In this document: positions 1-64,000 of the stretch, piece after piece
How the letters are laid out: each line of letters starts with the position of its first letter
How positions within the stretch are numbered: position 1 is the stretch's first letter
Assembly: GCA_963668025.2 (NCBI GenBank)
Contig: CAXXTH010000010.1
Span: 224,001-288,000 of the forward strand
Source: Candidatus Hydrogenedentota bacterium
GTDB lineage: Bacteria; Hydrogenedentota; Hydrogenedentia; Hydrogenedentales; SLHB01
Reading direction: 5' to 3'
DNA: 64,000 nucleotides
Position numbers and translations under genes: made by a program
Notes under the pieces: generated by a model
Told to the model about the DNA's origin: nothing
Databases searched by the model: none
Seen by the model: the letters and a program-made list of their open reading frames with translations, nothing else

Positions 1-519
1 CTTTTCGCGCCCGAGCCGGAAGTGGCCCAGCGTGTGCAAGACACCTTAAGAGCGGCAGCCGAGCTTCTTTTCGATGATGAACGCCAGTTCATGCTTGCGT
101 CCCTCATGATGGCCCAGGCATTGGCGGCTCTTCACCTCGCAGCTCAAGAAACGGGTGAGACGGTAAATGAACACATCCGCATTGTCGCCGCGAAGCGTTT
201 CATGGAGGAGCATTTCGCCCAGCATATTACGCTCGATGATATCGCCCAAGCGGCGGGAGTGGGAGGGCCCCATCTGTGCCGTGTGTTTAGAAAAGAAACG
301 GGCCAGACACCCTTTGAATTCTTGAGAAAAATCCGGATTGATTGCGCCAAATACTGGTTTTCCCAAACCGATGAAAAACTCGCCGATATCGCGGTGTATA
401 CCGGGTTCGGCTCTTCCCAGGAAATGAATCGCGCTTTCCGTAAACTGACAGGTATGAGCCCTCGCCCATACCGCCAGATGCTGCTGAACATAAGCGCCGC
501 CCCCTCTGAGCCAGCGTAA
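1..519 (+). CDS. AraC-family transcriptional regulator (5'-truncated by window edge)
   Basis: Frame open from base 1; AraC HTH signature (HITLDDIAQAAGV..HLCRVFRKETGQTPFEFL..RI..AK..TGF..AFRKLTGMSP); close paralog of 15074-15982. Confidence 0.9.
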   Translation, partial: LFAPEPEVAQRVQDTLRAAAELLFDDERQFMLASLMMAQALAALHLAAQETGETVNEHIRIVAAKRFMEEHFAQHITLDDIAQAAGVGGPHLCRVFRKETGQTPFEFLRKIRIDCAKYWFSQTDEKLADIAVYTGFGSSQEMNRAFRKLTGMSPRPYRQMLLNISAAPSEPA

Positions 520-562
520 GCGGATCCGGCTGTAAAACAAGCCGCATGCGCACCTGCTTGCG

Positions 563-1600
563 TTATCGAACCGCAAGGTCGTATAACGCGAGTAAATTCT
601 CCGTAGGCACGTCATCGGTTAAGTTTTGGCATGCCATGAGGATATAGCCGCCTTGTTCCCGGCCCAACGATGTATATGCGCGGCATTCGGCGCGGACTTC
701 CTCTGGTGTGCCGAATGGCAGAGTCTGCTGTACGTCGACGCCTCCATGAAAAGCCAATTGCCCGCCGAATTCGGCAACGAGATCCGGCAAATACATGCCC
801 GAGGCCCTTGCCTGCACCGGATCAAGAATATCCACGCCATCCGCTATCAAACTCGGAATTAACGCGTGAATGGAGCCGCACGAGTGGAACATGACCCGGC
901 ATCCATAATCATGGGCTAGATCGAAAAAGGCCTTTTGCGGGCCGCGAAAAAACTCTTGCCACTGCGCGGGCGACATGAGCAAGCTGGCTTGTGTGCCGTA
1001 GTCGTTTCCGAAATAGGCGATGTCCAGCATGCCGCCGCATGCATCCAAGTAAAGGCGGGTAACTTCCAGGTAGTATGCAACCACATGGTCCACAAGGGCA
1101 TGGACCAGTTGCGGCTGCACCAGCATCCAAGCCAGCAGATTTTCTTCTCCTATCATCCATCCCACTTCATGGAAGAATGGGCACCACGGCGAGCCATAGG
1201 TGGCATGCCGGCCATGGAATTGGGCGCACATTTTCCGAATGCCTGAATAATCCAGCGCCGCCGGATCTGGCCAATTGTGGGCGTGGATATCGTCCAGCGT
1301 GGCGCCATCCTGAAAAGGATAGATGGTTTCCATCGCGATATTGGATGTGTTCTGCTTCGTCCGGACCCCAAACCGGGACCGGACGAAGCCATCCTCTTCA
1401 AGTGTTGGCGGCGGGCAGAGTTTCGCATGGGAAATGCGCCGCATATCCACTTCGAGCGCTTGCAACAATTCCTCTTCACTATGCACGCCCAGACGCTCCA
1501 TGAGCCGTGGAGTGACATTTCCCTTCGCCAGATAATCCACTGGCGCACGGTCCACCGGGCGGTGTTCGATAGCGGCCAATACCCGTTCCCGTTCCGTCAT
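563..1600 (-). CDS. Uroporphyrinogen decarboxylase / MtaA-CmuA-like family protein
   Basis: MTERERVLAAIEHRPVDRAP start, NDYGTQ..LMSP..W, FHSCG, GGVDVQQTLPFGTPEEV, GGYIL motifs. Confidence 0.85.
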   Translation of the reverse strand: MTERERVLAAIEHRPVDRAPVDYLAKGNVTPRLMERLGVHSEEELLQALEVDMRRISHAKLCPPPTLEEDGFVRSRFGVRTKQNTSNIAMETIYPFQDGATLDDIHAHNWPDPAALDYSGIRKMCAQFHGRHATYGSPWCPFFHEVGWMIGEENLLAWMLVQPQLVHALVDHVVAYYLEVTRLYLDACGGMLDIAYFGNDYGTQASLLMSPAQWQEFFRGPQKAFFDLAHDYGCRVMFHSCGSIHALIPSLIADGVDILDPVQARASGMYLPDLVAEFGGQLAFHGGVDVQQTLPFGTPEEVRAECRAYTSLGREQGGYILMACQNLTDDVPTENLLALYDLAVR

Positions 1601-3855
1601 TATGGTTTTTCCTCAAGGTCCACCACGAGCATTTCATGCTCGTCAATTTGGGGTATGGTTACGCGCACATAACCTTGTTCCGTTTCGACTTTAGGCTCAG
1701 CTCCGGAAGGAACGATGGCCATGTGCTTGATCGCGGCAGGCAAACGCAGCGTGACATGGGCGTCATGAATGGGCGTGATTTCATCTAGCGTGTCCCGCTG
1801 GCTGCGTTCAAATAATCGCGTGGACATGGGGGGAAGGTTCAACAGATGGACCACCATGCGCTGATGTTCGTTCTGCCAGAAGGCGTTGCTGATGATCTGC
1901 GCGGGCGCTTCGACTTGCACCGGCGGCGGAGACAGTTGAATGAGTGAAGTGAGGATATGTTTGATCGAGCGGTATGGCGACTGGTAGTAACCTTGGGTCA
2001 CGTCGTCACATATATAGATGGCCTCGCCTGCTCCTATCCGATTGCGCACGATGGCCGGTTTGCCTGCGAGATCCGGCGCGGGTGCGAGGTAGGATTTGCC
2101 GGTTTCTGTAGCGAGCGCTTCCGCGCCCGGGAGCGCGCTGATCAGCGTCCGGCGCGTTTGCCAGGTGAAGCCGGGCAAGCCGTTGTTCAGCGCGGGCACA
2201 GACAACTCACGCGACCAATGCGGCGGTTCCAAATCCGTCTTATTCAAGGTGTCTTCGTAATGCGCGCCGAACAAATCGCCCAACCGGAAATCGTTCTGGC
2301 GGTTGCCCCACTCGTCATACAACGAGGTTTCATACGTGGCGATGATGCGCCCGCCTTCCTTGACATAGGTTCGAATGGCCTCGCAGGCCTCCGTGCTCAA
2401 ACAGGCCACATTGGGAAGCACCACCACCGGGAAGCGTTTCAACTCTTCCACGGTGAGCGTGTTGTCGAATAGATGGGCGTATTGCACATGCCCGGCCATG
2501 AGAATGGATACTAAGCCGAAGAAGGACTCCGTGAAGAGCCGGTCCGTGTTCCGGGGCTGATCTTCGCGGCGCTGCCGGAGCCCCCAAAAGTCGCGCGTGT
2601 TATTGCTAAGCACCACGCCGCAATACGGAACCCGTTCGCCGCCAAAATAGGCCTCGCGCGCTTTCAGTGCGGCATTGATTTGAGTATACATCTCCGGTTG
2701 TACGGCCGTGCCGGTGTGGACGCCGCCTTCCAGCCAAATTTGGCTGCCATACGTGAAGGCGCTCAATGCCGACATGCGCAATCCTAGCCCATCGCTGGGC
2801 GTATTGAGATTCCAAAGCGGTATGTGGGTGGATTCCGTGAACGTAGGCTGCCACATGTCGCATCGAATCGGATTCATGTCGGATGACATGGAAAGCCAGA
2901 ATGGCGTGTTTTGCGCTGGATTGCTAGGCTCGAGCCGGGCGTGGTTCGATGCGCCAATCACCAAGGGAAAGCGTGACAGAGGCACGGCTTCCCGCCAGCG
3001 GTTCCAGGAAAGGGGGGCAAACTGGCCTCCATGGTCGGCATCCGACACCAGCGGCGTCGTGAAATGCGTGTTGAACGAGAGGCTCACATGGGGATATTCG
3101 GCGCGCACTTGTTCGGCGACCCATGCGCCATTGGCGATATGCCGGTCATAACGCCAGCGGACCCAGCGGCGAAACGCATCTGATTCCCAGTCTTCAGTCA
3201 TGGGCCAATCCAAACCAGATTCTCTCTTCCAATCGGCAGCGCCATGGGCGAACGGCTCCCCCACTTGGTTATAGGATTCCATGCTGAAGCCATCGAGCCA
3301 GAGGCCGTCGGCTCCCAGCGCGCAGATTTCCTTGAGCGCCTGTACAAACAATTCCCGAAACTCCGAATCGAGTGACGCCAAGCGATATCCTGTGCGGTCT
3401 TCCCGGTCCCGGGGGGCATTGGGGTCGAAGCTGGCCGCCTGCCCGGGTGGAATATCCGCATACCGGGGATCTTTGGTGAACATGACTACAGGCGCATAGA
3501 CAATGACCCGGACGTTCTCGCGATGGCAGGCTTCGATGATTTGTTTTAAGGTATCCGGTTTAAAATTCCGCCATTCCGCGAAGGGGAAATATTTGGAAGG
3601 ATAGGTCGCGCCCCAGTCGTCGTCGAGGCCATGCACCATGACTGCGTTATAATCATGTTCGCGAATGACGGACATGAAGGCTTCAATATTGTTAGAGACC
3701 AGCGTGTGCGTCGCACCCAGCATACGCAGCTCATGCTTCGGGGAATAGGCTTCAGCCAGTTCCGATTCTGGCGACGCCCAGGCCAGGCTAGTAAGCACAA
3801 GAAAGGATATTGCCCATATCCTTGCCGCCAGCCCGAGATTCTGATGATTCCACAT
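1600..3855 (-). CDS. Secreted putative glycoside hydrolase (GHL6/GH42-like barrel plus beta-galactosidase trimerisation-like domain)
   Basis: Signal peptide; ADGLWLDG; VVVLPNVACLS...IRTYVKEGGRIIATYETSLYDEWG..DFRLGDLFG; VVHLLN near C-terminus. Confidence 0.7.
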   Translation of the reverse strand: MWNHQNLGLAARIWAISFLVLTSLAWASPESELAEAYSPKHELRMLGATHTLVSNNIEAFMSVIREHDYNAVMVHGLDDDWGATYPSKYFPFAEWRNFKPDTLKQIIEACHRENVRVIVYAPVVMFTKDPRYADIPPGQAASFDPNAPRDREDRTGYRLASLDSEFRELFVQALKEICALGADGLWLDGFSMESYNQVGEPFAHGAADWKRESGLDWPMTEDWESDAFRRWVRWRYDRHIANGAWVAEQVRAEYPHVSLSFNTHFTTPLVSDADHGGQFAPLSWNRWREAVPLSRFPLVIGASNHARLEPSNPAQNTPFWLSMSSDMNPIRCDMWQPTFTESTHIPLWNLNTPSDGLGLRMSALSAFTYGSQIWLEGGVHTGTAVQPEMYTQINAALKAREAYFGGERVPYCGVVLSNNTRDFWGLRQRREDQPRNTDRLFTESFFGLVSILMAGHVQYAHLFDNTLTVEELKRFPVVVLPNVACLSTEACEAIRTYVKEGGRIIATYETSLYDEWGNRQNDFRLGDLFGAHYEDTLNKTDLEPPHWSRELSVPALNNGLPGFTWQTRRTLISALPGAEALATETGKSYLAPAPDLAGKPAIVRNRIGAGEAIYICDDVTQGYYQSPYRSIKHILTSLIQLSPPPVQVEAPAQIISNAFWQNEHQRMVVHLLNLPPMSTRLFERSQRDTLDEITPIHDAHVTLRLPAAIKHMAIVPSGAEPKVETEQGYVRVTIPQIDEHEMLVVDLEEKP

Positions 3856-3899
3856 GACTCAAGACCTCCAAGGTTATAGGATAGCGCTTGTTTCGCTCC

Positions 3900-3972
3900 C
3901 GTAGCATGGGCGTCTCGCCCATGTGGCGATGGCTTATGACGTTTGCGTCATGGGCGAGACGCTCCTGCTACG
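3900..3972. repeat. GTAG-type REP doublet (inverted pair)
   Basis: cGTAGcatgggcgtctcgcccatg ... catgggcgagacgctcctgCTACg; same family recurs at about 16.2, 27.3, 52.4, 60.4 and 62.3 kb. Confidence 0.85.
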
Positions 3973-3999
3973 TTCCGCTGTTTTTGCTGGATGGAAGCT

Positions 4000-4028
4000 A
4001 TCTTGGCATAAACAAGAAAATTAGTCAA
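4000..4028 (-). promoter_or_regulatory. Putative sigma70 promoter for the 3855 gene
   Basis: Minus strand TTGACT-17 bp-CAAGAT in an AT-rich intergenic region. Confidence 0.4.
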
Positions 4029-4088
4029 TAGTTGTGTGTTTTTTATTAACATAAAATTCTATGGTTGATATATGTTCGGTCCAATACA

Positions 4089-4129
4089 TAAAACAAGGGC
4101 CGCAGCTTACAATGTAGCCGCGGCCCGTT
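4089..4129 (-). terminator. Putative intrinsic terminator after the prepilin-like gene
   Basis: Minus strand gggccgcggctacattgtaagctgcggccc hairpin followed by ttgtttt. Confidence 0.6.
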
Positions 4130-4148
4130 AAATTTTAGAAGGATGGAC

Positions 4149-5219
4149 TTATCCCATTCCGCCCATGGCCCACATGTCGCGGGACATGTCAATGGCCAGA
4201 TTGACTTTTCCATTACTCGGCTGGGGTTCATTCCAGACCGGATGTCCACTGCCGAACCGGACCCACGATACATGGCCGTCCATGTAGAGCACATTGGAGC
4301 CGCCGGGGCTATGGTTGAAGGCGACAATACCGGAGGACATGTTGGCTAAAGAGTTCAGTGAATTGCCCCAAGCGTCCCACATGACAGCAAGCGTGCTTTG
4401 CCCCACGGAGCCGGAAGCCGGATTGTTGATATCCGTGATGAAGAATCGCTCGACACCTTCCCGCAGCCGGTGGATGCTCTTTGGCAGCGGTGAACCATCG
4501 GCATCTACATATTGGTCATACGTAGACGGAATCGTGAGGTCTTCCGCGCCATGATGAGGGAAATGTACAATGCCGTATTTCCAGTTCTTGGGACATCCGG
4601 CCGCAGCCACGTTAGCCGTGCTGATGGTGGTTGTATCTATCGTAGTGCCCCGCATGCTCATGCGGAACATGGCACCTACTTGCGAAGAAGTCTGGCAGGC
4701 GTACGGCACATATAAGTACGAAACGGGGAACGACAAGACGGAGTGGAGGCATGCTTCTTCCGCTTCATCGGTGCCTTTGGTGGAAGTATCATCGCGGATA
4801 TATTTCACATATTCCTGGATGTCTTTTTCTGTGAAATTGGGGAATGAACCTTTATCGGTCGTCCACCATCCGTAGGTGTCAGAAAAGTCACTACGTGGAT
4901 CTGAAGGACAGGTTTTGATGTTCACATCATTCCAATAATCTGGATATAACGATGCGCTGTCCAGGCCGCACATCGATTCCGAATCCGCGGGGATATACTG
5001 CATGCCCTGTGGAAAAGCCGCACCTTTGGCTTCGCCCGCGTACATTTTGAAGATCACGCCGAATTGTTTCAGATTGCTGCTGCATGACGCCCGCCGCGCC
5101 GCTTCACGGGCGCGCGCCAATGCGGGTAAAAGAATGGCCGCCAAGATAGCGATAATGGCGATAACGACCAGGAGTTCAATCAATGTGAATCCCTGGTTGT
5201 GCTTCCGTCTCTTGCGCAT
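4149..5219 (-). CDS. DUF1559-type prepilin N-terminal cleavage/methylation protein with H-X9-DG-like C-terminal motif
   Basis: [43 protein letters not shown]; CPSD; [17 protein letters not shown]; start moved to 5219 after GAGGAGG RBS. Confidence 0.9.
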
Positions 5220-5307
5220 TAGAAAATCCTCCTCATCTAATTGTGGAAAACCCTCGTTTATTGACACCCTCCTGTGGGCTCTCTAGCTGGCGCGGCCGCA
5301 CCCAGCA

Positions 5308-5355
5308 TAAGGCCCAGCATGCGGATATTATGGCATGCTGGGCCTTAAAAGTCAA
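5308..5355 (-). promoter_or_regulatory. Sigma70-like promoter with a perfect 15-bp inverted repeat around the -10 box
   Basis: TTGACT(5355-5350)-17-CATAAT(5332-5327); taaggcccagcatgc (5308-5322) / gcatgctgggcctta (5333-5347). Confidence 0.6.
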
Positions 5356-5430
5356 TGAATATGTTTTTTTATCTTCATTTTGATTCATGTATTGATTTGT
5401 TTGCGGCGTGTATCATTGGTTTCCATATGT

Positions 5431-7590
5431 TTATGGCATGCTCGCAGTGGGCGCGTTTCCCGGAGCGAATAGGATCTTTATTATCGTTGACACGGGATCA
5501 GATTCGAGCCCAGCCAGTTGAAGCGCCAGCCGTTCGCCGTCTTGCTTGAAGGCAATCGGCGTGTTGCTGGGGAAAACGGATACGCTTGCCACGGCCTGGG
5601 AAATGGAATGTAACTCGATTGATTTCCGGCCATTAAGCCCTATTTTACCTCGTGGATTCTTTAGAATATGCAGATATAACGTATCTCCCTTCGCCACGGC
5701 ATAGCCCCAATCGCCGGATAACGTGGGCACGGGTTTGGTTCCCTTTATCGCGTCGAGACGCGGATGGAGCCACTCGCCGATTTTCACATGCATCTCTTCA
5801 CGGCCAAAACCGAAGCTGTGGTCGAGATCGCAGATGTATCCCTCGCCAATGAGGGAGACCAGGACCCGGAGCCACTCCTGCGGGTCTTGATAATCCGGCT
5901 CGCCTGGCTTGCGATTCGCGGCGCGTTCGGTGCCGTCCCACATTGCCCAAGTAAAGGGATAACGCCAGGTAGCGACGGGCATGTATTTGGGATTTCGGGC
6001 GCACTGGTTTTCCGGCCAGCGGGTCCAATACGGATCCGAGTCGTTGCTGCCTTCCACGGACACGACATCCGCGTCGCCCACGCAGTATCCGATATCCGGG
6101 TAACTCGCCAGGTTGGGCATCACAATACATGCTGGCGCAAGGGTTTTGATCAGGCTATACATGGCGTCGAAATTCCAGTCATATTTGTCTTCATGCAGAT
6201 GATGCGCGCCGTCCAAATAAAGCGCCGCAGGCTGGTATTCGACGCATAATGCCTGGAAGTGGGCGTGCAAGGCGTCCAGATAGGCGGGCCATAAGGTGAA
6301 GTCCTTTTCTTTTTCAAAGGCTAATGAGATGTTGTCGAACAGGCCCACATAGCTGCCAAAACGGACGCCCTGCTCGTGGAACGCTTTTACATATGCGCTC
6401 ATATCTTGGTGGTTGGAGAGTTTGCCGCCCAGTTTTTCGGCTACATCGGCGCTGTTTTTCAGCTTGTCCGCATCCATATTTCCGGGCCAATTTTCGGGAA
6501 GGATGAACCAGCCGGTGGTCGGATAGGCGAACGCATAGCCCTCTTGCGCCAGCATTTCCGCCTGTTGCACGGGATCGCCGTGGGGATAACCATATCCTTT
6601 CACGCCGTGGATCAGGCCGCCCAACTTGCCTTCTTCCATCCATTTCGTGACACGCGTATTCACCTTTAACATGAAATCATGGCAGGCGCTGGCGCCCGTT
6701 GCATCTTGCACCAAGATGCGGAAGGGGATTTCGCCTGTCGCATATCCGCTCACGCCGAGCAATTCGCCTTCCACGCCATCCATATATAAGCCGGAAGGAA
6801 GCGGAGTGGCGGAGGCTGCTTTCCACTGATACGGCGGCGTGCCGCCCGTGGCCATGAAGCGGAAAGGAGACGCGCTGGGTACGCGGTTTTCCGGCTTGGC
6901 GCCGTTGATTTCCAGCCAGACATACGGAAGCCCGGCGTAGGCCGTAGGCAAGGCATTGGTTGTAATACGCAATTCCCCATCCGGCGGCTCGGTGGCATAT
7001 TCAAGGCCGTCAACGGGCTTTCCGTCTTCGGTTTCCAGAGCGGCGTAAAAGCCCCAGACGCCTTTTCCGTTTTGGACCTTGAGCAGGAGGCGGTTCCAAC
7101 CTGTGTTGAGTTTGCCGCTGATGTGGCTGCTGTCGCGTTCGAGCGTGCGCATCAGGCTGTATTCAGAATGTAGAAGCTGTCCGTTCAGCCATACGCGGCA
7201 GCCATCATTTGAACCGATTGCGATTTGGACGGGCTGCTCGATAGGGCTCCATACGTAGACATGGGCATATGCCGCACGCATGTCTGTTGGCTCACCGGGG
7301 CTGCCGGACCGTACGGCGTTAAAGAAGGTATACAAATCCACATAGTCATCCAAATTCCTGCAATATAGGCGGTCGTCGCAGAGGAGCCAAGGCTTTCCAT
7401 CGGACGCCGTATCGATTCTTGGGGCCACGGATGCGGCGTCAAAAGGATCTTGTTCAAATGCGGCATTGTCTTTGCAGGAAAATGTGCCGCAGACAAGCCA
7501 AGTATTGATGCGCCGCTCCAGCGCCATAGCGGGTTGGACGCTCGATAGGAGCATAAACAAGAGGATAATTGATACAACCATTCGCTTCAT
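5431..7590 (-). CDS. Secreted multidomain GH29-like protein (beta-sandwich, Ig-like, fucosidase-like barrel and C-terminal domain), paralog 1
   Basis: Signal peptide; GSNDGCRVWLNG..GWNRLLLKV; GGTPPYQW Ig-like repeat; PAALYLDG; IGEWL..AIKGTKP..WGY..TLYLHI resembles the GH29 C-terminus. Confidence 0.65.
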   Translation of the reverse strand: MKRMVVSIILLFMLLSSVQPAMALERRINTWLVCGTFSCKDNAAFEQDPFDAASVAPRIDTASDGKPWLLCDDRLYCRNLDDYVDLYTFFNAVRSGSPGEPTDMRAAYAHVYVWSPIEQPVQIAIGSNDGCRVWLNGQLLHSEYSLMRTLERDSSHISGKLNTGWNRLLLKVQNGKGVWGFYAALETEDGKPVDGLEYATEPPDGELRITTNALPTAYAGLPYVWLEINGAKPENRVPSASPFRFMATGGTPPYQWKAASATPLPSGLYMDGVEGELLGVSGYATGEIPFRILVQDATGASACHDFMLKVNTRVTKWMEEGKLGGLIHGVKGYGYPHGDPVQQAEMLAQEGYAFAYPTTGWFILPENWPGNMDADKLKNSADVAEKLGGKLSNHQDMSAYVKAFHEQGVRFGSYVGLFDNISLAFEKEKDFTLWPAYLDALHAHFQALCVEYQPAALYLDGAHHLHEDKYDWNFDAMYSLIKTLAPACIVMPNLASYPDIGYCVGDADVVSVEGSNDSDPYWTRWPENQCARNPKYMPVATWRYPFTWAMWDGTERAANRKPGEPDYQDPQEWLRVLVSLIGEGYICDLDHSFGFGREEMHVKIGEWLHPRLDAIKGTKPVPTLSGDWGYAVAKGDTLYLHILKNPRGKIGLNGRKSIELHSISQAVASVSVFPSNTPIAFKQDGERLALQLAGLESDPVSTIIKILFAPGNAPTASMP

Positions 7591-7622
7591 AAACCATTCT
7601 CCTTTGTTTATTTTTTACAATC

Positions 7623-9974
7623 TTAGAGCGTGATTTGGCCTTCTGATGGAGATGCCGCGCTTCCGTTGACATACACCGATTCGAGAAATGAAAAAGGCGG
7701 CATATGCAATATGACGGCGGACGGTTGTTGCCGCGTGGGCGGCTCCACGGTTATTTCCAGCCTGTGTTCATCTTCACTAATCTCCGCTTTGAGCGACAAC
7801 GGGCCGAATGCGGAAGGCACATGCTGCCAATCGAATCCGCCGTTTTTGAAAAATGCCAGCGGCAGCATGCGGAGCAGATGGAGTTCATCTGTCTGATCTT
7901 CAATGGCGGCGTTCATCGTGAGCTGGATGAAGGTGAATTGGGAGAACACCGTGCCCGAAATGCCTTCCCGGGTTTCTGTTCCGCCGAAAGTCTGTTGGGA
8001 AGCGCCAGCGGCAAGGAGTCCATACAGCCCCATGGAAAACCGTTCGCGTTCGCCGAGTTCGAGGGAATGGTAGATATTCCAACTATAACAAGGCTCGCAG
8101 GAAGAGATTTCCCGGTCCAGCACCGCCGCTTGGGCATGGTTGGAATATGGTCGGTACAACCGCCATTGCGGGCCTTCCCGATACCAGCGCACACTGGCCC
8201 GCATGATGGGATCATCCGCCGCCATCAAACCCGCCCAGGCCAGGACCATGGGGCCTGTGTCCAAATAGAATGCGTGCTTGAGCGACGCAGGCAGCGCCTC
8301 GCCAGGCGAAGTGGGGATAAGCGGGACTTTTTCACCATTGGGAGCTGTCCAGGTGGGTGCGGAGGCTACGGCCTGGCGCAGAATGCGCTGGAATGTTTCG
8401 CGGTACTCTCTCGCCCAGGCATCGAGTGTTTCCCAACGCGGATCGCTGAGGCGTTTCAACAGCAATACGGTGGTTGACAGGCCCTTGTATGCCCATGCGT
8501 CGTTCCAGGTCTGCTGTTCCTCCGTCATGGCGTCATTGGCCACTCCAGCAGGCAGCAGCCCTTTTATGCCGTTGTGCAAGGTATTGAGGCGGGCTTCTTG
8601 AATCCACTCGCAGCCTCGGACGAGCGGTTCGAGCCATTTGTCGAGAAAGGCCGGGTCCATGCTGAGCAAGCCGTGGAAGCCCGCCGCATACAGAATAGCG
8701 CCATGGTCGGACAGCCAATCCACGGCCTTGTAGCGGGGATCATTGCCAAAATAACCGGGATGTTTTTCCAAATGCCGGCTTGGCGGTTTCACCGCGCCTT
8801 GGGCCTTGCGGAAAATTTCGAGATAAGAGGCCACTGCATCGCCATACCCCAAACGCTCCAGGGCCGCCATTTGCAGCGCTTGCGCCGTGGGCCAGATGCC
8901 TTGATACGAGTATCCGCCCGTGAGCAAGGCCGGATCGCCGATTTGCGGATGGCGTTCAGAGACCATGAAACTCAACGGCGCGTAATGGTCGAGATGTGCT
9001 TGCACATATGGTTCGGGAACATGTATGGACGTGGAAGTCTGCAACTGCCTGGCCCAGAACGTCTTGGTTTCCGAGAGCGCGCCCTCGAATCCTAGCGCTA
9101 GTTCGCTGGCCATTGTTTCGTCGTCTTCCTGGCGGAAGGGGAGCAGCACATCGAAGAACGCCCCCTTCCGGCATGGCATGCCCACCATGAGATGCTCGAA
9201 CAGTATGGCCGGCTTCGCATATTCAAAGTTATCTTCGAGAAAGCGTTTGATGGGAATCCATGTAACAGCGCATTCGCCTTTCGGTTGGGCTGGAATCGCC
9301 AGGCGGTTGCGGCGCCCGAATTCTTGATTCATGGCGCGCAGGAATCCTGGCCCGCTCAAATCGGCAGGCCCGGCATAATCCAGCGGCAGGGGATAAAACG
9401 GTGGTTTGTTGAACAGAATGATGTTGTTGAACGCATCCATGCTTGTCGAGATATGATCATTCTGCGGCGTAAGCACTACAGTCAGGCGGTCTACATCATT
9501 CAAAATATCTACAACATCCTTCACTGTAAAACGGAGCCAAAGGAAGAGCGGTTCATCGCCTCGCTTTGTTGGACGCCCGCCCTGCACGTGGGCGAATTGG
9601 CGCTGTTCGAACAACACTTCGCCTGACGCTTTCTCGACAATCAGCACGGGGGCTTTTGAATCCGCCCAACTACACCGGTGCTGTCCATCGGGATACCGGC
9701 CACGGCGGACATGGTAGGATGCATTCTCATGGGATACACTGCCGCCAAGATAGAATTGGGGCGTTAGCGTGAAGCCCATGAGCTGGTCTTCTGGAAACGC
9801 CCGCCGGTTGAAACCGTACGCGCCATATGCGGATGCCGCAATGGCTCCATCATAAAAGACATTGAATTCATAGAGGCTGTCCCGCCAGGAAAGGGTATTC
9901 CAGATCCCACGCTGGTCTGGCCATTCTTGCAATGCGCGTGCGGCATCCCATTCAATGGATGTGGTGTGTTGCAT
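7623..9974 (-). CDS. Hypothetical protein, possible (alpha/alpha)6 glycoside hydrolase-like
   Basis: Long ORF within the operon; Y.GIW, GLLPAG..D..W.DAWAY.GL helical-barrel-like motifs; C-terminal LHLLRMLP..F..VPSAFGPLS; start moved to ATG at 9974 with GGAG RBS. Confidence 0.55.
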   Translation of the reverse strand: MQHTTSIEWDAARALQEWPDQRGIWNTLSWRDSLYEFNVFYDGAIAASAYGAYGFNRRAFPEDQLMGFTLTPQFYLGGSVSHENASYHVRRGRYPDGQHRCSWADSKAPVLIVEKASGEVLFEQRQFAHVQGGRPTKRGDEPLFLWLRFTVKDVVDILNDVDRLTVVLTPQNDHISTSMDAFNNIILFNKPPFYPLPLDYAGPADLSGPGFLRAMNQEFGRRNRLAIPAQPKGECAVTWIPIKRFLEDNFEYAKPAILFEHLMVGMPCRKGAFFDVLLPFRQEDDETMASELALGFEGALSETKTFWARQLQTSTSIHVPEPYVQAHLDHYAPLSFMVSERHPQIGDPALLTGGYSYQGIWPTAQALQMAALERLGYGDAVASYLEIFRKAQGAVKPPSRHLEKHPGYFGNDPRYKAVDWLSDHGAILYAAGFHGLLSMDPAFLDKWLEPLVRGCEWIQEARLNTLHNGIKGLLPAGVANDAMTEEQQTWNDAWAYKGLSTTVLLLKRLSDPRWETLDAWAREYRETFQRILRQAVASAPTWTAPNGEKVPLIPTSPGEALPASLKHAFYLDTGPMVLAWAGLMAADDPIMRASVRWYREGPQWRLYRPYSNHAQAAVLDREISSCEPCYSWNIYHSLELGERERFSMGLYGLLAAGASQQTFGGTETREGISGTVFSQFTFIQLTMNAAIEDQTDELHLLRMLPLAFFKNGGFDWQHVPSAFGPLSLKAEISEDEHRLEITVEPPTRQQPSAVILHMPPFSFLESVYVNGSAASPSEGQITL

Positions 9975-9999
9975 GATATTCATCTCCAGTGAATCAATG

Positions 10000-12294
10000 T
10001 CATTTAGAACTGGAAGAAGCCGCCGTGGCTGGTTCCATCTCGATGGCGATAATCGTATCAATGTCATCTACAACGACGCGTTGCATATTGATGATGAGCT
10101 GGCTGTCTTCGATACGAAAGTCCAAATTCATGCCCAGAGGCTCTTGATACACGCGGGTGGCATTTCCTGCGATAGGCCCCACTTTCATTTCGCGTTGCAG
10201 GCCTTGCGCGAAGCCGCGCCCATCGAGCAAACCGGCCATGTTTTCTGGAAGGCCCCGGCTTGATTTTCCTTCGAATCCATATTTTCCGCGTGGATTGTGC
10301 AAGATGTGCAGATAGAGCGTGTTGTTCTTGATGACGTTATATCCCCACAGATCCTCTTTGAGCGGCCCGGGGCGCGTGCCTTCGAGGGTATGGAGCCTTG
10401 GCTTGAGCCATTCGGCCAGGCGCATGCGTTCCGAATGGGTGTAGCGGTCCGGCCATTCCGAATGGTCGAGATTGCACATCACACCCTCGCATGCCATGGA
10501 AACCACCACGCGCGCCCATTCTTCCCAATGAAAATATTCACCGTGATGCAAAAACGCCTGGTCCGTATTGGGGAAGCGCCAAGTTTCATCGGAGAGCTTT
10601 TTAGGGCTATAGCCTTTTTGGCCGTTTGGCCAGCGGCCCCAGCGCCAGTCGAGCGTCTCCGCGCCTTCACTCTCACACACGAGGGCGTCGATATCGCCTA
10701 AGCCGTACTCGATATCCGTTCCAGCATTCGCGAGCACCAAGCATTCCGGGACGAACGTTTTGATCATGCTATACAGGGCGTCTAGCTCATGATTTCCTCG
10801 AGGCTTGCCTGCCTTGAAATCGCTAAAAATCACATTCGCCCCGTCGAACCACATCACCGCCGGGCGGTAGGCAAGGCACAGTTCCTCGACTTGCGCCAGG
10901 CGCACATCCATGTAGCGCGGGAAATTGCTGGCGTAATCATCACCCCCCAGCCCATTGTTTTCGCTTTCAATAAAAGGATAATAAAAGCCCGCGCGCATAT
11001 CGCGGGCGCGCAGGGCATTGGCCAGAGGCCCCACCAGATCACGTGAGGCGTTCTGTTCCCAGTCTGCGCCGGTGGATTTCCCCGCTGAATTGGGGATATC
11101 TGTGGGCCAATAAGCGTTGCCTCCGTCGTTTTTACTCATCATTGCCGCATAAGAATAACCTGCCGCCGCCATCAACGAGGCCTGCCGTTCCGGATCGCCC
11201 AGCCAGGCTTTGCCATTCGGGCCTGGCATGTTGTGAATAAGCGCCCCAAGCCGGGCGTGTTCATGCCAGGCATTAGGCCGCTCCAACACGCTGATCGCCA
11301 GATGCGCCTGGGCGTTCGATCCGGTGGAATCCGTGGCTTCCACGGTGAACTGCGCTTCCTGTATGTGGGCGCAAACGCCTTGGAGTTCGCCTTCTGCCTC
11401 ATCCAAGGTAAGGCCGTCCGGCAGCGCCCCGCCGGTGATGCGCCAGCGATACGGCGGCGTTCCACCTGCCGCCATGAACCGGAATGGCGATGCGGAAGGA
11501 TTATTGGATTCGATCTCGGCGAGGGTGTTTGTACGTTCGGCTTCGGGGATATTCAAGGCAAGCCACACATACGGCCATTCCGAATATCCGCGCGGCATGG
11601 TGTTTGTGGTTATCTCAAGCGGGCCGTTAGGAGGTTTCGTGGCATACTCGAGCCCGTCCATGGGCGCGCTATCTGGATGGCGGATGCTTGCATAGAAGCC
11701 CCACACGCCATACGCATTCGCGATTTTGAGTAGAAGCCGGTTCCAGCCTGCTTCCAACGTGATGGGCGTCCGGTCTTGCCCACGGGCGGCTTGGCGCAGT
11801 TTGCCTTCCACGGAGGCCACCTTCGTATCATTCAACCAGGCTTGAAAGCCGTCATTCGAGCCCACCCATAATTCGCATGCCTGTTGCTCTGGGCTCCATA
11901 CATAGACATGCGCATACGCCGCCACCCATTCATTTGGCCCGCCAGGGCCGCCTTCCCGTTTTGGATGGAAGAAGGTATATAGGTCGTTGTAATCATCTAG
12001 ATTCCGGCAATACAGCCGATCATCAAACATCCGCCATGTCCGCCCACCGGCTTTGCCGCCTTCTAGGGGGGATTGGGCGTCTTCACCCAGATCATCGCGG
12101 TCGAATCCAGCGTAATCCGTGTTGTCAAAGGGCCCTGCCACGAGCCAGGTATTGATGGCGCGCGGCGGTGTTGCCGCGCCTTCGGCCTGCCATGAAACTA
12201 AGCATATGGTGATGAACAGCGAAATGATACAAAAAGGATAGCGTGGTGATCCCGGTATTCCCGGTTTATGAAGCACCCATGAAGACAGCAGCAT
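10000..12294 (-). CDS. Secreted multidomain GH29-like protein, paralog 2
   Basis: Same architecture as 5431-7590; SKNDGG..YWPT, RDLVGPLANALRARDMRAGFYY and PAVMWFDG are GH29-like motifs. Confidence 0.7.
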   Translation of the reverse strand: MLLSSWVLHKPGIPGSPRYPFCIISLFITICLVSWQAEGAATPPRAINTWLVAGPFDNTDYAGFDRDDLGEDAQSPLEGGKAGGRTWRMFDDRLYCRNLDDYNDLYTFFHPKREGGPGGPNEWVAAYAHVYVWSPEQQACELWVGSNDGFQAWLNDTKVASVEGKLRQAARGQDRTPITLEAGWNRLLLKIANAYGVWGFYASIRHPDSAPMDGLEYATKPPNGPLEITTNTMPRGYSEWPYVWLALNIPEAERTNTLAEIESNNPSASPFRFMAAGGTPPYRWRITGGALPDGLTLDEAEGELQGVCAHIQEAQFTVEATDSTGSNAQAHLAISVLERPNAWHEHARLGALIHNMPGPNGKAWLGDPERQASLMAAAGYSYAAMMSKNDGGNAYWPTDIPNSAGKSTGADWEQNASRDLVGPLANALRARDMRAGFYYPFIESENNGLGGDDYASNFPRYMDVRLAQVEELCLAYRPAVMWFDGANVIFSDFKAGKPRGNHELDALYSMIKTFVPECLVLANAGTDIEYGLGDIDALVCESEGAETLDWRWGRWPNGQKGYSPKKLSDETWRFPNTDQAFLHHGEYFHWEEWARVVVSMACEGVMCNLDHSEWPDRYTHSERMRLAEWLKPRLHTLEGTRPGPLKEDLWGYNVIKNNTLYLHILHNPRGKYGFEGKSSRGLPENMAGLLDGRGFAQGLQREMKVGPIAGNATRVYQEPLGMNLDFRIEDSQLIINMQRVVVDDIDTIIAIEMEPATAASSSSK

Positions 12295-12407
12295 ATACTC
12301 ATCTCCTTTACGTAAGATTTGATAAGAAGATTTCCGGCTGGCGTGTTCGATTTAGAGGCGCTGCATGCCCGGGGGGGCATGCAGCACGCCATAATGAGGG
12401 ATTGTGT

Positions 12408-13478
12408 TTAACCCATGCCGCCGCAAGCGTACATGAACCACGATACTTCACGCCCTTGATTGGAGGATGTGCTGTTGGCAGGCTCATTCCAAATGGGGAA
12501 CCTCGAACCGAACCGAACAAACTCGACATGGCCGTCCATATAGAGGACATTCGAGCCGCCCGGGAGATGGTTGAATAAGGGCACCGCATTGATTGCGCCT
12601 TCGCCGACGGAGCCCCAGGAATCCCACATCACCGGAATGACACTTTGCCCTGACGAGCCTGATGCGGGGTTATTGATGTCCGTGATGAAGAAGCGCTCGA
12701 TGCTTTCCTTGAGGCGGTGAATGGTGGACGGCAGCGCGGAGCCATCTTCCTCGGTGATCCCTTTCACGCGCGAGACCATGCTGGGCGAACTCAGGCTGAT
12801 GCTGTTTTCCCATACTTCCGGCCAGTAATGGGATGTTAGCCATTTTTGGGGGCATCCGGCGGCGCGGAAATTGGAGAGGCCTTGCGGATTGTAGCCGTAT
12901 TTATCGACGGCGACATTGGCGGGGCCGCCTCGCAGCACGATTGATAGCTGCGTGGCCGTTCTGCAAGCAAACGGTATGTAGTGGTACGAAAGGGGGAGCG
13001 AGAGCAGCAGATGGGTACAGTCGTGTTTGTCATCGGTGGTCGAATTGGTGGATTGCACGTATTTAAGGTATTCCGCCATATCGTCATACTGCAAATTCGG
13101 GAACGAGGATTTATCGCTGGTGTACCATCCCCATGAATCCTCTAAGTCCGCCCTAGAATCAGATGGGCAGATCATGATGGCTGGGTCATTCCAATAATCT
13201 GGATATAGCGAATCGCTTCCCACCCCAAATAACACGCGCTGAGCGGGATTGTAAGAAGACGCGGGGGGGAAAAGGTCTTTATTTTCACTCGCGTACATTT
13301 TGTAAATGATGCCCCATTGCTTCAGATTGCTGGAGCATGAGGCCCGGCGGGCCGCCTCCCGCGCCCGCGCCAATGCGGGCAGCAGGATCGCCGCTAAGAT
13401 GGCGATGATGGCGATCACCACAAGCAGCTCGATCAAGGTGAAGCCGCTGGCCGTCTTTTTTCGTGGTTTATTCTGCAT
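12408..13478 (-). CDS. DUF1559-type prepilin N-terminal cleavage/methylation protein
   Basis: [30 protein letters not shown]; [14 protein letters not shown]; [17 protein letters not shown]; paralog of 4149-5219. Confidence 0.9.
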
Positions 13479-13566
13479 TGCTTGCCTCCTCGTTGTTGAG
13501 GGATGATGAAAACGGACAATAAAGAATTGGCGCTTATATCAACTATATTCTTATTATGGCTTCCTA

Positions 13567-13596
13567 GAGGCGGACACGCGAATACCGTGTCCGCCT
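13567..13596. terminator. Hairpin between the surface-protein and prepilin genes (terminator or mRNA-stability element)
   Basis: aggcggacacg-cgaatac-cgtgtccgcct perfect stem. Confidence 0.5.
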
Positions 13597-13609
13597 ATTG
13601 GCTAATGGA

Positions 13610-14647
13610 CTACTTGCGGTATTTACGAACAGCGGCTGCCGCCATCGCGCTGGCGAGGGCCGCCATGCCCAGCATGGTCATCGCGGGGAGTTCCGGGCCG
13701 CTGCCGGGATAAGATGCGTTGTCGTTTGGATCCGTGCCGGCGTCCACTTCCGCGCCGTCTTCATACCCATCGTCATCGGAATCCGCATCGTTCGGGTCTG
13801 TGCCCGTGTTGGTGGGGCTGACATACACACCCGTGTCCGTTTCCACTTGATCTTCAAGGCCGTCGTCATCGGAGTCGACGGGGCCTGCCGTGTATTCCAC
13901 CTCGAGCATGGGCCTGCTCTCGGTTGCGGATTGTGCGGACACTTCATCCACCATGCCGATAAAGGTGTCATTGGCGAAGGCATTGAGCAATTCGGGGCCC
14001 GCGCCAAGGATGAATCCAGCATCTATGACCGTTCCATCCAAAATACCTTGGAGATATGCAATGCCAGCCGCCGTGAATTCAAGGACTACTTCCGGCTCCG
14101 TATTGTAATCCACGCCTGACTGGACTGTTGCTTCGGCGATGACATCAGGCAAGGCGTTGTAGGCATCAAAAGCGGGCGCAAGCGGATGGCTCGATGGCCA
14201 TAAGCCCGCCATGGTGCAGCCGGTATGGGGCCAGCATGCCACCTCGCTCATTTGTGAAAATCGCGCTTCTGATTCGTTCCATCCGGCGTTGTCGGAATGT
14301 AAACGCCACGCGAGGAAGGTATGGGGCCATGGCCAAGTGCTCTGATCGCCGCCAATCCGCGCCATGTGGACACGCAAGCGGGCTGAGGTAATGGAGGAGC
14401 TGGACGAAATCGCGGAAATGTCATACCGCATCAATGCGAATCCGGGATGATCGGTGTTCGACCATGCTTCGGCCACTTGGCAATACCCTTCGGAATCTCC
14501 GAAGACGGGCAAGCCCTCGCCCACGGTGGAGCATGCATGATCATAGCTCGCATCGGGCAAAACACCCGCCTGGAATTGAATCACATCAGCCGCAGCGGCT
14601 GTCGTAACCACTGCCATTATGGTTAACATCAGCAGTTTGTGTTTCAT
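13610..14647 (-). CDS. Cell-surface protein: DNRLRE-like domain, Asp-rich (TSP3-like) repeats, C-terminal LPA-TM-basic sorting tail
   Basis: Signal peptide; LMRYDISAI..ITSARL..RPMLEVEY; DSDDDGLED..GTDPNDADSDDDG; ELPAMTMLGMAALASAMAAAAVRKYRK. Confidence 0.7.
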   Translation of the reverse strand: MKHKLLMLTIMAVVTTAAAADVIQFQAGVLPDASYDHACSTVGEGLPVFGDSEGYCQVAEAWSNTDHPGFALMRYDISAISSSSSITSARLRVHMARIGGDQSTWPWPHTFLAWRLHSDNAGWNESEARFSQMSEVACWPHTGCTMAGLWPSSHPLAPAFDAYNALPDVIAEATVQSGVDYNTEPEVVLEFTAAGIAYLQGILDGTVIDAGFILGAGPELLNAFANDTFIGMVDEVSAQSATESRPMLEVEYTAGPVDSDDDGLEDQVETDTGVYVSPTNTGTDPNDADSDDDGYEDGAEVDAGTDPNDNASYPGSGPELPAMTMLGMAALASAMAAAAVRKYRK

Positions 14648-15073
14648 GGTTATTATTTCCTTTCTACGTTTTTTCGCCCTTTCCATCAAGCCTTATAGAA
14701 TCACTTTGCTGAGTACATGGGTGTTGTTTTATCGTGCGCAATGAATGTGTAGCCATTTAAGTAATACATACCCAAAATCGGTTGTTTTAAAGATAAGCCC
14801 TCCTGCCTCGGTAATCCGCCACCATGAAAGCCAATGTACCATAGGCCGGCTAATTTGTAAATAAAAAAATTGTTTTAGTGTATAAACAGAGCATATTTTG
14901 ATATTCATGCATATAGAGGCGCTATCCGCAGGGAGGCTGGAACAAGAAATTTTGGAGAAATTGGATCGGGGGAGGATAACACTTACGACATTGAATGGCG
15001 GGATAGGCGTTTGATATGAATGAATATCCAGCCGGAATGCACCATGCAGCGCGGTGGGTTTTATTAGCTGCGA

Positions 15074-15982
15074 TTATTCGTTTTCGGAAGAATCCTCGAA
15101 TTTTTTGCAGAGCTTACGGAACTGGCGCGGGCTCATCTTATCCATTTTGCGGAAGGCCCGGCCCATTTCTTGCGCAGTGCCAAATCCGGTGTATTGGGCG
15201 ATACTCGCCAGCCTTTCTTCCGTTTGAGAGAGCCAGTACTTTGCACAACTGAGCCGGATATTGCGCAAATACTCGAACGGCGTTAATCCGGTTTCATGCT
15301 TGAACACCCGGCATAAATGGGGGCCGACGACGCCAGCTTGCCGGGCAAGATCATCCAATGTGATGTGCTCCGCGAAATGTTCTTCCATATATCGTTTCGT
15401 CACCACAACATGCACATGTTCACGGGCGGTTTGCTGTGTTTCCGCGGCCTGCCGATGCAGCTCAACCAATGCTTGCGCCAGTTGCAGGGAGCCTGTTAGC
15501 GTTTGCCGTTCGTCATCAAACAACAATTCCGCGGCCGATTGAAGCAGTGTTTGTACATGCTTGGCCGCCGCAGGCTCCGGCGTGATCACTTTTGGAAGGT
15601 AGCTGGGGTCCAAATCGGGATAAAGGAATTTAATGGATAAATGGACCATGTTGCTGCCGGGTGCGATGTTGAGCTGATGAGGCGTTTGAGGCGGCACGAA
15701 ATAAAATGCGTTTTTAGCGATGGAATAGAGGCGGTTGCCAATCATATACGTGCCTTGTCCATCTATAAAATGGTCGAGGTGGAATAGGCATTCATGTTCG
15801 TGCCTGGGCAGTTTGCGCACCACGTCCCATTGGCGCAGTTCAATCAAATCAATCACCGGCAATGCGCCTTCCAGATGGGGCAGTGAAACGGCTTGTTCTG
15901 TACGCTCGGTAAGTTGCGGGCGCGAAAAACGAAGCAAGCGCATGACGGGTGTTTTTGTTTCATTGGCGCGGTTAATTTTCAC
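15074..15982 (-). CDS. AraC-family transcriptional regulator (cupin plus HTH)
   Basis: PRHEHE cupin motif; C-terminal AraC HTH; paralog of 1-519. Confidence 0.9.
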   Translation of the reverse strand: MKINRANETKTPVMRLLRFSRPQLTERTEQAVSLPHLEGALPVIDLIELRQWDVVRKLPRHEHECLFHLDHFIDGQGTYMIGNRLYSIAKNAFYFVPPQTPHQLNIAPGSNMVHLSIKFLYPDLDPSYLPKVITPEPAAAKHVQTLLQSAAELLFDDERQTLTGSLQLAQALVELHRQAAETQQTAREHVHVVVTKRYMEEHFAEHITLDDLARQAGVVGPHLCRVFKHETGLTPFEYLRNIRLSCAKYWLSQTEERLASIAQYTGFGTAQEMGRAFRKMDKMSPRQFRKLCKKFEDSSENE

Positions 15983-16230
15983 GAGTAATCCGGCTCCTAC
16001 TGCTATTATTGGTGATTTGTCTAGGCTTTCGCTCTATTCGCATCGATTCATATCTTAGGGCTTGTGGGGCGATTCGTCAAAAAAAACATGGTCATGAGTG
16101 TTGCCCCACCACTCAATGGAACGGAATACCAATGTGCTACTGTACTGTCTATATGCTGTTTTCTTGCGAAGATTTTGCATAGAATTCAAATCATATCAAA
16201 TAGTTACGGGATATGTTTTCCGCCCTGATC

Positions 16231-16402
16231 GGTGGGGCAAGCCCCACCCTACAACTCGCATGGGCGAGACGCCCATGCTACGGGAGTTGCAAATAGCATG
16301 TTAGAGGATATATTCGCGTTCATTCGCGTCCATTCGCGGTAAAAAACGAAACACTTTGGTTGCGGCTCTGCCGCGCTGTGTATTTTGTGGCCTCAAAATC
16401 CG
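16231..16402. repeat. Composite intergenic repeat: two REP types plus ttcgcg/tttgtggc-type short repeats
   Basis: ggtggggcaagccccaccCTAC, gcatgggcgagacgcccatgCTAC, ttcgcgttcattcgcgtccattcgcgg, ttggttgcggctctgccgc, gtggcctcaaaatcc; several units recur at 32381-32530. Confidence 0.75.
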
Positions 16403-16472
16403 CTTATGCGAAAGGGGCAGTCTATATATTTCACCAGAAGGCACGAATGCTCTGAGCGAGGTATAACCGCGA

Positions 16473-17537
16473 TCAAAAAACCTGGTTTTCTCCTAAGCTC
16501 TCCCGGATGTGCATATAGGAGGTGAACCTCAATGGGGCGATCTGGCCTGCTTCGTACGCTTGGCGCACTGCGCAGTCTGGTTCTTTCCCGTGGGAACAGT
16601 CCCGGAAGCGGCAATGTGCGGTAAGAGCGGCGATTTCTGGGAAATACACATCTAGCTCGCCGGGCGATACGCCCCACAATCCGAGCTGGCGGATTCCGGG
16701 CGTATCAATGATCTGGATGCCGCCTTTCAGGTGGTAAAGCCGGGATGCGGAAGTGGTATGCCGGCCCTTGCCGGTGATTTCGCTGACGCCTCCCGTATCC
16801 AGTTCGAGATCCGGCTCGATGGCATTCAAAAGCGAAGATTTCCCCACGCCGCTTTGGCCTGCCAGCACGCTGGTCTTGCCTTCAAGTGCCGCACGAAAAG
16901 CATCGATTCCCTCGCCTGTTTGGCAGCTCGAGCGTATCACCGGCAAACCCAAGTCTTCATAATTTCGTATGGACTCCGGTTCCGCGCCGGGCAAGTCGCT
17001 TTTATTTAGGCATAATACGGTGGACACGCCTCCGAACTCGGCTGCAATAAGATAACGGTCCACGACGCCCGGCTTAAATCGTGGCCGTGTTTTCGCCGCT
17101 ACGACCACCAACTGGTCTATATTGGCCGCGAAAACCTGCTCCCGCTGGCGTTCGATGGCCGGGCGGCTCAGCTTGGTGTGGCGCACGCGGACAGCAATAA
17201 CGATGTTTTCGCCGTCCCGTTCTTCGATTACGACCCGGTCGCCCGGTGCGAGGAAGGATGTCTTCCCATCCGTCAACGCTTCTTGCACCCGGCAAAGGCG
17301 CTCTATTCCGTCTACTTCCACGAAGGCCAGCACGCCGTATGGAGACACCACTAGGCCATTGGCGGGTCCTTCTGTAAAGCAGGCGGCGCAATCGAAGCTC
17401 TCTTCAACGGGCGCGCCCACGCCTGTTTCACGCCCACGGACGCGGCGCGGCTCCCGCGACGCCGTGTCTACATCGTGTTCGGCGTCCCATGCCCGTTTGC
17501 GTATCCGTTTGCGTTGTTTCCCTTTACCTTTTGCCAT
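16473..17537 (-). CDS. rsgA: Ribosome small subunit-dependent GTPase A
   Basis: AANIDQ, LNKSD, GQSGVGKSSLLN, GRHTT, IIDTPGIR, CRFRDCSH..EPDCAV. Confidence 0.95.
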   Translation of the reverse strand: MAKGKGKQRKRIRKRAWDAEHDVDTASREPRRVRGRETGVGAPVEESFDCAACFTEGPANGLVVSPYGVLAFVEVDGIERLCRVQEALTDGKTSFLAPGDRVVIEERDGENIVIAVRVRHTKLSRPAIERQREQVFAANIDQLVVVAAKTRPRFKPGVVDRYLIAAEFGGVSTVLCLNKSDLPGAEPESIRNYEDLGLPVIRSSCQTGEGIDAFRAALEGKTSVLAGQSGVGKSSLLNAIEPDLELDTGGVSEITGKGRHTTSASRLYHLKGGIQIIDTPGIRQLGLWGVSPGELDVYFPEIAALTAHCRFRDCSHGKEPDCAVRQAYEAGQIAPLRFTSYMHIRESLGENQVF

Positions 17538-17705
17538 AAGTGATAGTTCGTATTCCTCCATCTTTTATCCGTTTTCACTCGCATGAGGATAGCATATCTG
17601 TTTCTAGGTTGCTGTTTATTAAACGAGCAGTTCCTGCGGCGCTATCGCGCCATAGCGGCGGCAAATGCGGCGCAGGCTTTGCCCATGGTTATACATGCGA
17701 GCAGG

Positions 17706-20048
17706 TCATTTTTTGCTCTTGGGTATATCTGGGTACAGCAAGTCGCGGCACTCGGGGCAGATCGAGTGGGTGAAGCGCGCTTCGGAATGGGCGGAGATAT
17801 ACAGTTCAATGCTGCTCCAATAACCTTGATCATTGCGTATTTTTTTGCAGTTGGCGCAAATGGGCAGGAGGCCTTGGAGCGTGTTGACCTGGGCAAGGGC
17901 TTCGCGTAATTCACCTATCAGTTTTTCCCGTTCGAGTTCAGCCTGTTTGCGCGCCGTAATATCTTCGATTATGCCGTCAATGGTTTCCGTGTGGTTTTCT
18001 GGATCTTGAATGATGGAGGCGGTTATGGATGCCCAGAGCGGCGTATGGATATCCCGTTGCATCAGCACTTCTTCCCGCACAACGCTTCGTTCGGCCTGGA
18101 GCTTTTGTAGAAACCGCACGCCATCGCTGGGCTCATGGAAATACCGGCCATCACCGGCGGCCAGCACAACCCCCATATCACTCGCGCCGAACATGGACTC
18201 GATAGCGGGATTGGCGACCGGATTCCCCCCCTCTGGGGTGATAGGAGCACGAAAGATGCCTACAGGCAGGTTTTGAACCAGGTCGCGATACCGCTTTTCG
18301 CTGGCGCGCAAGGCCTTTTCGGCAGCTTTGCGGGCAGTAATATCACGGACGAACGCCCAAAAGCCTTTCGGCTGGTTTTCTGCATCGCACATCAGGTAAA
18401 CCTGCACCTCGACCGGGAAAATAGTACCATTCTTGTGATAATACGTTTTTTCGTAAATTCGGGAGTAGCCGCGCGCGAGCACTTCGTCTCGCGTGATGGC
18501 CCTCTCCATGTCGTACCATTCGGGCGGTGTCAGTTTTTCGTACGAAACCTCGAACAGCTCTTCTTCTGAATATCCAGTCATCTCCAGAAAGGCGGGATTA
18601 AACTGGGTGAAGCGACCTTCCAGGTCCGTGGAGACCAGCCCATCCAAGTGGTTGTTGTATAAAGTCCGATATTTATGCTCAGACATCCGCAGTGCGGCTT
18701 CGGTTCGAGTGCGCTCTTTGATTTCTTGCTGGAGCTGATTGTTGGTTTCGGCCAGGCTTTGGGTGCGTTGGGCCACCAAACTCTCGAGTTCTCCGCGGTA
18801 GCGGCGGAGCTCTTCTTCCCGAAGCTTGTGTTCCGTGATGTCGCGCCAGAGGACATAAAGCACTTCACGCCCGTGCAGGGAAATGAGGGTAAGCGAGACA
18901 TCGGCGGTGAATAGTTCGCCATCCATGCGTTTATGCAGCCACTCGAAACGATGAAAGCCGCGTTCGCGGGCCAGTGCGATCATTTCCAGGGCTTTTTCTA
19001 GTGAGTTTGCACCATCAGGCTGCATTTCGGGGGAAACCGAGAACGGTGTTAACTGCATGGCTTCATAGCCGTTTGGAAGATGGAGCATTTGCGCAGCCGA
19101 TTCGTTGCAATCGGTAAATATACCATCATCGAAAATGAGGATAGCGTCATCCGACCGATGGAACACCTCGAGGAATTTGCGTTCGCTTTCTTGCAAGCGC
19201 TCGATTGTCTTGCGATGCTCCGCTATTTCTTCTTGAAGCTGAGAGAGTGTCACGCGCAGCCGGCTGGTCATCGTGTTAAACGCGCGGCCCAGATCGCCTA
19301 ACTCGTCGTAGCGTTTCACCGGAGCGTCATGCTCGAGATCGCCGCCCGCCACCCGGTTAGCGGCATTAGTCAGTTCCATGAGGGGCGTGGCGAAGGCATG
19401 GCCCAAAAAGCGTCCGCAAAATATGGACAAGAAGATGACTACGCCAAAAGAGCATACTGCCGCCGCTAGGTGGGAAAGATGGCGTTTGCGGGCGAAGGCG
19501 GTGTCGATAGATAATTCTATCGCCACTACGCCTTCTTGTTTGCCGTCGGCGTCCAGAATGGGAGCATATCCGCGCAGCCAATCACCATGTGCGTCGTGAT
19601 AATAATTTGGCGCTACAGTAGGTTTAAGAATAGTGGCGATATGCGCCTCAAGCCAGTCGTCATCATATTCACGCCCTGGCAAGGCGCCTTCGGAGGTATT
19701 TTTAACGCCTGTAACCGCATGAACTACACGGCCATCCGGGGTTTCCCGGTATGTGCCCAAGAACCGGAAGCTGTTTCCTTTTTTTTCTTGAATCTGGTTC
19801 AGCCGTTTTTGAGTTTCGTGGTAGGCGGGAGTTTGAGCATCTTCAGGCTCATCAAAGGCCGCATGCGCCGCCGCATCAATTTGCAGGGCTTGCACGGCTA
19901 CGACATCGAGCAAGCGGTCGCACAGATCCTGGCGTATTTCGGCTCGAACATATGCGTACAACGCCGCAGCCAGCAGCGAGGCCATAAGGATGGCCAGCCC
20001 CGCGAAAAAAAGACTCAGTTTGGTGGCGACGTTGAGCCGGGCTATCAT
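17706..20048 (-). CDS. Membrane sensor with HAMP and three PAS domains, ending in a Cys-rich domain instead of a kinase
   Basis: Two TM segments; HAMP DELGDLGRAFNTMT; three PAS/PAC ends (RDITE, RDITA, EDITA); C-terminal LQGLLPICANCKKIR..HSICPEC. Confidence 0.85.
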   Translation of the reverse strand: MIARLNVATKLSLFFAGLAILMASLLAAALYAYVRAEIRQDLCDRLLDVVAVQALQIDAAAHAAFDEPEDAQTPAYHETQKRLNQIQEKKGNSFRFLGTYRETPDGRVVHAVTGVKNTSEGALPGREYDDDWLEAHIATILKPTVAPNYYHDAHGDWLRGYAPILDADGKQEGVVAIELSIDTAFARKRHLSHLAAAVCSFGVVIFLSIFCGRFLGHAFATPLMELTNAANRVAGGDLEHDAPVKRYDELGDLGRAFNTMTSRLRVTLSQLQEEIAEHRKTIERLQESERKFLEVFHRSDDAILIFDDGIFTDCNESAAQMLHLPNGYEAMQLTPFSVSPEMQPDGANSLEKALEMIALARERGFHRFEWLHKRMDGELFTADVSLTLISLHGREVLYVLWRDITEHKLREEELRRYRGELESLVAQRTQSLAETNNQLQQEIKERTRTEAALRMSEHKYRTLYNNHLDGLVSTDLEGRFTQFNPAFLEMTGYSEEELFEVSYEKLTPPEWYDMERAITRDEVLARGYSRIYEKTYYHKNGTIFPVEVQVYLMCDAENQPKGFWAFVRDITARKAAEKALRASEKRYRDLVQNLPVGIFRAPITPEGGNPVANPAIESMFGASDMGVVLAAGDGRYFHEPSDGVRFLQKLQAERSVVREEVLMQRDIHTPLWASITASIIQDPENHTETIDGIIEDITARKQAELEREKLIGELREALAQVNTLQGLLPICANCKKIRNDQGYWSSIELYISAHSEARFTHSICPECRDLLYPDIPKSKK

Positions 20049-20265
20049 GGATTTATGTCACCTGTTCCGTGTAATTTGCCAACCTTATGTTTACATACGC
20101 TAGGCGACATTATGGGTGCGGTTATCCCATAGTTCAAGGTGGGTGTTTGTTTTACGTTGCATGGAGTTGCATGCGGAACGGGAGAGATGCACTATACATT
20201 ACGATGGCGGGAGCCACGGCGGCGCGTTGCGCTAATGCTGGAACGTGTTATAGGAAACGAAACCC

Positions 20266-20661
20266 ATGAACCATACGGGAAGGCCGGAAAGTAAGAAGGA
20301 ATATGCTATTCAGCTTCACCTTTTGCTGGATGAGGCGCAAGCCCATATTCGCACGCATCCCGAGAAACGTGAAGCGGTTCTTGAACGATTGCGCAAGGAT
20401 ATCGAGGATTTGGACGAGGCATATGCGGAAGCCAATTATGAGCAAAGCGCTCACTTTGAAGAGGAAACCTATTTCCAAAAAACGGGCGTCCGGCGTCCCT
20501 TCGCCCAACTGCGCCATTTCCTGCGAACGCGTGTAGCGGAGTTGCGTGCTGGCCGGGTCTCGACTATTTTGCGGCTAAGCCCCATTGAAAAGACGCTTCT
20601 GGATGAAACCGCCCAGCGGTTTATTGACAGCGGCCAAGGCGATGACAAATTGATGACATGA
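20266..20661 (+). CDS. Hypothetical protein
   Basis: Natural-looking helical 131-aa ORF at the head of a + strand gene run. Confidence 0.6.
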   Translation: MNHTGRPESKKEYAIQLHLLLDEAQAHIRTHPEKREAVLERLRKDIEDLDEAYAEANYEQSAHFEEETYFQKTGVRRPFAQLRHFLRTRVAELRAGRVSTILRLSPIEKTLLDETAQRFIDSGQGDDKLMT

Positions 20662-20678
20662 TTCATATGGAGAGTGTA

Positions 20679-20993
20679 ATGTCCAAAGTGCGGGTTGATG
20701 CGGGGATTTGCGGGTTTGCCACCACGATTACCGCAAGTTCGGTGGATGCGCAGCATATAGATTTGGTATTCGATTCATTATGCCCGCATGTTGTCCAGGC
20801 GGCTCAGGAGTTGACACATGCGGATGCATATGCCGAGTTGTTTGTAAAGCCCCATGAGTCGGCCATATACCAAACGCTCTCGAAGCACCTGCCGCATTCT
20901 GGCTGCCCGTTGTATTGCGCTGTCTACAAAGCAATAGAAGTGGCGGCGGGACTGGCCCTTCCACGAGATGCTTCCATCCATATCGAAAAATAA
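20679..20993 (+). CDS. Small conserved Cys-containing protein (DUF6951-like)
   Basis: V.VDAGICGF.T.I.A, S.CPHV, H.GCP...AIEVAAGLALPRD motifs. Confidence 0.65.
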   Translation: MSKVRVDAGICGFATTITASSVDAQHIDLVFDSLCPHVVQAAQELTHADAYAELFVKPHESAIYQTLSKHLPHSGCPLYCAVYKAIEVAAGLALPRDASIHIEK

Positions 20994-21014
20994 CCAAGCA
21001 AGTCTAGAACAAAT

Positions 21015-21647
21015 ATGGATAATGCTGCTTCTGAATTCTTACTACAAAGGATGAATATGCCCGATCCGCGAACAGAGAAATGTGTGTTGCGCGCCAAGAT
21101 GCGGGCGGCCAGGCGGGCGTTGCCGCCAGAAGAATATACCGCACGGAGCCAGGCGGTAGCCGAAAGGCTGGTGGCATTGCCGGAATGGCGCTTGGCCCCG
21201 GCAGTTCTTGCGTATGCCGCATCGAAAGACAATGAGGTGGACACGCGCCCGATTGTTGAAGCGCTTCTGGCGGAAGGACGCAGTGTATACACACCCATTG
21301 CCGCAACGGATGGAATGATGCAGTGGTCGCGATTGGCCGCTTGGGGAGAACTCGAACCGGCTCGTTTTGGGATTCTCGAGCCCAAGCCCAACTGCCGCCG
21401 CATTGAGCCGGTTCCGGAGGGGAGCCTTGCGCTTGTGCCGGGCCTTGCCTTTACGCGCAACGGATACCGGATTGGTTTTGGCGGCGGCTATTATGATGTG
21501 TTCCTTTCGCATTTCGATGGTTTTTCCGTTGGGCTGGCGTTTGATATGCAACTGTTGGATTCGCTTCCCATAACGGAGCATGACCAGCCTGTAGACGCCG
21601 TAGTGACGGAAACGGCGGTGTATTACCAGTGTAAAGACAAGGGCTAG
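21015..21647 (+). CDS. 5-formyltetrahydrofolate cyclo-ligase
   Basis: K..LR..MRA.R, EVDT, FGILEP, VPGLAF...GYRIGFGGGYYD, HDQPVDAVVTE. Confidence 0.93.
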   Translation: MDNAASEFLLQRMNMPDPRTEKCVLRAKMRAARRALPPEEYTARSQAVAERLVALPEWRLAPAVLAYAASKDNEVDTRPIVEALLAEGRSVYTPIAATDGMMQWSRLAAWGELEPARFGILEPKPNCRRIEPVPEGSLALVPGLAFTRNGYRIGFGGGYYDVFLSHFDGFSVGLAFDMQLLDSLPITEHDQPVDAVVTETAVYYQCKDKG

Positions 21648-21709
21648 ATTGTACATGGCATGGCATTTTTATTGGCCCGTTTAGTTACAAGCAAGAAGAG
21701 GGGATAGGG

Positions 21710-22219
21710 ATGGATATGCGGCGCTTTTTATTGTTAAAGACCGTATGGATTGCACTCGCGTTATTAACGATCTGTGCGGATATCATCACTGGCCCTTATA
21801 TTCAGTTTCCGATACTTTTTCTTATCCCGATCTGTGGAGCCGCTTGGTTTGGGCATCCCAGGCTGGCATATGGCATGTCATTGATTATGCCGATGGCGGC
21901 CGCGGAGATCATCATGCCTGGGGTGACAGGTGTTTGGACTCTGCCTATTATTATTACAAATACGGTGGTACGTATGTTTGTATTACTGGCATTCTCGTAT
22001 ATGCTGAGCCGCATTGCCGAGCAAAACCGTTCGCTGGCCAAGGAGGTCAAATTGCTGGAAGGCCTTTTGCCTATTTGCAGTTTTTGTAAAAAGATCAGAA
22101 AAGAGGACGGTTCTTGGGAACAAATTGAAGCATATGTTTCTCATCGCACGGATGCGCGGTTTTCGCATGGCATATGCCCAGAATGCGCAAAAACGAATTA
22201 CCCCGACATTTTCAAGTAG
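21710..22219 (+). CDS. Small membrane protein with the same C-terminal Cys-rich domain as 17706-20048
   Basis: Hydrophobic N-terminal half; LEGLLPICSFCKKIR..W..IE.Y....FSHGICPEC. Confidence 0.8.
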   Translation: MDMRRFLLLKTVWIALALLTICADIITGPYIQFPILFLIPICGAAWFGHPRLAYGMSLIMPMAAAEIIMPGVTGVWTLPIIITNTVVRMFVLLAFSYMLSRIAEQNRSLAKEVKLLEGLLPICSFCKKIRKEDGSWEQIEAYVSHRTDARFSHGICPECAKTNYPDIFK

Positions 22220-22348
22220 TTGCGTGTATTCTTTTGTGTATTCTTCCTACAAGCCTGGAGTCAATCTCGTTTCGTTCAGATTGGCCTGCTGGAATTGGTT
22301 TTGATGCAGTCGTGTATATAGTTTTTTTAACGGATAAGGAGAGGTTTC

Positions 22349-22795
22349 GTGATTTTAGATTTAGTGCGAAATTGGCGTTCATATGCGTGGCCTCATTCCG
22401 GTTTTGAGGCGGCGTTTGCGTTCATCGAATCGGTGGAGTCTTCGCTGCCTGATGGCAAATATGCCATTGATGGCGAGAATGTGTATGCGATGGCGCAGTC
22501 GTATGAAACGAAACCGGTTAGCGAGAAGGGATTTGAAGCCCATCGGGTGTATGCGGATATTCAGCTTCTGCTGGCGGGCCAGGAATCTCTTTTATGGGCT
22601 CCTGAATCAACGCTGGTGGAAACCACGCCCTACATATCCGATGTGGCGTTTTACGCCATGACGCCCAGCGCCTCGCAGGTTGTGCTCGAACCGGGACTAT
22701 TCTGCATGTTGCGCCCCCAAGACGCTCATGCGCCGAGTCTGGCGTATAAAGCGCCATGCGCGGTGCGAAAAATCGTGGTGAAGGTGCGTGTCTAA
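22349..22795 (+). CDS. YhcH/YjgK/YiaL (NanQ/TabA-like) family protein
   Basis: DGKYAIDG, FEAHRVYADIQ..L.G.E, P.DAHAP, VRKIVVKV. Confidence 0.9.
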   Translation: MILDLVRNWRSYAWPHSGFEAAFAFIESVESSLPDGKYAIDGENVYAMAQSYETKPVSEKGFEAHRVYADIQLLLAGQESLLWAPESTLVETTPYISDVAFYAMTPSASQVVLEPGLFCMLRPQDAHAPSLAYKAPCAVRKIVVKVRV

Positions 22796-22807
22796 ACACC
22801 CGCTTCC

Positions 22808-25800
22808 TTGTGGAGAAATAACAATATGGACCCCGAATTGAGCAGCACACGACATTCACCTCGCCAGAAGGGGCGTTTATGGTGGTGGGCCGCCGTGGGC
22901 GCGGCGGGTTTTGCTCTTTTCCTTGTGCTATATCCGCGCGCGTTTCCCGAAGCGAAGATGGATATCCGCGTGGGTCGTGCGGAAGCGCTGGAGCTTGCAC
23001 GCAGCTTCCTAGACGCGCGTGGATACGATCTTACCGGCTGCCGCGAGGCGGTATGTTTCTCTGGAGATGAGGATAGCAAGAGCTTTCTCGAGAAGGCGCT
23101 TGGCTCGAAAGGAGCTGAGCGCCTGATGGAGCGTCCGGTCAACATTTGGTATTGGTTCTGCCGCTTTTTCACTCCTGGCCAGGAAGAGGAATATCGAGCG
23201 GCTTTTTCGCCCCAAGGCGGGCTGGTGTATTTTTCCCACATCATTCCAGAAACCGCCCCTGGCGCATCCGTGCAAGAATCGGAAGCCCTGGGCGCCGCCG
23301 AATCGTTCCTGCGGGATGTGGTTCATCAAGACCTTACACAGTATGACCGTATCGGCGGTGAGCAGATAGAGCGGCCCAACCGTTTGGATTATAGGTTCAC
23401 GTGGAAGCGCCGCGATATCGATGTCGATGGGGCGACATACCGATTCTATGTCGCCGTGCAAGGGGATGCGGTGGGGGGATATGGCGAGCATCTCGATATC
23501 CCGGAAACGGCGCAGCGCCAAATGGCCACCGAGGCCGCGCGGCGGGGCGCTCTGATGCAAGCCGCCGGATTGATGAATTACGCCCTCAATATCGCGGTGG
23601 CCGTGGTCTTTTTCCTTATGCTGCGTTTCGGCCATATGCGCTGGCGCTTTGGCGCCGCGGCGGCATCGTTGCTGGTGGCGCTTATCGCATTGAGTTACAT
23701 TAATAACTATCCTTTATCTTGGCTGAGCTATCCTACTACCCAGTCGGAACGGGCCTTCATAGGCGGGCAATTTCTTGAGTTCGCAGGTTCGGCGCTCTCC
23801 ATCTTTCTGCGCATCGGCCTGCTCGCCATGGCCGCCGACGCCTTGGGCCGTATGGTCTTCCCGAGGCGGGCCCCTGTCTCCTTGCTGTTCTCCCCCCAGT
23901 TATGGCGTTCCCGCGAGTTCATGACGGCATGTATCGTAGGCGGCGGGCTGGCGATGCTTCATGCGGCGTATGTGTCCATATTCTATCTTGCAGGCGAGCA
24001 GGTGGGAGTCTGGGTGCCCCTGGATTGGCCGTATAATGAGTTGCTGAGCACGCCAATGCCTTGGCTTGAACCCCTTACCACGGGCTTATGGGCGGCCCTG
24101 CGCGAGGAACTGCTCTACCGCTTATTCGCCATCGCCCTGCTGCTACGGCTCACGCGTACGCGCTGGCTCGCGGTCACGCTTCCCGCCATATTGTGGGGAT
24201 TTTTGCATAGCAATTATCCTCAAGATCCCATCTATATTCGCGGTTTGGAGCTCACCTTGGTGGGCGTGGTTTATGGCATGGTGTTTTTACGGTATGGCTT
24301 TTTCGCCACGTTTATTTCCCATTACACCTATAACGCCTTGGCGTCGGGCCTCGTGCTGGTGCGCAGTGAAAACCTATATTTCCGCATTTCTGGGATTGTG
24401 GTGATCGGGCTTATGTTTCTGCCTGCGCTTCCGGGGCTTTGGGCACTTATGCGCGGCAGGCGGTTGCTGGATGCGGAGGCCCTTATTACATCGGAACAAG
24501 ATACGCCGCCGCACCTGTTTGGCAAGCTGAATCTGGCCTATTGCATATGCACGTATGCGCCATATAAAGCCCTATCTCGCCGCGCCCTCCGCATCGCGGC
24601 TGTCTGCGCCATCGCAGGCGCGGTTATACTGGCGCTTATTCCCATCCAGCCGCCCCGTTCGTGGCCGATTTTCGAGGTGAACCGCTGGCAGGCCGGGCGC
24701 ATCGCGGACAGCTACGCCGAGTCGCAAGGCATACCGGTGAACGAATACCGGCGGGTGATTCATGCCGTTGGCGCACCTGATTTCCTGGATGAGGAATCGA
24801 ACGAATGGGATTACTTGTACCAGCATGCATCACATGAGGAATATGAACGCCTTGTCCGCGATTATATGCAAGAGCGCTTTGGATGGAGCGCCTATTACAT
24901 GCGCCCGGGAGATCCGCAGTCGTATGGCATTCTAGTGTCCCGTGATGGCCGGGTTGAGAGCATGAACAGCACCCTTCCGGAAGAAGCCCCCGGCGCGCGC
25001 TTGAGCGCGGAAGAAGCCCAATCCATCGCGGAGGCCTATTTGCGGGATGTGCAGGGTATCGATTTGGCGCAATACCAGCTTGCGACAACCAGCACCCGCG
25101 AACAGCCAAACCGGACCGACCACTATTTCTTTTGGGATAGCGTTCAGGAGCGCGTGGCGGACGCCCCTTGGCGGCTCGGCGCATGTGTCCAAGGCGATGC
25201 GGTGCGGATGTATTATCCTCCCGAATTGAAAGTGCCGGATGAATGGCTGCGGCTGCGCAGTGAAGAGCATCTGCGCGACAAGCTGCTGCAAGGGCTGGCG
25301 ATGGCGCTTGGAACCCTGTTGGTTTTGGGCGTCTTGTTGTTATGTGTCCGTTTTTTCATGTTGCATACCTTGGATTGGCGCGTGACCATGGCGGCGATGG
25401 CGCTGGTCTTTGTTGTCTGGATGGCGATGTGGCTGAATGCGCTCCCTGTTTTTTGGGAAGGAGCTTCCCCAAACACGCCGCCTATGCTGTATGCCTTTCA
25501 AAAGCTGTCCGGCGGCGCACTATCGCTCTTTGGGGCCGTTGCGGTCTCGGGCGGCCTTGCCGCATTCTGTGATGCGGCTTTCCTCCGTGCGTATCCGGGC
25601 GTCCATCCCCTCATGCATTGGTTCGGCGTCTCCTGGCAGCCCGATGCGCCGGGCGCTCCGCCGTCCCGCCTGCCCTTATGCCGGGCATGGGGCGAGGCCA
25701 TTGTAACCGGGCTCTCGCTTGCGCTGGCCCTGGCGGCGGCGTTTTACGTGGTTCAAGCCGTGGAGCGGGAGATGCTCGCGCCGATGCTGGCCTCTTTCGA

Positions 25801-26335
25801 GCCAGGCCCGGACGCCCTGCCCAAGGCGCTATTCGAGCGCTCCGTGCATGAACATGCGCCCCTCATCCGCGCTATAGGCGGTTTCGACTGCACCGTTCCC
25901 GCCATCGAGATGGCGGGAAAAGCCATTTACGCCGGAGCGGGCGCTGGTTTTTTGCTGCTATTGGGGGCCGCCGCCTATAAAAAAGTATTCAAAGCGCGCC
26001 GATGGCCGCTGCATGCGGGGTATTGGACGCTGGCGGCGCTGTTGATGGGAGGGAATATCATCGAGAGCGCCAAGCCTTTGGCGGATGCCGCGGCGTCGTG
26101 CATCCTCGCGGCCGCCGTATACGGCATTTTGTATGTGGGCCTTACCCGCTTTCTGCGAGACCGCTTGGCCGCTTATTTCGTTTGTATCGCCACCCTCGCA
26201 TTGCTGGCGCAGATGCTGCTATTGCGTGTGTCGCCGGATACCTGCCTGCAAGCGAATTGCCATGCCCTTGCAGCGGTTCTATGCTTTCTATTCATACTAG
26301 GCTCCTACTGGTCGAAACGGAGGGAAGAGTTTTGA
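22808..26335 (+). CDS. Large CPBP (Abi/CAAX) intramembrane glutamic protease with duplicated extracytoplasmic domains
   Basis: REELLYR, WGFLH and SHYTYN CPBP motifs; many TM helices; internal repeat. Confidence 0.8.
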   Translation: MWRNNNMDPELSSTRHSPRQKGRLWWWAAVGAAGFALFLVLYPRAFPEAKMDIRVGRAEALELARSFLDARGYDLTGCREAVCFSGDEDSKSFLEKALGSKGAERLMERPVNIWYWFCRFFTPGQEEEYRAAFSPQGGLVYFSHIIPETAPGASVQESEALGAAESFLRDVVHQDLTQYDRIGGEQIERPNRLDYRFTWKRRDIDVDGATYRFYVAVQGDAVGGYGEHLDIPETAQRQMATEAARRGALMQAAGLMNYALNIAVAVVFFLMLRFGHMRWRFGAAAASLLVALIALSYINNYPLSWLSYPTTQSERAFIGGQFLEFAGSALSIFLRIGLLAMAADALGRMVFPRRAPVSLLFSPQLWRSREFMTACIVGGGLAMLHAAYVSIFYLAGEQVGVWVPLDWPYNELLSTPMPWLEPLTTGLWAALREELLYRLFAIALLLRLTRTRWLAVTLPAILWGFLHSNYPQDPIYIRGLELTLVGVVYGMVFLRYGFFATFISHYTYNALASGLVLVRSENLYFRISGIVVIGLMFLPALPGLWALMRGRRLLDAEALITSEQDTPPHLFGKLNLAYCICTYAPYKALSRRALRIAAVCAIAGAVILALIPIQPPRSWPIFEVNRWQAGRIADSYAESQGIPVNEYRRVIHAVGAPDFLDEESNEWDYLYQHASHEEYERLVRDYMQERFGWSAYYMRPGDPQSYGILVSRDGRVESMNSTLPEEAPGARLSAEEAQSIAEAYLRDVQGIDLAQYQLATTSTREQPNRTDHYFFWDSVQERVADAPWRLGACVQGDAVRMYYPPELKVPDEWLRLRSEEHLRDKLLQGLAMALGTLLVLGVLLLCVRFFMLHTLDWRVTMAAMALVFVVWMAMWLNALPVFWEGASPNTPPMLYAFQKLSGGALSLFGAVAVSGGLAAFCDAAFLRAYPGVHPLMHWFGVSWQPDAPGAPPSRLPLCRAWGEAIVTGLSLALALAAAFYVVQAVEREMLAPMLASFEPGPDALPKALFERSVHEHAPLIRAIGGFDCTVPAIEMAGKAIYAGAGAGFLLLLGAAAYKKVFKARRWPLHAGYWTLAALLMGGNIIESAKPLADAAASCILAAAVYGILYVGLTRFLRDRLAAYFVCIATLALLAQMLLLRVSPDTCLQANCHALAAVLCFLFILGSYWSKRREEF

Positions 26336-26474
26336 GTTGGAGATTCCAGTGCGGCCGCCCGGCGGACCTGGTGGAAAAGGAAGCCTCGCGAAATCCGTGG
26401 CGTAAACACGAGATTCAACGCATGAGGTGATCTCTAGAGCCTGATATCATGGTTTCAAATGATAAACATAACCG

Positions 26475-27251
26475 ATAGGGGTAGGGAAGGCCGTTGGCCG
26501 GTCTCCCCTCCCTCCGAACCGTACGTGCAGATCTCCCGCATACGGCTCTCCAGTTGGTGGTCTTACCTCTTGGAGGATTGGCGAGCGGTTTCATAGGCTT
26601 TTGTAAGCTGAAAAGACCTATGGCCGCCAAAGTAAGCATTAGCTCAGTATTGATGGTCTGCTTATCCATCAAGCTGAACCATCGCCTTCCTTTCACCCCT
26701 TGTTTCAGGGCCGCCAACATGGGTTCCGTCCAGACGCAAGGACCGCTCGCTTCCAGTAGGGGCGGTTATCTCCGGCATGTTTAGAACTGCTTGCGCGGTT
26801 CACTGGTGACGGTTGTATTTCCTCGCATTCCGTACTCACCCATCCACCTTCCTACCGCCCTTCGCTCCACGCCCATTACGGCGTTTCCTCGCTACTATGG
26901 CGGCTCTGACTGCCGTTGGGTGGCTTCTCGCCTGCTTACTCCCAGCGGCTCTCACTGCTTCATGTACCCTGCCTTCCTGACCATTCCGTCTCCAACCACC
27001 CCATGTTCCCCCGCCATCGCTTTTGCACACGACCCCTCAGCGTGACCGGTTATTTCTAGGCTTCGCCATTTCCCAGCAGGCTCGCCGGAGCATCAGGCCG
27101 AATCGAGTTCGTTATCCTACGGACTAGTCATTCGCCTTCCGTTGCTCTCCACCCCGCCTCGCGGCGACGCAGTTACGGTCGGCTACAGGCCGGAGCGTGC
27201 ATGCCTGAAGAGGACTCACACCTCTCGGACAGCGTACACTCGCAGTCGCAC
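26475..27251 (-). mobile_element. Group II intron with internally deleted RT/maturase ORF (777 nt, non-autonomous)
   Basis: 5' GTGCG at 27251; domain V gagccgtatgcgggagatctgcacgtacggttc; domain VI ending cccctAT at 26475; IEP N-terminal remnant WTEPMLAALKQGVKGRRWFSLMDK fused to a degenerate C-terminal remnant (DHQY*ANAYF..GLFSL..ARQSSKR*). Confidence 0.9.
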
Positions 27252-27302
27252 TAGCATGGGCGTCTCGCCCATGCTAGTTGTAGGGTGGGGCTTGCCCCAC
27301 CG
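27252..27302. repeat. REP cluster between the intron and the IS
   Basis: tagcatgggcgtctcgcccatgcta plus GTAGggtggggcttgccccacc; near-identical to the reverse complement of 16231-16280. Confidence 0.85.
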
Positions 27303-27420
27303 CTGGAGTTTCTACCTTTTTTGGGCGAGGTGGACACGCTTTTTCTCTTGCCATCGCACAGCTTATCGTCTTTGTCGTAGCTTCCCTTTCGCCGAATAGG
27401 CCGGTCATTGAAAAGATATA

Positions 27421-27449
27421 TTGACATACCGACTCGTTTGTGCTACAAT
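27421..27449 (+). promoter_or_regulatory. IS-borne consensus sigma70 promoter
   Basis: TTGACA-17 bp-TACAAT with extended TG; RBS aggaggg before ATG 27478; conserved at 60498-60526. Confidence 0.8.
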
Positions 27450-27507
27450 CTTGTCAGCTAGGCAGGAGGGCAGCACCATGAATGACGAATTGCGTGACAC
27501 GATTCTA

Positions 27508-28745
27508 GTACTCCGTAAGTCCTAAAAGGCTGAATAAAAAAGTGTATCTTGCCGATATATCCAGAGGGAGGAATGGGTCTTTCCTTTGGAGGATAACGGC
27601 AATGCCCACAAAGCGATACGTGGTTCGGTTGACAGAAGAGGAGCGCCAGCAACTCCATGGCTTGGTAAGCAAGGGCAAGGCGGCGGCATACAAAATCAGG
27701 CATGCCAACATCCTGCTCAAGGCGGATTGCGACGGGCCGAATTGGAAGGACGAACAGATAGCCGAAGCCTTTGGCTGCCACCGCACCACGGTGGAAGAGG
27801 TGCGCAAGCGGCTGGTTACGCAAGGCATCGAATCCGCCCTGGGCCGCAAGAAGCGGAAAACGCCGCCGACCCCGCGCCGACTCGACGGCGACGCCGAAGC
27901 CCGGCTGGTTGCCATCGCCTGCGGAAAAGCTTCGGAAGGCCGGGCGAAATGGACCATGCGGCTCTTGGCGGACAAACTGGTGGAATTGGGGATCGTGGAT
28001 TCGGTCTCGCACACGACCGTCTGGAAGACGCTTAAAAAAACGAACTCAAGCCGCACTTGCGGAAATGCTGGGTGATACCGCCGAAGCAGGATGGCGAGTT
28101 CGTGGCGGCGATGGAAGACGTACTTGAAGTCTATAAGCGCGGCCGGAACCGAGAGTATCCGCTGGTGTGCATGGACGAACAACCGACGCAGCTCTTGAAG
28201 GAGACGCGAACGCCCTTGCCCGCCGAACCTGGGGAACCGGCGAAACACGACTACGAATACGAGCGCAATGGCACAGCGGCGAACTTCATGTTCACCGCGC
28301 CATTGGAAAACTGGCGGCGGGTGAGTGTGCGGGAGCGCAAGACGAAAATCGATTGGGCACAGGAAATCCGCCAGCTTGTCGATACGGATTTTCCCGAGGC
28401 GTCAAAGATCGTGCTGGTGATGGACAACCTGAACACGCACACGCCGGGGGCGCTATACGAGGCGTTTGCGCCGCAAGAGGCGCGCCGAATTCTGGAGCGG
28501 CTGGAGATTCATTACACGCCGAAGCACGGGAGTTGGCTGAACATGGCGGAGATCGAGTTGAGCGTGTTCACGCGACAGTGCCTGGACCGGCGCATGCCGG
28601 ATCTGGCGACGTTGCGTTCGGAGGCGGTTGCGTGGAACACGAGCCGGAACGATTCGGGGATAGGTGTGGATTGGCACTTCACAACCTCCGACGCCCGGGT
28701 AAAACTAAAACGGCTTTATCCCTTAATTAAGGGCTGACAAGGTAC
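27508..28745 (+). mobile_element. IS630-family element
   Basis: Inserted in CTAG with TA duplication (27506-07, 28746-47); imperfect IRs gtactccgtaagtcc / gggctgacaaggtac; empty site visible in copy 2. Confidence 0.92.
27602..28737 (+). CDS. IS630 transposase, two ORFs probably joined by a -1 frameshift
   Basis: OrfA HTH (WTMRLLADK); slippery A7C at 28034-28041; OrfB DDE (CMDE, VMDNLNTH, TPKHGSWLNMAEIE). Confidence 0.88.
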
Positions 28746-29049
28746 TAGAGGCTATGGAAAAAGGGCTTGAGGCGCAGCTTCGGGCGGTGCGCCGTCTGCG
28801 TAAGGGGGAAGAATCCAGGGAGGAGCCACGACCCAGAACAAGTATGTCGCAAGTAGATATGGCATATGACATACTCTTGAGGGCCGCTCATCCCCTTCAT
28901 GTCAATGAGATCCTGAGTCGCATTCATGCGGTCTTCGGCATTACGGTGGACCGGGAAAGCCTGGTGTCTTCCCTCACCAAAAAGGTGGCTCGGGAAGACC
29001 GCTTTGTCCGCGCGGACAAGAACACCTTCGGACTCAAAGGAGGCAAGCG

Positions 29050-30429
29050 ATGAGTCTTTTACACGAATGGCTCAACGTTACCGAGCGCTGGCGCGATGCT
29101 TTTGCCCAAGAGCGCACCACCGTGCGTGCGGTGCGGCAGGGACTTGGGTCACTGGTCTGTTTGGGGCGGCGCACAATCACGCGGACCCTTTGGGCCTGTG
29201 GTCGCGAGAATCTGCCGTGGCAGGCTGAATACCACATGTACGGCCGCGCCAAGTGGGACCCCCAGCAGCTCTTCGACCCTATTTGGGAAGGAGCCCTGCC
29301 CCAGTGTGAAGACCCGCTTGTAGGCGTCGCCGTCGATGATACCAAGCTGCACAAGACCGGCCGGTGCATTGTCCAGGCTTTTCATCAGCGCGACCCCCTG
29401 TCCCCGCCGTTCCACACCAATCTCATTCTGGGCCTGCGTTTCCTGCAGGCCTCCCTTCTCGTACCGCTTCACCAAGGCGGCGCCTTTAGTTGCCGCGCCT
29501 TGCCCGTGCGTTTCGAGGAGTCTTCCCCCGCCAAGAAGCCTGGCAAGCGCGCAAGCGAGGAGGAGTGGATGGCGTACAAGCAGCGCCGTAAAGAGAAGAA
29601 CCTTTCAACCCATTGCGTGGCGATGATGGACTCCTTGCGCGCATCCCTCGACGCCGTCGGCGCCAGGGAGAAAACCTTGGTCATGGCCCTCGACGGCAGC
29701 TTTTGCAACCAGACCGTCTTCGGCGCTGAACGCGACCGCACCCACCTCATCGCCCGTGCCCGCAAGGACGCAGTCCTATGCTTTGGCGCTCCAGAGGGTT
29801 CGCGGCGTTTCTATGCCCAAGAAAAATTCACCCCCGAGCAAGTACGCCAGGACGATAGCATCCCCTGGAAGACTACGAAGCTATTCTACGGCGGCAAACG
29901 CCGCAAGGTCCGCTACAAGGAAATCAAGACCCTCTACTGGCAAGGCGGCGCGCGCCGTCTTCCCCTCCGCCTTTTCGCTATCGCTCCCACCCCCTACCGC
30001 AAGCGGAAAAGCAGTAAGCTTTATTACCGGCAACCAGCCTACCTTCTTTGTACCGACAGGGTTCACGCCGCACAGAGGCTGCTCCAGATCTACTTCGACC
30101 GCTGGCAGATTGAAGTCAACCATCGCGAGGAAAAGGACACCTTGGGCGTCGGACAAGCTCAGCTCTGGAACCCCAATGCCGTACCCAAGCAGCCCCCGCT
30201 TGCCATCGCCGCCTACAGCGCATTGCTACTGGCCGCCATAAAAACCTTTGGCCCCGAACGAAATAGTGCATACGCCCCGCTGCCACGGTGGCGAAAACAC
30301 GCCACACGCCCATCGTGCCTCGCTCTCATCACTCTATTGAGAAAAGAGATGGACGAACAGCCCCATTTGCTCCGTCCACTCGGCATAGAAACCTCCAGAG
30401 CAACAATGGCAAGCGCCGCGGCTGCTTGA
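29050..30429 (+). CDS. IS701-like DDE transposase (copy 1)
   Basis: VAVDDT..HKTG, ALDGSF, Y..RWQIEVNHREEK..LG (IS4-superfamily YREK-like motif); protein identical to copy 2. Confidence 0.85.
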   Translation: MSLLHEWLNVTERWRDAFAQERTTVRAVRQGLGSLVCLGRRTITRTLWACGRENLPWQAEYHMYGRAKWDPQQLFDPIWEGALPQCEDPLVGVAVDDTKLHKTGRCIVQAFHQRDPLSPPFHTNLILGLRFLQASLLVPLHQGGAFSCRALPVRFEESSPAKKPGKRASEEEWMAYKQRRKEKNLSTHCVAMMDSLRASLDAVGAREKTLVMALDGSFCNQTVFGAERDRTHLIARARKDAVLCFGAPEGSRRFYAQEKFTPEQVRQDDSIPWKTTKLFYGGKRRKVRYKEIKTLYWQGGARRLPLRLFAIAPTPYRKRKSSKLYYRQPAYLLCTDRVHAAQRLLQIYFDRWQIEVNHREEKDTLGVGQAQLWNPNAVPKQPPLAIAAYSALLLAAIKTFGPERNSAYAPLPRWRKHATRPSCLALITLLRKEMDEQPHLLRPLGIETSRATMASAAAA

Positions 30430-30438
30430 TAATGGAGA

Positions 30439-31449
30439 TAGGGCTATCCGCTTGACTCAAGCGAACACCACATGTTGTTGTCTGAGTCACCTTTTCCCTC
30501 CTCGAATGTCGTCGCCTGTCACGGGGCCGACCTGCGCGGCCTGTTGCATCAGCCGATAGAACAGCTTTCCCCGCGAACGCGACGTTCGACTGTTGAAACG
30601 GAAAGTGAACTCGTCCAGGTAGTAGTCAAGATGAGATGGGCGAACTGCTCCTTGGTGTGTGCCGCCAAGCCATCGTTTCAACAAGGACGCCACGCGATGG
30701 GCCAACGGTAACAGGTTGTCGCCGACTTCAGCCAGGGGCCGCACTTTTTCATGCACGTATCCCTTGCTGCTCACAGTAGCATACCCCGTCCATCCATCCG
30801 TATTCACAACGCTTCCCGGTTCGATCATTTCCTGCATAGCAAAGCCTAGACTGGCAGCGGAAGCATCGGGAACCCGGAAAAGCCGAATACGGCCCACATG
30901 CCTGCCTTCATCCTCCACCGCAATCACCACCAACGTTTTTCCCGCCGCCCCTCGTCCGCGTTTGCCCGGCCGCTCACCGCCAATGTATGTTTCGTCCACT
31001 TGCACTGTACCGGAGAGCCGGTCGCGGCCAGGACGAACCATGGCTGTTCGCAGCTTATGCAACCATATCCAAGTCGTCTCGTACCGCGAAAGCCCCAATA
31101 CACGTTGTAGACCAAGCGCGCTCACTCCCTGTTTCTGGCTGACCACGTACCACATGGCCCGAAACCAAAGCCGCAAGGGCTTCCGGGTATCCTGAAAGAT
31201 GGTTCCAGCAGTAACTGACGTCTCATATCCGCAGGCTTTGCAGTGCCACAAGCCCCTCTCGGTAGTCCACGCACCGGGGTGCTCGCACCTCGGGCAACGA
31301 AACCCGTCCGGCCAGCGGACCTCGGCCAAATACTGGCGGCAGGCAACCTCCGTCGCAAAGCGATCCTCGAACTCCAGGACTGTCTCCGGGTAATTCTCCA
31401 TGCCCAGATACTACATGTTGTGCCCACTTGACTCAAGCGGATAGCCCCA
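30439..31449 (-). mobile_element. IS1595-family element
   Basis: 23-bp imperfect IRs tagggctatccgcttgactcaag / cttgactcaagcggatagcccca; 8-bp TSD aatggaga (30431-38, 31450-57). Confidence 0.92.
30487..31401 (-). CDS. IS1595-family transposase
   Basis: Zn ribbon RWPDGFRCPRC..CKAC; VQVDETYIGG; TDGW; YLDEFTFRFN. Confidence 0.93.
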   Translation of the reverse strand: MENYPETVLEFEDRFATEVACRQYLAEVRWPDGFRCPRCEHPGAWTTERGLWHCKACGYETSVTAGTIFQDTRKPLRLWFRAMWYVVSQKQGVSALGLQRVLGLSRYETTWIWLHKLRTAMVRPGRDRLSGTVQVDETYIGGERPGKRGRGAAGKTLVVIAVEDEGRHVGRIRLFRVPDASAASLGFAMQEMIEPGSVVNTDGWTGYATVSSKGYVHEKVRPLAEVGDNLLPLAHRVASLLKRWLGGTHQGAVRPSHLDYYLDEFTFRFNSRTSRSRGKLFYRLMQQAAQVGPVTGDDIRGGKR

Positions 31450-31465
31450 AATGGAGAAACTCCAG

Positions 31466-32120
31466 AGCATGGCCTTTGGACGTGGTCATAGGGCCTGTGG
31501 CTCAGCCTGTTTGAGCCCATCGGCATCCCCTACACTCGTGTTGTTCCGCAACACCAAGGAAGGAGATGCCAATGAGTCGTTTCCGCAAATTATCACATGC
31601 GATATGGTATTGCCAATATCACATGGTATGGGCGCCCAAATACCGCTACCGGGTTTTGACGGGACCGGTGGGCAAGGAGGTCTACACCTGTATCCAAATG
31701 TTCTGTGGGCAGCAAGGATGCGGGGTGCTCGAATTGAATGTACAGCCCGAGCACGTGCATTTGCTTGTGATGGTTCCGCCAAAGGTGTCGATATCGGATC
31801 TGGCGGGCATTTTGAAGGGGCGTACGGCGATCCGGATATTCAAGCAGTTTCCGCATTTGAAAAAGAAGCCCTATTGGGGCAATCATTTCTGGGCGCCTGG
31901 GTATTGCGTGGATACCGTGGGGCTTAACGAAGAAATGATCCGCAAGTACGTGAAGTTCCAGGAAGAAGCGGAACGTCACGATGAACAGCTAAAATTGAAG
32001 TACTAAACCAAGCGGTGTTGCGGAACACAACCCACGCTTGCATCCTTTGGGTGCAAGCACTCAGCCACTCTCTGAGTGGCCAAAGCAAAGCCACGTCCTC
32101 TGGGCGTGGTTTTTTACTGG
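31466..32120 (+). mobile_element. IS200-like element (tnpA only); ends approximate
   Basis: Imperfect left hairpin agcatggcctttggacgtggt and right hairpin aagccacgtcctctgggcgtggttt flank tnpA. Confidence 0.7.
31572..32006 (+). CDS. tnpA: IS200/IS605 Y1 transposase
   Basis: YHMVWAPKYR, HUH motif EHVHL, FWAPGYCVDTVG, catalytic Y in IRKYVKFQ. Confidence 0.93.
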   Translation: MSRFRKLSHAIWYCQYHMVWAPKYRYRVLTGPVGKEVYTCIQMFCGQQGCGVLELNVQPEHVHLLVMVPPKVSISDLAGILKGRTAIRIFKQFPHLKKKPYWGNHFWAPGYCVDTVGLNEEMIRKYVKFQEEAERHDEQLKLKY

Positions 32121-32332
32121 AGGCCTGGCCATGCAGGAAATCTCGTATAGACCAAACCACACATCCGTATCTTCAAATGAAACGAACTAGAAGACATGAA
32201 AAGAAAGTGATGTCTGAATCGAGCGAAATCATCGAATCGCGCACTCATTCGCCATTGTCTTAAGAGGGGCTCCAATGGGCTTTTTGTCGGCGATACCTCC
32301 GGCTTCGGCCCTTGGCTAGCCGCCGATCAATG

Positions 32333-32380
32333 CGAGCGGGCGCGCCCGATATCTTCAATACCGATCAGGGCAGCCCAGTT
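32333..32380 (+). pseudogene. Tiny remnant of an IS3-family integrase core
   Basis: Encodes GAPDIFNTDQGS, the IS3 xxDQGSQF motif; ends at a REP. Confidence 0.5.
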
Positions 32381-32530
32381 GTAGAGTGGGTTCTGCCCCA
32401 CCGATCAGAGCGGTGGGGCAAGCCCTACCCTACAAATTTTAGTGTATTTAGTGGCCTCAAAATCCAGCCTTTTGGTTGCGGCCATGCCGCACCGTGTTTC
32501 TTCTGCACTTTGCACCTTTTATGGCTATTC
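32381..32530. repeat. REP doublet plus composite short repeats
   Basis: GTAGagtgggttctgccccacc...ggtggggcaagccctaccCTAC; gtggcctcaaaatcc; ttggttgcggccatgccgc. Confidence 0.75.
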
Positions 32531-32535
32531 ATTGC

Positions 32536-33321
32536 TTATACAGTCGCCTTCGTGGCCCCTGTCGAGATGCCGCCATCCACCAGCAGCGTCTGTCCCGTCA
32601 CGTAGACGCTCGCATCAGATGCCAGGAACACCACCGCTCCATCTAAATCATTGGGCTGGCCTGGCCGCTTAAGCGGGATGCGGTCGCACAAATAATCCAC
32701 CCATTGCTGGTTTTCATACAGCACGGCATTTTGTGCGGTCTTGAACCAGCCGGGAGCAAGGCAATTGACGGTAATCCCATGAACGCCCCAATCGTCGGCC
32801 AGGCTCATGGTGAGCTGGCGGACGCCGCCCCGGCTGGCGCAGTACGGGCTAATGCCCGCGTACCCCGCCACGCACGTCACGGAGCCGATGTTGATGATGC
32901 GGCCATACCGGTTCGGAATCATGCCCACCCGCGCCACGGCCTGCGCTACGAAGAACGTGCCCCGCAGATTCGTATCGAGCACCCGGTTCCATTCTTCCCA
33001 GGTGATATCCACGGCGGGCTTGCGCACGTTACAACCGGCGTTGTTCACCAGAATATCAATCTTGCCATACGCCTGCATGGCCGTGTCCGCCATGGCCTGG
33101 ATGCTGCAGTAATCACACACATCGAGCGCCACCGGTACGGCCTTGCGGCCCAGGCATTCAATCTCCGCCTGGAAATCGTTCAAGCGTTCCGGTTCGCGGC
33201 TGGTGATGACAAGGTCTGCGCCCGCCTTGGCCAGCGCCCGGCCCATGTATTGCCCCAGCCCGCGGCTGGTTCCGGTGACAAGGGCCACTTTCCCCGTGAG
33301 ATCAAACAAGCTGCCTTCCAT
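32536..33321 (-). CDS. SDR oxidoreductase (gluconate 5-dehydrogenase/KduD-like)
   Basis: TGTSRGLG, DILVNNAG, YCASR, NCLAPGWF, VTGQTLLVDGG. Confidence 0.9.
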   Translation of the reverse strand: MEGSLFDLTGKVALVTGTSRGLGQYMGRALAKAGADLVITSREPERLNDFQAEIECLGRKAVPVALDVCDYCSIQAMADTAMQAYGKIDILVNNAGCNVRKPAVDITWEEWNRVLDTNLRGTFFVAQAVARVGMIPNRYGRIINIGSVTCVAGYAGISPYCASRGGVRQLTMSLADDWGVHGITVNCLAPGWFKTAQNAVLYENQQWVDYLCDRIPLKRPGQPNDLDGAVVFLASDASVYVTGQTLLVDGGISTGATKATV

Positions 33322-33334
33322 TATTCACCTCCGT

Positions 33335-34375
33335 TTATTCACCTCCGTCCGGCTGCAATATGACTTTCATCAATCCTGGTTCTTTCGCATAGAGCCGCTG
33401 GAACCATTCCGGCCCCTCGGATAGCGGCGCGACAGCGCTCATCAGCGGCTTCACTTGAATCGCGCCACGGGCCATCAAATCGAGACACACTGGATATTCG
33501 CCATTCGAGGCGCAGGAACCGTTCAGCGTGATCTCCCGTGTCACAACGCTTTGCAGCGGCAATTCCGCTTGGGCGGAAAGATTGCCCACCAGCGCCACCA
33601 CACCGCCTTTGCGCACACACGCGATAGCTGTCTGCAAGGGCTTGGATGCGCCCACGACCTCGAACGCCGCATGCGCGCCGTATCCTTCAGTCAGCTCCCG
33701 CACACGCGCTGGCGTATTTTCATTCGCGAGGACGCCATGGCTGGCTCCCATAGACTTCGCCAATTCGAGCTTGCGTTCGTCCACGTCCACGGCAATCAGC
33801 ATGCCACAGCCCGCCGCCCGCGCCGCTTGCACCACCAGCAGGCCAATCATGCCCGCACCCACCACAACTACGCTATCGTTCAGATGCAAGCCCGCCCGCG
33901 CCACGGCATGCACCGCCACGGACACCGGTTCGGCCATGGCCGCTTCTTCGAGGGATACGCCATCGGGAACGCGGTATAGGATGTGTTGCGGCACTACCAC
34001 ATATTCGGCGAAGGCTCCATCACACCGGTATTCTTCGCATGAGACGCCCAGCACTCTCCGGTTATCGCATAGGTTGATGCGCCCCGATCTACAGAACGCG
34101 CATGCGCCGCAATAAATGGTCGAATCAAAGGTTACACGGCTGCCCGGACGCCAACAGGTGGCTTCCACGCCCGCTTGTTCCACCACGCCAGCGGCCTCGT
34201 GCCCCATGATAACCGGCGGACGCCGCCTGCCCGTCGAGCCGTCCATGCCATGCACATCGCTCCCACAGATCCCGCATGCGCCGACCCGCACCAGCACCTC
34301 TTTCGGCCCCGGGGAAGGAGTGGGGACATCCTCGATGGCGAATTGGCGGTATGCGGTAAGGACCAAAGCCTGCAT
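33335..34375 (-). CDS. Zinc-binding sugar-alcohol dehydrogenase (galactitol-1-P/L-iditol DH-like)
   Basis: GICGSD, GHE, C..C..C.......C structural Zn site, GAGMIG. Confidence 0.9.
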   Translation of the reverse strand: MQALVLTAYRQFAIEDVPTPSPGPKEVLVRVGACGICGSDVHGMDGSTGRRRPPVIMGHEAAGVVEQAGVEATCWRPGSRVTFDSTIYCGACAFCRSGRINLCDNRRVLGVSCEEYRCDGAFAEYVVVPQHILYRVPDGVSLEEAAMAEPVSVAVHAVARAGLHLNDSVVVVGAGMIGLLVVQAARAAGCGMLIAVDVDERKLELAKSMGASHGVLANENTPARVRELTEGYGAHAAFEVVGASKPLQTAIACVRKGGVVALVGNLSAQAELPLQSVVTREITLNGSCASNGEYPVCLDLMARGAIQVKPLMSAVAPLSEGPEWFQRLYAKEPGLMKVILQPDGGE

Positions 34376-34553
34376 CTGGCATCCTCCCATTTCGTATAAG
34401 TATAGCAAATTATAGGCTATTATAAAATCACAAATAAGTCCGATATTGACATATCCGTCTGATTCTGATATAGCTTTACCCAGTCTCCGGCCTATGGAAT
34501 GCCGGATTCACAACAGCATATCACGCATGCGCCGCGAATTGGAGGAGAAACAC

Positions 34554-35801
34554 ATGAGCGATGCACGCCGCCCTTCCACGCTTCATCCCCGGACGGACTG
34601 GTTCCGCGATCTGGGATTTGGCATGTTCATTCATTGGGGTCCTTATAGTGTTCTGGGCCGTGGTGAGTGGGCGATCCATGACGAACGCATCCCGCCGGAG
34701 GAATACGACGAGATCACGCGGCGCTTCACCGCCAGCAAGTTTGACGCCCGCGCCTGGGTGGAGCTGGCGAAGGCCGCAGGCATGAAATATATCGTGCTGA
34801 CTACATGCCACGGCGACGGGTATTGCCTTTTTGGCACCAAAGCCTGCGCACGCAACTCGGTGGACATGACTCCCAAACGCGACCTGGTGCGCGAATACGT
34901 GGAGGCCTGCCGGGAAGGGGGCCTCGGGGTGGGATTCTACTACGGCATGACGACGTGGTATGAAAACGCCAAACGTTTCGGCACGTTCGACATCCGCTCG
35001 AATCCTCTCGAAAATCCCGCGCGGCGGGAAGGCTGGAAAAGCTTAATGGCGATGAAATATGCCTTATTGCGTGATATTTTGTCGAATTATGGCCCTATCG
35101 ATATTTTATGGCTCGATGACCTTCCCCACGTAGGCGAATCCTACGACGCCGAAGGCATGTACCGGATGGTCCGGGAGTTTCAACCTAATTGCATGCTGGG
35201 CGAGAACACGCGGGGCTGTGGCAATGGCGACTTTGATATCGCCGAGGAGCGCTTCCTCGATTCACCTCCGGAGCGCCCGTGGGAATTGTGCATGCCCATC
35301 GCCGTGCGCTGGGGTTATCATCGCGGCGACACGGATTACAAATCGATTCGCCACATCCTGAGCCTGTTGCGCCGATGCGCCAGTGGGCGGGGCAACCTGC
35401 TATTGAACACTGGCCCCTACGAAGATGGCCGCATGCAGCCGGAGCAAGAAAAAATCCTGCGCACCGTAGGCGCGTGGCTTAAGCAGCAAGGCCAATCCGT
35501 GTTCGGATGCAAGAGTGTGTTCCCCGGCCACGCGGAATGGGGCGATGCGGCATCGACGGATGGCAAATATCTCTATCTGCATGTGGACCGCTGGATGGGC
35601 GAGCAATGGGCCTGCGGCGGCCTGCAAAACCAGGTGCGCTCGGCCACCTTGTTAAGCACTGGGGAGCCGGTGGCCTTCGAGCAGCAAGCGCCCAATCGCA
35701 TCATTTTCAGCGGGCTTCCGCTGGACCCGCCGGATCCCAACTGCAACGTATTTGCCATCGAGACGGAGGGCAAACCTGACCTACATCCTTGGATGGAATA
35801 G
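34554..35801 (+). CDS. Alpha-L-fucosidase-like protein (GH29), no signal peptide
   Basis: WF..FGMFIHWG.YS, FDA..W..LAK.AGMKY.VLT..H.DG, RDLVRE..EAC, DILWLD, PWE.C, GNLLLN.GP. Confidence 0.88.
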   Translation: MSDARRPSTLHPRTDWFRDLGFGMFIHWGPYSVLGRGEWAIHDERIPPEEYDEITRRFTASKFDARAWVELAKAAGMKYIVLTTCHGDGYCLFGTKACARNSVDMTPKRDLVREYVEACREGGLGVGFYYGMTTWYENAKRFGTFDIRSNPLENPARREGWKSLMAMKYALLRDILSNYGPIDILWLDDLPHVGESYDAEGMYRMVREFQPNCMLGENTRGCGNGDFDIAEERFLDSPPERPWELCMPIAVRWGYHRGDTDYKSIRHILSLLRRCASGRGNLLLNTGPYEDGRMQPEQEKILRTVGAWLKQQGQSVFGCKSVFPGHAEWGDAASTDGKYLYLHVDRWMGEQWACGGLQNQVRSATLLSTGEPVAFEQQAPNRIIFSGLPLDPPDPNCNVFAIETEGKPDLHPWME

Positions 35802-35871
35802 TTTACTGCGCTTGTGGTTCCGCTGCACCCATTCACCCGAGGTGCAGCGGCGTCCGGACATGCGATTCTAA

Positions 35872-37917
35872 TTACCGTTTCACGCGAAGCTGGATGATCG
35901 TATCCACGGGATCAATCTCGATATCCCGCACATCCACCATGACCCTATTTCCACATTGCTCGAATCCCAGCGGTTTGCCGGAAGGCACAAGCGCCGCTTC
36001 GCCCGCCACACCGGGGAATGGGTCAATGTCGAGAAATCCCCGTTCATGAAGGCCCCGCTTGCCCAGGGGATTCGCCAGTATATGCAGGTAGACATCACCG
36101 GTATTCTGGCTTAAAACAGCATATCCCCAGTCCATATTGGGCAGCTCCAGCGGGAGTGTCTGGTAGATAGAATCCCGGCGCGGTTCGACCCAATCACCGA
36201 TCTGGCGCAGCATCTCGACTGTATTGTGTCCTTCTTCTAGAAACGGCGTCGCGTCTAAATCAAAACCTCGCAACGCTTTTAAATTCGCTGGCTCCGCCAG
36301 CATGGTAATTAACGCCCGGCACCATTCTTGCGCATCCATATATCCCATCCAAGGCAATTTCCACGAGTCAGCAGGCAGATATTTCACGCTATTTCCCAGC
36401 GGCGGATCCGATGGCCACTGCCCCCAATAAGAGTCTGTTTTGAAAGCCCCATGCACTTGCACCATATCCAAATCTCCTACTTCGTATTCCCTGGAGCGAA
36501 TCTCGGCGTTTACAGTGATCAGGCAGCCTGGATCCAGAGCGCGAATCAAGCTATATAAGGCGTCGAACTCGACGGTATCCTGGTCCGGTTTGCGAAATCC
36601 CCCATACATTTCATCAAACCACCACAGTGCGGGCTTGTTTTGTGTCATGTAGTACTCAAGCGCTTCGTGCATGTGGTCGGCATGGGCTTTGTAACTGGGG
36701 GCCTGATCCCGGAAATCCTTGAAGCTCATGTACTGGGCGAACCGGATGCCTGCATCGAGCAAGGCTTGCCGGTACCGGCGCATATCAGGAGTATTCACAA
36801 ACTTAAGAGAACCATTCGGCTCGATGTCATACTTCGAAAACACCGTGTACGCCTGCCAGGCATACCCGATTCGCTGCATAAGGGCGATCTGTTCTTCAAC
36901 ATGATCAAACGTCCAAATATTCGGGCCTTCTCCATGGTGGCGCAACCCCCCTACGCGGGTCGATTTCTCCCACCATTCAGCGGTCGGACGTACCGCCACT
37001 TCGAGCGGCAGGACTATTGCCGCTTGTTGAGGCGGATTGGAACTGTCCGTGACCGTGAGCGAAACCATATGTGTTCCCAGCGCGCTGCTTTCGCCTAAAA
37101 ACTCGCCATCGGCGGGATCCAGCGAGACGCCTGGCGGCAGCCCTTCAGCCATCCATGTGTATGGAGGGGTTCCGCCACAGGCCAGCATGCGATACGGCGA
37201 AGCGCTGGCGTTATCCCAGGGATATTTGCCACTGGGATTGCGCACGGAGAGCCAGACATAAGGCTGGCCATCGTAAGCCTTTGGCAAGGCTTGCGTTTCG
37301 ATGGCGGGTGCATTGCCTGGCCCTTCAATGGACCACTCCGTTCCTTGCAGCGCGGCTCCTTGAGAATCGGTGAAGCCCAAGTAGAATCCCCATATCCGGC
37401 GGTCATTTTCGATTGCAGCGAGTATGCGGTTCCAGCCTTGGGATAAATGGACGGGCTTCGACGCCGTGTCCCGCATGGCCTGGCGTGTTTCGGATTGCTC
37501 GAACACCACTTCTCCATCGAGCCAAACCCGGCCCCGATCATTCACGCTGAACCACAACAACACCTCTTGTGCGCAAGGTGACCAAAGATAACCGCCGCAA
37601 TACGCTGATTTGTGTTCGGTCCCGCTGCCCGGCCCATCCATCCGGCCTTTCATGAAGAAGGTATAGAGGTCGTTGTAGTCGTCCTGATTACGGCAATACA
37701 GCCGGTCATCGAAATACCGCCATTCTTTGCCGGATGCTTTTGCCCCAAGCCGGGGAGCCAACTGCCCAGCTTCTTGGACCGGCTTTCCTTCGGGAAATGG
37801 GCCTAGTACGGCCCAAGTGGTGATTCGGTGGGCAAGGGGTGGGGCATATGCATCCAAAGCTTGACATGCGAAAGAAAGGGATAACAAGAACCATGTAATC
37901 GCCATGCGCGCAGCCAT
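35872..37917 (-). CDS. Secreted multidomain GH29-like protein, paralog 3
   Basis: DDRLYCRNQDDYNDLYTFF, SASPYR..GGTPPY.W, PALWWFD, WGY..VYLHILANP.GK. Confidence 0.65.
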   Translation of the reverse strand: MAARMAITWFLLSLSFACQALDAYAPPLAHRITTWAVLGPFPEGKPVQEAGQLAPRLGAKASGKEWRYFDDRLYCRNQDDYNDLYTFFMKGRMDGPGSGTEHKSAYCGGYLWSPCAQEVLLWFSVNDRGRVWLDGEVVFEQSETRQAMRDTASKPVHLSQGWNRILAAIENDRRIWGFYLGFTDSQGAALQGTEWSIEGPGNAPAIETQALPKAYDGQPYVWLSVRNPSGKYPWDNASASPYRMLACGGTPPYTWMAEGLPPGVSLDPADGEFLGESSALGTHMVSLTVTDSSNPPQQAAIVLPLEVAVRPTAEWWEKSTRVGGLRHHGEGPNIWTFDHVEEQIALMQRIGYAWQAYTVFSKYDIEPNGSLKFVNTPDMRRYRQALLDAGIRFAQYMSFKDFRDQAPSYKAHADHMHEALEYYMTQNKPALWWFDEMYGGFRKPDQDTVEFDALYSLIRALDPGCLITVNAEIRSREYEVGDLDMVQVHGAFKTDSYWGQWPSDPPLGNSVKYLPADSWKLPWMGYMDAQEWCRALITMLAEPANLKALRGFDLDATPFLEEGHNTVEMLRQIGDWVEPRRDSIYQTLPLELPNMDWGYAVLSQNTGDVYLHILANPLGKRGLHERGFLDIDPFPGVAGEAALVPSGKPLGFEQCGNRVMVDVRDIEIDPVDTIIQLRVKR

Positions 37918-38071
37918 ACTTATCCTCCTCTACGTACATGCACCCAAGGTAAAAAAAAGCAAATAGCAAGCGTATTTTAAAGAATAAATCTATCACATAT
38001 TGAGTATATCGTCAAGCAAAATAACCATATCCAATTAAAGGATGCTATTTTTAACTTTTAATCCAAAATGC

Positions 38072-39322
38072 TCACCCAGCAAGCTCATGGATGCAGCGGC
38101 GGGCCATAGCCGCCCATTCGGCCAGACGGCTGGGTTCGCCCAATACGGTGCGGATGTCTTTGAGGATGATTTCGACGGAAGCGCCGCGCGTGATATTGAG
38201 GATACGCCGTAAATCTGCTTCGGCGCGCTCCAGCTCCCACGTACGTTCCGCCAGAAATGAGGGGCTTGGTTTGATGGACAGGACATACCGCTCTCCTGCG
38301 CCTTGTTCCATCGCGGAGTTCAGATCGGCCCATGGACTCATGGAGACCTTGCGCAAGCGGGGTATCTGCTTCAAGATATGCAGCTTCTGATGGAGGGGTT
38401 CGCAGCAGCCATAATAATTGAGTCCAAACTGCGCCAGCCAGCGCAATTCGTATTGCAGTGCGAACGTTTCATGCATTTCCGGTGATACGGCGCAGAAGAT
38501 TTGCGCCGCCGCACATCCCCATTGCTGGAGGGGTTGGACGGGCTGATGCCGTTCCGTGGGCGCAGGCAGCGCACCGCAAAACGCCAATCCGCCTGAACCC
38601 GTGGTGTTATCACCCGCGTTCGGTTCCAGCGCGCCTTGGCTTTCGAGTTGGCGGAGGCGGTACAGGTATGCGGATACCAGCCGTTCGATGGCGGCATGCA
38701 CCAGCTCCGGGCGCAGCGCCATATCCGCAAGCGCCTGTTCGACTCCATACCATCGGATAAGCTCGTCCCATGGGGCGAACCAGATGCGTCCTGCGCCCCG
38801 CACGCAAACTGGCAATATGCCTTCAAAGATAGCGTCCAGTCCGGCCCGGCGCTGCTCGGTGGCTGCCCAATCCACGATGACTTCGGGCATTTCTATCTTG
38901 GCCACATCGGCTTCGCAGGTGATCTGCGGGGTGAAATGTTGGGTGTAGATGGAACCGCCGGGGGCTAGGCGGGCGTCGCCGGTTTGCTGGATGCCAAATC
39001 CGGAATCTTGCACCACCAGCGGGCAGATAATGCCATGCTCCACCACCATGTCTCCGGGGAAATGCCGCCACTGGTACAACGTGCGGCGAAGGCGCTGCTC
39101 GACGCCGTGAAGCGCGGGGTCCGCACAGGCAAGCGCTAGTTCTCCAGCTTGCTCGAATTCGCTCCACGGAACTTGATAGATGAACAACGCGGGCTGTGTG
39201 GCGCGTTTTTCATTTACTCCACGCCATAAGGCCCGGCGTTCTTCCTGTTCGGGCCTGGAAGCAATCTCCGCAATCTCCGATGCGAGGCGGCGTAACACAT
39301 CCCGGTCTTGCATGCATGCCAT
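38072..39322 (-). CDS. URO-D-like conserved protein
   Basis: DR..LR.LA..IAEIA, W.HFPGDMVVE, VSPEMHE.FAL.YE, YYGCCEPLH, LRKVSMSPW, EIILKDI.TV. Confidence 0.7.
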   Translation of the reverse strand: MACMQDRDVLRRLASEIAEIASRPEQEERRALWRGVNEKRATQPALFIYQVPWSEFEQAGELALACADPALHGVEQRLRRTLYQWRHFPGDMVVEHGIICPLVVQDSGFGIQQTGDARLAPGGSIYTQHFTPQITCEADVAKIEMPEVIVDWAATEQRRAGLDAIFEGILPVCVRGAGRIWFAPWDELIRWYGVEQALADMALRPELVHAAIERLVSAYLYRLRQLESQGALEPNAGDNTTGSGGLAFCGALPAPTERHQPVQPLQQWGCAAAQIFCAVSPEMHETFALQYELRWLAQFGLNYYGCCEPLHQKLHILKQIPRLRKVSMSPWADLNSAMEQGAGERYVLSIKPSPSFLAERTWELERAEADLRRILNITRGASVEIILKDIRTVLGEPSRLAEWAAMARRCIHELAG

Positions 39323-39402
39323 AAGGGTATCCTTCAACTGAGCGGCCACGGGAGCCGAAACCTCCCGTGGCCTCACATGGAGTGCTTTATGTAAAAATAC
39401 GC

Positions 39403-40539
39403 TTACTTGCCGATGCGCTTGCGAATCATGGCCACCGCACTGCCCGCGCATCCCGCTCCGAGAAGCGCCAAGCCCAGGAGGCCCGCCACCGGCACGGCCG
39501 ACGCCGAACCTGTGGAAACTACTAACGTCACCGTCTGGCCGGACGCTAACGCCGTGCCCGCTTCGGGCTCCGTACGGATAATGTCGCCCGCGGGAACGGT
39601 GTCACTGGCTTCTTGTTCCACTTCCACGACATAGCCCGCGTCTTCGAGGGCCGTTGTCGCTTCGCCTTGGCTCATACCCGACACACTCGGCACGGTTCCG
39701 CCGCCACCCGCTGTGTATTCGATGATCAATTTTGGGTGGGAGTTGGGCGTGGCTTCACCGTCAATGTTCGCATTCTGGTTGATCATACCGACATAATAGG
39801 TGCCGCCGCCCTTGGCAAAATTCACCAATTCCGGGCCTGCTCCGAAAAGAAATCCCGCATCCACGCCCGTATTCGCCACGCTTTGGAGATAGGCGATGCC
39901 TTCGGCGCTAAACGGGCATTCCACCATCGCATCCAGCACCAAATCCCCTTCGCCATTGTTAGCATAAGTGAATCCGCCGCTGACGCTCACGGAACCCGTG
40001 GCGATTGGGCTGTCGAAATCGCCTACGTTGTAATCACCTGCCACACCGGGATCATCCGGATGGCCTTTTGGAAACAGGCCGGCGTCCACATTCGCCCAAT
40101 CCGTGGAGTCGCTCAAGCTTTCAAACCATACACTCGAGCCTACCCATGCGGCATTGGCGGCAGCGACGGGCCAGCACATGTACGTATGCGGATCTGGCCA
40201 TGCGCTTGGCGTGCCCGCCGCGCGAATCATGCCGCCGGAAACAAAGGTGGCGCTGGTGATTGTAGAGCCTGACGGCAAGGCGGAGAGATCAAACCGCGAC
40301 AGGTAATATCCCACCGTCACACCTGAAACGACATTGCCTGTCCACGGTTTCCCCAACTGGCTGTATGAATCCGAATACAGATTCTCGGGGGGCTGTTTGT
40401 GAATGACGAAGCATCCGTCATGCGTATACTCAGCGGCTGGCGATACCCCTTGCTGCAACACCAGCGTGTCGGCATAACTGATGCCGCAAATGAGCATGGT
40501 TATGCCCGCCATAATAAAGCACAAAGCCGACTTTTTCAT
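39403..40539 (-). CDS. Cell-surface protein: DNRLRE-like domain, PASTA domain, VP-TM-basic sorting tail
   Basis: Signal peptide; RFDLSALPSGSTITSA..HPKLIIEY; PASTA VPSVSGMS..SDTVPAG.II.T.P.AG...V.LVVSTG; AVPVAGLLGLALL...IRKRIGK. Confidence 0.75.
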   Translation of the reverse strand: MKKSALCFIMAGITMLICGISYADTLVLQQGVSPAAEYTHDGCFVIHKQPPENLYSDSYSQLGKPWTGNVVSGVTVGYYLSRFDLSALPSGSTITSATFVSGGMIRAAGTPSAWPDPHTYMCWPVAAANAAWVGSSVWFESLSDSTDWANVDAGLFPKGHPDDPGVAGDYNVGDFDSPIATGSVSVSGGFTYANNGEGDLVLDAMVECPFSAEGIAYLQSVANTGVDAGFLFGAGPELVNFAKGGGTYYVGMINQNANIDGEATPNSHPKLIIEYTAGGGGTVPSVSGMSQGEATTALEDAGYVVEVEQEASDTVPAGDIIRTEPEAGTALASGQTVTLVVSTGSASAVPVAGLLGLALLGAGCAGSAVAMIRKRIGK

Positions 40540-40973
40540 TGGTATTCCTCCTCCTGTTTTCCTGGCCAGGATATCTGGCCTTATCTGGATTCACCTGCCC
40601 TCTATCCCATCATAGAGAAACGCAACCGCCCTCTTTGATAGTCAATATTGGATTGAATTTTAAGTTAAGATTGACTATATCTTTGCATTTTGTATTTCAT
40701 TTGTCAAGCAGAAAATCGTAAAACATGAAAAATGTGTTTATTGTTTGCATTCGGAATGGGAACCATTGGTGATGAGTAGGTGAATATACGGATGAATAAA
40801 ACGTGTTTTATATGTATTCATTGATGTATAAGGAGGGAGATGGTGGGACTATCCTCTTAACCGCAGACGTTCGCCCGTACTGCGTTTTTTCGCATAGACT
40901 GAGTATCCCGGTAAATGGCGGATTTAGGATCTGGGCAATGTTATGGCTGGAGGACTGAAGCTAGAGCCGTTTT

Positions 40974-41867
40974 TTATGTATTCACGATTTGTACGCCGCG
41001 CTCCGCATCGCGGATGCGGGTGCTGATAAGGCCGATCTGGCCATATTCGACGCCCATATGCCGGGCCACCACCTCGCATTTGGCCCGTAAAATCAAAAAG
41101 ACATCGCCGGGGTAATCGTCGATGGTCTCGTAATTGCCTTGGCCTTTGCCGATAATCAGGTCCGCCTGGTCCATGCGTGCGCGGAATTCAGGGGTGATGA
41201 GGCTCAATGGCGTGCCGACATACGCCCCGCCATTGCTGATGACTTCGCACACCTCCGCCAGCCCCACTTGCACGGCGTCTTCCATGAGCGCGTCATTGAT
41301 GATGGGCCCGCCCTTCACTACGGCGGTCACATGCGTATGCTTTTGCAATTCCTCGATCAGGATCTTATCAAAGACGATTTCCCCGGCATTATCGAGGAAG
41401 AAGAGCAGATCCTTGCAATGGCGCAACGATTCGAGCAGCGCGCCGGTGTGGTCCACTGCGAAGCTCTGGCTCAAGGCATCCTCGATCGCGGCATGCACAT
41501 CAATATGCTCTTGCTGCATGGTGCCCAAATCAATGATGTTGCCCGCCGCCGCCAGATGAAGCGCTGTCACGAGGGGTTCGGTGCTATGCGCCATAATGGC
41601 GCGTAATTCCGGCACGAGGCTCATGGCGTGGGCGTTCTGTTCATGGCGAAGTTCACGGTACGGATCGGAGTTGCCAGAAAACTGTGCCGTTAATTCATAG
41701 GCGCACAGTGAGATCACGGACGGGGATTCATCTATATCGAGCGTAGGAATGCGGAGGGACACTTCATCCAGAATTCGTCGCTGTATCGCGGGATCATCCG
41801 TGGCCAGGCGCGCGCAGCGCAGCGCTTGTTTCACTACACATTCCAGACAGTCAAGTGTCGATTTCAT
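40974..41867 (-). CDS. ARMT1-like / DUF89 damage-control phosphatase
   Basis: C..C N-terminus, AGNIIDLG, DNAGEIVFD, PIINDA, KGQGNYE, AKC. Confidence 0.9.
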   Translation of the reverse strand: MKSTLDCLECVVKQALRCARLATDDPAIQRRILDEVSLRIPTLDIDESPSVISLCAYELTAQFSGNSDPYRELRHEQNAHAMSLVPELRAIMAHSTEPLVTALHLAAAGNIIDLGTMQQEHIDVHAAIEDALSQSFAVDHTGALLESLRHCKDLLFFLDNAGEIVFDKILIEELQKHTHVTAVVKGGPIINDALMEDAVQVGLAEVCEVISNGGAYVGTPLSLITPEFRARMDQADLIIGKGQGNYETIDDYPGDVFLILRAKCEVVARHMGVEYGQIGLISTRIRDAERGVQIVNT

Positions 41868-42123
41868 GATATGCAAAGCCTTTGTATCGGTTTTTGCCAA
41901 TATGGTTCATATGGGCAGGGCTGCGTACGGACAATGCTGTAAACGAAAAAACAGTTGTGAAGCATTTCCAGGCATTTAGAGCGATAATACGGATTTTCCG
42001 GCATGAATGCAAAAGCCCGGATGCAGCATGGAATGGGCCTCACACCCATGCGGTTTTCGCTGGCCAGTCGTCCCGTCTTGCCCACTAGAAGACACATCAA
42101 TTGGTTAAAGTGTTACGAACAAA

Positions 42124-42152
42124 TTGACCTATCTGGCGGTCTCAAGTAGAAT
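42124..42152 (+). promoter_or_regulatory. Putative sigma70 promoter of the nfeD-floA operon
   Basis: TTGACC-17 bp-TAGAAT. Confidence 0.55.
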
Positions 42153-42231
42153 GGAATCATGCGTTGCGGGCAAAGGGTTCGGGTCAGGCAATATAGGACA
42201 ACGGGCGCGCAATGCTGGAAGGTGAGGTTAC

Positions 42232-43896
42232 ATGCGTTCAGCTACTACGTTTGTAGTCGCGGCGCTCCTGGGTGCATTCATGTTCACGGGGCCTTGCCCA
42301 GGCGCGTTCGCACAGGAATCACCCACGCCAGGCCAGCCATTCGTGGTCTTTTGTCCCATTAATGAGATGGTGGACGACGGCCTCGTGGTGCTGGTCAAAC
42401 GGGCCGTCAAGGAATCTGAAGGGGCGTCCGCCCTGGTGTTCGTAGTGGACACTTATGGCGGCTTGGTGGATTCCGCCATCGAGATCACGGAGGCCATTCT
42501 CGAAGCGCCGTGCCCGACCGTAGCGTTCGTGCGCGGCAAGGGGGCCATCTCGGCGGGAGCCATCATTAGCTTCGCCTGTAAAACCATCCTCATGACACCG
42601 CCGAGCATCATCGGCGCATCGCAGCCGGTCATCCCCTCCGCCGAAGGCAACATGCCCACGGGTGAGAAAGAAGTGTCTTTCCTGCGCGAGAAAATGGCGG
42701 CGTTAGCGGAAGTGAACGGCCATAATGTCGCCATCGGCCAGGCCATGGTGGATAAGGATGTCGAACTGTACGCGCAGCTTCAAGCCGATGGAACCATCCG
42801 AGTGTGGTCGCCCACGTTTGGCGGGGCTTCGGCAGGCGGCGCCGAGCCTTCCGCGCAAGCGGAGAAAGCTGGCGGGCTACTGGACGCCGCACTTGATGTG
42901 ATCGAGCAAGACACCGGCATCCCGATGGATGCGATGCGCGATATCGCCAAAGACACGACAGGCCGGACCCAGTTGGTTTCCCCTGCCGCTCCGCCGGTTC
43001 TGCCGGACGGCATGGAAATCTTTCAGGATAAACAGCCCCATCTGATCTTGGCCAAGGACAAGCTGCTGACACTCACGGCGAACCGTGCGAAAAACTTCGG
43101 GCTTATCCCCGCCACCGTGGACAATGAAGACGGCGTCATGAGCTTTCTGGGATTCAGCGGTGCGCGGAAAGTTCATATCGAGATGACCGCACCCGAGCGG
43201 GTGTTTCGCTGGCTGTCGAATCCCATGGTGTCGGGCATCCTCTTCATGATCGCCCTTGGGGCCATGTACCTCGAGATCAAGACGCCTGGATTTGGGATCC
43301 CGGGTATCGTGTCCATCCTGGCGTTCATGCTCTTCTTCGGTTCCCGTATGGTGCTGGGTATGTCGAGCTGGGTGGACATCGTCCTGGTGGGAGCGGGCAT
43401 TGCCCTGCTGCTGGTGGAGATCTTCATCACGCCGGGCTTTGGCTTCGCGGGATTCGCCGGGCTGCTCTGCATCCTCACGGGATTCGTCCTGTCTTTCACC
43501 TTGAAGGATTTCGAGATCCCTCAGTATTCGTGGGACTTCGACCGCTTTGAAAATGCGGGCGTCACCTTCGCAGTGGCGGGCGTCACGCTGTTTTTGTTCA
43601 TACTGGCGACTTGGAAGCTCCTCCCGCGCACGCCGCTCTACCGGCAGATCGTGTTGCAAGCCTCTCAGCCCCATGCGCAAGGCTATACGGTCCAGACCTA
43701 TAAAGACGTGGAACAAGCCTTGGGCCGCCGGGGCGTGGCGCTCACCATGCTGCGTCCAGCGGGAAGAGGACGATTTGATAACAAGACTTATTCCGTGGTG
43801 AGCCGGGGCGATTTCATCGAGCCCGGAACCGCCATTGTTGTAGTGGAAGTGGAAGGCAACCGGTATGTAGTGGACCCGGTGGAGGAATCGAAATAA
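42232..43896 (+). CDS. NfeD-family membrane-bound serine protease (long form)
   Basis: DTYGG, AISAGA, IGASQPV, EK..S, KLLTLT, EIKTPGFG, C-terminal OB fold LRPAG. Confidence 0.9.
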   Translation: MRSATTFVVAALLGAFMFTGPCPGAFAQESPTPGQPFVVFCPINEMVDDGLVVLVKRAVKESEGASALVFVVDTYGGLVDSAIEITEAILEAPCPTVAFVRGKGAISAGAIISFACKTILMTPPSIIGASQPVIPSAEGNMPTGEKEVSFLREKMAALAEVNGHNVAIGQAMVDKDVELYAQLQADGTIRVWSPTFGGASAGGAEPSAQAEKAGGLLDAALDVIEQDTGIPMDAMRDIAKDTTGRTQLVSPAAPPVLPDGMEIFQDKQPHLILAKDKLLTLTANRAKNFGLIPATVDNEDGVMSFLGFSGARKVHIEMTAPERVFRWLSNPMVSGILFMIALGAMYLEIKTPGFGIPGIVSILAFMLFFGSRMVLGMSSWVDIVLVGAGIALLLVEIFITPGFGFAGFAGLLCILTGFVLSFTLKDFEIPQYSWDFDRFENAGVTFAVAGVTLFLFILATWKLLPRTPLYRQIVLQASQPHAQGYTVQTYKDVEQALGRRGVALTMLRPAGRGRFDNKTYSVVSRGDFIEPGTAIVVVEVEGNRYVVDPVEESK

Positions 43897-44195
43897 TGGA
43901 CGTCCGCACCACATTGATCAAAATGTTGAATACCCTGCAAGAGGATATGCGCACCTTGAACCAGCAAGGAGCGGGATATTACTCGTGCCTGCCCTTCGTG
44001 CGCCGTTACAATAAACTCCTCGAACAATCGCGCACGCTGTTCCCGGGCGGCGATGGGATTATCTCGACGTTCGACGCGATTGAAGAAGTGGACCCGAAAG
44101 AACCCTCCGAGAAGATGAAAGTGCTCCAGGCTATTAAAGTCGAGAGCGGCCAGCTCATCACCTTGCTCGAATCGGCGGGAGGAAGCACGCAATGA
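43896..44195 (+). CDS. Hypothetical protein
   Basis: Translationally coupled to both neighbours. Confidence 0.7.
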   Translation: MDVRTTLIKMLNTLQEDMRTLNQQGAGYYSCLPFVRRYNKLLEQSRTLFPGGDGIISTFDAIEEVDPKEPSEKMKVLQAIKVESGQLITLLESAGGSTQ

Positions 44196-44668
44196 CCATC
44201 ATATGGGTGCTTCTGTTATATATAGGCGGCCTGCTGCTCATCATGGCCGAGTTTTTTGTGCCGGGGGCTATTTGTGGATTTTTCGGCGGGGTCATGGTGT
44301 TCATCAGCGCCACCCTCGCCTACCGCACCTACCCCGATTATGGACTGTTCATCGTGGTCGCCGAACTGGCGGGCGTGCTCGCGGGGATTGTTATGGGTTT
44401 CAAAATCCTGCCCCACACGCGCATAGGCAAAGCCATGATTCTATCGGCTGCCCAGCCCCATGACGAAGGCTGGGTGGCGGTGAAGAGCGACATGTCGCTC
44501 CTCGGGGCCGAGGGCGAAGTATACTCGCCCTTGCGCCCGGCGGGGAAAGTCCTCGTGAACGGAGAACGGCTCGACGCCGTTTCCACCGGCGATTTGATTG
44601 AAGCAGGCGTAAAAATCCGCATCATCGAGGTGCGCGGCAGCCGGATCGTTGTCGAGACCGTGGAATAG
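44192..44668 (+). CDS. NfeD-family protein (short form)
   Basis: TM helices with EFFVPG; G.EG...PLRPAG.V..GER.DAVS.G. Confidence 0.85.
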   Translation: MTIIWVLLLYIGGLLLIMAEFFVPGAICGFFGGVMVFISATLAYRTYPDYGLFIVVAELAGVLAGIVMGFKILPHTRIGKAMILSAAQPHDEGWVAVKSDMSLLGAEGEVYSPLRPAGKVLVNGERLDAVSTGDLIEAGVKIRIIEVRGSRIVVETVE

Positions 44669-44670
44669 AA

Positions 44671-44796
44671 TTTTTTTAACACAAAGACACGAAGGCACAA
44701 GGAGTAAATAGTGATTGGTTGTCAAACCGCTTTTGATTTGAATTCAACAGGGTTCTTGAGAGCTTCTTTGTGTCTTAGTGTCTTTGTGTTAAAAAA
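44671..44796. repeat. Inverted pair of cacaaagacac-type repeats
   Basis: ttttttaacacaaagacacgaaggcacaagga / ttctttgtgtcttagtgtctttgtgttaaaaaa. Confidence 0.7.
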
Positions 44797-44857
44797 GACG
44801 TGGATGAGACAGTTATTGCTCGGGTTCGGCGTTCAGCGCTGCGGAAGGAGTAGCGAG

Positions 44858-45343
44858 ATGAAAAACATAACCATTCTGGCCGTGTGCGCCCTGATCGGCG
44901 GGTGTGTGTATACTGTACCGCTGGTGAAGACGCCGAAGATCGAAATCGGCAGTGCGGTGGTAGGCTTATGGGAACTGCAAGAAAACAAAGAATCGCCCGA
45001 GCGCATGCTGGTGCTGCCGCTGAGCAAGAAGGAGTGCCTGGTCTCGTACAGCGACAAGGAGACGCTCTACTTCCGTGCTTGCCTGGCCAAAGTTGCTGAT
45101 AAAACAATCGTACAGTTACAAGTGATTGGTGGCGGCGGTGGCGGCGTTCCCGATGATAATCGGATATACCAGTATGCGGAATACAAGGTCGAGGGTGATA
45201 CGCTCACGGTCCGCATGTTGAATGATGAGGTCATAGACAGGGATATCGATTCCACGCGCGCATTAACCAAGGCAATTAAAAAGCACATCGACGATCCGAA
45301 CCTCTTCAAGGATGCGGGCGTGTTTAAACGAGTGAAGGAATAA
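44858..45343 (+). CDS. Hypothetical lipoprotein
   Basis: aaggag RBS; MKNITILAVCALIGGC lipobox-like signal. Confidence 0.7.
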   Translation: MKNITILAVCALIGGCVYTVPLVKTPKIEIGSAVVGLWELQENKESPERMLVLPLSKKECLVSYSDKETLYFRACLAKVADKTIVQLQVIGGGGGGVPDDNRIYQYAEYKVEGDTLTVRMLNDEVIDRDIDSTRALTKAIKKHIDDPNLFKDAGVFKRVKE

Positions 45344-45361
45344 ATGGGTGTTTTGATGCTC

Positions 45362-45438
45362 TTTATTCACGCGAAGGCGCAAAGGCGCAAAGAGTCGCTT
45401 CCAAGTCTTTGTGCCTTAGAGTCTTTGTGTTGGAAAAT
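45362..45438. repeat. Second pair of the same repeat family
   Basis: cacgcgaaggcgcaaaggcgcaaaga ... tctttgtgccttagagtctttgtgtt. Confidence 0.65.
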
Positions 45439-45531
45439 TGCCAAAGGGTAAAGCGTCCGGAAGGGCGCTTCAGGGTTTAACAAACAGGCGGCTGGGCATA
45501 ACGTCCGGCGGCAGTGAAAGGGGAAATAGGC

Positions 45532-46551
45532 ATGACTGAAATTTTTATGGCTATAATAGGCTTGGTAGTGGTAGTCGCAGGGCTAGTAGCCGTGGCGCTG
45601 CTGCTGTCATTTATCAAACTGTACATCCAAGCATTACTGGCGGGCGCGCACGTGAGCATGGTCAGTCTTGTCAGCATGCGCCTGCAAAAGGTCAATCCGT
45701 ATGTCGTCGTCGAAGCGCGCATTAGCGCGGTCAAGGCGGGGCTGAATGTCTCGACGGACGAGTTGCAAAGCCACTACCTTGCGGGCGGCAATATAATCCG
45801 TGTCGTGCGCGCGCTCATCGCCGCCGACAAGGCGAACATCGATTTGGACTTCAAGCGCGCCACGGCCATTGACCTGGCGGGCCGCGACATCCTCGAGGCG
45901 GTGCAGACGTCCGTGAATCCGAAGGTCATTGATTGCCCGAATCCGAACAAAGGCGACCCCACCGTGGCGGCCGTGGCCATGGACGGCATCCAGCTTCGCG
46001 CCAAGGCGCGCGTCACCGTACGCACCAACATCAAAACCCTCGTGGGCGGCGCGACCGAGGAGACCATCATCGCGCGCGTGGGCGAGGGCATCGTGACCAC
46101 CATCGGTTCGTCGCAGTCGCACAAGCAGGTGCTCGAGAATCCGGACCGCATCTCGAAGACGGTGCTCCAGCGCGGGCTTGACGCCGGTACGGCGTTCGAG
46201 ATCCTGTCCATCGATATCGCGGACGTGGACGTGGGCGAGAACATCGGCGCGCAACTCCAGATCAAGCAGGCCGAGGCGGACAAGCAGATCGCCCAGGCCC
46301 GCGCCGAGGAGCGCCGCGCCATGGCCATGGCCCGCGAGCAGGAAATGCGGGCGCAAGTCGTCGAGATGCGCGCGCGCGTGGTCGAGGCCGAGGCCGAAGT
46401 GCCCAAGGCCATGGCGGAAGCCTTCCGCTCGGGCAACCTGGGCATCATGGATTATTACCGCATGAAGAACATCATGGCCGACACGGATATGCGCGGGAAC
46501 ATCGCGAAAATGGACACGGGCGGTGAAGAACAAAACCCGCAGGGACGGTAG
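45532..46551 (+). CDS. floA: Flotillin-like protein FloA (YqfA/UPF0365)
   Basis: [65 protein letters not shown]. Confidence 0.95.
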
Positions 46552-46554
46552 CAT

Positions 46555-47208
46555 ATGGGACATGTGTTTGCGGATTTCCAAAATGCCTTGGGGCCGCTGA
46601 TCTTTGTGGCGGTGCTGATTATCAGTGGGATAGTGAATAGCCAGCGAGAGAAGGCCAAGCGCGAAAAAGAGCGCCGCACGTTGCAGGAAAATCTCGATAC
46701 GCGCGAGAAGCGCACCGAGACGCATTCCATCCCCGTGGCGCGCCCCCGGCAGCAACAATCCGGGCAGATGCCTCCTGCACCACGGCGGCAGGAAGCGCCA
46801 CCGCCCTTGCGCCCGGCGCAGCCTTCGCAGGAACAGGCGAAGCCCATTAGCGTGCAGGATTTGCTCAACACGATGCTGGGAGGCATACCGGTGCAAACGC
46901 CGAAGAATCCGCCGCCCATCCAGCCGCAGCAGCGCCGGGAGCCGGTGCAACGGCCGCGGCAACAGCAAGCGCCGCCCCAACAGCCTCAGCGCCGCCCGGT
47001 TCAGGCAGCGCCACCGCAGGCCCGTCCAGCGGCCGCACAGCCATCTCCGGCTCCACGTCCCGTGGCCGCGCAGCAAGCAGCGCCGAAACGCATGCAACGC
47101 CGTAAGAAGCAAGGGTCGTTTCTCGGCAGCCTGGGTGATGTACGGCGGGGGATTGTACTGCGGGAGGTGCTGGGTCCGCCCAAGGCCTTTACGGATTGGC
47201 CCGGGTGA
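46555..47208 (+). CDS. Pro/Gln-rich membrane-anchored protein (in the YqfB-like position)
   Basis: N-terminal TM, low-complexity middle, C-terminal RRGIVLREVLGPPKA. Confidence 0.7.
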   Translation: MGHVFADFQNALGPLIFVAVLIISGIVNSQREKAKREKERRTLQENLDTREKRTETHSIPVARPRQQQSGQMPPAPRRQEAPPPLRPAQPSQEQAKPISVQDLLNTMLGGIPVQTPKNPPPIQPQQRREPVQRPRQQQAPPQQPQRRPVQAAPPQARPAAAQPSPAPRPVAAQQAAPKRMQRRKKQGSFLGSLGDVRRGIVLREVLGPPKAFTDWPG

Positions 47209-47260
47209 GCGGATTTGTTGAGCGTGAGGCGTGATGGGCCAGCGAGAGAGGCGCGCCGCT

Positions 47261-48382
47261 ATGCCGGATAATCCCAAGCGCGTGCTGTTGCTGGCGGAAA
47301 GCCCCTACATGGGCGGCATCACGTCGCATATTCTGAGCATTATCCAGGCGTTTCGCGGGCGTAGCGATTTCATTATCACCGTGGCGGCGCTGCCAGGACG
47401 CCGCCACGATAACACCTTGTTCGACGCCTGCCGCGCACTCGATACGCCGGTGCATGTATTTCCCATGCAAGGCGCGTTCGATATCCGCATCATGGGCGCG
47501 TTGCAGCGTTTCGTGCGGAAAGAACGCATCGATCTTGTTCACACCCACAATTACCGCGCCACTCTGCTGTGCGCCCTCGCGGCGCGCCGAACGCCTTTGG
47601 TGAACACTTGCCATGGCATGGCGGCGGAGCCGTCGTTCCGTCTCAAGGCGTGGCAGCGGCTCGAATTGCTCGCCATGCGGCGCAGCCGCCTCTCCATCGC
47701 GCCCTCGGAATTTGTACGCGCCTGGCTTATACGGCAAGGCCTTGCGTCCTCGCGCGTGCGGACGGTCTTCAACGGATTCGAGCCGCGCCAAGAGGAAGAC
47801 GCCGCATGCCGCGACGAACAGCATATTCCCGCTGGCGATCTCGTATTGCTTTATATAGGCCGCTTGGTGGAGGGAAAAGGCGTCGAGTTTTTTATTGAGG
47901 CCCTTGCGGGCCGATCAGACGGATCGGACGGATCGGACCGATCGGGCGTCATCGTGGGTGATGGGCCGTTGCGTGCGGCGCTCGAATCCCAAGCGGCGGC
48001 GCTAGGAGCGCCGGTGCGGTTCGTGGGCGCGGTGCGTGAGCCTGGGCCCTATTACCGCCTGGCCGATGCCGTCGTCCTGCCGTCGCGAATGGAGGCTTTA
48101 CCCATGGCGCTTATCGAAGCCGCCGCCTATGGCAAGCCCGCTATCGCCACGCGAGCGGGCGGCATTCCCGAAGTGGTGCGCGATGGGGAAAGCGGTATGT
48201 TGATGGATTACGGGGATATTCAAGCCTTGCGCCAGGCCATTAAAGACCTGCGCACTCCGGATGTGCGCACCCGCCTGGGAGAAGGAGCGCGCGCCCAATG
48301 GCAAGCCCATTTCACACTCGAACGCATGGCGGACGGCTTGGCTCAAACCTACGAAGATGCGCTTCGCCCGTTATCGGTGTAA
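47261..48382 (+). CDS. Glycosyltransferase family 4
   Basis: GG, D.VHTH, GRL...KG, VGDGP, PSRMEALPMALIEA..GKP..GGIPE. Confidence 0.92.
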   Translation: MPDNPKRVLLLAESPYMGGITSHILSIIQAFRGRSDFIITVAALPGRRHDNTLFDACRALDTPVHVFPMQGAFDIRIMGALQRFVRKERIDLVHTHNYRATLLCALAARRTPLVNTCHGMAAEPSFRLKAWQRLELLAMRRSRLSIAPSEFVRAWLIRQGLASSRVRTVFNGFEPRQEEDAACRDEQHIPAGDLVLLYIGRLVEGKGVEFFIEALAGRSDGSDGSDRSGVIVGDGPLRAALESQAAALGAPVRFVGAVREPGPYYRLADAVVLPSRMEALPMALIEAAAYGKPAIATRAGGIPEVVRDGESGMLMDYGDIQALRQAIKDLRTPDVRTRLGEGARAQWQAHFTLERMADGLAQTYEDALRPLSV

Positions 48383-49222
48383 AAACGCTTTCGCGCGCGA
48401 CCAAGCGAACAGGGCTTCCATGCGCAGCACCGCTCCGTACAAATCCAGGGGGTAATGCCAGGGTATCCATATTGGGCTGGCCATGAATCGAGCCATCGAG
48501 TAAGCCACGTAGGCCGCAGGATGGCCATGGTGTTCCGCGCACACCCGCAGCCCCATCTCGCCCATGGCGCGAATCCGCGCGGCGGCGGCGTCCCAATCGC
48601 GGGAATAGCGGTGCGTCACACACACAGCCGGGTCATAAAACATCCGCGCGCCCGTGGCGGCCATGCGCAAGCATAAATCCCAGTCCTCGGCGGCGGTGAG
48701 CCGCTCCTCGCGGAATCCGCCCACCTTGTGGAACAACACCGTAGGAAGCAGCAAGTTGAGCGTCGGGGCCGCCTTAATCGGCTTAGGATATGCCCCAAGG
48801 CTTTTTTGAAATCGGTAGTGCATATAGCGTTCGGCGGGCGTTTCGAGGCTAAACGGCGCAATGCCGCCGCAGAGCACGTCGCACCCGTGGGAAGCGCGGC
48901 AATCGAGCATGTGGGAGACCCAATCGGGCGGCGCGGTGGCGTCGTCGTCCGTGAACAAGATATATTCGCCGCGCGCCAGCTTCACTCCGGCATTACGTGC
49001 GGGTCCAGGCCCTTGGTTGACGATACGGATATACCGGAACCGGGCCGGATGGGCCTTCGCGTGTGCATCGAGCACTTCAGGCGTTTCATCCGTCGAGCCG
49101 TCATCCACATACACCGCTTCCCAGGCATCGCCCTCCTGGGCGAGAATGGAGGCGATATTCTCGCGCAACAGCGGTGCGCGATTATAGGTGGCGGCCACGA
49201 TAGTCACAAGCGGATTGGCCAT
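48371..49222 (-). CDS. Glycosyltransferase family 2
   Basis: ATYNR, VDDGSTD, NQGPG.ARN.G, FTDDD, AEDWDL. Confidence 0.9.
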   Translation of the reverse strand: MANPLVTIVAATYNRAPLLRENIASILAQEGDAWEAVYVDDGSTDETPEVLDAHAKAHPARFRYIRIVNQGPGPARNAGVKLARGEYILFTDDDATAPPDWVSHMLDCRASHGCDVLCGGIAPFSLETPAERYMHYRFQKSLGAYPKPIKAAPTLNLLLPTVLFHKVGGFREERLTAAEDWDLCLRMAATGARMFYDPAVCVTHRYSRDWDAAAARIRAMGEMGLRVCAEHHGHPAAYVAYSMARFMASPIWIPWHYPLDLYGAVLRMEALFAWSRAKAFLHR

Positions 49223-49296
49223 GTGAGGTTCCCCAACATGCAGTGGTTTGCGTTCCATGATATGCTGGAGACAAACCAGCAAGTCAAGGAGCAAGC

Positions 49297-50169
49297 ATGC
49301 GAATGAATATGGCCAATGCGATAACACCGCTGGTGTCGGTGGTATTGCCCACATATATGGGCGATGAGCCACGCCTGTTGTGGGAAGCGGCATCGAGCAT
49401 TCTTGCGCAGACCTGGAAACATCTCGAACTCATTATCGTGCTTGATGGGCCTGTTGGGCTTGAAGCCTGCGCCGCCATCGAAGCCTTGGAACGTGCCGAT
49501 GCGCGCGTGCGCATTATCGCACTGGACGCAAACCAAGGCCCGGCGCATGCGCGCAACGCGGGCATCGCGGCGGCGCATGGGGAGTACATCGCGCTGCTTG
49601 ATGCCGATGATCGCGCCGCGCCGCGCCGCATCGAGCAGCAGGTGCGCCATATGGCAGCCACTGGCGCGGATGTGGCGGGAAGCTGGCACCGGATCGTGGA
49701 TGAACGAGGCGCTGTCCTTGGCCGGAAACAAACGCCCGTATCGCCGTGCGCCGTGCGGCGGTGGATGCCGTTTATCAATCCCATCGCGAATTCCACCGTT
49801 CTGGCGCGCGCTGCCGTGTTGCGGGAAAATCCATTCCCGGAAGGCCCGCGCGCCAAGGGACGCGCGTTCGACGGCGAAGATTATGCGCTCTGGGTGGCGC
49901 TTGCCCTGCAAGGCCGCGTGCTATGCAATGTCCCGGAAGAACTGGCGGATTTTCGCGCCGATGCGGGGTTCCTCGAACGGCGGCGTGGGCTCGGCCCCTT
50001 CCGAAGCGATCTGCGTACAAAACTCAAGGCGGCGGCGCTGTATCCGATTCTGCTTCGGCCAATCTCCTTGGCTGGGGCCGTGGCGACAACCATGTGCCGC
50101 CTTCTGCCGCCGGGCATACTCGCGTGGGCATATCACTTGCGCGCCGCGCTACGATTTGCGAACCACTGA
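49297..50169 (+). CDS. Glycosyltransferase family 2
   Basis: SVVLPTY, NQGPAHARNAG, LDADD, EDYALW. Confidence 0.9.
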   Translation: MRMNMANAITPLVSVVLPTYMGDEPRLLWEAASSILAQTWKHLELIIVLDGPVGLEACAAIEALERADARVRIIALDANQGPAHARNAGIAAAHGEYIALLDADDRAAPRRIEQQVRHMAATGADVAGSWHRIVDERGAVLGRKQTPVSPCAVRRWMPFINPIANSTVLARAAVLRENPFPEGPRAKGRAFDGEDYALWVALALQGRVLCNVPEELADFRADAGFLERRRGLGPFRSDLRTKLKAAALYPILLRPISLAGAVATTMCRLLPPGILAWAYHLRAALRFANH

Positions 50170-50445
50170 ATTTATTTGAGTAGTACGTATATTCATCCTA
50201 TGACAGCCGCCTTAGCGAGACATAGCCGTAACCCCATTGGGACCGTTCTTGGGTGCGCATGAACGTAAAATGCATGGCGGGTTTGTCCCGCCGCGCTACA
50301 TCCCCTCTTCATACAACACACGACATGCTACAAAATGATAAAACTATTTCCCAGGCAACGCATCTCGTGATATGATGGAGTCGTTCCCCAAACGCCCATA
50401 TCAGCATTCGGACTCGAAGGGGAAACACAGAAAGGAGAACATGTT

Positions 50446-51093
50446 ATGCATACAATGATGCTGGTTCTGGCTGGCTTTTGCTGTCTTGCCTCCACGGATT
50501 GCCCAGCCAATGGTGCGTCCAAATGCGTGATGGGAACGAATACCGACCGTGGCGGCGTTTCCGTCGTGAACGATTCGAGTTGGAAGGCCATGACTAGCGC
50601 TCCGCTGGATGAAGCGGAAAAGGCGCTTGCAGCGGATGCTGAGCTGGCTTTCCTGCGCCGTATAAATGGCGAGGCGGCGAATATTTTCGACGACAGTTTC
50701 TTCCAGGGCTTAAAATGCCCGCTCTATGTGATAGCCGATCAGAAATTTGAACTCCCCACCAAACGTCCTCCCGAATTCCGTATGGCCAAGGACATGGAAG
50801 AATTGAAACGGATTGCGCGCGAGACCAAACAGGATGCCTACTATGTGCATATGGAATCATCCGGAATGGCGGAGTTTCCTGATGGAACTAAGGGCGTTGT
50901 CATCCAGTATGGATATAGTGTAGTCGACTGGGAGCGAGCCACGTGGGATGCTCTTTCAGAAGCCGAACGAGCGGCGAATCCGGAGCCTAAGTTCCGTATG
51001 TGGCTGTTCGGAGGCGGCTACAGGGTATGCGTCACCCGCGGCGCCCAGGAGAGTAAATTGGTCTTCCACGAAGAACCGATGGTCGTCAGTTGA
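50446..51093 (+). CDS. Hypothetical secreted protein
   Basis: aaaggaga RBS; hydrophobic N-terminus; no recognised family. Confidence 0.6.
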   Translation: MHTMMLVLAGFCCLASTDCPANGASKCVMGTNTDRGGVSVVNDSSWKAMTSAPLDEAEKALAADAELAFLRRINGEAANIFDDSFFQGLKCPLYVIADQKFELPTKRPPEFRMAKDMEELKRIARETKQDAYYVHMESSGMAEFPDGTKGVVIQYGYSVVDWERATWDALSEAERAANPEPKFRMWLFGGGYRVCVTRGAQESKLVFHEEPMVVS

Positions 51094-51109
51094 GCCGGAA
51101 CAGTGGCGC

Positions 51110-51634
51110 CTAGACCGCGCCCCATCGCCGGAGGAGCTCATAAAGCACCACGCCGAAAGCCGTGGCCACATTGATGGTGTTTTTAAAGCCATGCATGGGG
51201 ATATGCACGACGGCATCGGATTGTTCGAGCGCTTCCGGCGCGACACCGGTTACTTCATTTCCGAACACCACCGCCACGGGGCGGGGCCATTCATACTCGA
51301 AGAGTGACGTAGAGCCTTCCGCGATCTCGATGGCGACGATGGGAACGCCTTGCGCCCGCAAGGCGTCGAGCGCCTCGGTGGTGTGGGTGTAATGCGTCCA
51401 GGGGATGTAATCGAACGCCCCGAGAGCCGTTTTCGCCAGCTTCAGATTCGGCGGATACGCCGTCATGCCGCACAGATGCATATGCGCCACCGCGCCCGCA
51501 TCAGCCGTGCGGAAAATGCTGCCCGTATTGAACGCGCTACGGATGTTATCGAGCACCACATGTACGGGATTGCGCGGAATCGCATCGAGCCGGTCCGGCG
51601 TGATCATACGGTAGTGTGGTTCCAATTCACCCAT
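51110..51634 (-). CDS. TrmH/SpoU-family RNA methyltransferase
   Basis: VLDNIRS.FN.GSIFRTADA, VFGNEVTG, IPMHG.KNTINVA. Confidence 0.92.
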   Translation of the reverse strand: MGELEPHYRMITPDRLDAIPRNPVHVVLDNIRSAFNTGSIFRTADAGAVAHMHLCGMTAYPPNLKLAKTALGAFDYIPWTHYTHTTEALDALRAQGVPIVAIEIAEGSTSLFEYEWPRPVAVVFGNEVTGVAPEALEQSDAVVHIPMHGFKNTINVATAFGVVLYELLRRWGAV

Positions 51635-51649
51635 TCTTGACTCCTATCG

Positions 51650-52342
51650 TCACGGCACATCCTTGCCGCACACCCCATCGATAGTAAGATTCGGATTCGG
51701 CCCGCCGTCGTTGGCGGGGATTAGCTCGTTCCAGCCCAGATACGCCACATGCCCGTCGGCGAAGAGGAAGAGGCGCTTGCCACCCTTGGCGAACCAGCCC
51801 GCATCCGTGGCGAAGGCCGTGTGATTGGCGTACCACTCACCCACGAGGATCTTCTTCGAGGGATGCCGCACGCCCGCCGATCGCTGGGGGATGGTGGGCT
51901 GGGGATTCTGGTAATTGTCAAGTACGCTGTTCATGGTGTTTATTTGCTCAGGGGAGTGATAGAACGCCATCGAGTAGGCGTACGTCGTGCCATCGAAGCG
52001 CGTGCCCATTTCAGAGCGCGGATCGCTCGGGCACCAGAATACGCCGGGATTATCCTTTCCCCGGGGAACATATTCCTCGATAGCCTTGCGCCACCCCCGG
52101 CCCATCCAAAACCACACGCCCGATGAATCGGGGTCGTCCGCGGAGGGATACTTTCCGTCATGTTCGAGTTCATACATGGCGAACGCCAGGCCGATTTGGC
52201 GCAGGTTGTTGGTGCAGGAGGTGCGGCAGGCGCTTTCGCGCGCACGAACCAGCGCCGGAAGCAGAATCGCCGTTAGCACGCCGATGATGGCGAGCACCAC
52301 CAACAGCTCGACCAAGGTAAAACCATGTTTTTGTTGCATCAT
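51650..52342 (-). CDS. Prepilin-type N-terminal cleavage/methylation (DUF1559-like) protein
   Basis: [34 protein letters not shown]; CPSD; LFADGHV. Confidence 0.88.
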
Positions 52343-52365
52343 GCCTCGATTCTAGAGCCATATCC

Positions 52366-52526
52366 CGCAGCCTGGGCGTCTCGCCCATGAAGCTATGGAA
52401 GCCACGCGCGCCGCATGGGCAAAACGCCCATGCCACCGGTCCGCTGAAAGATCCGTAGGGTGGGGCTTGCCCCACCATTCAAAGCCCACATGGACGTTTC
52501 GCCCATGCTTCGGGTCCGCTGAAAGC
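52366..52526. repeat. REP cluster (BIME-like)
   Basis: Three catgggcg..cgcccatg variants, one GTAGggtggggcttgccccacc, and a duplicated ggtccgctgaaag. Confidence 0.8.
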
Positions 52527-52662
52527 GAGATTGTAGAGGATTACCATGCTGAGGTAAAGCCAACAAATTGTCTCAGTTATGAAAGGCATTTGATTTGACA
52601 ATATCATGCGCTCAAAATGATAGGCAGGTATTCAGGCTAAATAAGGCAAACCGAGGAAAAAC

Positions 52663-54690
52663 ATGATGCTATACCATATAAGCGCTACGTCAACAACACG
52701 CTTTCGGGAATGGGCTTCATCGCGGCATGCCATGCGCGCCATGTCGATTGTAATGAGCATAGGCTGTCTTCTTGCGGCAAGTCTTCTCGCCGCACCTATT
52801 GTCCACGCGGAATCCCCTGATGCGGTGAAAGGCGGCATGCTTGTCAGCGGTCCGGATGCGGAGCGCCAGCTCAATGCGCTTTTAGATAAACAGGGACGTC
52901 CATTACAGTTTGCCGTGGTGGCGGACCGGACGGGCGGGCACCGGGGAAATGTGTTTGAAGAGGCGCTCCATAAGGCTGGCGCATTGCATCCCGATTTCAT
53001 TATGAGCGTGGGCGATTTGATCGAGGGGTATACGGTGGATGAATCGCTCCTTCAGACACAATGGAATGAATTCCATACCTTTCTGAACGGGCTTCCCGTA
53101 CCCTTTGTTGCCACGCCAGGAAACCACGACATCTCCAATGCCGTGATGGCGAAAGGCTGGGCGGAACGTTTTAGAAGGCCGTATTACTCGTTTGTGCGGG
53201 ATAAGGTGTTGTTTCTTGTCTTGAATACGGAAGATCCGCCCGGCGGCCATATGAGCACTGAACAGGCGGCCTTCGTCAAAAACACCCTGCAAAAGAACGC
53301 CCAGGTGAAATGGACGTTTGTTTTCATGCATGAGCCGATGTGGTCGAGCGCGAATCCGAACGGATGGAGCGATATCGAGAAGCTGCTGCAAGAACGGCCG
53401 CATAGCATCATTGTTGGCCACATGCATCAATACTGTTACGAGGAGCGCGCGGGAAATGCATACATCACACTGTCCACTTCAGGGGGAGCCAGCGAGGTCC
53501 GTGGGCCTAATTATGGAGAATTCGACCATATTTTATGGGTGGCCATGACCGATAGCGGCCCTGAGTTTTCCAATGTGATGCTGGACGGGATATGGGATTC
53601 CCAGGTGTATACGCCAGCGATTCAGAAAGCCATGGAGCCTGTACTCACAAACCACGAGATCAGCGCGAAGCCCATTCTGATCGCCCAGCCCACTTTCACG
53701 GGCGGCTCGAGCGCCTTCGAGCTTTCCAACCCTACGGATTATGAGATGGCGCTGCAAGGCTATTTCCGCACCAATGCGTTGATTCGCCCGCAACCATGGG
53801 ACATAGACGCCGTTATTCCGCCGCATTCCTCCAAGACTATTGATTTTACTCTTTCCGCCTCCAGAGAATTGAACGTAAGCGAGGCCGCCCCCCTGGAGAT
53901 GCGGTGGCATGCCTCCTACACTATCCCTGGCCGCCCGCCCCTGGAAAAAGAGGGAAGCTATTTTGTCTTTGTCATGGCGGATGCGATTGAGTCCAGCCAG
54001 CTAGAGGGCTTACCGTTCGCGGCGCTTGCGGATCTAGCGATTCCGTTATCCAGCGCGGGCTACAAAAAACAAGCCTTGGATGTCGTGGACTATTTTGTCC
54101 CGCAGGCGGCATCGGCGGAGCAGCTCATCGAGATCGCCCGGGTTTGCACCCTGGCCGGTCTGGAGTCCGGCCTGTCCGCCAAATTAGGATTTGTCACGCA
54201 ATGGCGCTTGGCTGGCCCATTCCCGTGGAATCCGCAAGATGCATTCCGGACAGCTTATATCAACGAACCCGCCGTGGACTGCTCGCAGGATTATGAGTTC
54301 AATGGCGCAAAACAGCCCTGGCGCTCCCTGGATACCAAGGAAGCCCTTGGAGTATTTGATCTCCTGGAAACATTTGGCGAAACGATGTATGCAACGGCAT
54401 TCGCCCATTCCACGATATCGGCCTCCCAGGAATGCGACGCCGTATTGCGCCTAGGCTCTGATGACGGCGTGCGCGTATGGCTTAATCATGCGCTTGTCTA
54501 CGAGAAAAATGCCATTCGCGGAATGGCGCTCGATGGCGACACCGTGCCCGTTCATCTTCAAGCTGGAGCGAACACCTTGCTGGTGCAGATTACGCAAAGC
54601 AGCGAAGGCTGGCGCTTCTGCCTGCGCATCACCGAACCGGAAGGCAAGCCGATTCACTTTACTTATGCCGAACAACAAGCAGCGGAGTAG
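52663..54690 (+). CDS. Secreted calcineurin-like metallophosphoesterase with a C-terminal beta-sandwich domain (start may be downstream)
   Basis: AD, GDLIEG, PGNHD, FMH.P, GHMH motifs; C-terminal LGSDDGVRVWLN..GANTLLV. Confidence 0.85.
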   Translation: MMLYHISATSTTRFREWASSRHAMRAMSIVMSIGCLLAASLLAAPIVHAESPDAVKGGMLVSGPDAERQLNALLDKQGRPLQFAVVADRTGGHRGNVFEEALHKAGALHPDFIMSVGDLIEGYTVDESLLQTQWNEFHTFLNGLPVPFVATPGNHDISNAVMAKGWAERFRRPYYSFVRDKVLFLVLNTEDPPGGHMSTEQAAFVKNTLQKNAQVKWTFVFMHEPMWSSANPNGWSDIEKLLQERPHSIIVGHMHQYCYEERAGNAYITLSTSGGASEVRGPNYGEFDHILWVAMTDSGPEFSNVMLDGIWDSQVYTPAIQKAMEPVLTNHEISAKPILIAQPTFTGGSSAFELSNPTDYEMALQGYFRTNALIRPQPWDIDAVIPPHSSKTIDFTLSASRELNVSEAAPLEMRWHASYTIPGRPPLEKEGSYFVFVMADAIESSQLEGLPFAALADLAIPLSSAGYKKQALDVVDYFVPQAASAEQLIEIARVCTLAGLESGLSAKLGFVTQWRLAGPFPWNPQDAFRTAYINEPAVDCSQDYEFNGAKQPWRSLDTKEALGVFDLLETFGETMYATAFAHSTISASQECDAVLRLGSDDGVRVWLNHALVYEKNAIRGMALDGDTVPVHLQAGANTLLVQITQSSEGWRFCLRITEPEGKPIHFTYAEQQAAE

Positions 54691-54929
54691 AAGCGGCATG
54701 AGTTGCAGAGCAATCGCATTGAAATGGCTTATTTCTTTTCTCTATAGCAGGAGAATTAGCCACAAGAGGCTCAAAAAACACAAAATTGTTTTTTTGTGCC
54801 CCTTGTGCCTAAATCTGGGCTGTTTGTAATACGATTGCCTTGGCCTGAGTTGCATTGCTCCGGCAGCCAGGATATATTCGTTCCAACATGTAGCCCCTGC
54901 CCATATAGCCAGGGCAAAAGGAGAAAGCC

Positions 54930-56078
54930 ATGCAGAACTTTTCTTATTACAATCCTGTTCGTATCGTCTTCGGGCAGAATACGATTGCCGAATTGCCAAA
55001 GCTGGTGCCGGCTGGCGCGAAGATCATGATGACCTATGGCGGCGGCTCCATTTTCAAAAATGGCGTGTATGAGCAAGCCAAACAGGCCTTGCAGGGATAC
55101 GCCGTAGTGGAGTTCGGCGGAATCGAAGCGAATCCGCATTATGAAACCTGCATGAAGGCCGTAGAGCTTGGCCGTAATGAACACGTGAATTTCTTACTGG
55201 CGGTCGGCGGCGGCTCCGTGGCGGACGCCACGAAGTTCATCGCAGGGGCGATCCCGTGGACCAAGGGCGATCCGTGGGCGTTCATGATGGTCCACGCCCC
55301 GCAACTAACGGAAGCGATTCCCATGGGCTGCGTGATCACCTTGCCCGCCACCGGTTCAGAGATGAATTATAGCGCGGTGATCACCCGCGCCGCGACCCAG
55401 GAAAAGTTCCATTTCGGCGACCCGATGGTGTATCCCCAGTTCTCCATTATCGATCCGCAAGTGACATTCAGCCTGCCGCAGCGGCAAGTCATAAACGGCA
55501 TCGCCGACACATTTGTGCATGTCATGGAACAGTACATGACGTATGATGTCAATACCCCGCTGCAAGACCACCTGGCCGAAGGCATCATTAGGACATTGTT
55601 GGACGAATCTCCGAAAGTCCTTTCTAAGCCCGATGATTATGATGTCCGCGCCAACCTATTCTGGTGCTCCACCCTTGGCCTCAACGGCTTGATCGGCATG
55701 GGTGTGGTGCAAGACTGGGCCACCCACATGATCGGCCACGAACTCACCGCGCTCTACGGCCTCGATCACGGCGTCACGCTGGCCATCATCATGCCCGAAC
55801 TCTGGCGCTACAAGATTGCCGGCAAGAAGGGCAAGCTCATCCAACTCGGCAAGGAAGTCTTCGGCGTGGACACACCCGAAGCCACGATCCGGAAAACCGA
55901 GGAATTCTTCCATTCCATCGGCATGAAGACCAAGCTGGCGGATTACGGCGTCCAAGCGGAAGAAGCCGCCGCACACGTGCGTGACCGCTTCAACGCACGC
56001 GGCACGAAACTCGGCGAACATGGCGAACATGGCGACATCGACGGCAACGCGGCGTACGCGATATTGAGGAATTGCTAG
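54930..56078 (+). CDS. Iron-containing NADPH-dependent alcohol/aldehyde dehydrogenase (YqhD/BdhA-like)
   Basis: YGGGSI, GGIEANP, AVGGGSV.D.TK, TLPATGSE, DWATHMIGHELTA.YGLDH. Confidence 0.93.
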   Translation: MQNFSYYNPVRIVFGQNTIAELPKLVPAGAKIMMTYGGGSIFKNGVYEQAKQALQGYAVVEFGGIEANPHYETCMKAVELGRNEHVNFLLAVGGGSVADATKFIAGAIPWTKGDPWAFMMVHAPQLTEAIPMGCVITLPATGSEMNYSAVITRAATQEKFHFGDPMVYPQFSIIDPQVTFSLPQRQVINGIADTFVHVMEQYMTYDVNTPLQDHLAEGIIRTLLDESPKVLSKPDDYDVRANLFWCSTLGLNGLIGMGVVQDWATHMIGHELTALYGLDHGVTLAIIMPELWRYKIAGKKGKLIQLGKEVFGVDTPEATIRKTEEFFHSIGMKTKLADYGVQAEEAAAHVRDRFNARGTKLGEHGEHGDIDGNAAYAILRNC

Positions 56079-56130
56079 AGTCGAGGATAGGTTTCCGATT
56101 ATCGTCAAAGCGGATGCTGAAGGTAGATTC

Positions 56131-56898
56131 ATGTATCTGATGTATGTGGATGAAAGTGGGGACTGCGGAATTATGAACAGTCCTACGCGTTATTTTGTTT
56201 TGACTGGTCTTGTCGTCCACGAGCTTCGTTGGAAGGCGTATCTAGACACATTCGTTGGATTTCGTCGGAGAATGAAACAACAGTTCGGAATTCGGCTTCG
56301 CGAAGAAATTCATGCAGGTGATTTCATAAGCAGGCCAGGAGCGCTTGTACGCATCAAACGGAATGATAGATTAGCGCTTCTACGGGTGTTTACGGATCAA
56401 TTAGCATCCATGCTAGACTTTAGCGAAATTAATGTCGTCGTTGATAAAGAAGGCAAGGCTCCGCAGTATGATGTATTTGAGGCGGCATGGAAAGCACTAA
56501 TTCAACGTTTTGAAAACACGTTGGCGCGTCGCAACTTCTCAGGACCACAGAATCCAGATGAACGTGGTATGTTATTTCCAGACGATACTGACCGCAAGAA
56601 GCTCACTCTTGTGTTAAGAAAAATGCGCCGTTACAATCCAATTCCTAACAGTAGTGAATATGGTCTTGGTTCGCGTAATATTTTGATGGCGAATGTCATT
56701 GAAGATCCGAATTTTCGCGATTCTGAGCATTCTTATTTTATACAGGCTGCCGATCTTGCCGCTTTTTTACTATATCAACACCTTGCTCCCAGCGCATACA
56801 TGAAGAAAAAATCAGGCCAGAATTATTTCTTGAGGCTAGATCCCATTTTGTGTAAGGTCGCATCGAGCAGCAATCCATATGGCATAGTGTATCTATGA
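56131..56898 (+). CDS. DUF3800-family protein (predicted RNase H-like fold)
   Basis: N-terminal YVDESG, central LFPDD, C-terminal DS..SYFIQAADL (DE plus QxxD signature); visibly AT-richer than flanks. Confidence 0.85.
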   Translation: MYLMYVDESGDCGIMNSPTRYFVLTGLVVHELRWKAYLDTFVGFRRRMKQQFGIRLREEIHAGDFISRPGALVRIKRNDRLALLRVFTDQLASMLDFSEINVVVDKEGKAPQYDVFEAAWKALIQRFENTLARRNFSGPQNPDERGMLFPDDTDRKKLTLVLRKMRRYNPIPNSSEYGLGSRNILMANVIEDPNFRDSEHSYFIQAADLAAFLLYQHLAPSAYMKKKSGQNYFLRLDPILCKVASSSNPYGIVYL

Positions 56899-56960
56899 AA
56901 AAAGGGGACTTTCGTCCCCGGAGGAATCCTACTATCCAGACGAGCCGGGATTCAGATTCC
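56898..56960 (-). ncRNA. Putative DUF3800-associated small RNA (~63 nt)
   Basis: Own promoter TTGACG-17-TATACT; GAAUCC/GGAUUC stem; GGGGAC-GAAA-GUCCCC-U6 terminator ending at the gene's stop codon. Confidence 0.65.
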
Positions 56961-56966
56961 ATATTC

Positions 56967-56995
56967 AGTATATTCCAAAAAAAATATGGCGTCAA
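56967..56995 (-). promoter_or_regulatory. Sigma70 promoter facing the DUF3800 gene
   Basis: -35 TTGACG (56995-56990), 17 bp spacer, -10 TATACT (56972-56967). Confidence 0.7.
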
Positions 56996-57421
56996 ACCTA
57001 TTTGGCTTCATTTTATGATTTGCCCTGTTATGCCAGTCACTCCAGCTTGCGTAGTTCCGCCACGCCGATGCCGAACCGACATGTGAGCATGTCGACGCCA
57101 TTGCCTTTGTTCCAGGTTTAGCCGCCCATTTTTGTAGTGAGACCAGTGATAGATTTCCATACCTCAGCATACGTGAGGTTCCGCACGATGTCTTCCTTGA
57201 ACTCCAATACCTGAACTGATCGAGACTCACCAACAGAAAAGGATGGACACTCTATCATGCAAACCATTGAGTTTGAAGAAATGTTCTTATACTATGCGCT
57301 TACTCACTTGATTATTATTGTAAAATTTACAAAATGGGCATTCGTTGTTTTAGGGTAGCGCACTGTTTACCCTGCACCCAGTGCATCCAGACCAAAGCCG
57401 GTCATGAAAGGGGTATTCAAC

Positions 57422-57696
57422 ATGACTTTGTTGATCTTGTTCTGCGCCAGCTTGATAGCTTCAGCCAATTCGGCGGCATCGGAAGAGCGTGTGATTCCAT
57501 CTTTCTCCGGTCCCACGCCTGGGGTGTTGCGTGATATCCAAATTCCCACCATCGATATTTCCCAACAAAAATGGCGGCACTCCATAGTCGCGCCAGGCAC
57601 AGAAACGGCGTATCAAGGCCATTGCGACACCGTCCTGCTTCCCGATGGCAAGACGATGTTCACGGCCTGGACGCATGATCACGCCAGGCTCGTGGT
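57422..57696 (+). pseudogene. 5' fragment of a secreted sialidase/BNR-like protein truncated by IS
   Basis: Signal peptide then IPTIDISQ..R..IVA.GTE..YQGH..TVLLPDGKTMF..WT..H; stops at the IS end. Confidence 0.6.
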
Positions 57697-59518
57697 GAGG
57701 CATTTGCGAAATAGCGTGGTTTGCGAACGCGCGGACGGTGCGGGCACACGCGGAGCGGTTTTCGCCTGTGGCAATGGGATTACGCCTCCGCTACGGGTGC
57801 AATAAATCATGCAGGAGGTTCGCGTGTAGGACCCTTGCGGCCCGAATGGGCATGGTTTGCCCTTGATTCGGGCCATCATTGCTTGTGCGGATTCGATGTG
57901 ATCTATGCGGCGCGGGGCTGTCCGAGGAGCGAGCGCATGCGTTCTGCCTGGCCGGCTTCGAGCCATCCCAGGGCCATGCCGAGCATGACGAGGAGGGCTA
58001 ATCCGGTGCGGGCGCGCATCTTTTTCATACCGCGGATGTAGTGGCGCTCGAATCCGTATGCGCCGTCGAGTCGGCTGTTGACTCGCTCGATGGCGGTGCG
58101 GTGTTTGTATTCGCGGCGCCAGGATTTGGCGCTGCGGGGCAGGGGGGTAAAGATGCGCCGGTCGATAGCGATGGGCACGCGGACAATCCGTCCGTGTTCG
58201 GGCTGGCATCCTTGGTTGCAGAGGTCTTGCTGGGTACAGGCGCTCCCGCGTGCCTTGGCTGGGCAACGGTATTTCAAGGTTCCCCGATCTTGCTCGAATC
58301 CTTGGTAGGCCATGGAATCATAGTTGTCGCGTTCGTTTGGGGCGCCGTTACGACACCGGCAGAGGACTTCACCTCGTTCGGTATGGAAGATCGTGTCTAC
58401 CCGTTCGGGATATAAAGGGCGGGGCCGTTCCGGTTCTTCTTTCCAGGTCGCCCGGATGTCCACGATGGGCCGGATTTCATGTTCCTCGAAGAGGCCCTTG
58501 TTGTTGGCTTCGGAATCATAGCCCTTGTCGGCGCTGAGGTACTCGGCGCGTTGGACGAGTTCGGGGTGGCGCGCGTCGAGAGCCGCCACGAGGGGCAGCA
58601 GAAAGGGCGAGTCGTTGGCGCTGGCTTTCGTGACCGCGTAGCCCAGCGGCAATTCATATTTCGTGTCCACGATGAGGTGCAGCTTGTAGCCGAACCACCG
58701 TTTGACCTTCTCCCAGGGCGTGCCGTCCTTGTGAACGCCCTTGTAGGTTTTCGTGCCCCAGTCTGCGTCGCGGTCGCGCCGCCCGTCCGGCTCTTCGTTT
58801 TCCAGGACCGCGTCTTTGCGCGGAGGCTTGGCGTGGGTTTGGATGGCTTTCGAGTCTACGGCCAGACGCACCCCGAGATCCGGCAAGCGTTCCATCAGCC
58901 GGACGATGAGCGCGTCGAACATCCGGTCCACTTCTTTCCAGTGGCGCAGTAATCTGGCGAAGAACCGCGTGTACACCCATTCGGGCGGGACCGCCTTGGC
59001 GCCCCGCAACACGTCGAATCCGCACAACTGGCGCAATTGCCCGTTTCGGGCTAGTTCGCGGCGCAGGCTTTCGACGCCGTCGTGCTGGAAGACGATCCCC
59101 GCCAGTATGCTGTTCCACATCGCGCGGATAGGATAATCGTCGCGCCGCCCCTTGCGTTCGGCTTCCATCGCCCGCATCAAATCTTCATCCGGCAGCGCCG
59201 CCAGCAACAGGTTCAGCCGATCCAGATCCGACGCCGCGTCGACCTGGTTCCACGAGAACAACCCCATTTGGTGTATAATGGCCATCGCAAACGTCTCCTT
59301 GGTGTGTGCGTGGTTATGTGGTCAACTATACTACAATCACACACGGGAGACGTTACGCCTTTTCCCGCTCGCCGAGGGCATTTGGGGTGATTTTTCACAA
59401 AAAATCCTTATTCATGCCCCCGCCAAGCCCCTTTCCCCGCATTCTCCGGGGTAGGCGCCAATTCCGCCGCTTTGTAAACCCTTGTCAATACGGATTTTCT
59501 TTATTTCGCAAATGCCTC
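57697..59518 (-). mobile_element. IS1182/IS5-like element
   Basis: Perfect 17-bp IRs gaggcatttgcgaaata / tatttcgcaaatgcctc; no TSD. Confidence 0.88.
57903..59285 (-). CDS. DDE transposase (DUF772-like N-terminus, IS1182-like)
   Basis: GRRDDYP, AVDS, WFGYKLHL, ADKGYDS, Y..RTAIERVNSRL. Confidence 0.9.
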   Translation of the reverse strand: MAIIHQMGLFSWNQVDAASDLDRLNLLLAALPDEDLMRAMEAERKGRRDDYPIRAMWNSILAGIVFQHDGVESLRRELARNGQLRQLCGFDVLRGAKAVPPEWVYTRFFARLLRHWKEVDRMFDALIVRLMERLPDLGVRLAVDSKAIQTHAKPPRKDAVLENEEPDGRRDRDADWGTKTYKGVHKDGTPWEKVKRWFGYKLHLIVDTKYELPLGYAVTKASANDSPFLLPLVAALDARHPELVQRAEYLSADKGYDSEANNKGLFEEHEIRPIVDIRATWKEEPERPRPLYPERVDTIFHTERGEVLCRCRNGAPNERDNYDSMAYQGFEQDRGTLKYRCPAKARGSACTQQDLCNQGCQPEHGRIVRVPIAIDRRIFTPLPRSAKSWRREYKHRTAIERVNSRLDGAYGFERHYIRGMKKMRARTGLALLVMLGMALGWLEAGQAERMRSLLGQPRAA

Positions 59519-60279
59519 CCTGTGTCCGGAATCTATACTTCAAGGGCGATCTTTCCACTTGGTATTCGCAATACTATTTTACTAAAGATTTGGCAAAATT
59601 CCTGAACACCCTGGAAAAGACGCACCGGGTTCAAAAACTGATGCAGATTATCCGCACACGGACGCCAGAAGCAAAAGCCCAATTGAAGGCATCTGTCATC
59701 GATATGTGCCATTTTTACATACAAAAAGCGCCGTTATTGCCGCCGGAGGCTCCGTGCAACACGGATCCGGCTTCGGTTACATTTGCGAATGAGCCGTCCG
59801 CGTATTTCCCAAAAGACGGCATTGCGTATGCCTATTTATTGAGCTACCTAGATGAAAAGGGCGATATGCTGCCATTGCTTGTACAAATACACAAACGCCA
59901 GCAAGACGCATCCTATGAAATGAGCATGTTTATGCGTAGCAAAAAAGGCGCGGAAGATGCCGAAGCGCCGCCAAAGGCATTCACTGGGACCGCACATGGC
60001 GCGGTCATCGCCTATGCCTGTGGCCAGATCCTACGCAAAATAATTTTGGACGAGGAACTGAAAGCTTCCTTAAGCACCAACCAGAAGAGTGTATTGGAAC
60101 AATTCACTCAGTTAGAAATGGCGGAACAAACGGAGTGGGAGGCGGACGTCGCGGAATGGTCTCAAAATTCCAGTGAGCCATTTGATAAAAGAAGGCCTGA
60201 TTGGAGAGATATGGAAAGCCAATCGGAAATCCTGCCACTCGCGGAAGCATTCGTGAATGCCGGACAAGAATCAAAGTGA
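59519..60279 (+). pseudogene. 3' part of a hypothetical gene that lost its start at the IS end
   Basis: Open frame with natural composition; the only upstream in-frame start (59482) lies inside the IS. Confidence 0.5.
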
Positions 60280-60554
60280 AACTTAGGTGGTTCATTATTA
60301 CAGGCGAGAACGTTTCAAGATTGGATGTAGCACCACGAATGGATTTCCATCTTCCGTGGCATGGGCGTCCCGCCCATGCCTGGAGTTTCTACCTTTTTTG
60401 GGCGAGGTGGACACGCTTTTTCTCTTGCCATCGCACAGCTTATCGTCTTTGTCGTAGCTTCCCTTTCGCCGAATAGGCCGGTCATTTAAAATATATATTG
60501 ACATACCGACTCGTTTGTGCTACAATCTTGTTGGCTAGGCAGGAGGGCGGCGCC

Positions 60555-60890
60555 ATGAATGACGAATTGCGTGACACGATCCTAGAGGCTATGGAAAAAG
60601 GGCTTGAGGCGCAGCTTCGGGCGGTGCGCCGTCTGCGTAGGGGGGAAGAATCCAGGGAGGAGCCACGACCCAGAACAAGTATGTCGCAAGTAGATATGGC
60701 ATATGACATACTCTTGAGGGCCGCTCATCCCCTTCATGTCAATGAGATCCTGAGTCGCATTCATGCGGTCTTCGGCATTACGGTGGACCGGGAAAGCCTG
60801 GTGTCTTCCCTCACCAAAAAGGTGGCTCGGGAAGACCGCTTTGTCCGCGCGGACAAGAACACCTTCGGACTCAAAGGAGGCAAGCGATGA
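60555..60890 (+). CDS. Small winged-helix (HARE-HTH-like) accessory protein of the IS
   Basis: MSQVDMAYDIL..A.HPLHVNEIL..I......SLVSSL.K.V....RFVR...NTFGL; stop overlaps the transposase ATG (ATGA). Confidence 0.75.
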   Translation: MNDELRDTILEAMEKGLEAQLRAVRRLRRGEESREEPRPRTSMSQVDMAYDILLRAAHPLHVNEILSRIHAVFGITVDRESLVSSLTKKVAREDRFVRADKNTFGLKGGKR

Positions 60891-62266
60891 GTCTTTTACA
60901 CGAATGGCTCAACGTTACCGAGCGCTGGCGCGATGCTTTTGCCCAAGAGCGCACCACCGTGCGTGCGGTGCGGCAGGGACTTGGGTCACTGGTCTGTTTG
61001 GGGCGGCGCACAATCACGCGGACCCTTTGGGCCTGTGGTCGCGAGAATCTGCCGTGGCAGGCTGAATACCACATGTACGGCCGCGCCAAGTGGGACCCCC
61101 AGCAGCTCTTCGACCCTATTTGGGAAGGAGCCCTGCCCCAGTGTGAAGACCCGCTTGTAGGCGTCGCCGTCGATGATACCAAGCTGCACAAGACCGGCCG
61201 GTGCATTGTCCAGGCTTTTCATCAGCGCGACCCCCTGTCCCCGCCGTTCCACACCAATCTCATTCTGGGCCTGCGTTTCCTGCAGGCCTCCCTTCTCGTA
61301 CCGCTTCACCAAGGCGGCGCCTTTAGTTGCCGCGCCTTGCCCGTGCGTTTCGAGGAGTCTTCCCCCGCCAAGAAGCCTGGCAAGCGCGCAAGCGAGGAGG
61401 AGTGGATGGCGTACAAGCAGCGCCGTAAAGAGAAGAACCTTTCAACCCATTGCGTGGCGATGATGGACTCCTTGCGCGCATCCCTCGACGCCGTCGGCGC
61501 CAGGGAGAAAACCTTGGTCATGGCCCTCGACGGCAGCTTTTGCAACCAGACCGTCTTCGGCGCTGAACGCGACCGCACCCACCTCATCGCCCGTGCCCGC
61601 AAGGACGCAGTCCTATGCTTTGGCGCTCCAGAGGGTTCGCGGCGTTTCTATGCCCAAGAAAAATTCACCCCCGAGCAAGTACGCCAGGACGATAGCATCC
61701 CCTGGAAGACTACGAAGCTATTCTACGGCGGCAAACGCCGCAAGGTCCGCTACAAGGAAATCAAGACCCTCTACTGGCAAGGCGGCGCGCGCCGTCTTCC
61801 CCTCCGCCTTTTCGCTATCGCTCCCACCCCCTACCGCAAGCGGAAAAGCAGTAAGCTTTATTACCGGCAACCAGCCTACCTTCTTTGTACCGACAGGGTT
61901 CACGCCGCACAGAGGCTGCTCCAGATCTACTTCGACCGCTGGCAGATTGAAGTCAACCATCGCGAGGAAAAGGACACCTTGGGCGTCGGACAAGCTCAGC
62001 TCTGGAACCCCAATGCCGTACCCAAGCAGCCCCCGCTTGCCATCGCCGCCTACAGCGCATTGCTACTGGCCGCCATAAAAACCTTTGGCCCCGAACGAAA
62101 TAGTGCATACGCCCCGCTGCCACGGTGGCGAAAACACGCCACACGCCCATCGTGCCTCGCTCTCATCACTCTATTGAGAAAAGAGATGGACGAACAGCCC
62201 CATTTGCTCCGTCCACTCGGCATAGAAACCTCCAGAGCAACAATGGCAAGCGCCGCGGCTGCTTAA
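60887..62266 (+). CDS. IS701-like DDE transposase (copy 2)
   Basis: Protein identical to 29050-30429. Confidence 0.85.
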   Translation: MSLLHEWLNVTERWRDAFAQERTTVRAVRQGLGSLVCLGRRTITRTLWACGRENLPWQAEYHMYGRAKWDPQQLFDPIWEGALPQCEDPLVGVAVDDTKLHKTGRCIVQAFHQRDPLSPPFHTNLILGLRFLQASLLVPLHQGGAFSCRALPVRFEESSPAKKPGKRASEEEWMAYKQRRKEKNLSTHCVAMMDSLRASLDAVGAREKTLVMALDGSFCNQTVFGAERDRTHLIARARKDAVLCFGAPEGSRRFYAQEKFTPEQVRQDDSIPWKTTKLFYGGKRRKVRYKEIKTLYWQGGARRLPLRLFAIAPTPYRKRKSSKLYYRQPAYLLCTDRVHAAQRLLQIYFDRWQIEVNHREEKDTLGVGQAQLWNPNAVPKQPPLAIAAYSALLLAAIKTFGPERNSAYAPLPRWRKHATRPSCLALITLLRKEMDEQPHLLRPLGIETSRATMASAAAA

Positions 62267-62283
62267 TAATGGAGAAACTCCAG

Positions 62284-62329
62284 GCATGGGCGTCCCGCCC
62301 ATGAACATGGCCGGGACGGCCATGCTACG
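62284..62329. repeat. REP doublet right of IS copy 2
   Basis: gcatgggcgtcccgcccatg-aa-catggccgggacggccatgCTACg. Confidence 0.8.
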
Positions 62330-62541
62330 GTTTGCCCGCCGCGATACGCCGGATCTCGGATTTCGTCAACGTGCGGTCGTAGATGCGGATATCGCGGATG
62401 CATATATCCCCTTTGTCTACCAATCAAGGAAACCCGGAATATTGATATCCGAATCCAGTTAAAGGCATGTTAAGGGCAGGCTACCAATGCATAGAACGCT
62501 TTTGGGGTTAGATTCCGTTGGCCGGGCTGGTAGGGGTATTC

Positions 62542-64000
62542 ATGTCGCTGGTGGCATTGTTGATAGTCTCGTGGGGATTCGGGACCGTTGCGGCCCGTGC
62601 CGTGGCGGATGCCGCGCCCATCGAGCGCGCCGCATTCGGCATGCTGCTGGGGCTTTGCATCAGCGCCGTCCTCATTATCGCCGCTGGGAGCTGGTCGCTG
62701 GCGGGACTGCACATCGCCATGATGGCGCTGGCCGTTCCGTGCGCGGCCCTGTTAATCCGCGATGCCTTGCGCGGTTCTCGACTGTTTTGCCCCCGCGCCT
62801 GCCTGGCGTGGCCCTTCATCGAGAAAGCCGCTGGCGCGGCGGTGTTGGCGGGGCTGGCGCTGGGCTTCGTGTCGGCCCTCGCGCCTTGTACGGGCTGGGA
62901 CGCCGCCTCGGCCCACATGGCGCTTCCCGCCGAATACCAGCGGCGTGGATTCATACTGGCGTATGCCGGGAACACCTATTCTGGCTATCCGCACTTGCTG
63001 CACAGCCTCTACACATACGCCTATTACGGAAGCGGCGAACAGGGCGTACAGGCGCTCAATTGGCTGCTCTCCGCGCTCACGTGCGCGGTGCTCTATGCAC
63101 TGGGCAACAGGCTGGGCGGACGCCGTTGCGGCTTGTTCACGGCGGCCATGTTCGCCGTGGCGCCTATTTTCCACGATCAAACGGGAACGGCCTCGCTCGA
63201 TGCCGCCACGTCCGGCGTAATCGCCGCCGCGCTGGCCTGTGCGCTGGCGTGGGGCGAAACAGGCCACATGGGCTGGCTGCTGTTGGGCGCATCCTTCGCA
63301 GGGAGCGCCTGCGGCATGCGCCACACCGGCTATTTGGCGGCGGGCCTCATAGCGGCGGGGCTGCCATTGCTCCGCCGTGAACGCGCCTCTCGTGCTATCT
63401 TGATGTTTTCTCTTTTAGCAGCCGCCAGCGCCGCTCCATGGCTCCTGCGCGGAGCATACGCCATCGGCAATCCGCTGTATCCCTTCTTCCAGGGGATTTT
63501 TCCTTCCTCGATATTGCGCAACATCGACGTGACCGCCCTGGGCAGCCATGAATCCTTGCGCGGCTCCACGCTCTGGGACATGCCGGTTTTCCTGTGGGAG
63601 ATTGTCATGCGCCCCGGCGCATTCGACGGCTGGCGCAATTCACCCGGCCCCTTCATTATCGCGTTGGGACTGCCGGGCGTACTCCTAGGCGGACGGCCTG
63701 TCCGCTGGCTGGCTGGATTTGTGCTGCTGGGCGTGACGGCGTTTTTCTTCTTCCAGCATTACGCCCGTTATTTGTTGCCGTTCATGATGCCGCTTTTCGC
63801 GGTGGCGGCCTATGGCGCATGCCGGCTCGATGGTCTGAAACGGCTGGTGAATGTCTTGCTGTTCTTCGGCCTGGCCTATGGCCTATGCGTGGGATTCGCC
63901 ATGGCGCACTTCAAGTTCCCCGTGGCCTTCGGCTTCGAGTCCCGGCAAGCCTATTTGGAGCAACGCGTCGAGCGGTATCCGAGCTTCGAGTGGGTCAATG
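62542..64000 (+). CDS. Multi-pass membrane protein, GT-C/ArnT-PMT-like (runs off the window; absent from the ORF track)
   Basis: Frame from ATG 62542 (or TTG 62518): MSLVALLIVSWGFG..SALAPCTGWDAASAHMALPAEY..YSGYP..APWLLR...GNPLYPFF..RYLLP; the tracked 62487-63380 ORF is a shadow frame. Confidence 0.75.
   Translation, partial: MSLVALLIVSWGFGTVAARAVADAAPIERAAFGMLLGLCISAVLIIAAGSWSLAGLHIAMMALAVPCAALLIRDALRGSRLFCPRACLAWPFIEKAAGAAVLAGLALGFVSALAPCTGWDAASAHMALPAEYQRRGFILAYAGNTYSGYPHLLHSLYTYAYYGSGEQGVQALNWLLSALTCAVLYALGNRLGGRRCGLFTAAMFAVAPIFHDQTGTASLDAATSGVIAAALACALAWGETGHMGWLLLGASFAGSACGMRHTGYLAAGLIAAGLPLLRRERASRAILMFSLLAAASAAPWLLRGAYAIGNPLYPFFQGIFPSSILRNIDVTALGSHESLRGSTLWDMPVFLWEIVMRPGAFDGWRNSPGPFIIALGLPGVLLGGRPVRWLAGFVLLGVTAFFFFQHYARYLLPFMMPLFAVAAYGACRLDGLKRLVNVLLFFGLAYGLCVGFAMAHFKFPVAFGFESRQAYLEQRVERYPSFEWVN

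Follow-up and report, generated by a model that had tools for sequence, protein, structure and literature searches.

A protein-less group II intron of a non-class-C lineage inserted at the feet of REP hairpins

Among group II introns, only class C is described in the relevant passages of two reviews (PMC4424553, PMC7306698) as departing from sequence-specific homing, which it does by way of terminator or attC hairpins. The criteria for this class given in part of PMC1702495 include a CGC triad in domain V, a domain V distal stem 2 bp shorter than that of IIA/IIB introns, and an IBS1-EBS1 pairing of 3-4 bp. For IIB-type introns, a section of PMC7923331 remarks that a role for upstream structures has not been reported. 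IIE and IIF introns are characterized, in passages of PMC3753933, by an alpha' element at the end of the stem-loop in Id3 and by a domain V loop of five rather than four nucleotides. The Kuenenia intron c-Ku.st.I1 is grouped with class F introns as 'unclassified' in a passage of PMC3552965, and Table_3 of Miura et al. 2022 labels Kuenenia introns 'Unclassified'. A table in PMC1525189 already records 'Group II intron 2/9' as REP-associated in Pseudomonas putida KT2440.

We analyzed a 64,000-nt stretch of a Candidatus Hydrogenedentota genome (the whole of it hereafter called the window), whose minus strand carries a 777-nt group II intron at 27251..26475, reading 5' GUGCG ... AU 3'. The domain V/VI model RF00029 matched 26475-26550 (-) with 56.6 bits against a gathering score of 40, the sole gathering-level Rfam match in the window. 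Both borders could be read directly on the minus strand: the 5' exon runs ...gcatgggcgagacgcccatgcta↓GTGCG, placing the intron start at 27251, and the last intron bases, ...cccctAT up to 26475, precede cggtt (arrows mark splice junctions or insertion points). The 5' GUGYG and 3' AY termini of group II introns are present, as GUGCG at 27251 and AU at 26476-26475. The insertion divides ...CGCCCATGCTA↓CGG on this strand, the foot of a REP hairpin. The original prediction had placed a group II intron inside the CTAC foot of such a hairpin, with exon ends ↓GTGCG and cctAT↓Cggtt, and on all these points it was right; within the span that it gave, 26470-27302, the intron itself occupies 26475-27251, flanked by several exon bases at one end and by the REP doublet at the opposite end. 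A consensus fold of D1-D3 (RNAalifold, 6 sequences) contains 110 pairs, 33 of them with compensatory changes on both sides. The features are as follows.

26475..27251, minus strand: ORF-less group II intron, 777 nt (sequence, RF00029, four genomic copies, D1-D3 consensus fold)
27252..27276, minus strand: REP1 hairpin TAGCATGGGCG-aga-CGCCCATGCTA, which is the 5' exon and ends in IBS1, the 5 nt UGCUA
27280..27301, minus strand: REP2 hairpin (GGTGGGGCaaGCCCCACC plus CTAC), first half of the REP doublet
26474, minus strand: first base of the 3' exon, C, which is IBS3 and completes the CTAC foot
27071..27075, minus strand: EBS1, intron nt 177-181, in the terminal loop that caps the first Id hairpin; UGGGA here, UGGCA in copies 3 and 4 (loop table, covariation)
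26996, minus strand: EBS3 G, intron nt 256 (covariation with the +1 exon base)
27195..27200, minus strand: alpha GCACGC, nt 52-57 (covaries with alpha' in the alignment, by eye)
27025..27030, minus strand: alpha' GUGUGC, nt 222-227, terminal loop of the second Id hairpin (by eye)
26954..27246, minus strand: domain I, nt 6-298 (RNAalifold consensus of 6 sequences)
26908..26953, minus strand: domain II, nt 299-344 (RNAalifold consensus)
26854..26904, minus strand: domain III, nt 348-398 (RNAalifold consensus)
26661..26720, minus strand: start of the IEP gene, MLAALKQGVKGRRWFSLMDK, surviving as a remnant in domain IV (alignment, BLAST blocks)
26563..26660, minus strand: about 99 nt left over from the 3' end of the IEP gene (alignment with L050)
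26516..26548, minus strand: domain V, 33 nt, with AGC triad at 26545-26547, AC bulge, 5-bp distal stem and 5-nt loop GAGAU (fold, RF00029)
26475..26515, minus strand: domain VI, bulged A at 26482, the 8th base from the 3' end (fold)
16231..16283, plus strand: intact REP2-REP1 doublet ...CCCATGCTA-CGG, an uninterrupted paralogue of the target

The alpha/alpha' pairs, matched by eye, are GCACGC/GUGUGC in this intron, GCACU/AGUGU in the relative G009, ACCUU/AAGGU in G046 and ACGCU/AGCGU in G002. Two other stretches were considered for EBS1 and rejected on the consensus fold and the covariation scan: the conserved UAGUAGC, which sits in domain III, and CAUGGG, which is paired inside Id. Since EBS1 covaries with IBS1 and EBS3 with IBS3, and since intact REP paralogues exist, the junctions 27251/26475 are supported, and splicing would take place there; the predicted ligated exons would read ...CGCCCATGCTA-CGGTTATG. 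The empty-site joint 26474/27252 was absent from the contigs of the four runs compared.

Joining the exons yields CCATGCTACGG, which occurs exactly at 16273-16283 (+), 62320-62330 (+) and 3899-3909 (-) of the window. The first two bear out the original expectation that splicing restores an intact REP end, and the third adds to them. When one mismatch was allowed, the window held 6 matches, against a shuffle mean of 1.23 and with 0 of 100 shuffles reaching 6. The proposed match between the 50 nt upstream of the intron and the REP cluster at 16231-16280 also held, by eye, for all but one base. The REP examples in the window are intergenic, short palindromes in high copy number. The 6.1-Mb genome contains about 151 REP1 and about 109 REP2 hairpins, with CTAC lying 3' of 114 REP1 cores and 102 REP2 cores; the 12-mer of the REP foot, CGCCCATGCTAC, has 127 intact occurrences, the REP2 sequence GCCCCACCCTAC has 114, and intact copies of the target number 127-180. 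A conserved GTAG (CTAC) tetranucleotide at the foot is a hallmark of RAYT-associated REPs. We looked for a RAYT gene beside the REPs, but none of three single-copy PF01797 genes (C9:149416, C17:774393 and C10:313783) has a REP1 or REP2 core within 1.5 kb. For the host, REP sites would probably be harmless, or 'safe', places to receive an intron.

Four copies of the intron, 97-100% identical, are present in the genome. All share the exact intron termini, and their flanks differ, being unrelated beyond the REP; they represent four independent insertions of the same deleted form. Three of the four lie in REP feet, with the pattern GCATGGGCG...CGCCCATGC(T/C)A just upstream. The remaining one, copy 3, occupies a non-REP site, UACUA↓C, with no hairpin nearby.

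We next asked how widely this arrangement extends. An IEP alignment search recovered 77 related loci, 65 of which matched D1-D3. Full-length relatives occur in Planctomycetota, Hydrogenedentota, Lentisphaera, Acidobacteriota and others, Kuenenia members included, and their IEP is a TIGR04416 protein (383-404 bits). Among 47 non-redundant 5' exons, 37 carry a perfect hairpin with a stem of 6 bp or more whose end lies 0-6 nt short of the junction, compared with 5-6% in the background sets (234/4700 in shuffled exons; 240/3953 at other positions in the same flanks). Ten of the 47 sites have no 6-bp hairpin, including that of our copy 3 and that of a full-length G046 copy; several of the ten have 5-bp stems. 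The hairpin sequences at the 37 sites are unrelated, and what they share is a junction always 0-6 nt past the 3' arm. The feet read CTA, GA, GCTC and similar, with no T-run and hence no intrinsic-terminator signature. Purifying selection against genic insertions could inflate the share of sites at intergenic repeats. Three other genomes were tested, and in two of them the target without an intron belongs to a REP family with over 100 members: we counted 141 intact target copies in G061 and 103 in G063, with a reversed-pattern control giving 0 in both. The Lentisphaera genome has only 3 occurrences of the exact 21-mer target.

The guide elements of the intron track these sites closely. In a covariation scan, the EBS1 position offered a fully complementary 4-mer at 75% of 48 sites, and 93% of its base pairs match. 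Contiguous EBS1 pairing averages 4.2, against 1.3 in the control, with a mode of 5 bp; at least four contiguous pairs form at 36 of the 48 sites and at least five at 28, and 26 different EBS1 5-mers are found among them. Of 52 rows, 98% show EBS3 pairing with the +1 exon base. That base is C in 44 of 53 lineage rows, and the pairing also holds in 7 of 8 rows with another base. A 4-mer scan of the same 48 sites for EBS2 revealed no second covarying site, the next best positions reaching at most 35% and consisting of invariant G-rich motifs. EBS1 pairing takes up the last 1-3 bp of the stem and is thus incompatible with a completely closed hairpin.

Could sequence alone account for this choice of sites, with EBS1 and EBS3 fitting the conserved REP foot, REPs being the only abundant neutral copies of the 6-mer, and the hairpin having no role? 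The tight covariation of EBS1 with the foot is what such targeting predicts. EBS1 does not fit the REP2 foot (CACCCTA↓C), and no REP2 foot holds a copy in this genome; copy 3 lies at a fitting sequence without a nearby hairpin, and IIE/IIF introns splice without EBS2 in vitro according to a passage of PMC3753933. Under this explanation, however, any part of a repeat could serve, yet 37 of 47 junctions fall just past the 3' arm, across 26 EBS1s and hairpins of unrelated sequence. Moreover, a 6-nt specificity offers 3422 candidate sites (TGC[TC]A↓C) in the genome, of which 180 (5.3%) are of the REP1 type, yet three of the four copies sit in REP1; against the 5.3% background, a hand calculation gives a binomial P of about 6e-4. 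We therefore regard targeting by sequence alone as unlikely.

Quite improbable, in our assessment, is an ordinary class C (IIC) intron that inserted after an inverted repeat instead of a terminator. Several properties do recall class C: a hairpin at the IBS2 position, the lack of EBS2, an endonuclease-less protein and a compact ribozyme (D1-D3 about 400 nt). A passage of PMC1702495 places IIC sites after terminators 'or other inverted repeats', and a resident IIC family of this genome lies, by eye, at REP1-like hairpins in 3 of 16 sites, with family A sites ending in T-runs. The best solved-structure matches of the IEP are likewise IIC RTs (7uim, 196 bits; 6ar1, 195 bits; compared with 171 bits for the IIB T.el4h), in a search that did not discriminate IEP class. 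The ribozyme itself points elsewhere. As originally predicted, its domain V triad is AGC, and the distal stem has 5 bp; in resident family A (IIC), the triad is CGC and the stem has 3 bp. EBS1 most often forms 5 bp with its site, not 3-4, and the target is neither a terminator nor an attC site and has no T-run. The IIC models RF02001 and RF01998 (D1-D4) match both resident IIC families with 47-144 bits, those with CGC and the 3-bp stem with 122-144 bits, and gave no match at E<=0.01 to the window intron or to a full-length relative.

The proteins agree with the ribozyme. The IEPs of the relatives form their own clade (SH-aLRT 95), which excludes the resident IIC pair as well as the labelled references of classes A, D, E and ML, in a tree whose only two IIC references come from this same genome and whose deep branches are unresolved. 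Identity to the resident IIC proteins is 36-37%. Class E proteins of K. pneumoniae and S. meliloti (Miura 2022 labels) form a separate clade with support 100, and the IEP is 38% identical to class E in the RT domain only. Two hallmarks of IIE/IIF introns are present: alpha' sits at the tip of the second Id hairpin, within its terminal loop, and the domain V loop has five nucleotides, GAGAU here and GAGAA, GAAAA or AAGAA in 8 relatives. Ribozyme and protein are thus not class C, and domains I and V carry IIE/IIF hallmarks. The original prediction of a non-class-C lineage that uses REPs as multicopy homing sites has stood up to several of the checks it proposed, namely folding the intron, mapping EBS1 (nt 177-181) and EBS3 (nt 256), both of which covary with the site, and classifying homologous IEPs and tabulating their insertion sites.

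What the original prediction overlooked is the missing protein gene. In the window copy, the RT/maturase gene is reduced to its first 20 codons and about 99 nt of its 3' end, and alignment with relatives puts the deletion junction directly after intron nt 591. BLAST against the full-length G009 intron gives two blocks, intron 1-591 and 591-777; L050 3158-3344 matches intron 591-777, with the IEP stop codon at L050 3256. The window intron is therefore a mobile group II intron in a non-autonomous form, its ORF deleted. No cognate IEP gene was found in the genome's own assembly (93.75% complete), where the best protein matches, at 37-38% identity, are the resident IIC proteins. A cognate protein, since lost or missing from the assembly, probably mobilized the deleted copies in trans, and transcription of the intron probably comes from read-through of the minus-strand gene upstream. 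The EBS1 of the window copy, UGGGA, has a G.G mismatch with its own exon, which leaves only 3 contiguous pairs, and judging from its sequence this copy may be poor at splicing. An origin of the copies as dead relics, with recombination or duplication between REPs in place of retromobility, would suit the absent IEP and the mismatched EBS1 but is scarcely credible, given that all four end at the same termini in flanks unrelated beyond the REP, that one lies at a non-REP site, that their 97-100% identity points to recent spread, and that they retain intact domains V and VI as well as an intact EBS1 and EBS3.

Our preferred reading, to which we assign a probability of roughly three in four, is that this is an ORF-deleted intron of a compact, non-IIC lineage without an endonuclease domain, which chooses its targets at REP hairpins in the manner of IIC introns. 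In the mechanism that we propose, EBS1 (4-6 bp) and a one-nucleotide EBS3 would pair with the bases that flank the insertion point, and a DNA hairpin would take the place of IBS2, the second pairing of IIA/IIB introns. The hairpins used would be REP-type palindromic repeats of the host, not terminators. Entry would occur at the 3' foot, in this genome at CGCCCATGC(T/C)A↓C, dividing CTAC (= GTAG), and the EBS1 of each genome's introns would fit the foot of that genome's own repeat. By analogy with other endonuclease-less introns, the hairpin itself may well be recognized, probably on single-stranded DNA at replication forks.

A broader proposal, for which we find the case evenly poised, is that a second intron lineage, unrelated to class C in ribozyme as well as protein, swapped the EBS2-IBS2 pairing for recognition of a DNA hairpin and specialized on REPs, with a 5-nt guide tuned to the REP foot of its host. 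Its range would cover Planctomycetota, Hydrogenedentota, Acidobacteriota, Verrucomicrobiota, Lentisphaerota and plasmids of Betaproteobacteria. In hosts whose REPs have a GTAG foot, such introns would split the tetranucleotide thought to guide the REP transposase; they would share single-stranded hairpins with that enzyme and may compete for them, and their protein-less derivatives would ride in trans.

IIC-style hairpin targeting as such is known, and we rate its occurrence in a non-IIC lineage as the new aspect; our literature search retrieved no paper on REP-foot homing by a non-IIC lineage, and earlier intron surveys may hold remarks on it. If the proposal is true, structure-guided targeting either arose twice or predates class C, and two large bacterial repeat systems, REP families and group II introns, become linked. 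For retargeting, the interest would lie in compact natural introns with a 5-nt loop that discloses their target. For annotation, a simple rule would follow: where an insert of 0.8-2 kb at a REP foot has no other explanation, an intron of this kind may be present.

Protein-less derivatives that multiply in a genome have a parallel in Thermosynechococcus elongatus, whose ORF-less group II introns were reportedly found by Mohr et al. in 2010 to be mobilized in trans; in our genome, by comparison, no cognate protein gene was found. In its mode of targeting, the lineage most resembles class C, as represented by B.h.I1 and the IIC-attC introns in passages of PMC1702495, PMC4424553 and PMC7923331: both have an endonuclease-less protein, no EBS2, a DNA or RNA stem-loop at the IBS2 position and a short IBS1 with a one-base IBS3, and both insert outside genes at many sites per genome. 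The lineage differs from class C in its AGC triad and full-length distal stem, in an EBS1 that typically forms 5 bp and extends into the stem base, in REP targets without a T-run, in leaving the IIC Rfam D1-D4 models unmatched, and in its separate protein clade.

In its architecture, the closest likeness is to class F/IIF introns (Pe.th.I2, Ge.ur.I1 and So.us.I2), with which, compared by description only from passages of PMC3552965 and PMC3753933, it shares the terminal-loop alpha', the 5-nt domain V loop, small size and an endonuclease-less IEP. Our lineage also includes Kuenenia and Acidobacteriota members, and for the IEP the published placement of the Kuenenia intron is the one link to class F. 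Ge.ur.I1-1 is described in part of PMC3753933 as having several IBS1 variants in its 5' exon, which in our own reading is what a repeat array would give. Passages of the class F papers (PMC3753933, PMC3552965) describe an apparent EBS2-IBS2 pairing, whereas none was detected in our lineage, and they make no mention of hairpin or REP targets.

With regard to the target, the nearest precedent is that of insertion sequences and other mobile DNA that use REPs as multi-copy landing sites, as described in sections of Tobes and Pareja 2006 (PMC1525189). The P. putida record in that paper's table concerns a minority association of one intron, given there with no class or mechanism. Here, by contrast, insertion at the hairpin foot is a lineage-wide rule, and the guide covaries with its target.

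On the minus strand, the 5' junction of the 777-nt intron reads ...GCATGGGCGAGACGCCCATGCTA|GTGCGACTGCG..., with the G of GTGCG at 27251, and its 3' end, ...CCCTACCCCTAT, lies at 26475, with CGGTTATG coming next. The relevant features of the window are:

27251..26475, minus strand: group II intron
26475-26550, minus strand: domain V/VI, Rfam RF00029, 56.6 bits (gathering score 40)
26720-26661, minus strand: retained start of the gene for the intron-encoded protein (IEP), MLAALKQGVKGRRWFSLMDK
26996: EBS3 (intron nt 256)
16231-16280: REP doublet
16273-16283, plus strand; 62320-62330, plus strand; 3899-3909, minus strand: intact copies of the joined exons
28057-28737, plus strand: ORF encoding a DDE_3 transposase domain (E 1.7e-25), ~800 nt from the 5' exon side of the intron
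31602-31958, plus strand: IS200/IS605-type Y1 transposase gene (PF01797, 135.6 bits), one of nine identical in the genome

RF00029 was the only Rfam family matched in the window at gathering level. Joining the exons yields CCATGCTACGG, found exactly at the three sites listed; allowing at most one mismatch, the window holds six matches, against a mean of 1.23 in shuffles, none of which (0/100) reached six. The 50 nt upstream of the intron recur at 16231-16280 with a single differing base; this stretch is a hairpin doublet, made up of GGTGGGGCaaGCCCCACC-CTAC and GCATGGGCGagaCGCCCATG-CTAC. Together, the termini, the RF00029 match, the intact joined-exon copies and the doublet confirm the junctions given in the original prediction, together with its claims that splicing would restore the end of a REP and that the upstream flank repeats the REP cluster at 16231-16280.

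The intron contains no ORF longer than 101 aa. Alignment with relatives revealed a truncated IEP gene, its first 20 codons running straight into its last ~99 nt; ~1065 nt of a full-length intron found in another genome (G009) are missing. The window's own genome carries four copies of the 777-nt form, 97-100% identical and with unrelated flanks. Three have GCATGGGCG(aga/tcc)CGCCCATGC(T/C)A upstream and CG downstream; the fourth sits at ...GACAAGGTACTA|CGA with no hairpin nearby. Searching this assembly (24 contigs, 93.75% complete) with the G009 protein recovered no cognate IEP, the best matches (37-38% identity) being proteins of other introns. The deleted form has thus multiplied, although the assembly holds no cognate protein gene. 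Reduced relatives also occur elsewhere: a 918-nt protein-less one at G002:C6:51576-52493, in a 100% complete genome where the cognate IEP query gave no match at E<=1e-20, and two of ~770 nt (G032:C16:21313-22017 and G032:C11:156392-157096), whose only remaining ORF, of 144 aa, matches IEP residues 321-447 in the C-terminal part, the reverse-transcriptase part being deleted.

Folding six related sequences to a consensus (110 pairs, 33 with compensatory changes) placed domain I at nt 6-298, domain II at 299-344 and domain III at 348-398. The Id region contains two hairpins: the loop of the first carries EBS1, which base-pairs to IBS1 of the exon, and that of the second carries alpha', which by eye covaries with alpha (nt 52-57). 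In domain V, an AGC triad and an AC bulge accompany a distal stem of 5 bp and a loop of 5 nt; in domain VI, the eighth base from the 3' end of the intron is a bulged A. Both guide sites were located and covary with the exon. Across 48 non-redundant sites bearing 26 distinct EBS1 5-mers, the 4-mer from nt 177 shows full complementarity to exon bases -1 to -4 in 75%; at least four contiguous pairs form in 36 and at least five in 28, with a mean of 4.2 as against 1.3 in a foreign-exon control. For EBS3, whose partner is the first base of the 3' exon, 98% of 52 rows show the pairing (one row with an extrapolated 3' end being left out), as do 7 of the 8 rows with a base other than C at that position. 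The same 4-mer covariation scan of the 48 sites revealed no second exon-pairing site, and thus no EBS2; the runners-up reached at most 35% and were all invariant G-rich motifs. In copies 3 and 4 the EBS1 loop is UGC-UGGCA-AAU, and its UGGCA can pair over its full length with the REP foot UGCYA; in the window copy the loop is UGC-UGGGA-AAU, and its UGGGA has a G.G mismatch at exon -4.

DNA matches were found in 19 of the 61 genomes searched (own genome included); within the same family, 13 of 36 genomes had them. Two full-length IEPs (63% identical) were aligned, and this alignment retrieved 77 loci from named genomes, predominantly Planctomycetota (Pirellulales, Brocadia, Kuenenia), with Hydrogenedentota, Lentisphaera marina, Acidobacteriota, Verrucomicrobiota and further groups making up the rest; Cupriavidus and Paraburkholderia plasmids carry relatives of 53% identity. 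A D1-D3 profile matched 65 of the 77 and supplied the 5' junctions. After merging sites that shared their last 16 exon bases and removing loci with less than 45 nt upstream, 37 of 47 insertion sites were preceded by a hairpin with a perfect stem of 6 bp or more, whose end lay 0-6 nt upstream of the junction, most commonly 3-4 nt. Shuffled exons gave 234/4700 and other positions of the same flanks 240/3953. Several of the ten remaining sites have 5-bp stems, and a hairpin precedes the Cupriavidus plasmid copy too. The junction keeps to the 3' foot across differing hairpin sequences, which argues against a purely sequence-driven association.

Near-identical hairpins and feet (ACCGCG..CAGCGGTTTAG) precede the introns of distant hosts, namely Phycisphaerales (L121-L124) and a Cupriavidus plasmid (L155). 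Because ~50 nt upstream are common to three sites in the Phycisphaerales genome, their target may belong to a larger repeat or mobile element. At 400-420 of a locus on the K. pneumoniae plasmid NZ_CP034040 (L154), a palindrome, tactgtttatatatacagt, lies immediately upstream of umuD and presumably resembles a LexA box. Directly after it starts an intron labeled class E by Miura 2022.

Are these hairpins REPs? In the own genome, CGCCCATGCTAC occurs 127 times, CGCCCATGC[CT]AC 180 times, and the other hairpin type, CTAC foot included, 114 times. Sites of REP1, the first type, make up just 5.3% of the 3422 TGC[TC]A|C sites, yet three of the four intron copies use them. Uninterrupted copies of the target number 141 in the genome hosting the Pirellulales introns and 103 in that of the Planctomycetaceae introns (reversed-pattern controls, 0 in both); the exact Lentisphaera 21-mer occurs just three times. 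Apart from the last, these counts agree with the predicted homing to an abundant REP family. None of three single-copy Y1 transposase genes of the own genome proved to be a RAYT gene adjoining the REPs, so we call the repeats REP-type and claim no RAYT link.

The target is set by EBS1 (about 5 bp) and EBS3 (1 bp), with a hairpin in place of IBS2; the EBS1 pairing spans the foot (2-4 nt) and extends over the stem's last 1-3 bp. By analogy with class C introns, the hairpin itself may be recognized, and insertion may target DNA while it is transiently single-stranded, like that of other introns with an endonuclease-less protein. The IEP gene start retained in domain IV would preserve the protein's putative binding site, possibly allowing mobilization in trans. 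Transcription probably occurs by read-through from an upstream minus-strand ORF; the minus-strand ORFs upstream of the intron had no Pfam match.

Two resident families, A and B, served as an internal class C comparison. Family A comprises ~16 copies of a 1897-nt intron (99.6-99.8% identity), one of them 5 kb left of the window (C10:216972-218868) and another (C19:36859) interrupted by ~1.3 kb. By eye, its sites are a hairpin followed by a T-run, and 3 of 16 copies follow REP1-like hairpins. Outside the window, two copies (G000:C10:694485 and G000:C17:956626) directly follow the domain VI hairpin of family B, a case of one intron landing on another's 3' hairpin. Both families match RF02001 (122-144 bits) and RF01998 (47-53 bits), family A has a CGC domain V with a 3-bp distal stem, and both are ordinary class C introns. 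Three further family B-type domain V/VI matches (47 bits; G000:C10:12397, C10:708973 and C18:555013) have no PF00078 or PF08388 (reverse transcriptase, maturase) match nearby and may therefore be protein-less introns.

REPs are already known targets of insertion sequences, and a table in PMC1525189 places a group II intron at two of nine REP-associated sites in P. putida. Reviews, as excerpted, let class C alone depart from homing (PMC4424553), and passages of PMC7923331 point to the lack of any reported role for upstream structures in IIB-type introns and note attC-like hairpins before class E fragments. In the literature searched, we found no description of hairpin or REP-foot targeting by this lineage.

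As outlined in part of PMC1702495, class C is marked by a CGC domain V with a shortened distal stem, a 3-4 bp IBS1, absence of EBS2 and, in the place of IBS2, the stem-loop of a terminator. The window intron likewise lacks EBS2 and has a hairpin in the IBS2 place, but differs in triad, stem, IBS1 length and the nature of the hairpin, which is not a terminator. Neither it nor a full-length relative matched the class C-type Rfam D1-D4 models at E<=0.01. In a tree of 24 IEPs (one locus without an intact ORF omitted; reference classes from Miura et al. 2022, Table_3), the lineage and a Cupriavidus protein form one clade (SH-aLRT 95), apart from the resident class C pair (99), two class E references (100) and the class D, A and ML references, with deep branches lacking resolution. 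The AGC triad and the non-class-C lineage of the original prediction thus both hold. Kuenenia loci are among its members; the Kuenenia intron c-Ku.st.I1 was grouped with core class F introns (in the portion seen of PMC3552965), and Table_3 of Miura et al. 2022 lists Kuenenia introns as "Unclassified". The Kuenenia loci are probably the introns of those publications, which would make class F a candidate label for the lineage. A terminal-loop alpha' and a 5-nt domain V loop, named as idiosyncrasies of IIE/IIF introns in an excerpt of PMC3753933, are both present in the window intron.

Follow-up and report, generated by a model that had tools for sequence, protein, structure and literature searches.

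The window, a 64,000-nucleotide stretch of DNA, carries an active-looking insertion sequence (IS) that probably belongs to a subgroup of the IS4/IS701 superfamily whose members insert at hairpin palindromes, mostly REPs and some unique hairpins, with the whole palindrome as the target-site duplication (TSD). The duplication is real, varies in length from 17 to 32 bp, is centred on the dyad of the target hairpin and follows hairpin length one for one. In the explanation that best accounts for the data, the subgroup is large and widespread within the IS4/IS701-superfamily DDE insertion sequences, and the window copy arose by an insertion of this kind, its target being the first of the two hairpins that make up a REP doublet.

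The window element and its flanking hairpins

We set the edges of the IS at CTGGAG and CTCCAG because the adjacent outer base differs (C, G or A) between approximately ten copies in the genome. The terminal inverted repeats of the resulting element are 11 bp long and perfect. The locus has the following features.

60355..60358, + strand: cgtg, tagging the REP doublet on its 5' side; comparison with other doublet flanks shows it to vary from the usual cgta(g)
60359..60379, + strand: left duplicated hairpin, g + catgggcg-tcc-cgcccatg + c, the first 20 bp of which (60359-60378) are identical to the right copy
60380..62283, + strand: insertion sequence of 1904 bp, CTGGAG to CTCCAG, with edges from comparison of the genome's copies
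60380-60390, + strand: left terminal inverted repeat, CTGGAGTTTCT
60498..60526, + strand: putative sigma-70-like promoter, TTGACA-17-TACAAT, upstream of the small gene, by consensus match only (11/12, TG before the -10)
60555..60890, + strand: small gene of 111 aa, encoding a long helix at the N-terminus and then a predicted HARE-HTH-type winged helix
60887..62266, + strand: DDE transposase, 459 aa (Pfam DDE_5, 34 bits against a cut-off of 27)
62273-62283, + strand: right terminal inverted repeat, AGAAACTCCAG
62284..62304, + strand: right duplicated hairpin (direct-repeat part 62284-62303)
62306..62329, + strand: inverted partner hairpin catggccg-gga-cggccatg plus the ctacg tag, the remainder of the REP doublet

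The IS is flanked by a 20-bp direct repeat, gcatgggcgtcccgcccatg, each copy of which is one REP hairpin; the 21st base of the duplicated hairpin is c in the left copy (the extra C at 60379) and a in the right copy. The initial annotation had reported the 11-bp inverted repeats and a direct repeat with one extra C on the left, the coordinates of which we confirmed, and had equated the repeat with exactly one REP hairpin, which is indeed found on both sides. Removal of the IS and one repeat from the locus leaves cgtggcatgggcgtcccgcccatg-aa-catggccgggacggccatgctacg, the commonest doublet architecture in the genome. The earlier proposal that such a removal restores a canonical REP doublet thus held, whereas the doublet cited as its model (3900-3972) turned out to be of the rarer long-spacer form. 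The target hairpins fit the GTAG-tagged REPs, which the passage cited describes as short G+C-rich palindromes with a GTAG/CTAC tag, present in many copies and as inverted doublets (PMC3733652): the window's genome contains 221 type-1 hairpins, with cgtag...ctacg tags, and 57 neighbouring pairs of them, all inverted partners with no direct tandem, 48 of the pairs being spaced by 21-22 bp. The flank identity of the window copy by itself is weak evidence because the 20-mer occurs 88 times in the genome (both strands); the weight for duplication is carried by the doublet argument and by the relatives of the element.

We also inspected the IS ends in the window's genome. Fifteen of 19 adjoin a perfect hairpin within 0-3 nt and four an imperfect one, with at least five hairpin types represented. 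Of the seven two-ended copies, one is bounded by a clean repeat and one by a decayed repeat; in the other five, the hairpins at the left and right ends are unrelated. Two nested-insertion markers occur in all four combinations among copies E, F, G and H, indicating that copies have recombined with each other; copies F and H have 40 nt of right flank in common and different left flanks. Our preferred explanation includes later homologous recombination between near-identical copies, which would have split most of the original flank pairs in this genome. A copy elsewhere in the window (copy 1) has the following features.

27284..27302, + strand: REP hairpin ggtggggc-tt-gccccacc + g, adjoining the left end of copy 1 (hairpin itself 27284-27301)
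27303..31465, + strand: copy 1 of the same IS, interrupted by two elements
about 27509-28744: IS630-type element inside copy 1, at a CTAG site
30439-31449: IS1595-type element inside copy 1, with an 8-bp duplication, AATGGAGA
31466..31488, + strand: imperfect hairpin a-gcatggcc-ttt-ggacgtgg-tca, adjoining the right end of copy 1 (hairpin 31467-31485)

The left end of copy 1 adjoins a different REP, as had been annotated. Its right end, previously assigned to the left-end hairpin of an IS200, does lie at a hairpin, albeit an imperfect one, with a Y1_Tnp (IS200-like) gene 80 bp farther on. The element nested near this end is of IS1595 type, not IS200. A mixed-type REP cluster is located at 27252-27301.

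Direct repeats in related loci

Eighty related loci, mainly from Acidobacteriota, with transposases 61-74% identical, were collected; they are not independent, 27 of them coming from one chromosome. The end motifs of the window element recur in 74 of the 80. The flanks of 73 loci were usable after removal of six without both ends or flanks and of one that was mis-paired (L057). Exact direct repeats of 17-32 bp that touch both IS ends were present in 39 of the 73 loci, imperfect repeats in a further 14 and a partial repeat in one, with none in the remaining 19. When flank partners were shuffled over 2000 rounds, exact repeats appeared in a mean of 0.10 loci and a maximum of 2, compared to the 39 observed. 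The 39 exact repeats comprise 37 distinct sequences. A perfect hairpin adjoins the left end in 67 and the right end in 63 of the 73 loci, as opposed to 1.6% of random positions. Assembly chimeras fail to explain all of the repeat-less loci because several of these (L018, L022, L025, L028, L049, L056 and L076) are from long-read assemblies.

The repeat is centred on the dyad of the hairpin in 38 of the 39 loci, and its parity follows that of the hairpin. The overhang on each side beyond the perfect stem is +1 in 24 loci, 0 in 8, +2 in 2 and -1 in 2. After exclusion of three loci whose stems were imperfect or off-centre, repeat length in the remaining 36 regressed on hairpin length with a slope of 0.99 +/- 0.09 (r = 0.88), the extremes being 17 bp with a 6-bp stem (L042), 28 bp (L075) and 32 bp with a 13-bp stem (L015). 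The initial annotation had proposed collecting copies from relatives and aligning their flanks to test whether duplication length tracks hairpin length, and the slope, the centring and the range of lengths show that it does. These data support a duplication that spans the entire hairpin and about 1 nt on either side, with the TSD usually corresponding to a perfect stem-loop extended by 1 nt at each end.

REPs differ little in length, 31 of the 39 exact repeats being 19-22 bp, and the one-for-one slope therefore depends on a small number of long and short cases; without the two longest, the slope drops to 0.77. The same figures would be expected of a transposase that cuts B-form DNA at a fixed spacing of about two helical turns (20-22 bp) and merely prefers dyad symmetry, with the length fit as a by-product of REPs of approximately 20 bp. 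We consider a fixed spacing unlikely, since the repeats of 17, 18, 25, 28 and 32 bp match their own hairpins within 1-2 nt per side, since the standard deviation is 2.7 for repeat length as opposed to 1.3 for the difference between repeat and hairpin length, and since parity always follows the hairpin.

Target capture and the origin of the repeats

Some targets are hairpins unique in their genome, which indicates that shape rather than sequence is recognized and supports the structure-based recognition put forward in the initial annotation. The targets of L015 (32 bp, in a genome of 7.5 Mb) and L017 (20 bp, in one of 8.1 Mb) are found nowhere in these genomes outside the two copies that flank the IS, and the target of L075 has one further, solitary copy in its genome.

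We infer that strand transfer most likely takes place at the base of an extruded cruciform. The transposase would capture, or induce, its target as such a cruciform (a four-way junction), and the two transposon 3'-OH ends would attack both strands at the junction base, the two points of attack being truly staggered by only approximately 2 bp. Each flank would then hold one single-stranded hairpin arm, and gap repair would render these arms duplex to give two complete hairpins, so that the transcription units on both sides would retain a complete REP or terminator hairpin. Extrusion of short G+C-rich palindromes (stems of 7-10 bp) is inefficient unless a protein assists or supercoiling is strong. 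This reluctance would suit a whole-hairpin duplication in which the target is instead a hairpin on single-stranded DNA (the lagging-strand template or a transcription bubble) or a protein-bent duplex, either of which gives the same geometry as the supercoil-driven cruciform. We judge such a target slightly more improbable still than a fixed spacing, since a two-sided duplication implies DDE transfer into both strands and hence the presence of both; a single-stranded target would also tend to give an orientation bias, whereas REP tags in G031 were found by inspection on either side of the IS with no bias.

It is possible, if somewhat doubtful, that this DDE subgroup provides the first known case of integration at a cruciform four-way junction, at its base, the secondary structure of the target serving as a 'molecular ruler' and any palindrome as a potential landing site, of which each side receives an intact copy. 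Among DDE elements, each transposase normally makes duplications of a fixed, characteristic length, which is dictated by transpososome geometry and is used to define IS families. Here the length appears to be set by the target, implying the capture of a non-B DNA structure, and the rule drawn from the subgroup is a duplication of the palindrome plus about 2 bp. One Bryobacterales chromosome contains 117 matches to the end motif. The subgroup spans several phyla, and annotation pipelines that seek short duplications will therefore mis-set its boundaries. If integration at the cruciform base is correct, insertion would be nearly harmless to both neighbours, each keeping its terminator or REP, and the long palindromic direct repeats would make scarless loss easy; insertions would be reversible and structure-guided, and might be a RAYT-independent source of new REP copies. 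The subject bears on why REPs draw mobile elements, on how insertions spare neighbouring genes and on the existence of cruciforms in living bacteria, for which an element of this kind would offer a natural probe in vivo. An integrase guided by shape may also be of practical interest.

The IS might in principle have inserted with little or no TSD between two pre-existing adjacent hairpins, as found in REP arrays or tandem REPs, and it is true that mixed-type REP clusters exist (for example at 27252-27301 in the window) and that the left and right hairpins of many copies differ; this origin is nevertheless highly improbable given the targets of L015 and L017, the uniformly inverted arrangement of the 57 neighbouring type-1 pairs in the window's genome, and the matching of partners in 39 of 73 loci against 0.1 expected. 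Neither of the patterns that the initial annotation had set against its own proposal was seen: IS-less tandem direct hairpins were absent from both the window's genome (6.1 Mb) and 466 kb of loci, and none of the copies examined had a short duplication of fixed length at a non-palindromic site. The 6.1-Mb genome has 52 tandem repeats of period 15-35, none of which includes a hairpin. Travel of the hairpin with the IS is ruled out by 99.5%-identical copies that carry different hairpins, and insertion of REPs beside IS ends by those targets that are unique non-REP hairpins. A chance match of the flanks is possible for the window copy taken singly and is ruled out for the family.

The duplication, as deduced from static genomes, is without a recovered empty site for any insertion. 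Empty sites were sought in 30 relatives of the window's genome (all of other genera), where none was found and the nearest flank match was 75% identical and non-adjacent, and in four public sequencing runs, where contigs break at the repeats and leave the site unbridged. Metagenome contigs were also scanned for exact matches to one stretch of the left flank and one of the right flank, with 0 hits for each. Empty sites were likewise absent from relatives of the L017 genome and from four other MAGs with the same IS type, and the search of plasmids returned only 26%-identical relatives. The plasmid relative L103 has conventional 20-bp terminal repeats.

Family placement and the accessory gene

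Members of the subgroup are 1.83-1.92 kb in length and have conserved ends (CTGGAGTTTCT...AGAAACTCCAG), with the transposase gene downstream of a small accessory gene. Like IS701, the window element has a DDE transposase of the IS4 superfamily, and its best profiles are IS701-type: Pfam DDE_5 and NCBIfam transpos_IS701_3 (NF049999; E = 7e-39, 133.8 bits, below the cut-off of 170), with 38 bits against NCBIfam transpos_IS701 (cut-off 150). More than 6000 database proteins match the transposase at E <= 1e-10. Residues 348-362 (YFDRWQIEVNHREEK) contain a complete Y-2-R-3-E-6-K motif that is invariant in alignment A1. In the passages of De Palmenaer et al. (2008, PMC2266710) on IS701, the elements are 1400-1550 bp long with duplications of 'exactly four' bp and ends of ---YACT-Y--YR, and their YREK motif is usually incomplete, the Y being kept in only 4 of 27 members. 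In contrast, the window element is 1904 bp long with two genes and ends of CTGGAGTTTCTACC, its duplication is 20-21 bp (17-32 bp in the 39 related loci), and its YREK motif is complete. The earlier designation 'IS701-like' therefore survives only as a weak profile similarity, failing on duplication length, size, end consensus and the missing Y, and we regard the element as only loosely IS701-like. The complete YREK motif is shared with the IS4 family sensu stricto, which differs in its duplication of 7-13 bp and whose profiles scored 17-28 bits against cut-offs of 115-250.

We found no description in the literature of whole-hairpin duplication by an IS, although an atypical member in IS catalogues or supplementary lists could have escaped, and the subgroup is apparently undescribed. 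Cas1-Cas2 integrates spacers through strand transfers at both borders of a unit that is partly palindromic, and subsequent gap repair leaves the whole unit duplicated. The likeness lies in the copying of a whole partly palindromic unit through two border strand transfers; the enzyme is unrelated, and the CRISPR repeat, instead of being any hairpin, has a fixed sequence that is measured through motifs inside it.

IS1272/TnSha1 of the IS1182 family resembles the window subgroup as a DDE-type IS that chooses hairpins by structure and not sequence; the passages cited describe targets of differing size and sequence, and an insertion by which the stem-loop is partly or wholly deleted or replaced, with no duplication (Furi et al. 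2016, PMC4923244; Wan et al. 2017, PMC5678879). The window subgroup, unlike IS1272, duplicates the whole hairpin intact on both sides, and its transposase is not IS1182-type, no such profile being among its eight NCBIfam hits at E <= 0.1. IS1634 and IS1549 are IS4-related and also make long duplications of variable length, reported as direct repeats of 8-514 bp with no accepted model (PMC2266710). Their range is far wider, the passage describing them mentions no link to hairpins, and length is set by the palindrome in the window subgroup; similarity of the transposase to the IS1634 profile is negligible (E = 0.059). REPs also serve as landing sites for IS1397 and ISKpn1 (IS3), IS621, ISPpu9/10 and ISPa11 (IS110), and ISRm22 (IS4). 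The portions of Tobes and Pareja (2006, PMC1525189) and Delihas (2011, PMC3184786) that treat these elements describe sequence-specific recognition (RNA-guided for IS110), a fixed position in or beside the REP, splitting of the REP and duplications of 0, 2 or 6 bp. Elements of the window type differ in that the REP is whole on both sides and non-REP hairpins are also used.

The stop codon of the small gene overlaps the transposase start (ATGA). Its product matches Pfam HARE-HTH PF05066 at E = 1e-4 (23 bits; family cut-off 25.9) and NCBIfam RNAP delta at E = 2.5e-5, also below cut-off. The fold model (pLDDT 84) has predicted helices at residues 3-28, 45-55, 62-73 and 79-91 and a two-strand wing, and its best PDB matches are RNAP delta N-terminal domains, all weak (E > 1e-3, at 2e-3 or weaker). 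Prediction of a complex between transposase and small protein gave scores of 0.01, 0.54 and 0.00 against a mark of 0.32, with no bearing either way. The initial annotation had proposed the winged-helix protein as a candidate targeting or regulatory factor. The gene is real and conserved, with a homologue in 73 of the 80 related loci; however, one sub-branch has a DUF6788 gene in its place and is still found at hairpins with 20-bp duplications, indicating that the winged-helix protein is dispensable for targeting. The protein may act as a regulator or as a DNA-binding helper.

Organization of the insertion sequence

The initial annotation described a two-gene insertion sequence (IS) lying between direct copies of a short repeated palindrome (REP) with one extra C on the left, and this account of the ends, the hairpin repeat and the genes agrees with the sequence. 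The features are as follows.

60359-60378 and 62284-62303: direct repeat gcatgggcgtcccgcccatg directly outside both IS ends, with one additional C at 60379
60380-62283: insertion sequence, 1904 bp, first bases CTGGAGTTTCT, last bases AGAAACTCCAG
60498-60526: putative promoter inside the IS, close to consensus (TTGACA-17-TACAAT)
60555-60890: 111-aa gene inside the IS (the small gene)
60887-62266: 459-aa gene (the transposase), sharing ATGA with the end of the small gene

Each flanking repeat is a single hairpin (stem 8 bp, loop 3 nt). The 459-aa protein is a DDE transposase, for which Pfam DDE_5 exceeds its cut-off. The element had been labeled IS701-like, and the NCBIfam profile transpos_IS701_3 does match (E = 7e-39), with a score under the family cut-off. 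As described in PMC2266710, IS701 elements make duplications of 'exactly four' bp, are 1.4-1.55 kb long, and mostly lack the Y of YREK; measured against that description, the present element differs in all three traits, namely duplication length, size, and a complete YREK motif. The family label thus needs correction, and a new subgroup within the IS4/IS701 superfamily describes the element best. Just to its left, at 58400-59522 (1123 bp), lies a second repeated element that is 100% identical to positions 33858-34980 of contig C23 of the same genome.

Flanking repeats at related loci

More than 6000 proteins in the database are related to the transposase at E <= 1e-10, a close relative being labeled Candidatus Hydrogenedentes. 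A profile built from 20 relatives yielded 80 loci (transposases 61-74% identical) from Acidobacteriota, Hydrogenedentota, Armatimonadota, and one Lysobacterales MAG, with 30 of the 80 on one complete Bryobacterales chromosome. The end motifs are conserved: both ends and sufficient flank were present in 74 of the 80 loci, 1828-1919 bp apart, and removal of one locus with mis-paired ends (L057) left a usable set of 73. Direct repeats that were exact, 17-32 bp long, and in contact with both IS ends occurred in 39 of the 73; imperfect repeats (at least 20 nt with at most 3 mismatches or a 1-3-nt offset) were found in 14, a partial repeat in one, and no flanking repeat in 19. Shuffling the right flanks among loci gave a mean of 0.10 and a maximum of 2 exact repeats (2000 shuffles). 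A perfect hairpin adjoined the left end in 67/73 loci and the right end in 63/73, compared to 1.6% of 20,000 random positions.

The center of the repeat coincided with the hairpin axis in 38 of the 39 exact-repeat loci, and the overhang past the perfect stem, per side, was +1 nt in 24 loci, 0 in 8, +2 in 2, and -1 in 2. Three of the 39, with a mismatched stem or one base off-center, were set apart. Regression of repeat length on hairpin length for the remaining 36 clean stems gave a slope of 0.99 +/- 0.09 (r = 0.88), or 0.77 +/- 0.14 when the two longest repeats were omitted; the shortest repeat, 17 bp, was at L042 (6-bp stem) and the longest, 32 bp, at L015 (13-bp stem). The prediction that duplication length would follow hairpin length was therefore borne out across related loci, and this supports the original interpretation that the whole hairpin is the probable target duplication of this DDE insertion sequence. 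It is these relatives, rather than the window copy, that decide the question. The comparison of loci shows that a palindrome of arbitrary sequence sets both the length and the position of the duplication.

A competing explanation, named at the outset as the main one that could overturn this interpretation, is that tandem hairpins predated the IS. The targets of L015 (32 bp) and L017 (20 bp) occur in their own genomes only as the two flanking copies, mismatches allowed; that of L024 (25 bp) has a single distant relative elsewhere in its genome, and that of L075 (28 bp) has one further copy, which is solitary rather than tandem. No IS-less tandem hairpin was found in 466 kb of related loci. Given this and the rarity of these targets, tandem hairpins before insertion are very unlikely. 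Judging from their copy numbers, the targets need not be confined to REPs. No true empty allele was found among relatives of the window's genome and of the L017 genome, sequencing runs, metagenome contigs, or other MAGs with the IS.

Differences between repeat copies sit beside the IS, in the 5' arm of the right copy at L023, L055, L067, L070, L071, L080, and L089, and at the last base of the left hairpin in the window copy. In the Bryobacterales genome, the altered arms approach the commonest arm sequence. Our guess is that a few bases are co-converted when IS copies recombine. At two loci, L046 and L058, the left hairpin recurs on the right as its reverse complement (loop inverted), and at L032 the flanks are 30-nt inverted repeats of one another. 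On the Bryobacterales chromosome (G031), a 108-bp unit (L099, G031:C1:7196335-7196442) is free of genes and has the two IS end motifs, indicating a MITE-like derivative; it has a hairpin on the left only, without a direct repeat. Another repeat there (L057, L063, and L100), ending ...gtgctgggctgtt, borders two IS copies with the terminal CTG/CAG replaced, lies at L100 next to the lone extra copy of the L075 hairpin, and may be a second element favoring hairpins.

Copies in the window's own genome

The window's genome (6.1 Mb, 24 contigs) contains four uninterrupted copies of the IS, three interrupted by other IS, several fragments (99.3-100% identity), and one decayed copy. Their flanks part ways exactly outside CTGGAG...CTCCAG. 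Perfect hairpins adjoined 15 of 19 IS ends within 0-3 nt and imperfect ones the other four, the hairpins representing at least five sequence types. Among two-ended copies, the window copy alone carries identical hairpins on its two flanks; at C10:1048617-1050521 a rare hairpin is repeated in decayed form, and five copies have unrelated hairpins on left and right. By itself this pattern counts against hairpin duplication.

Its force is reduced by candidate mates on other copies and by recombination between copies. At C10:455514, for example, there is a left flank that overlaps perfectly, over 23 bp, with the right flank at C23:400327, and the two together would restore a full doublet of inverted partner hairpins; this is no proof, because REPs are too repetitive (36-88 genomic copies of the relevant words). 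Recombination is demonstrable from two nested-insertion markers, a CTAG site held by an IS630-type or another element and an IS1595-type element present or absent near the right end: copies E, F, G, and H show all four combinations, and F and H have 40 nt of right flank in common with different left flanks. Close neighbors among the 221 type-1 hairpins were inverted partners in 57/57 pairs and direct tandems in 0/57, and no hairpin occurred in any of the 52 tandem repeats (period 15-35) of the genome. This lack of direct tandem hairpins argues for duplication by the IS.

Another copy in the window (copy 1, 27303-31465) and its right neighbor show the following.

About 27509-28744: IS630-type element (ORFs with HTH_32 and DDE_3 domains), nested at CTAG, positions 204-207 of copy 1
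30439-31449, minus strand: IS1595-type IS (ISXO2-like DDE domain, zinc ribbon; 8-bp duplication AATGGAGA), nested in copy 1, 8 bp short of its right end, with an identical insertion in the C24 copy
31566-32006: Y1_Tnp (IS200-like) gene (E = 1e-39), of an IS200 or a REP-associated RAYT, 80 bp past an imperfect hairpin (ccacgtcc-ttt-ggacgtgg) whose family has 14-16 copies

The CTAG site is an insertion hot spot, since a different element occupies it in the C19 and C24 copies. The decayed copy (C18:500950-502068; 73-78% identical) has an internal deletion, stop codons, and no right end; its left end is still next to a degenerate hairpin.

Proposed strand transfer and the small gene

According to PMC1525189 and PMC3184786, REP-targeting IS of the IS3, IS110, IS4, IS256, and IS5 families cut the REP at a fixed position, with duplications of 0, 2, or 6 bp. 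Long, variable repeats are reported without a model for IS1634 and IS1549 in PMC2266710. The nearest known system in behavior, as described in PMC4923244 and PMC5678879, is IS1272 (IS1182 family), which targets hairpins of any sequence and deletes or replaces them with no duplication; the present element instead duplicates the hairpin. A search of the full-text literature (ISfinder, TnPedia, and supplementary files lying outside it) found no description of hairpin-length duplications by an IS. The element is a DDE insertion sequence that, as deduced from its flanks, duplicates an entire hairpin at its target. In CRISPR adaptation, too, a whole unit is duplicated, by two strand transfers at the repeat borders.

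We infer that extrusion turns the target palindrome into a cruciform, the junction-base phosphates of which would lie near each other regardless of arm length and so offer a constant spacing. Strand transfer at the junction base, with a small true stagger of about 1 nt per side, would leave each flank with one single-stranded arm, and repair synthesis would convert the arms to two complete hairpins. A transpososome with fixed active-site spacing cannot produce 17-32-bp staggers on B-form DNA. It is improbable that a fixed two-turn ruler sets the duplication. Use of a hairpin on a single strand as the target is given a slightly smaller chance still. With strand transfer at a cruciform, the hairpin would stay intact for both neighbors, so that insertions would be expected to do unusually little harm; clean IS loss, too, should be favored by the 20-bp palindromic direct repeats.

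Immediately upstream of the transposase, 73/80 loci have a homologue of the small gene; it is missing at L062 (truncated), L013, L077, L014, L040, L053, and L078. In the two of these inspected (L013:933-1253 and L077:2083-2436), an unrelated DUF6788 gene (E = 3e-10) replaces the HARE-HTH gene, a swap belonging to a sub-branch of the family. L077 and L078 have 20-bp duplications at imperfect hairpins, and L013, L014, L040, and L053 have a hairpin at each IS end. The earlier proposal of the winged-helix protein as a candidate targeting or regulatory factor thus needs correction: since loci lacking its homologue are still at hairpins, hairpin choice most likely resides in the transposase, with the small proteins perhaps acting as regulators or helpers. 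The 111-aa protein is well conserved (mean column identity 77%, N-terminal helix invariant) and scores slightly below the HARE-HTH and RNA-polymerase delta cut-offs. Its fold model (pLDDT 84) has a long N-terminal helix and a winged helix, the best structural matches, which are weak, being RNA-polymerase delta N-terminal domains. Z-DNA-binding Z-alpha domains also match the winged helix (60555-60887) weakly (rmsd 1.5 over 63-64 residues, E about 0.1), a match that is curious given the element's non-B DNA target.
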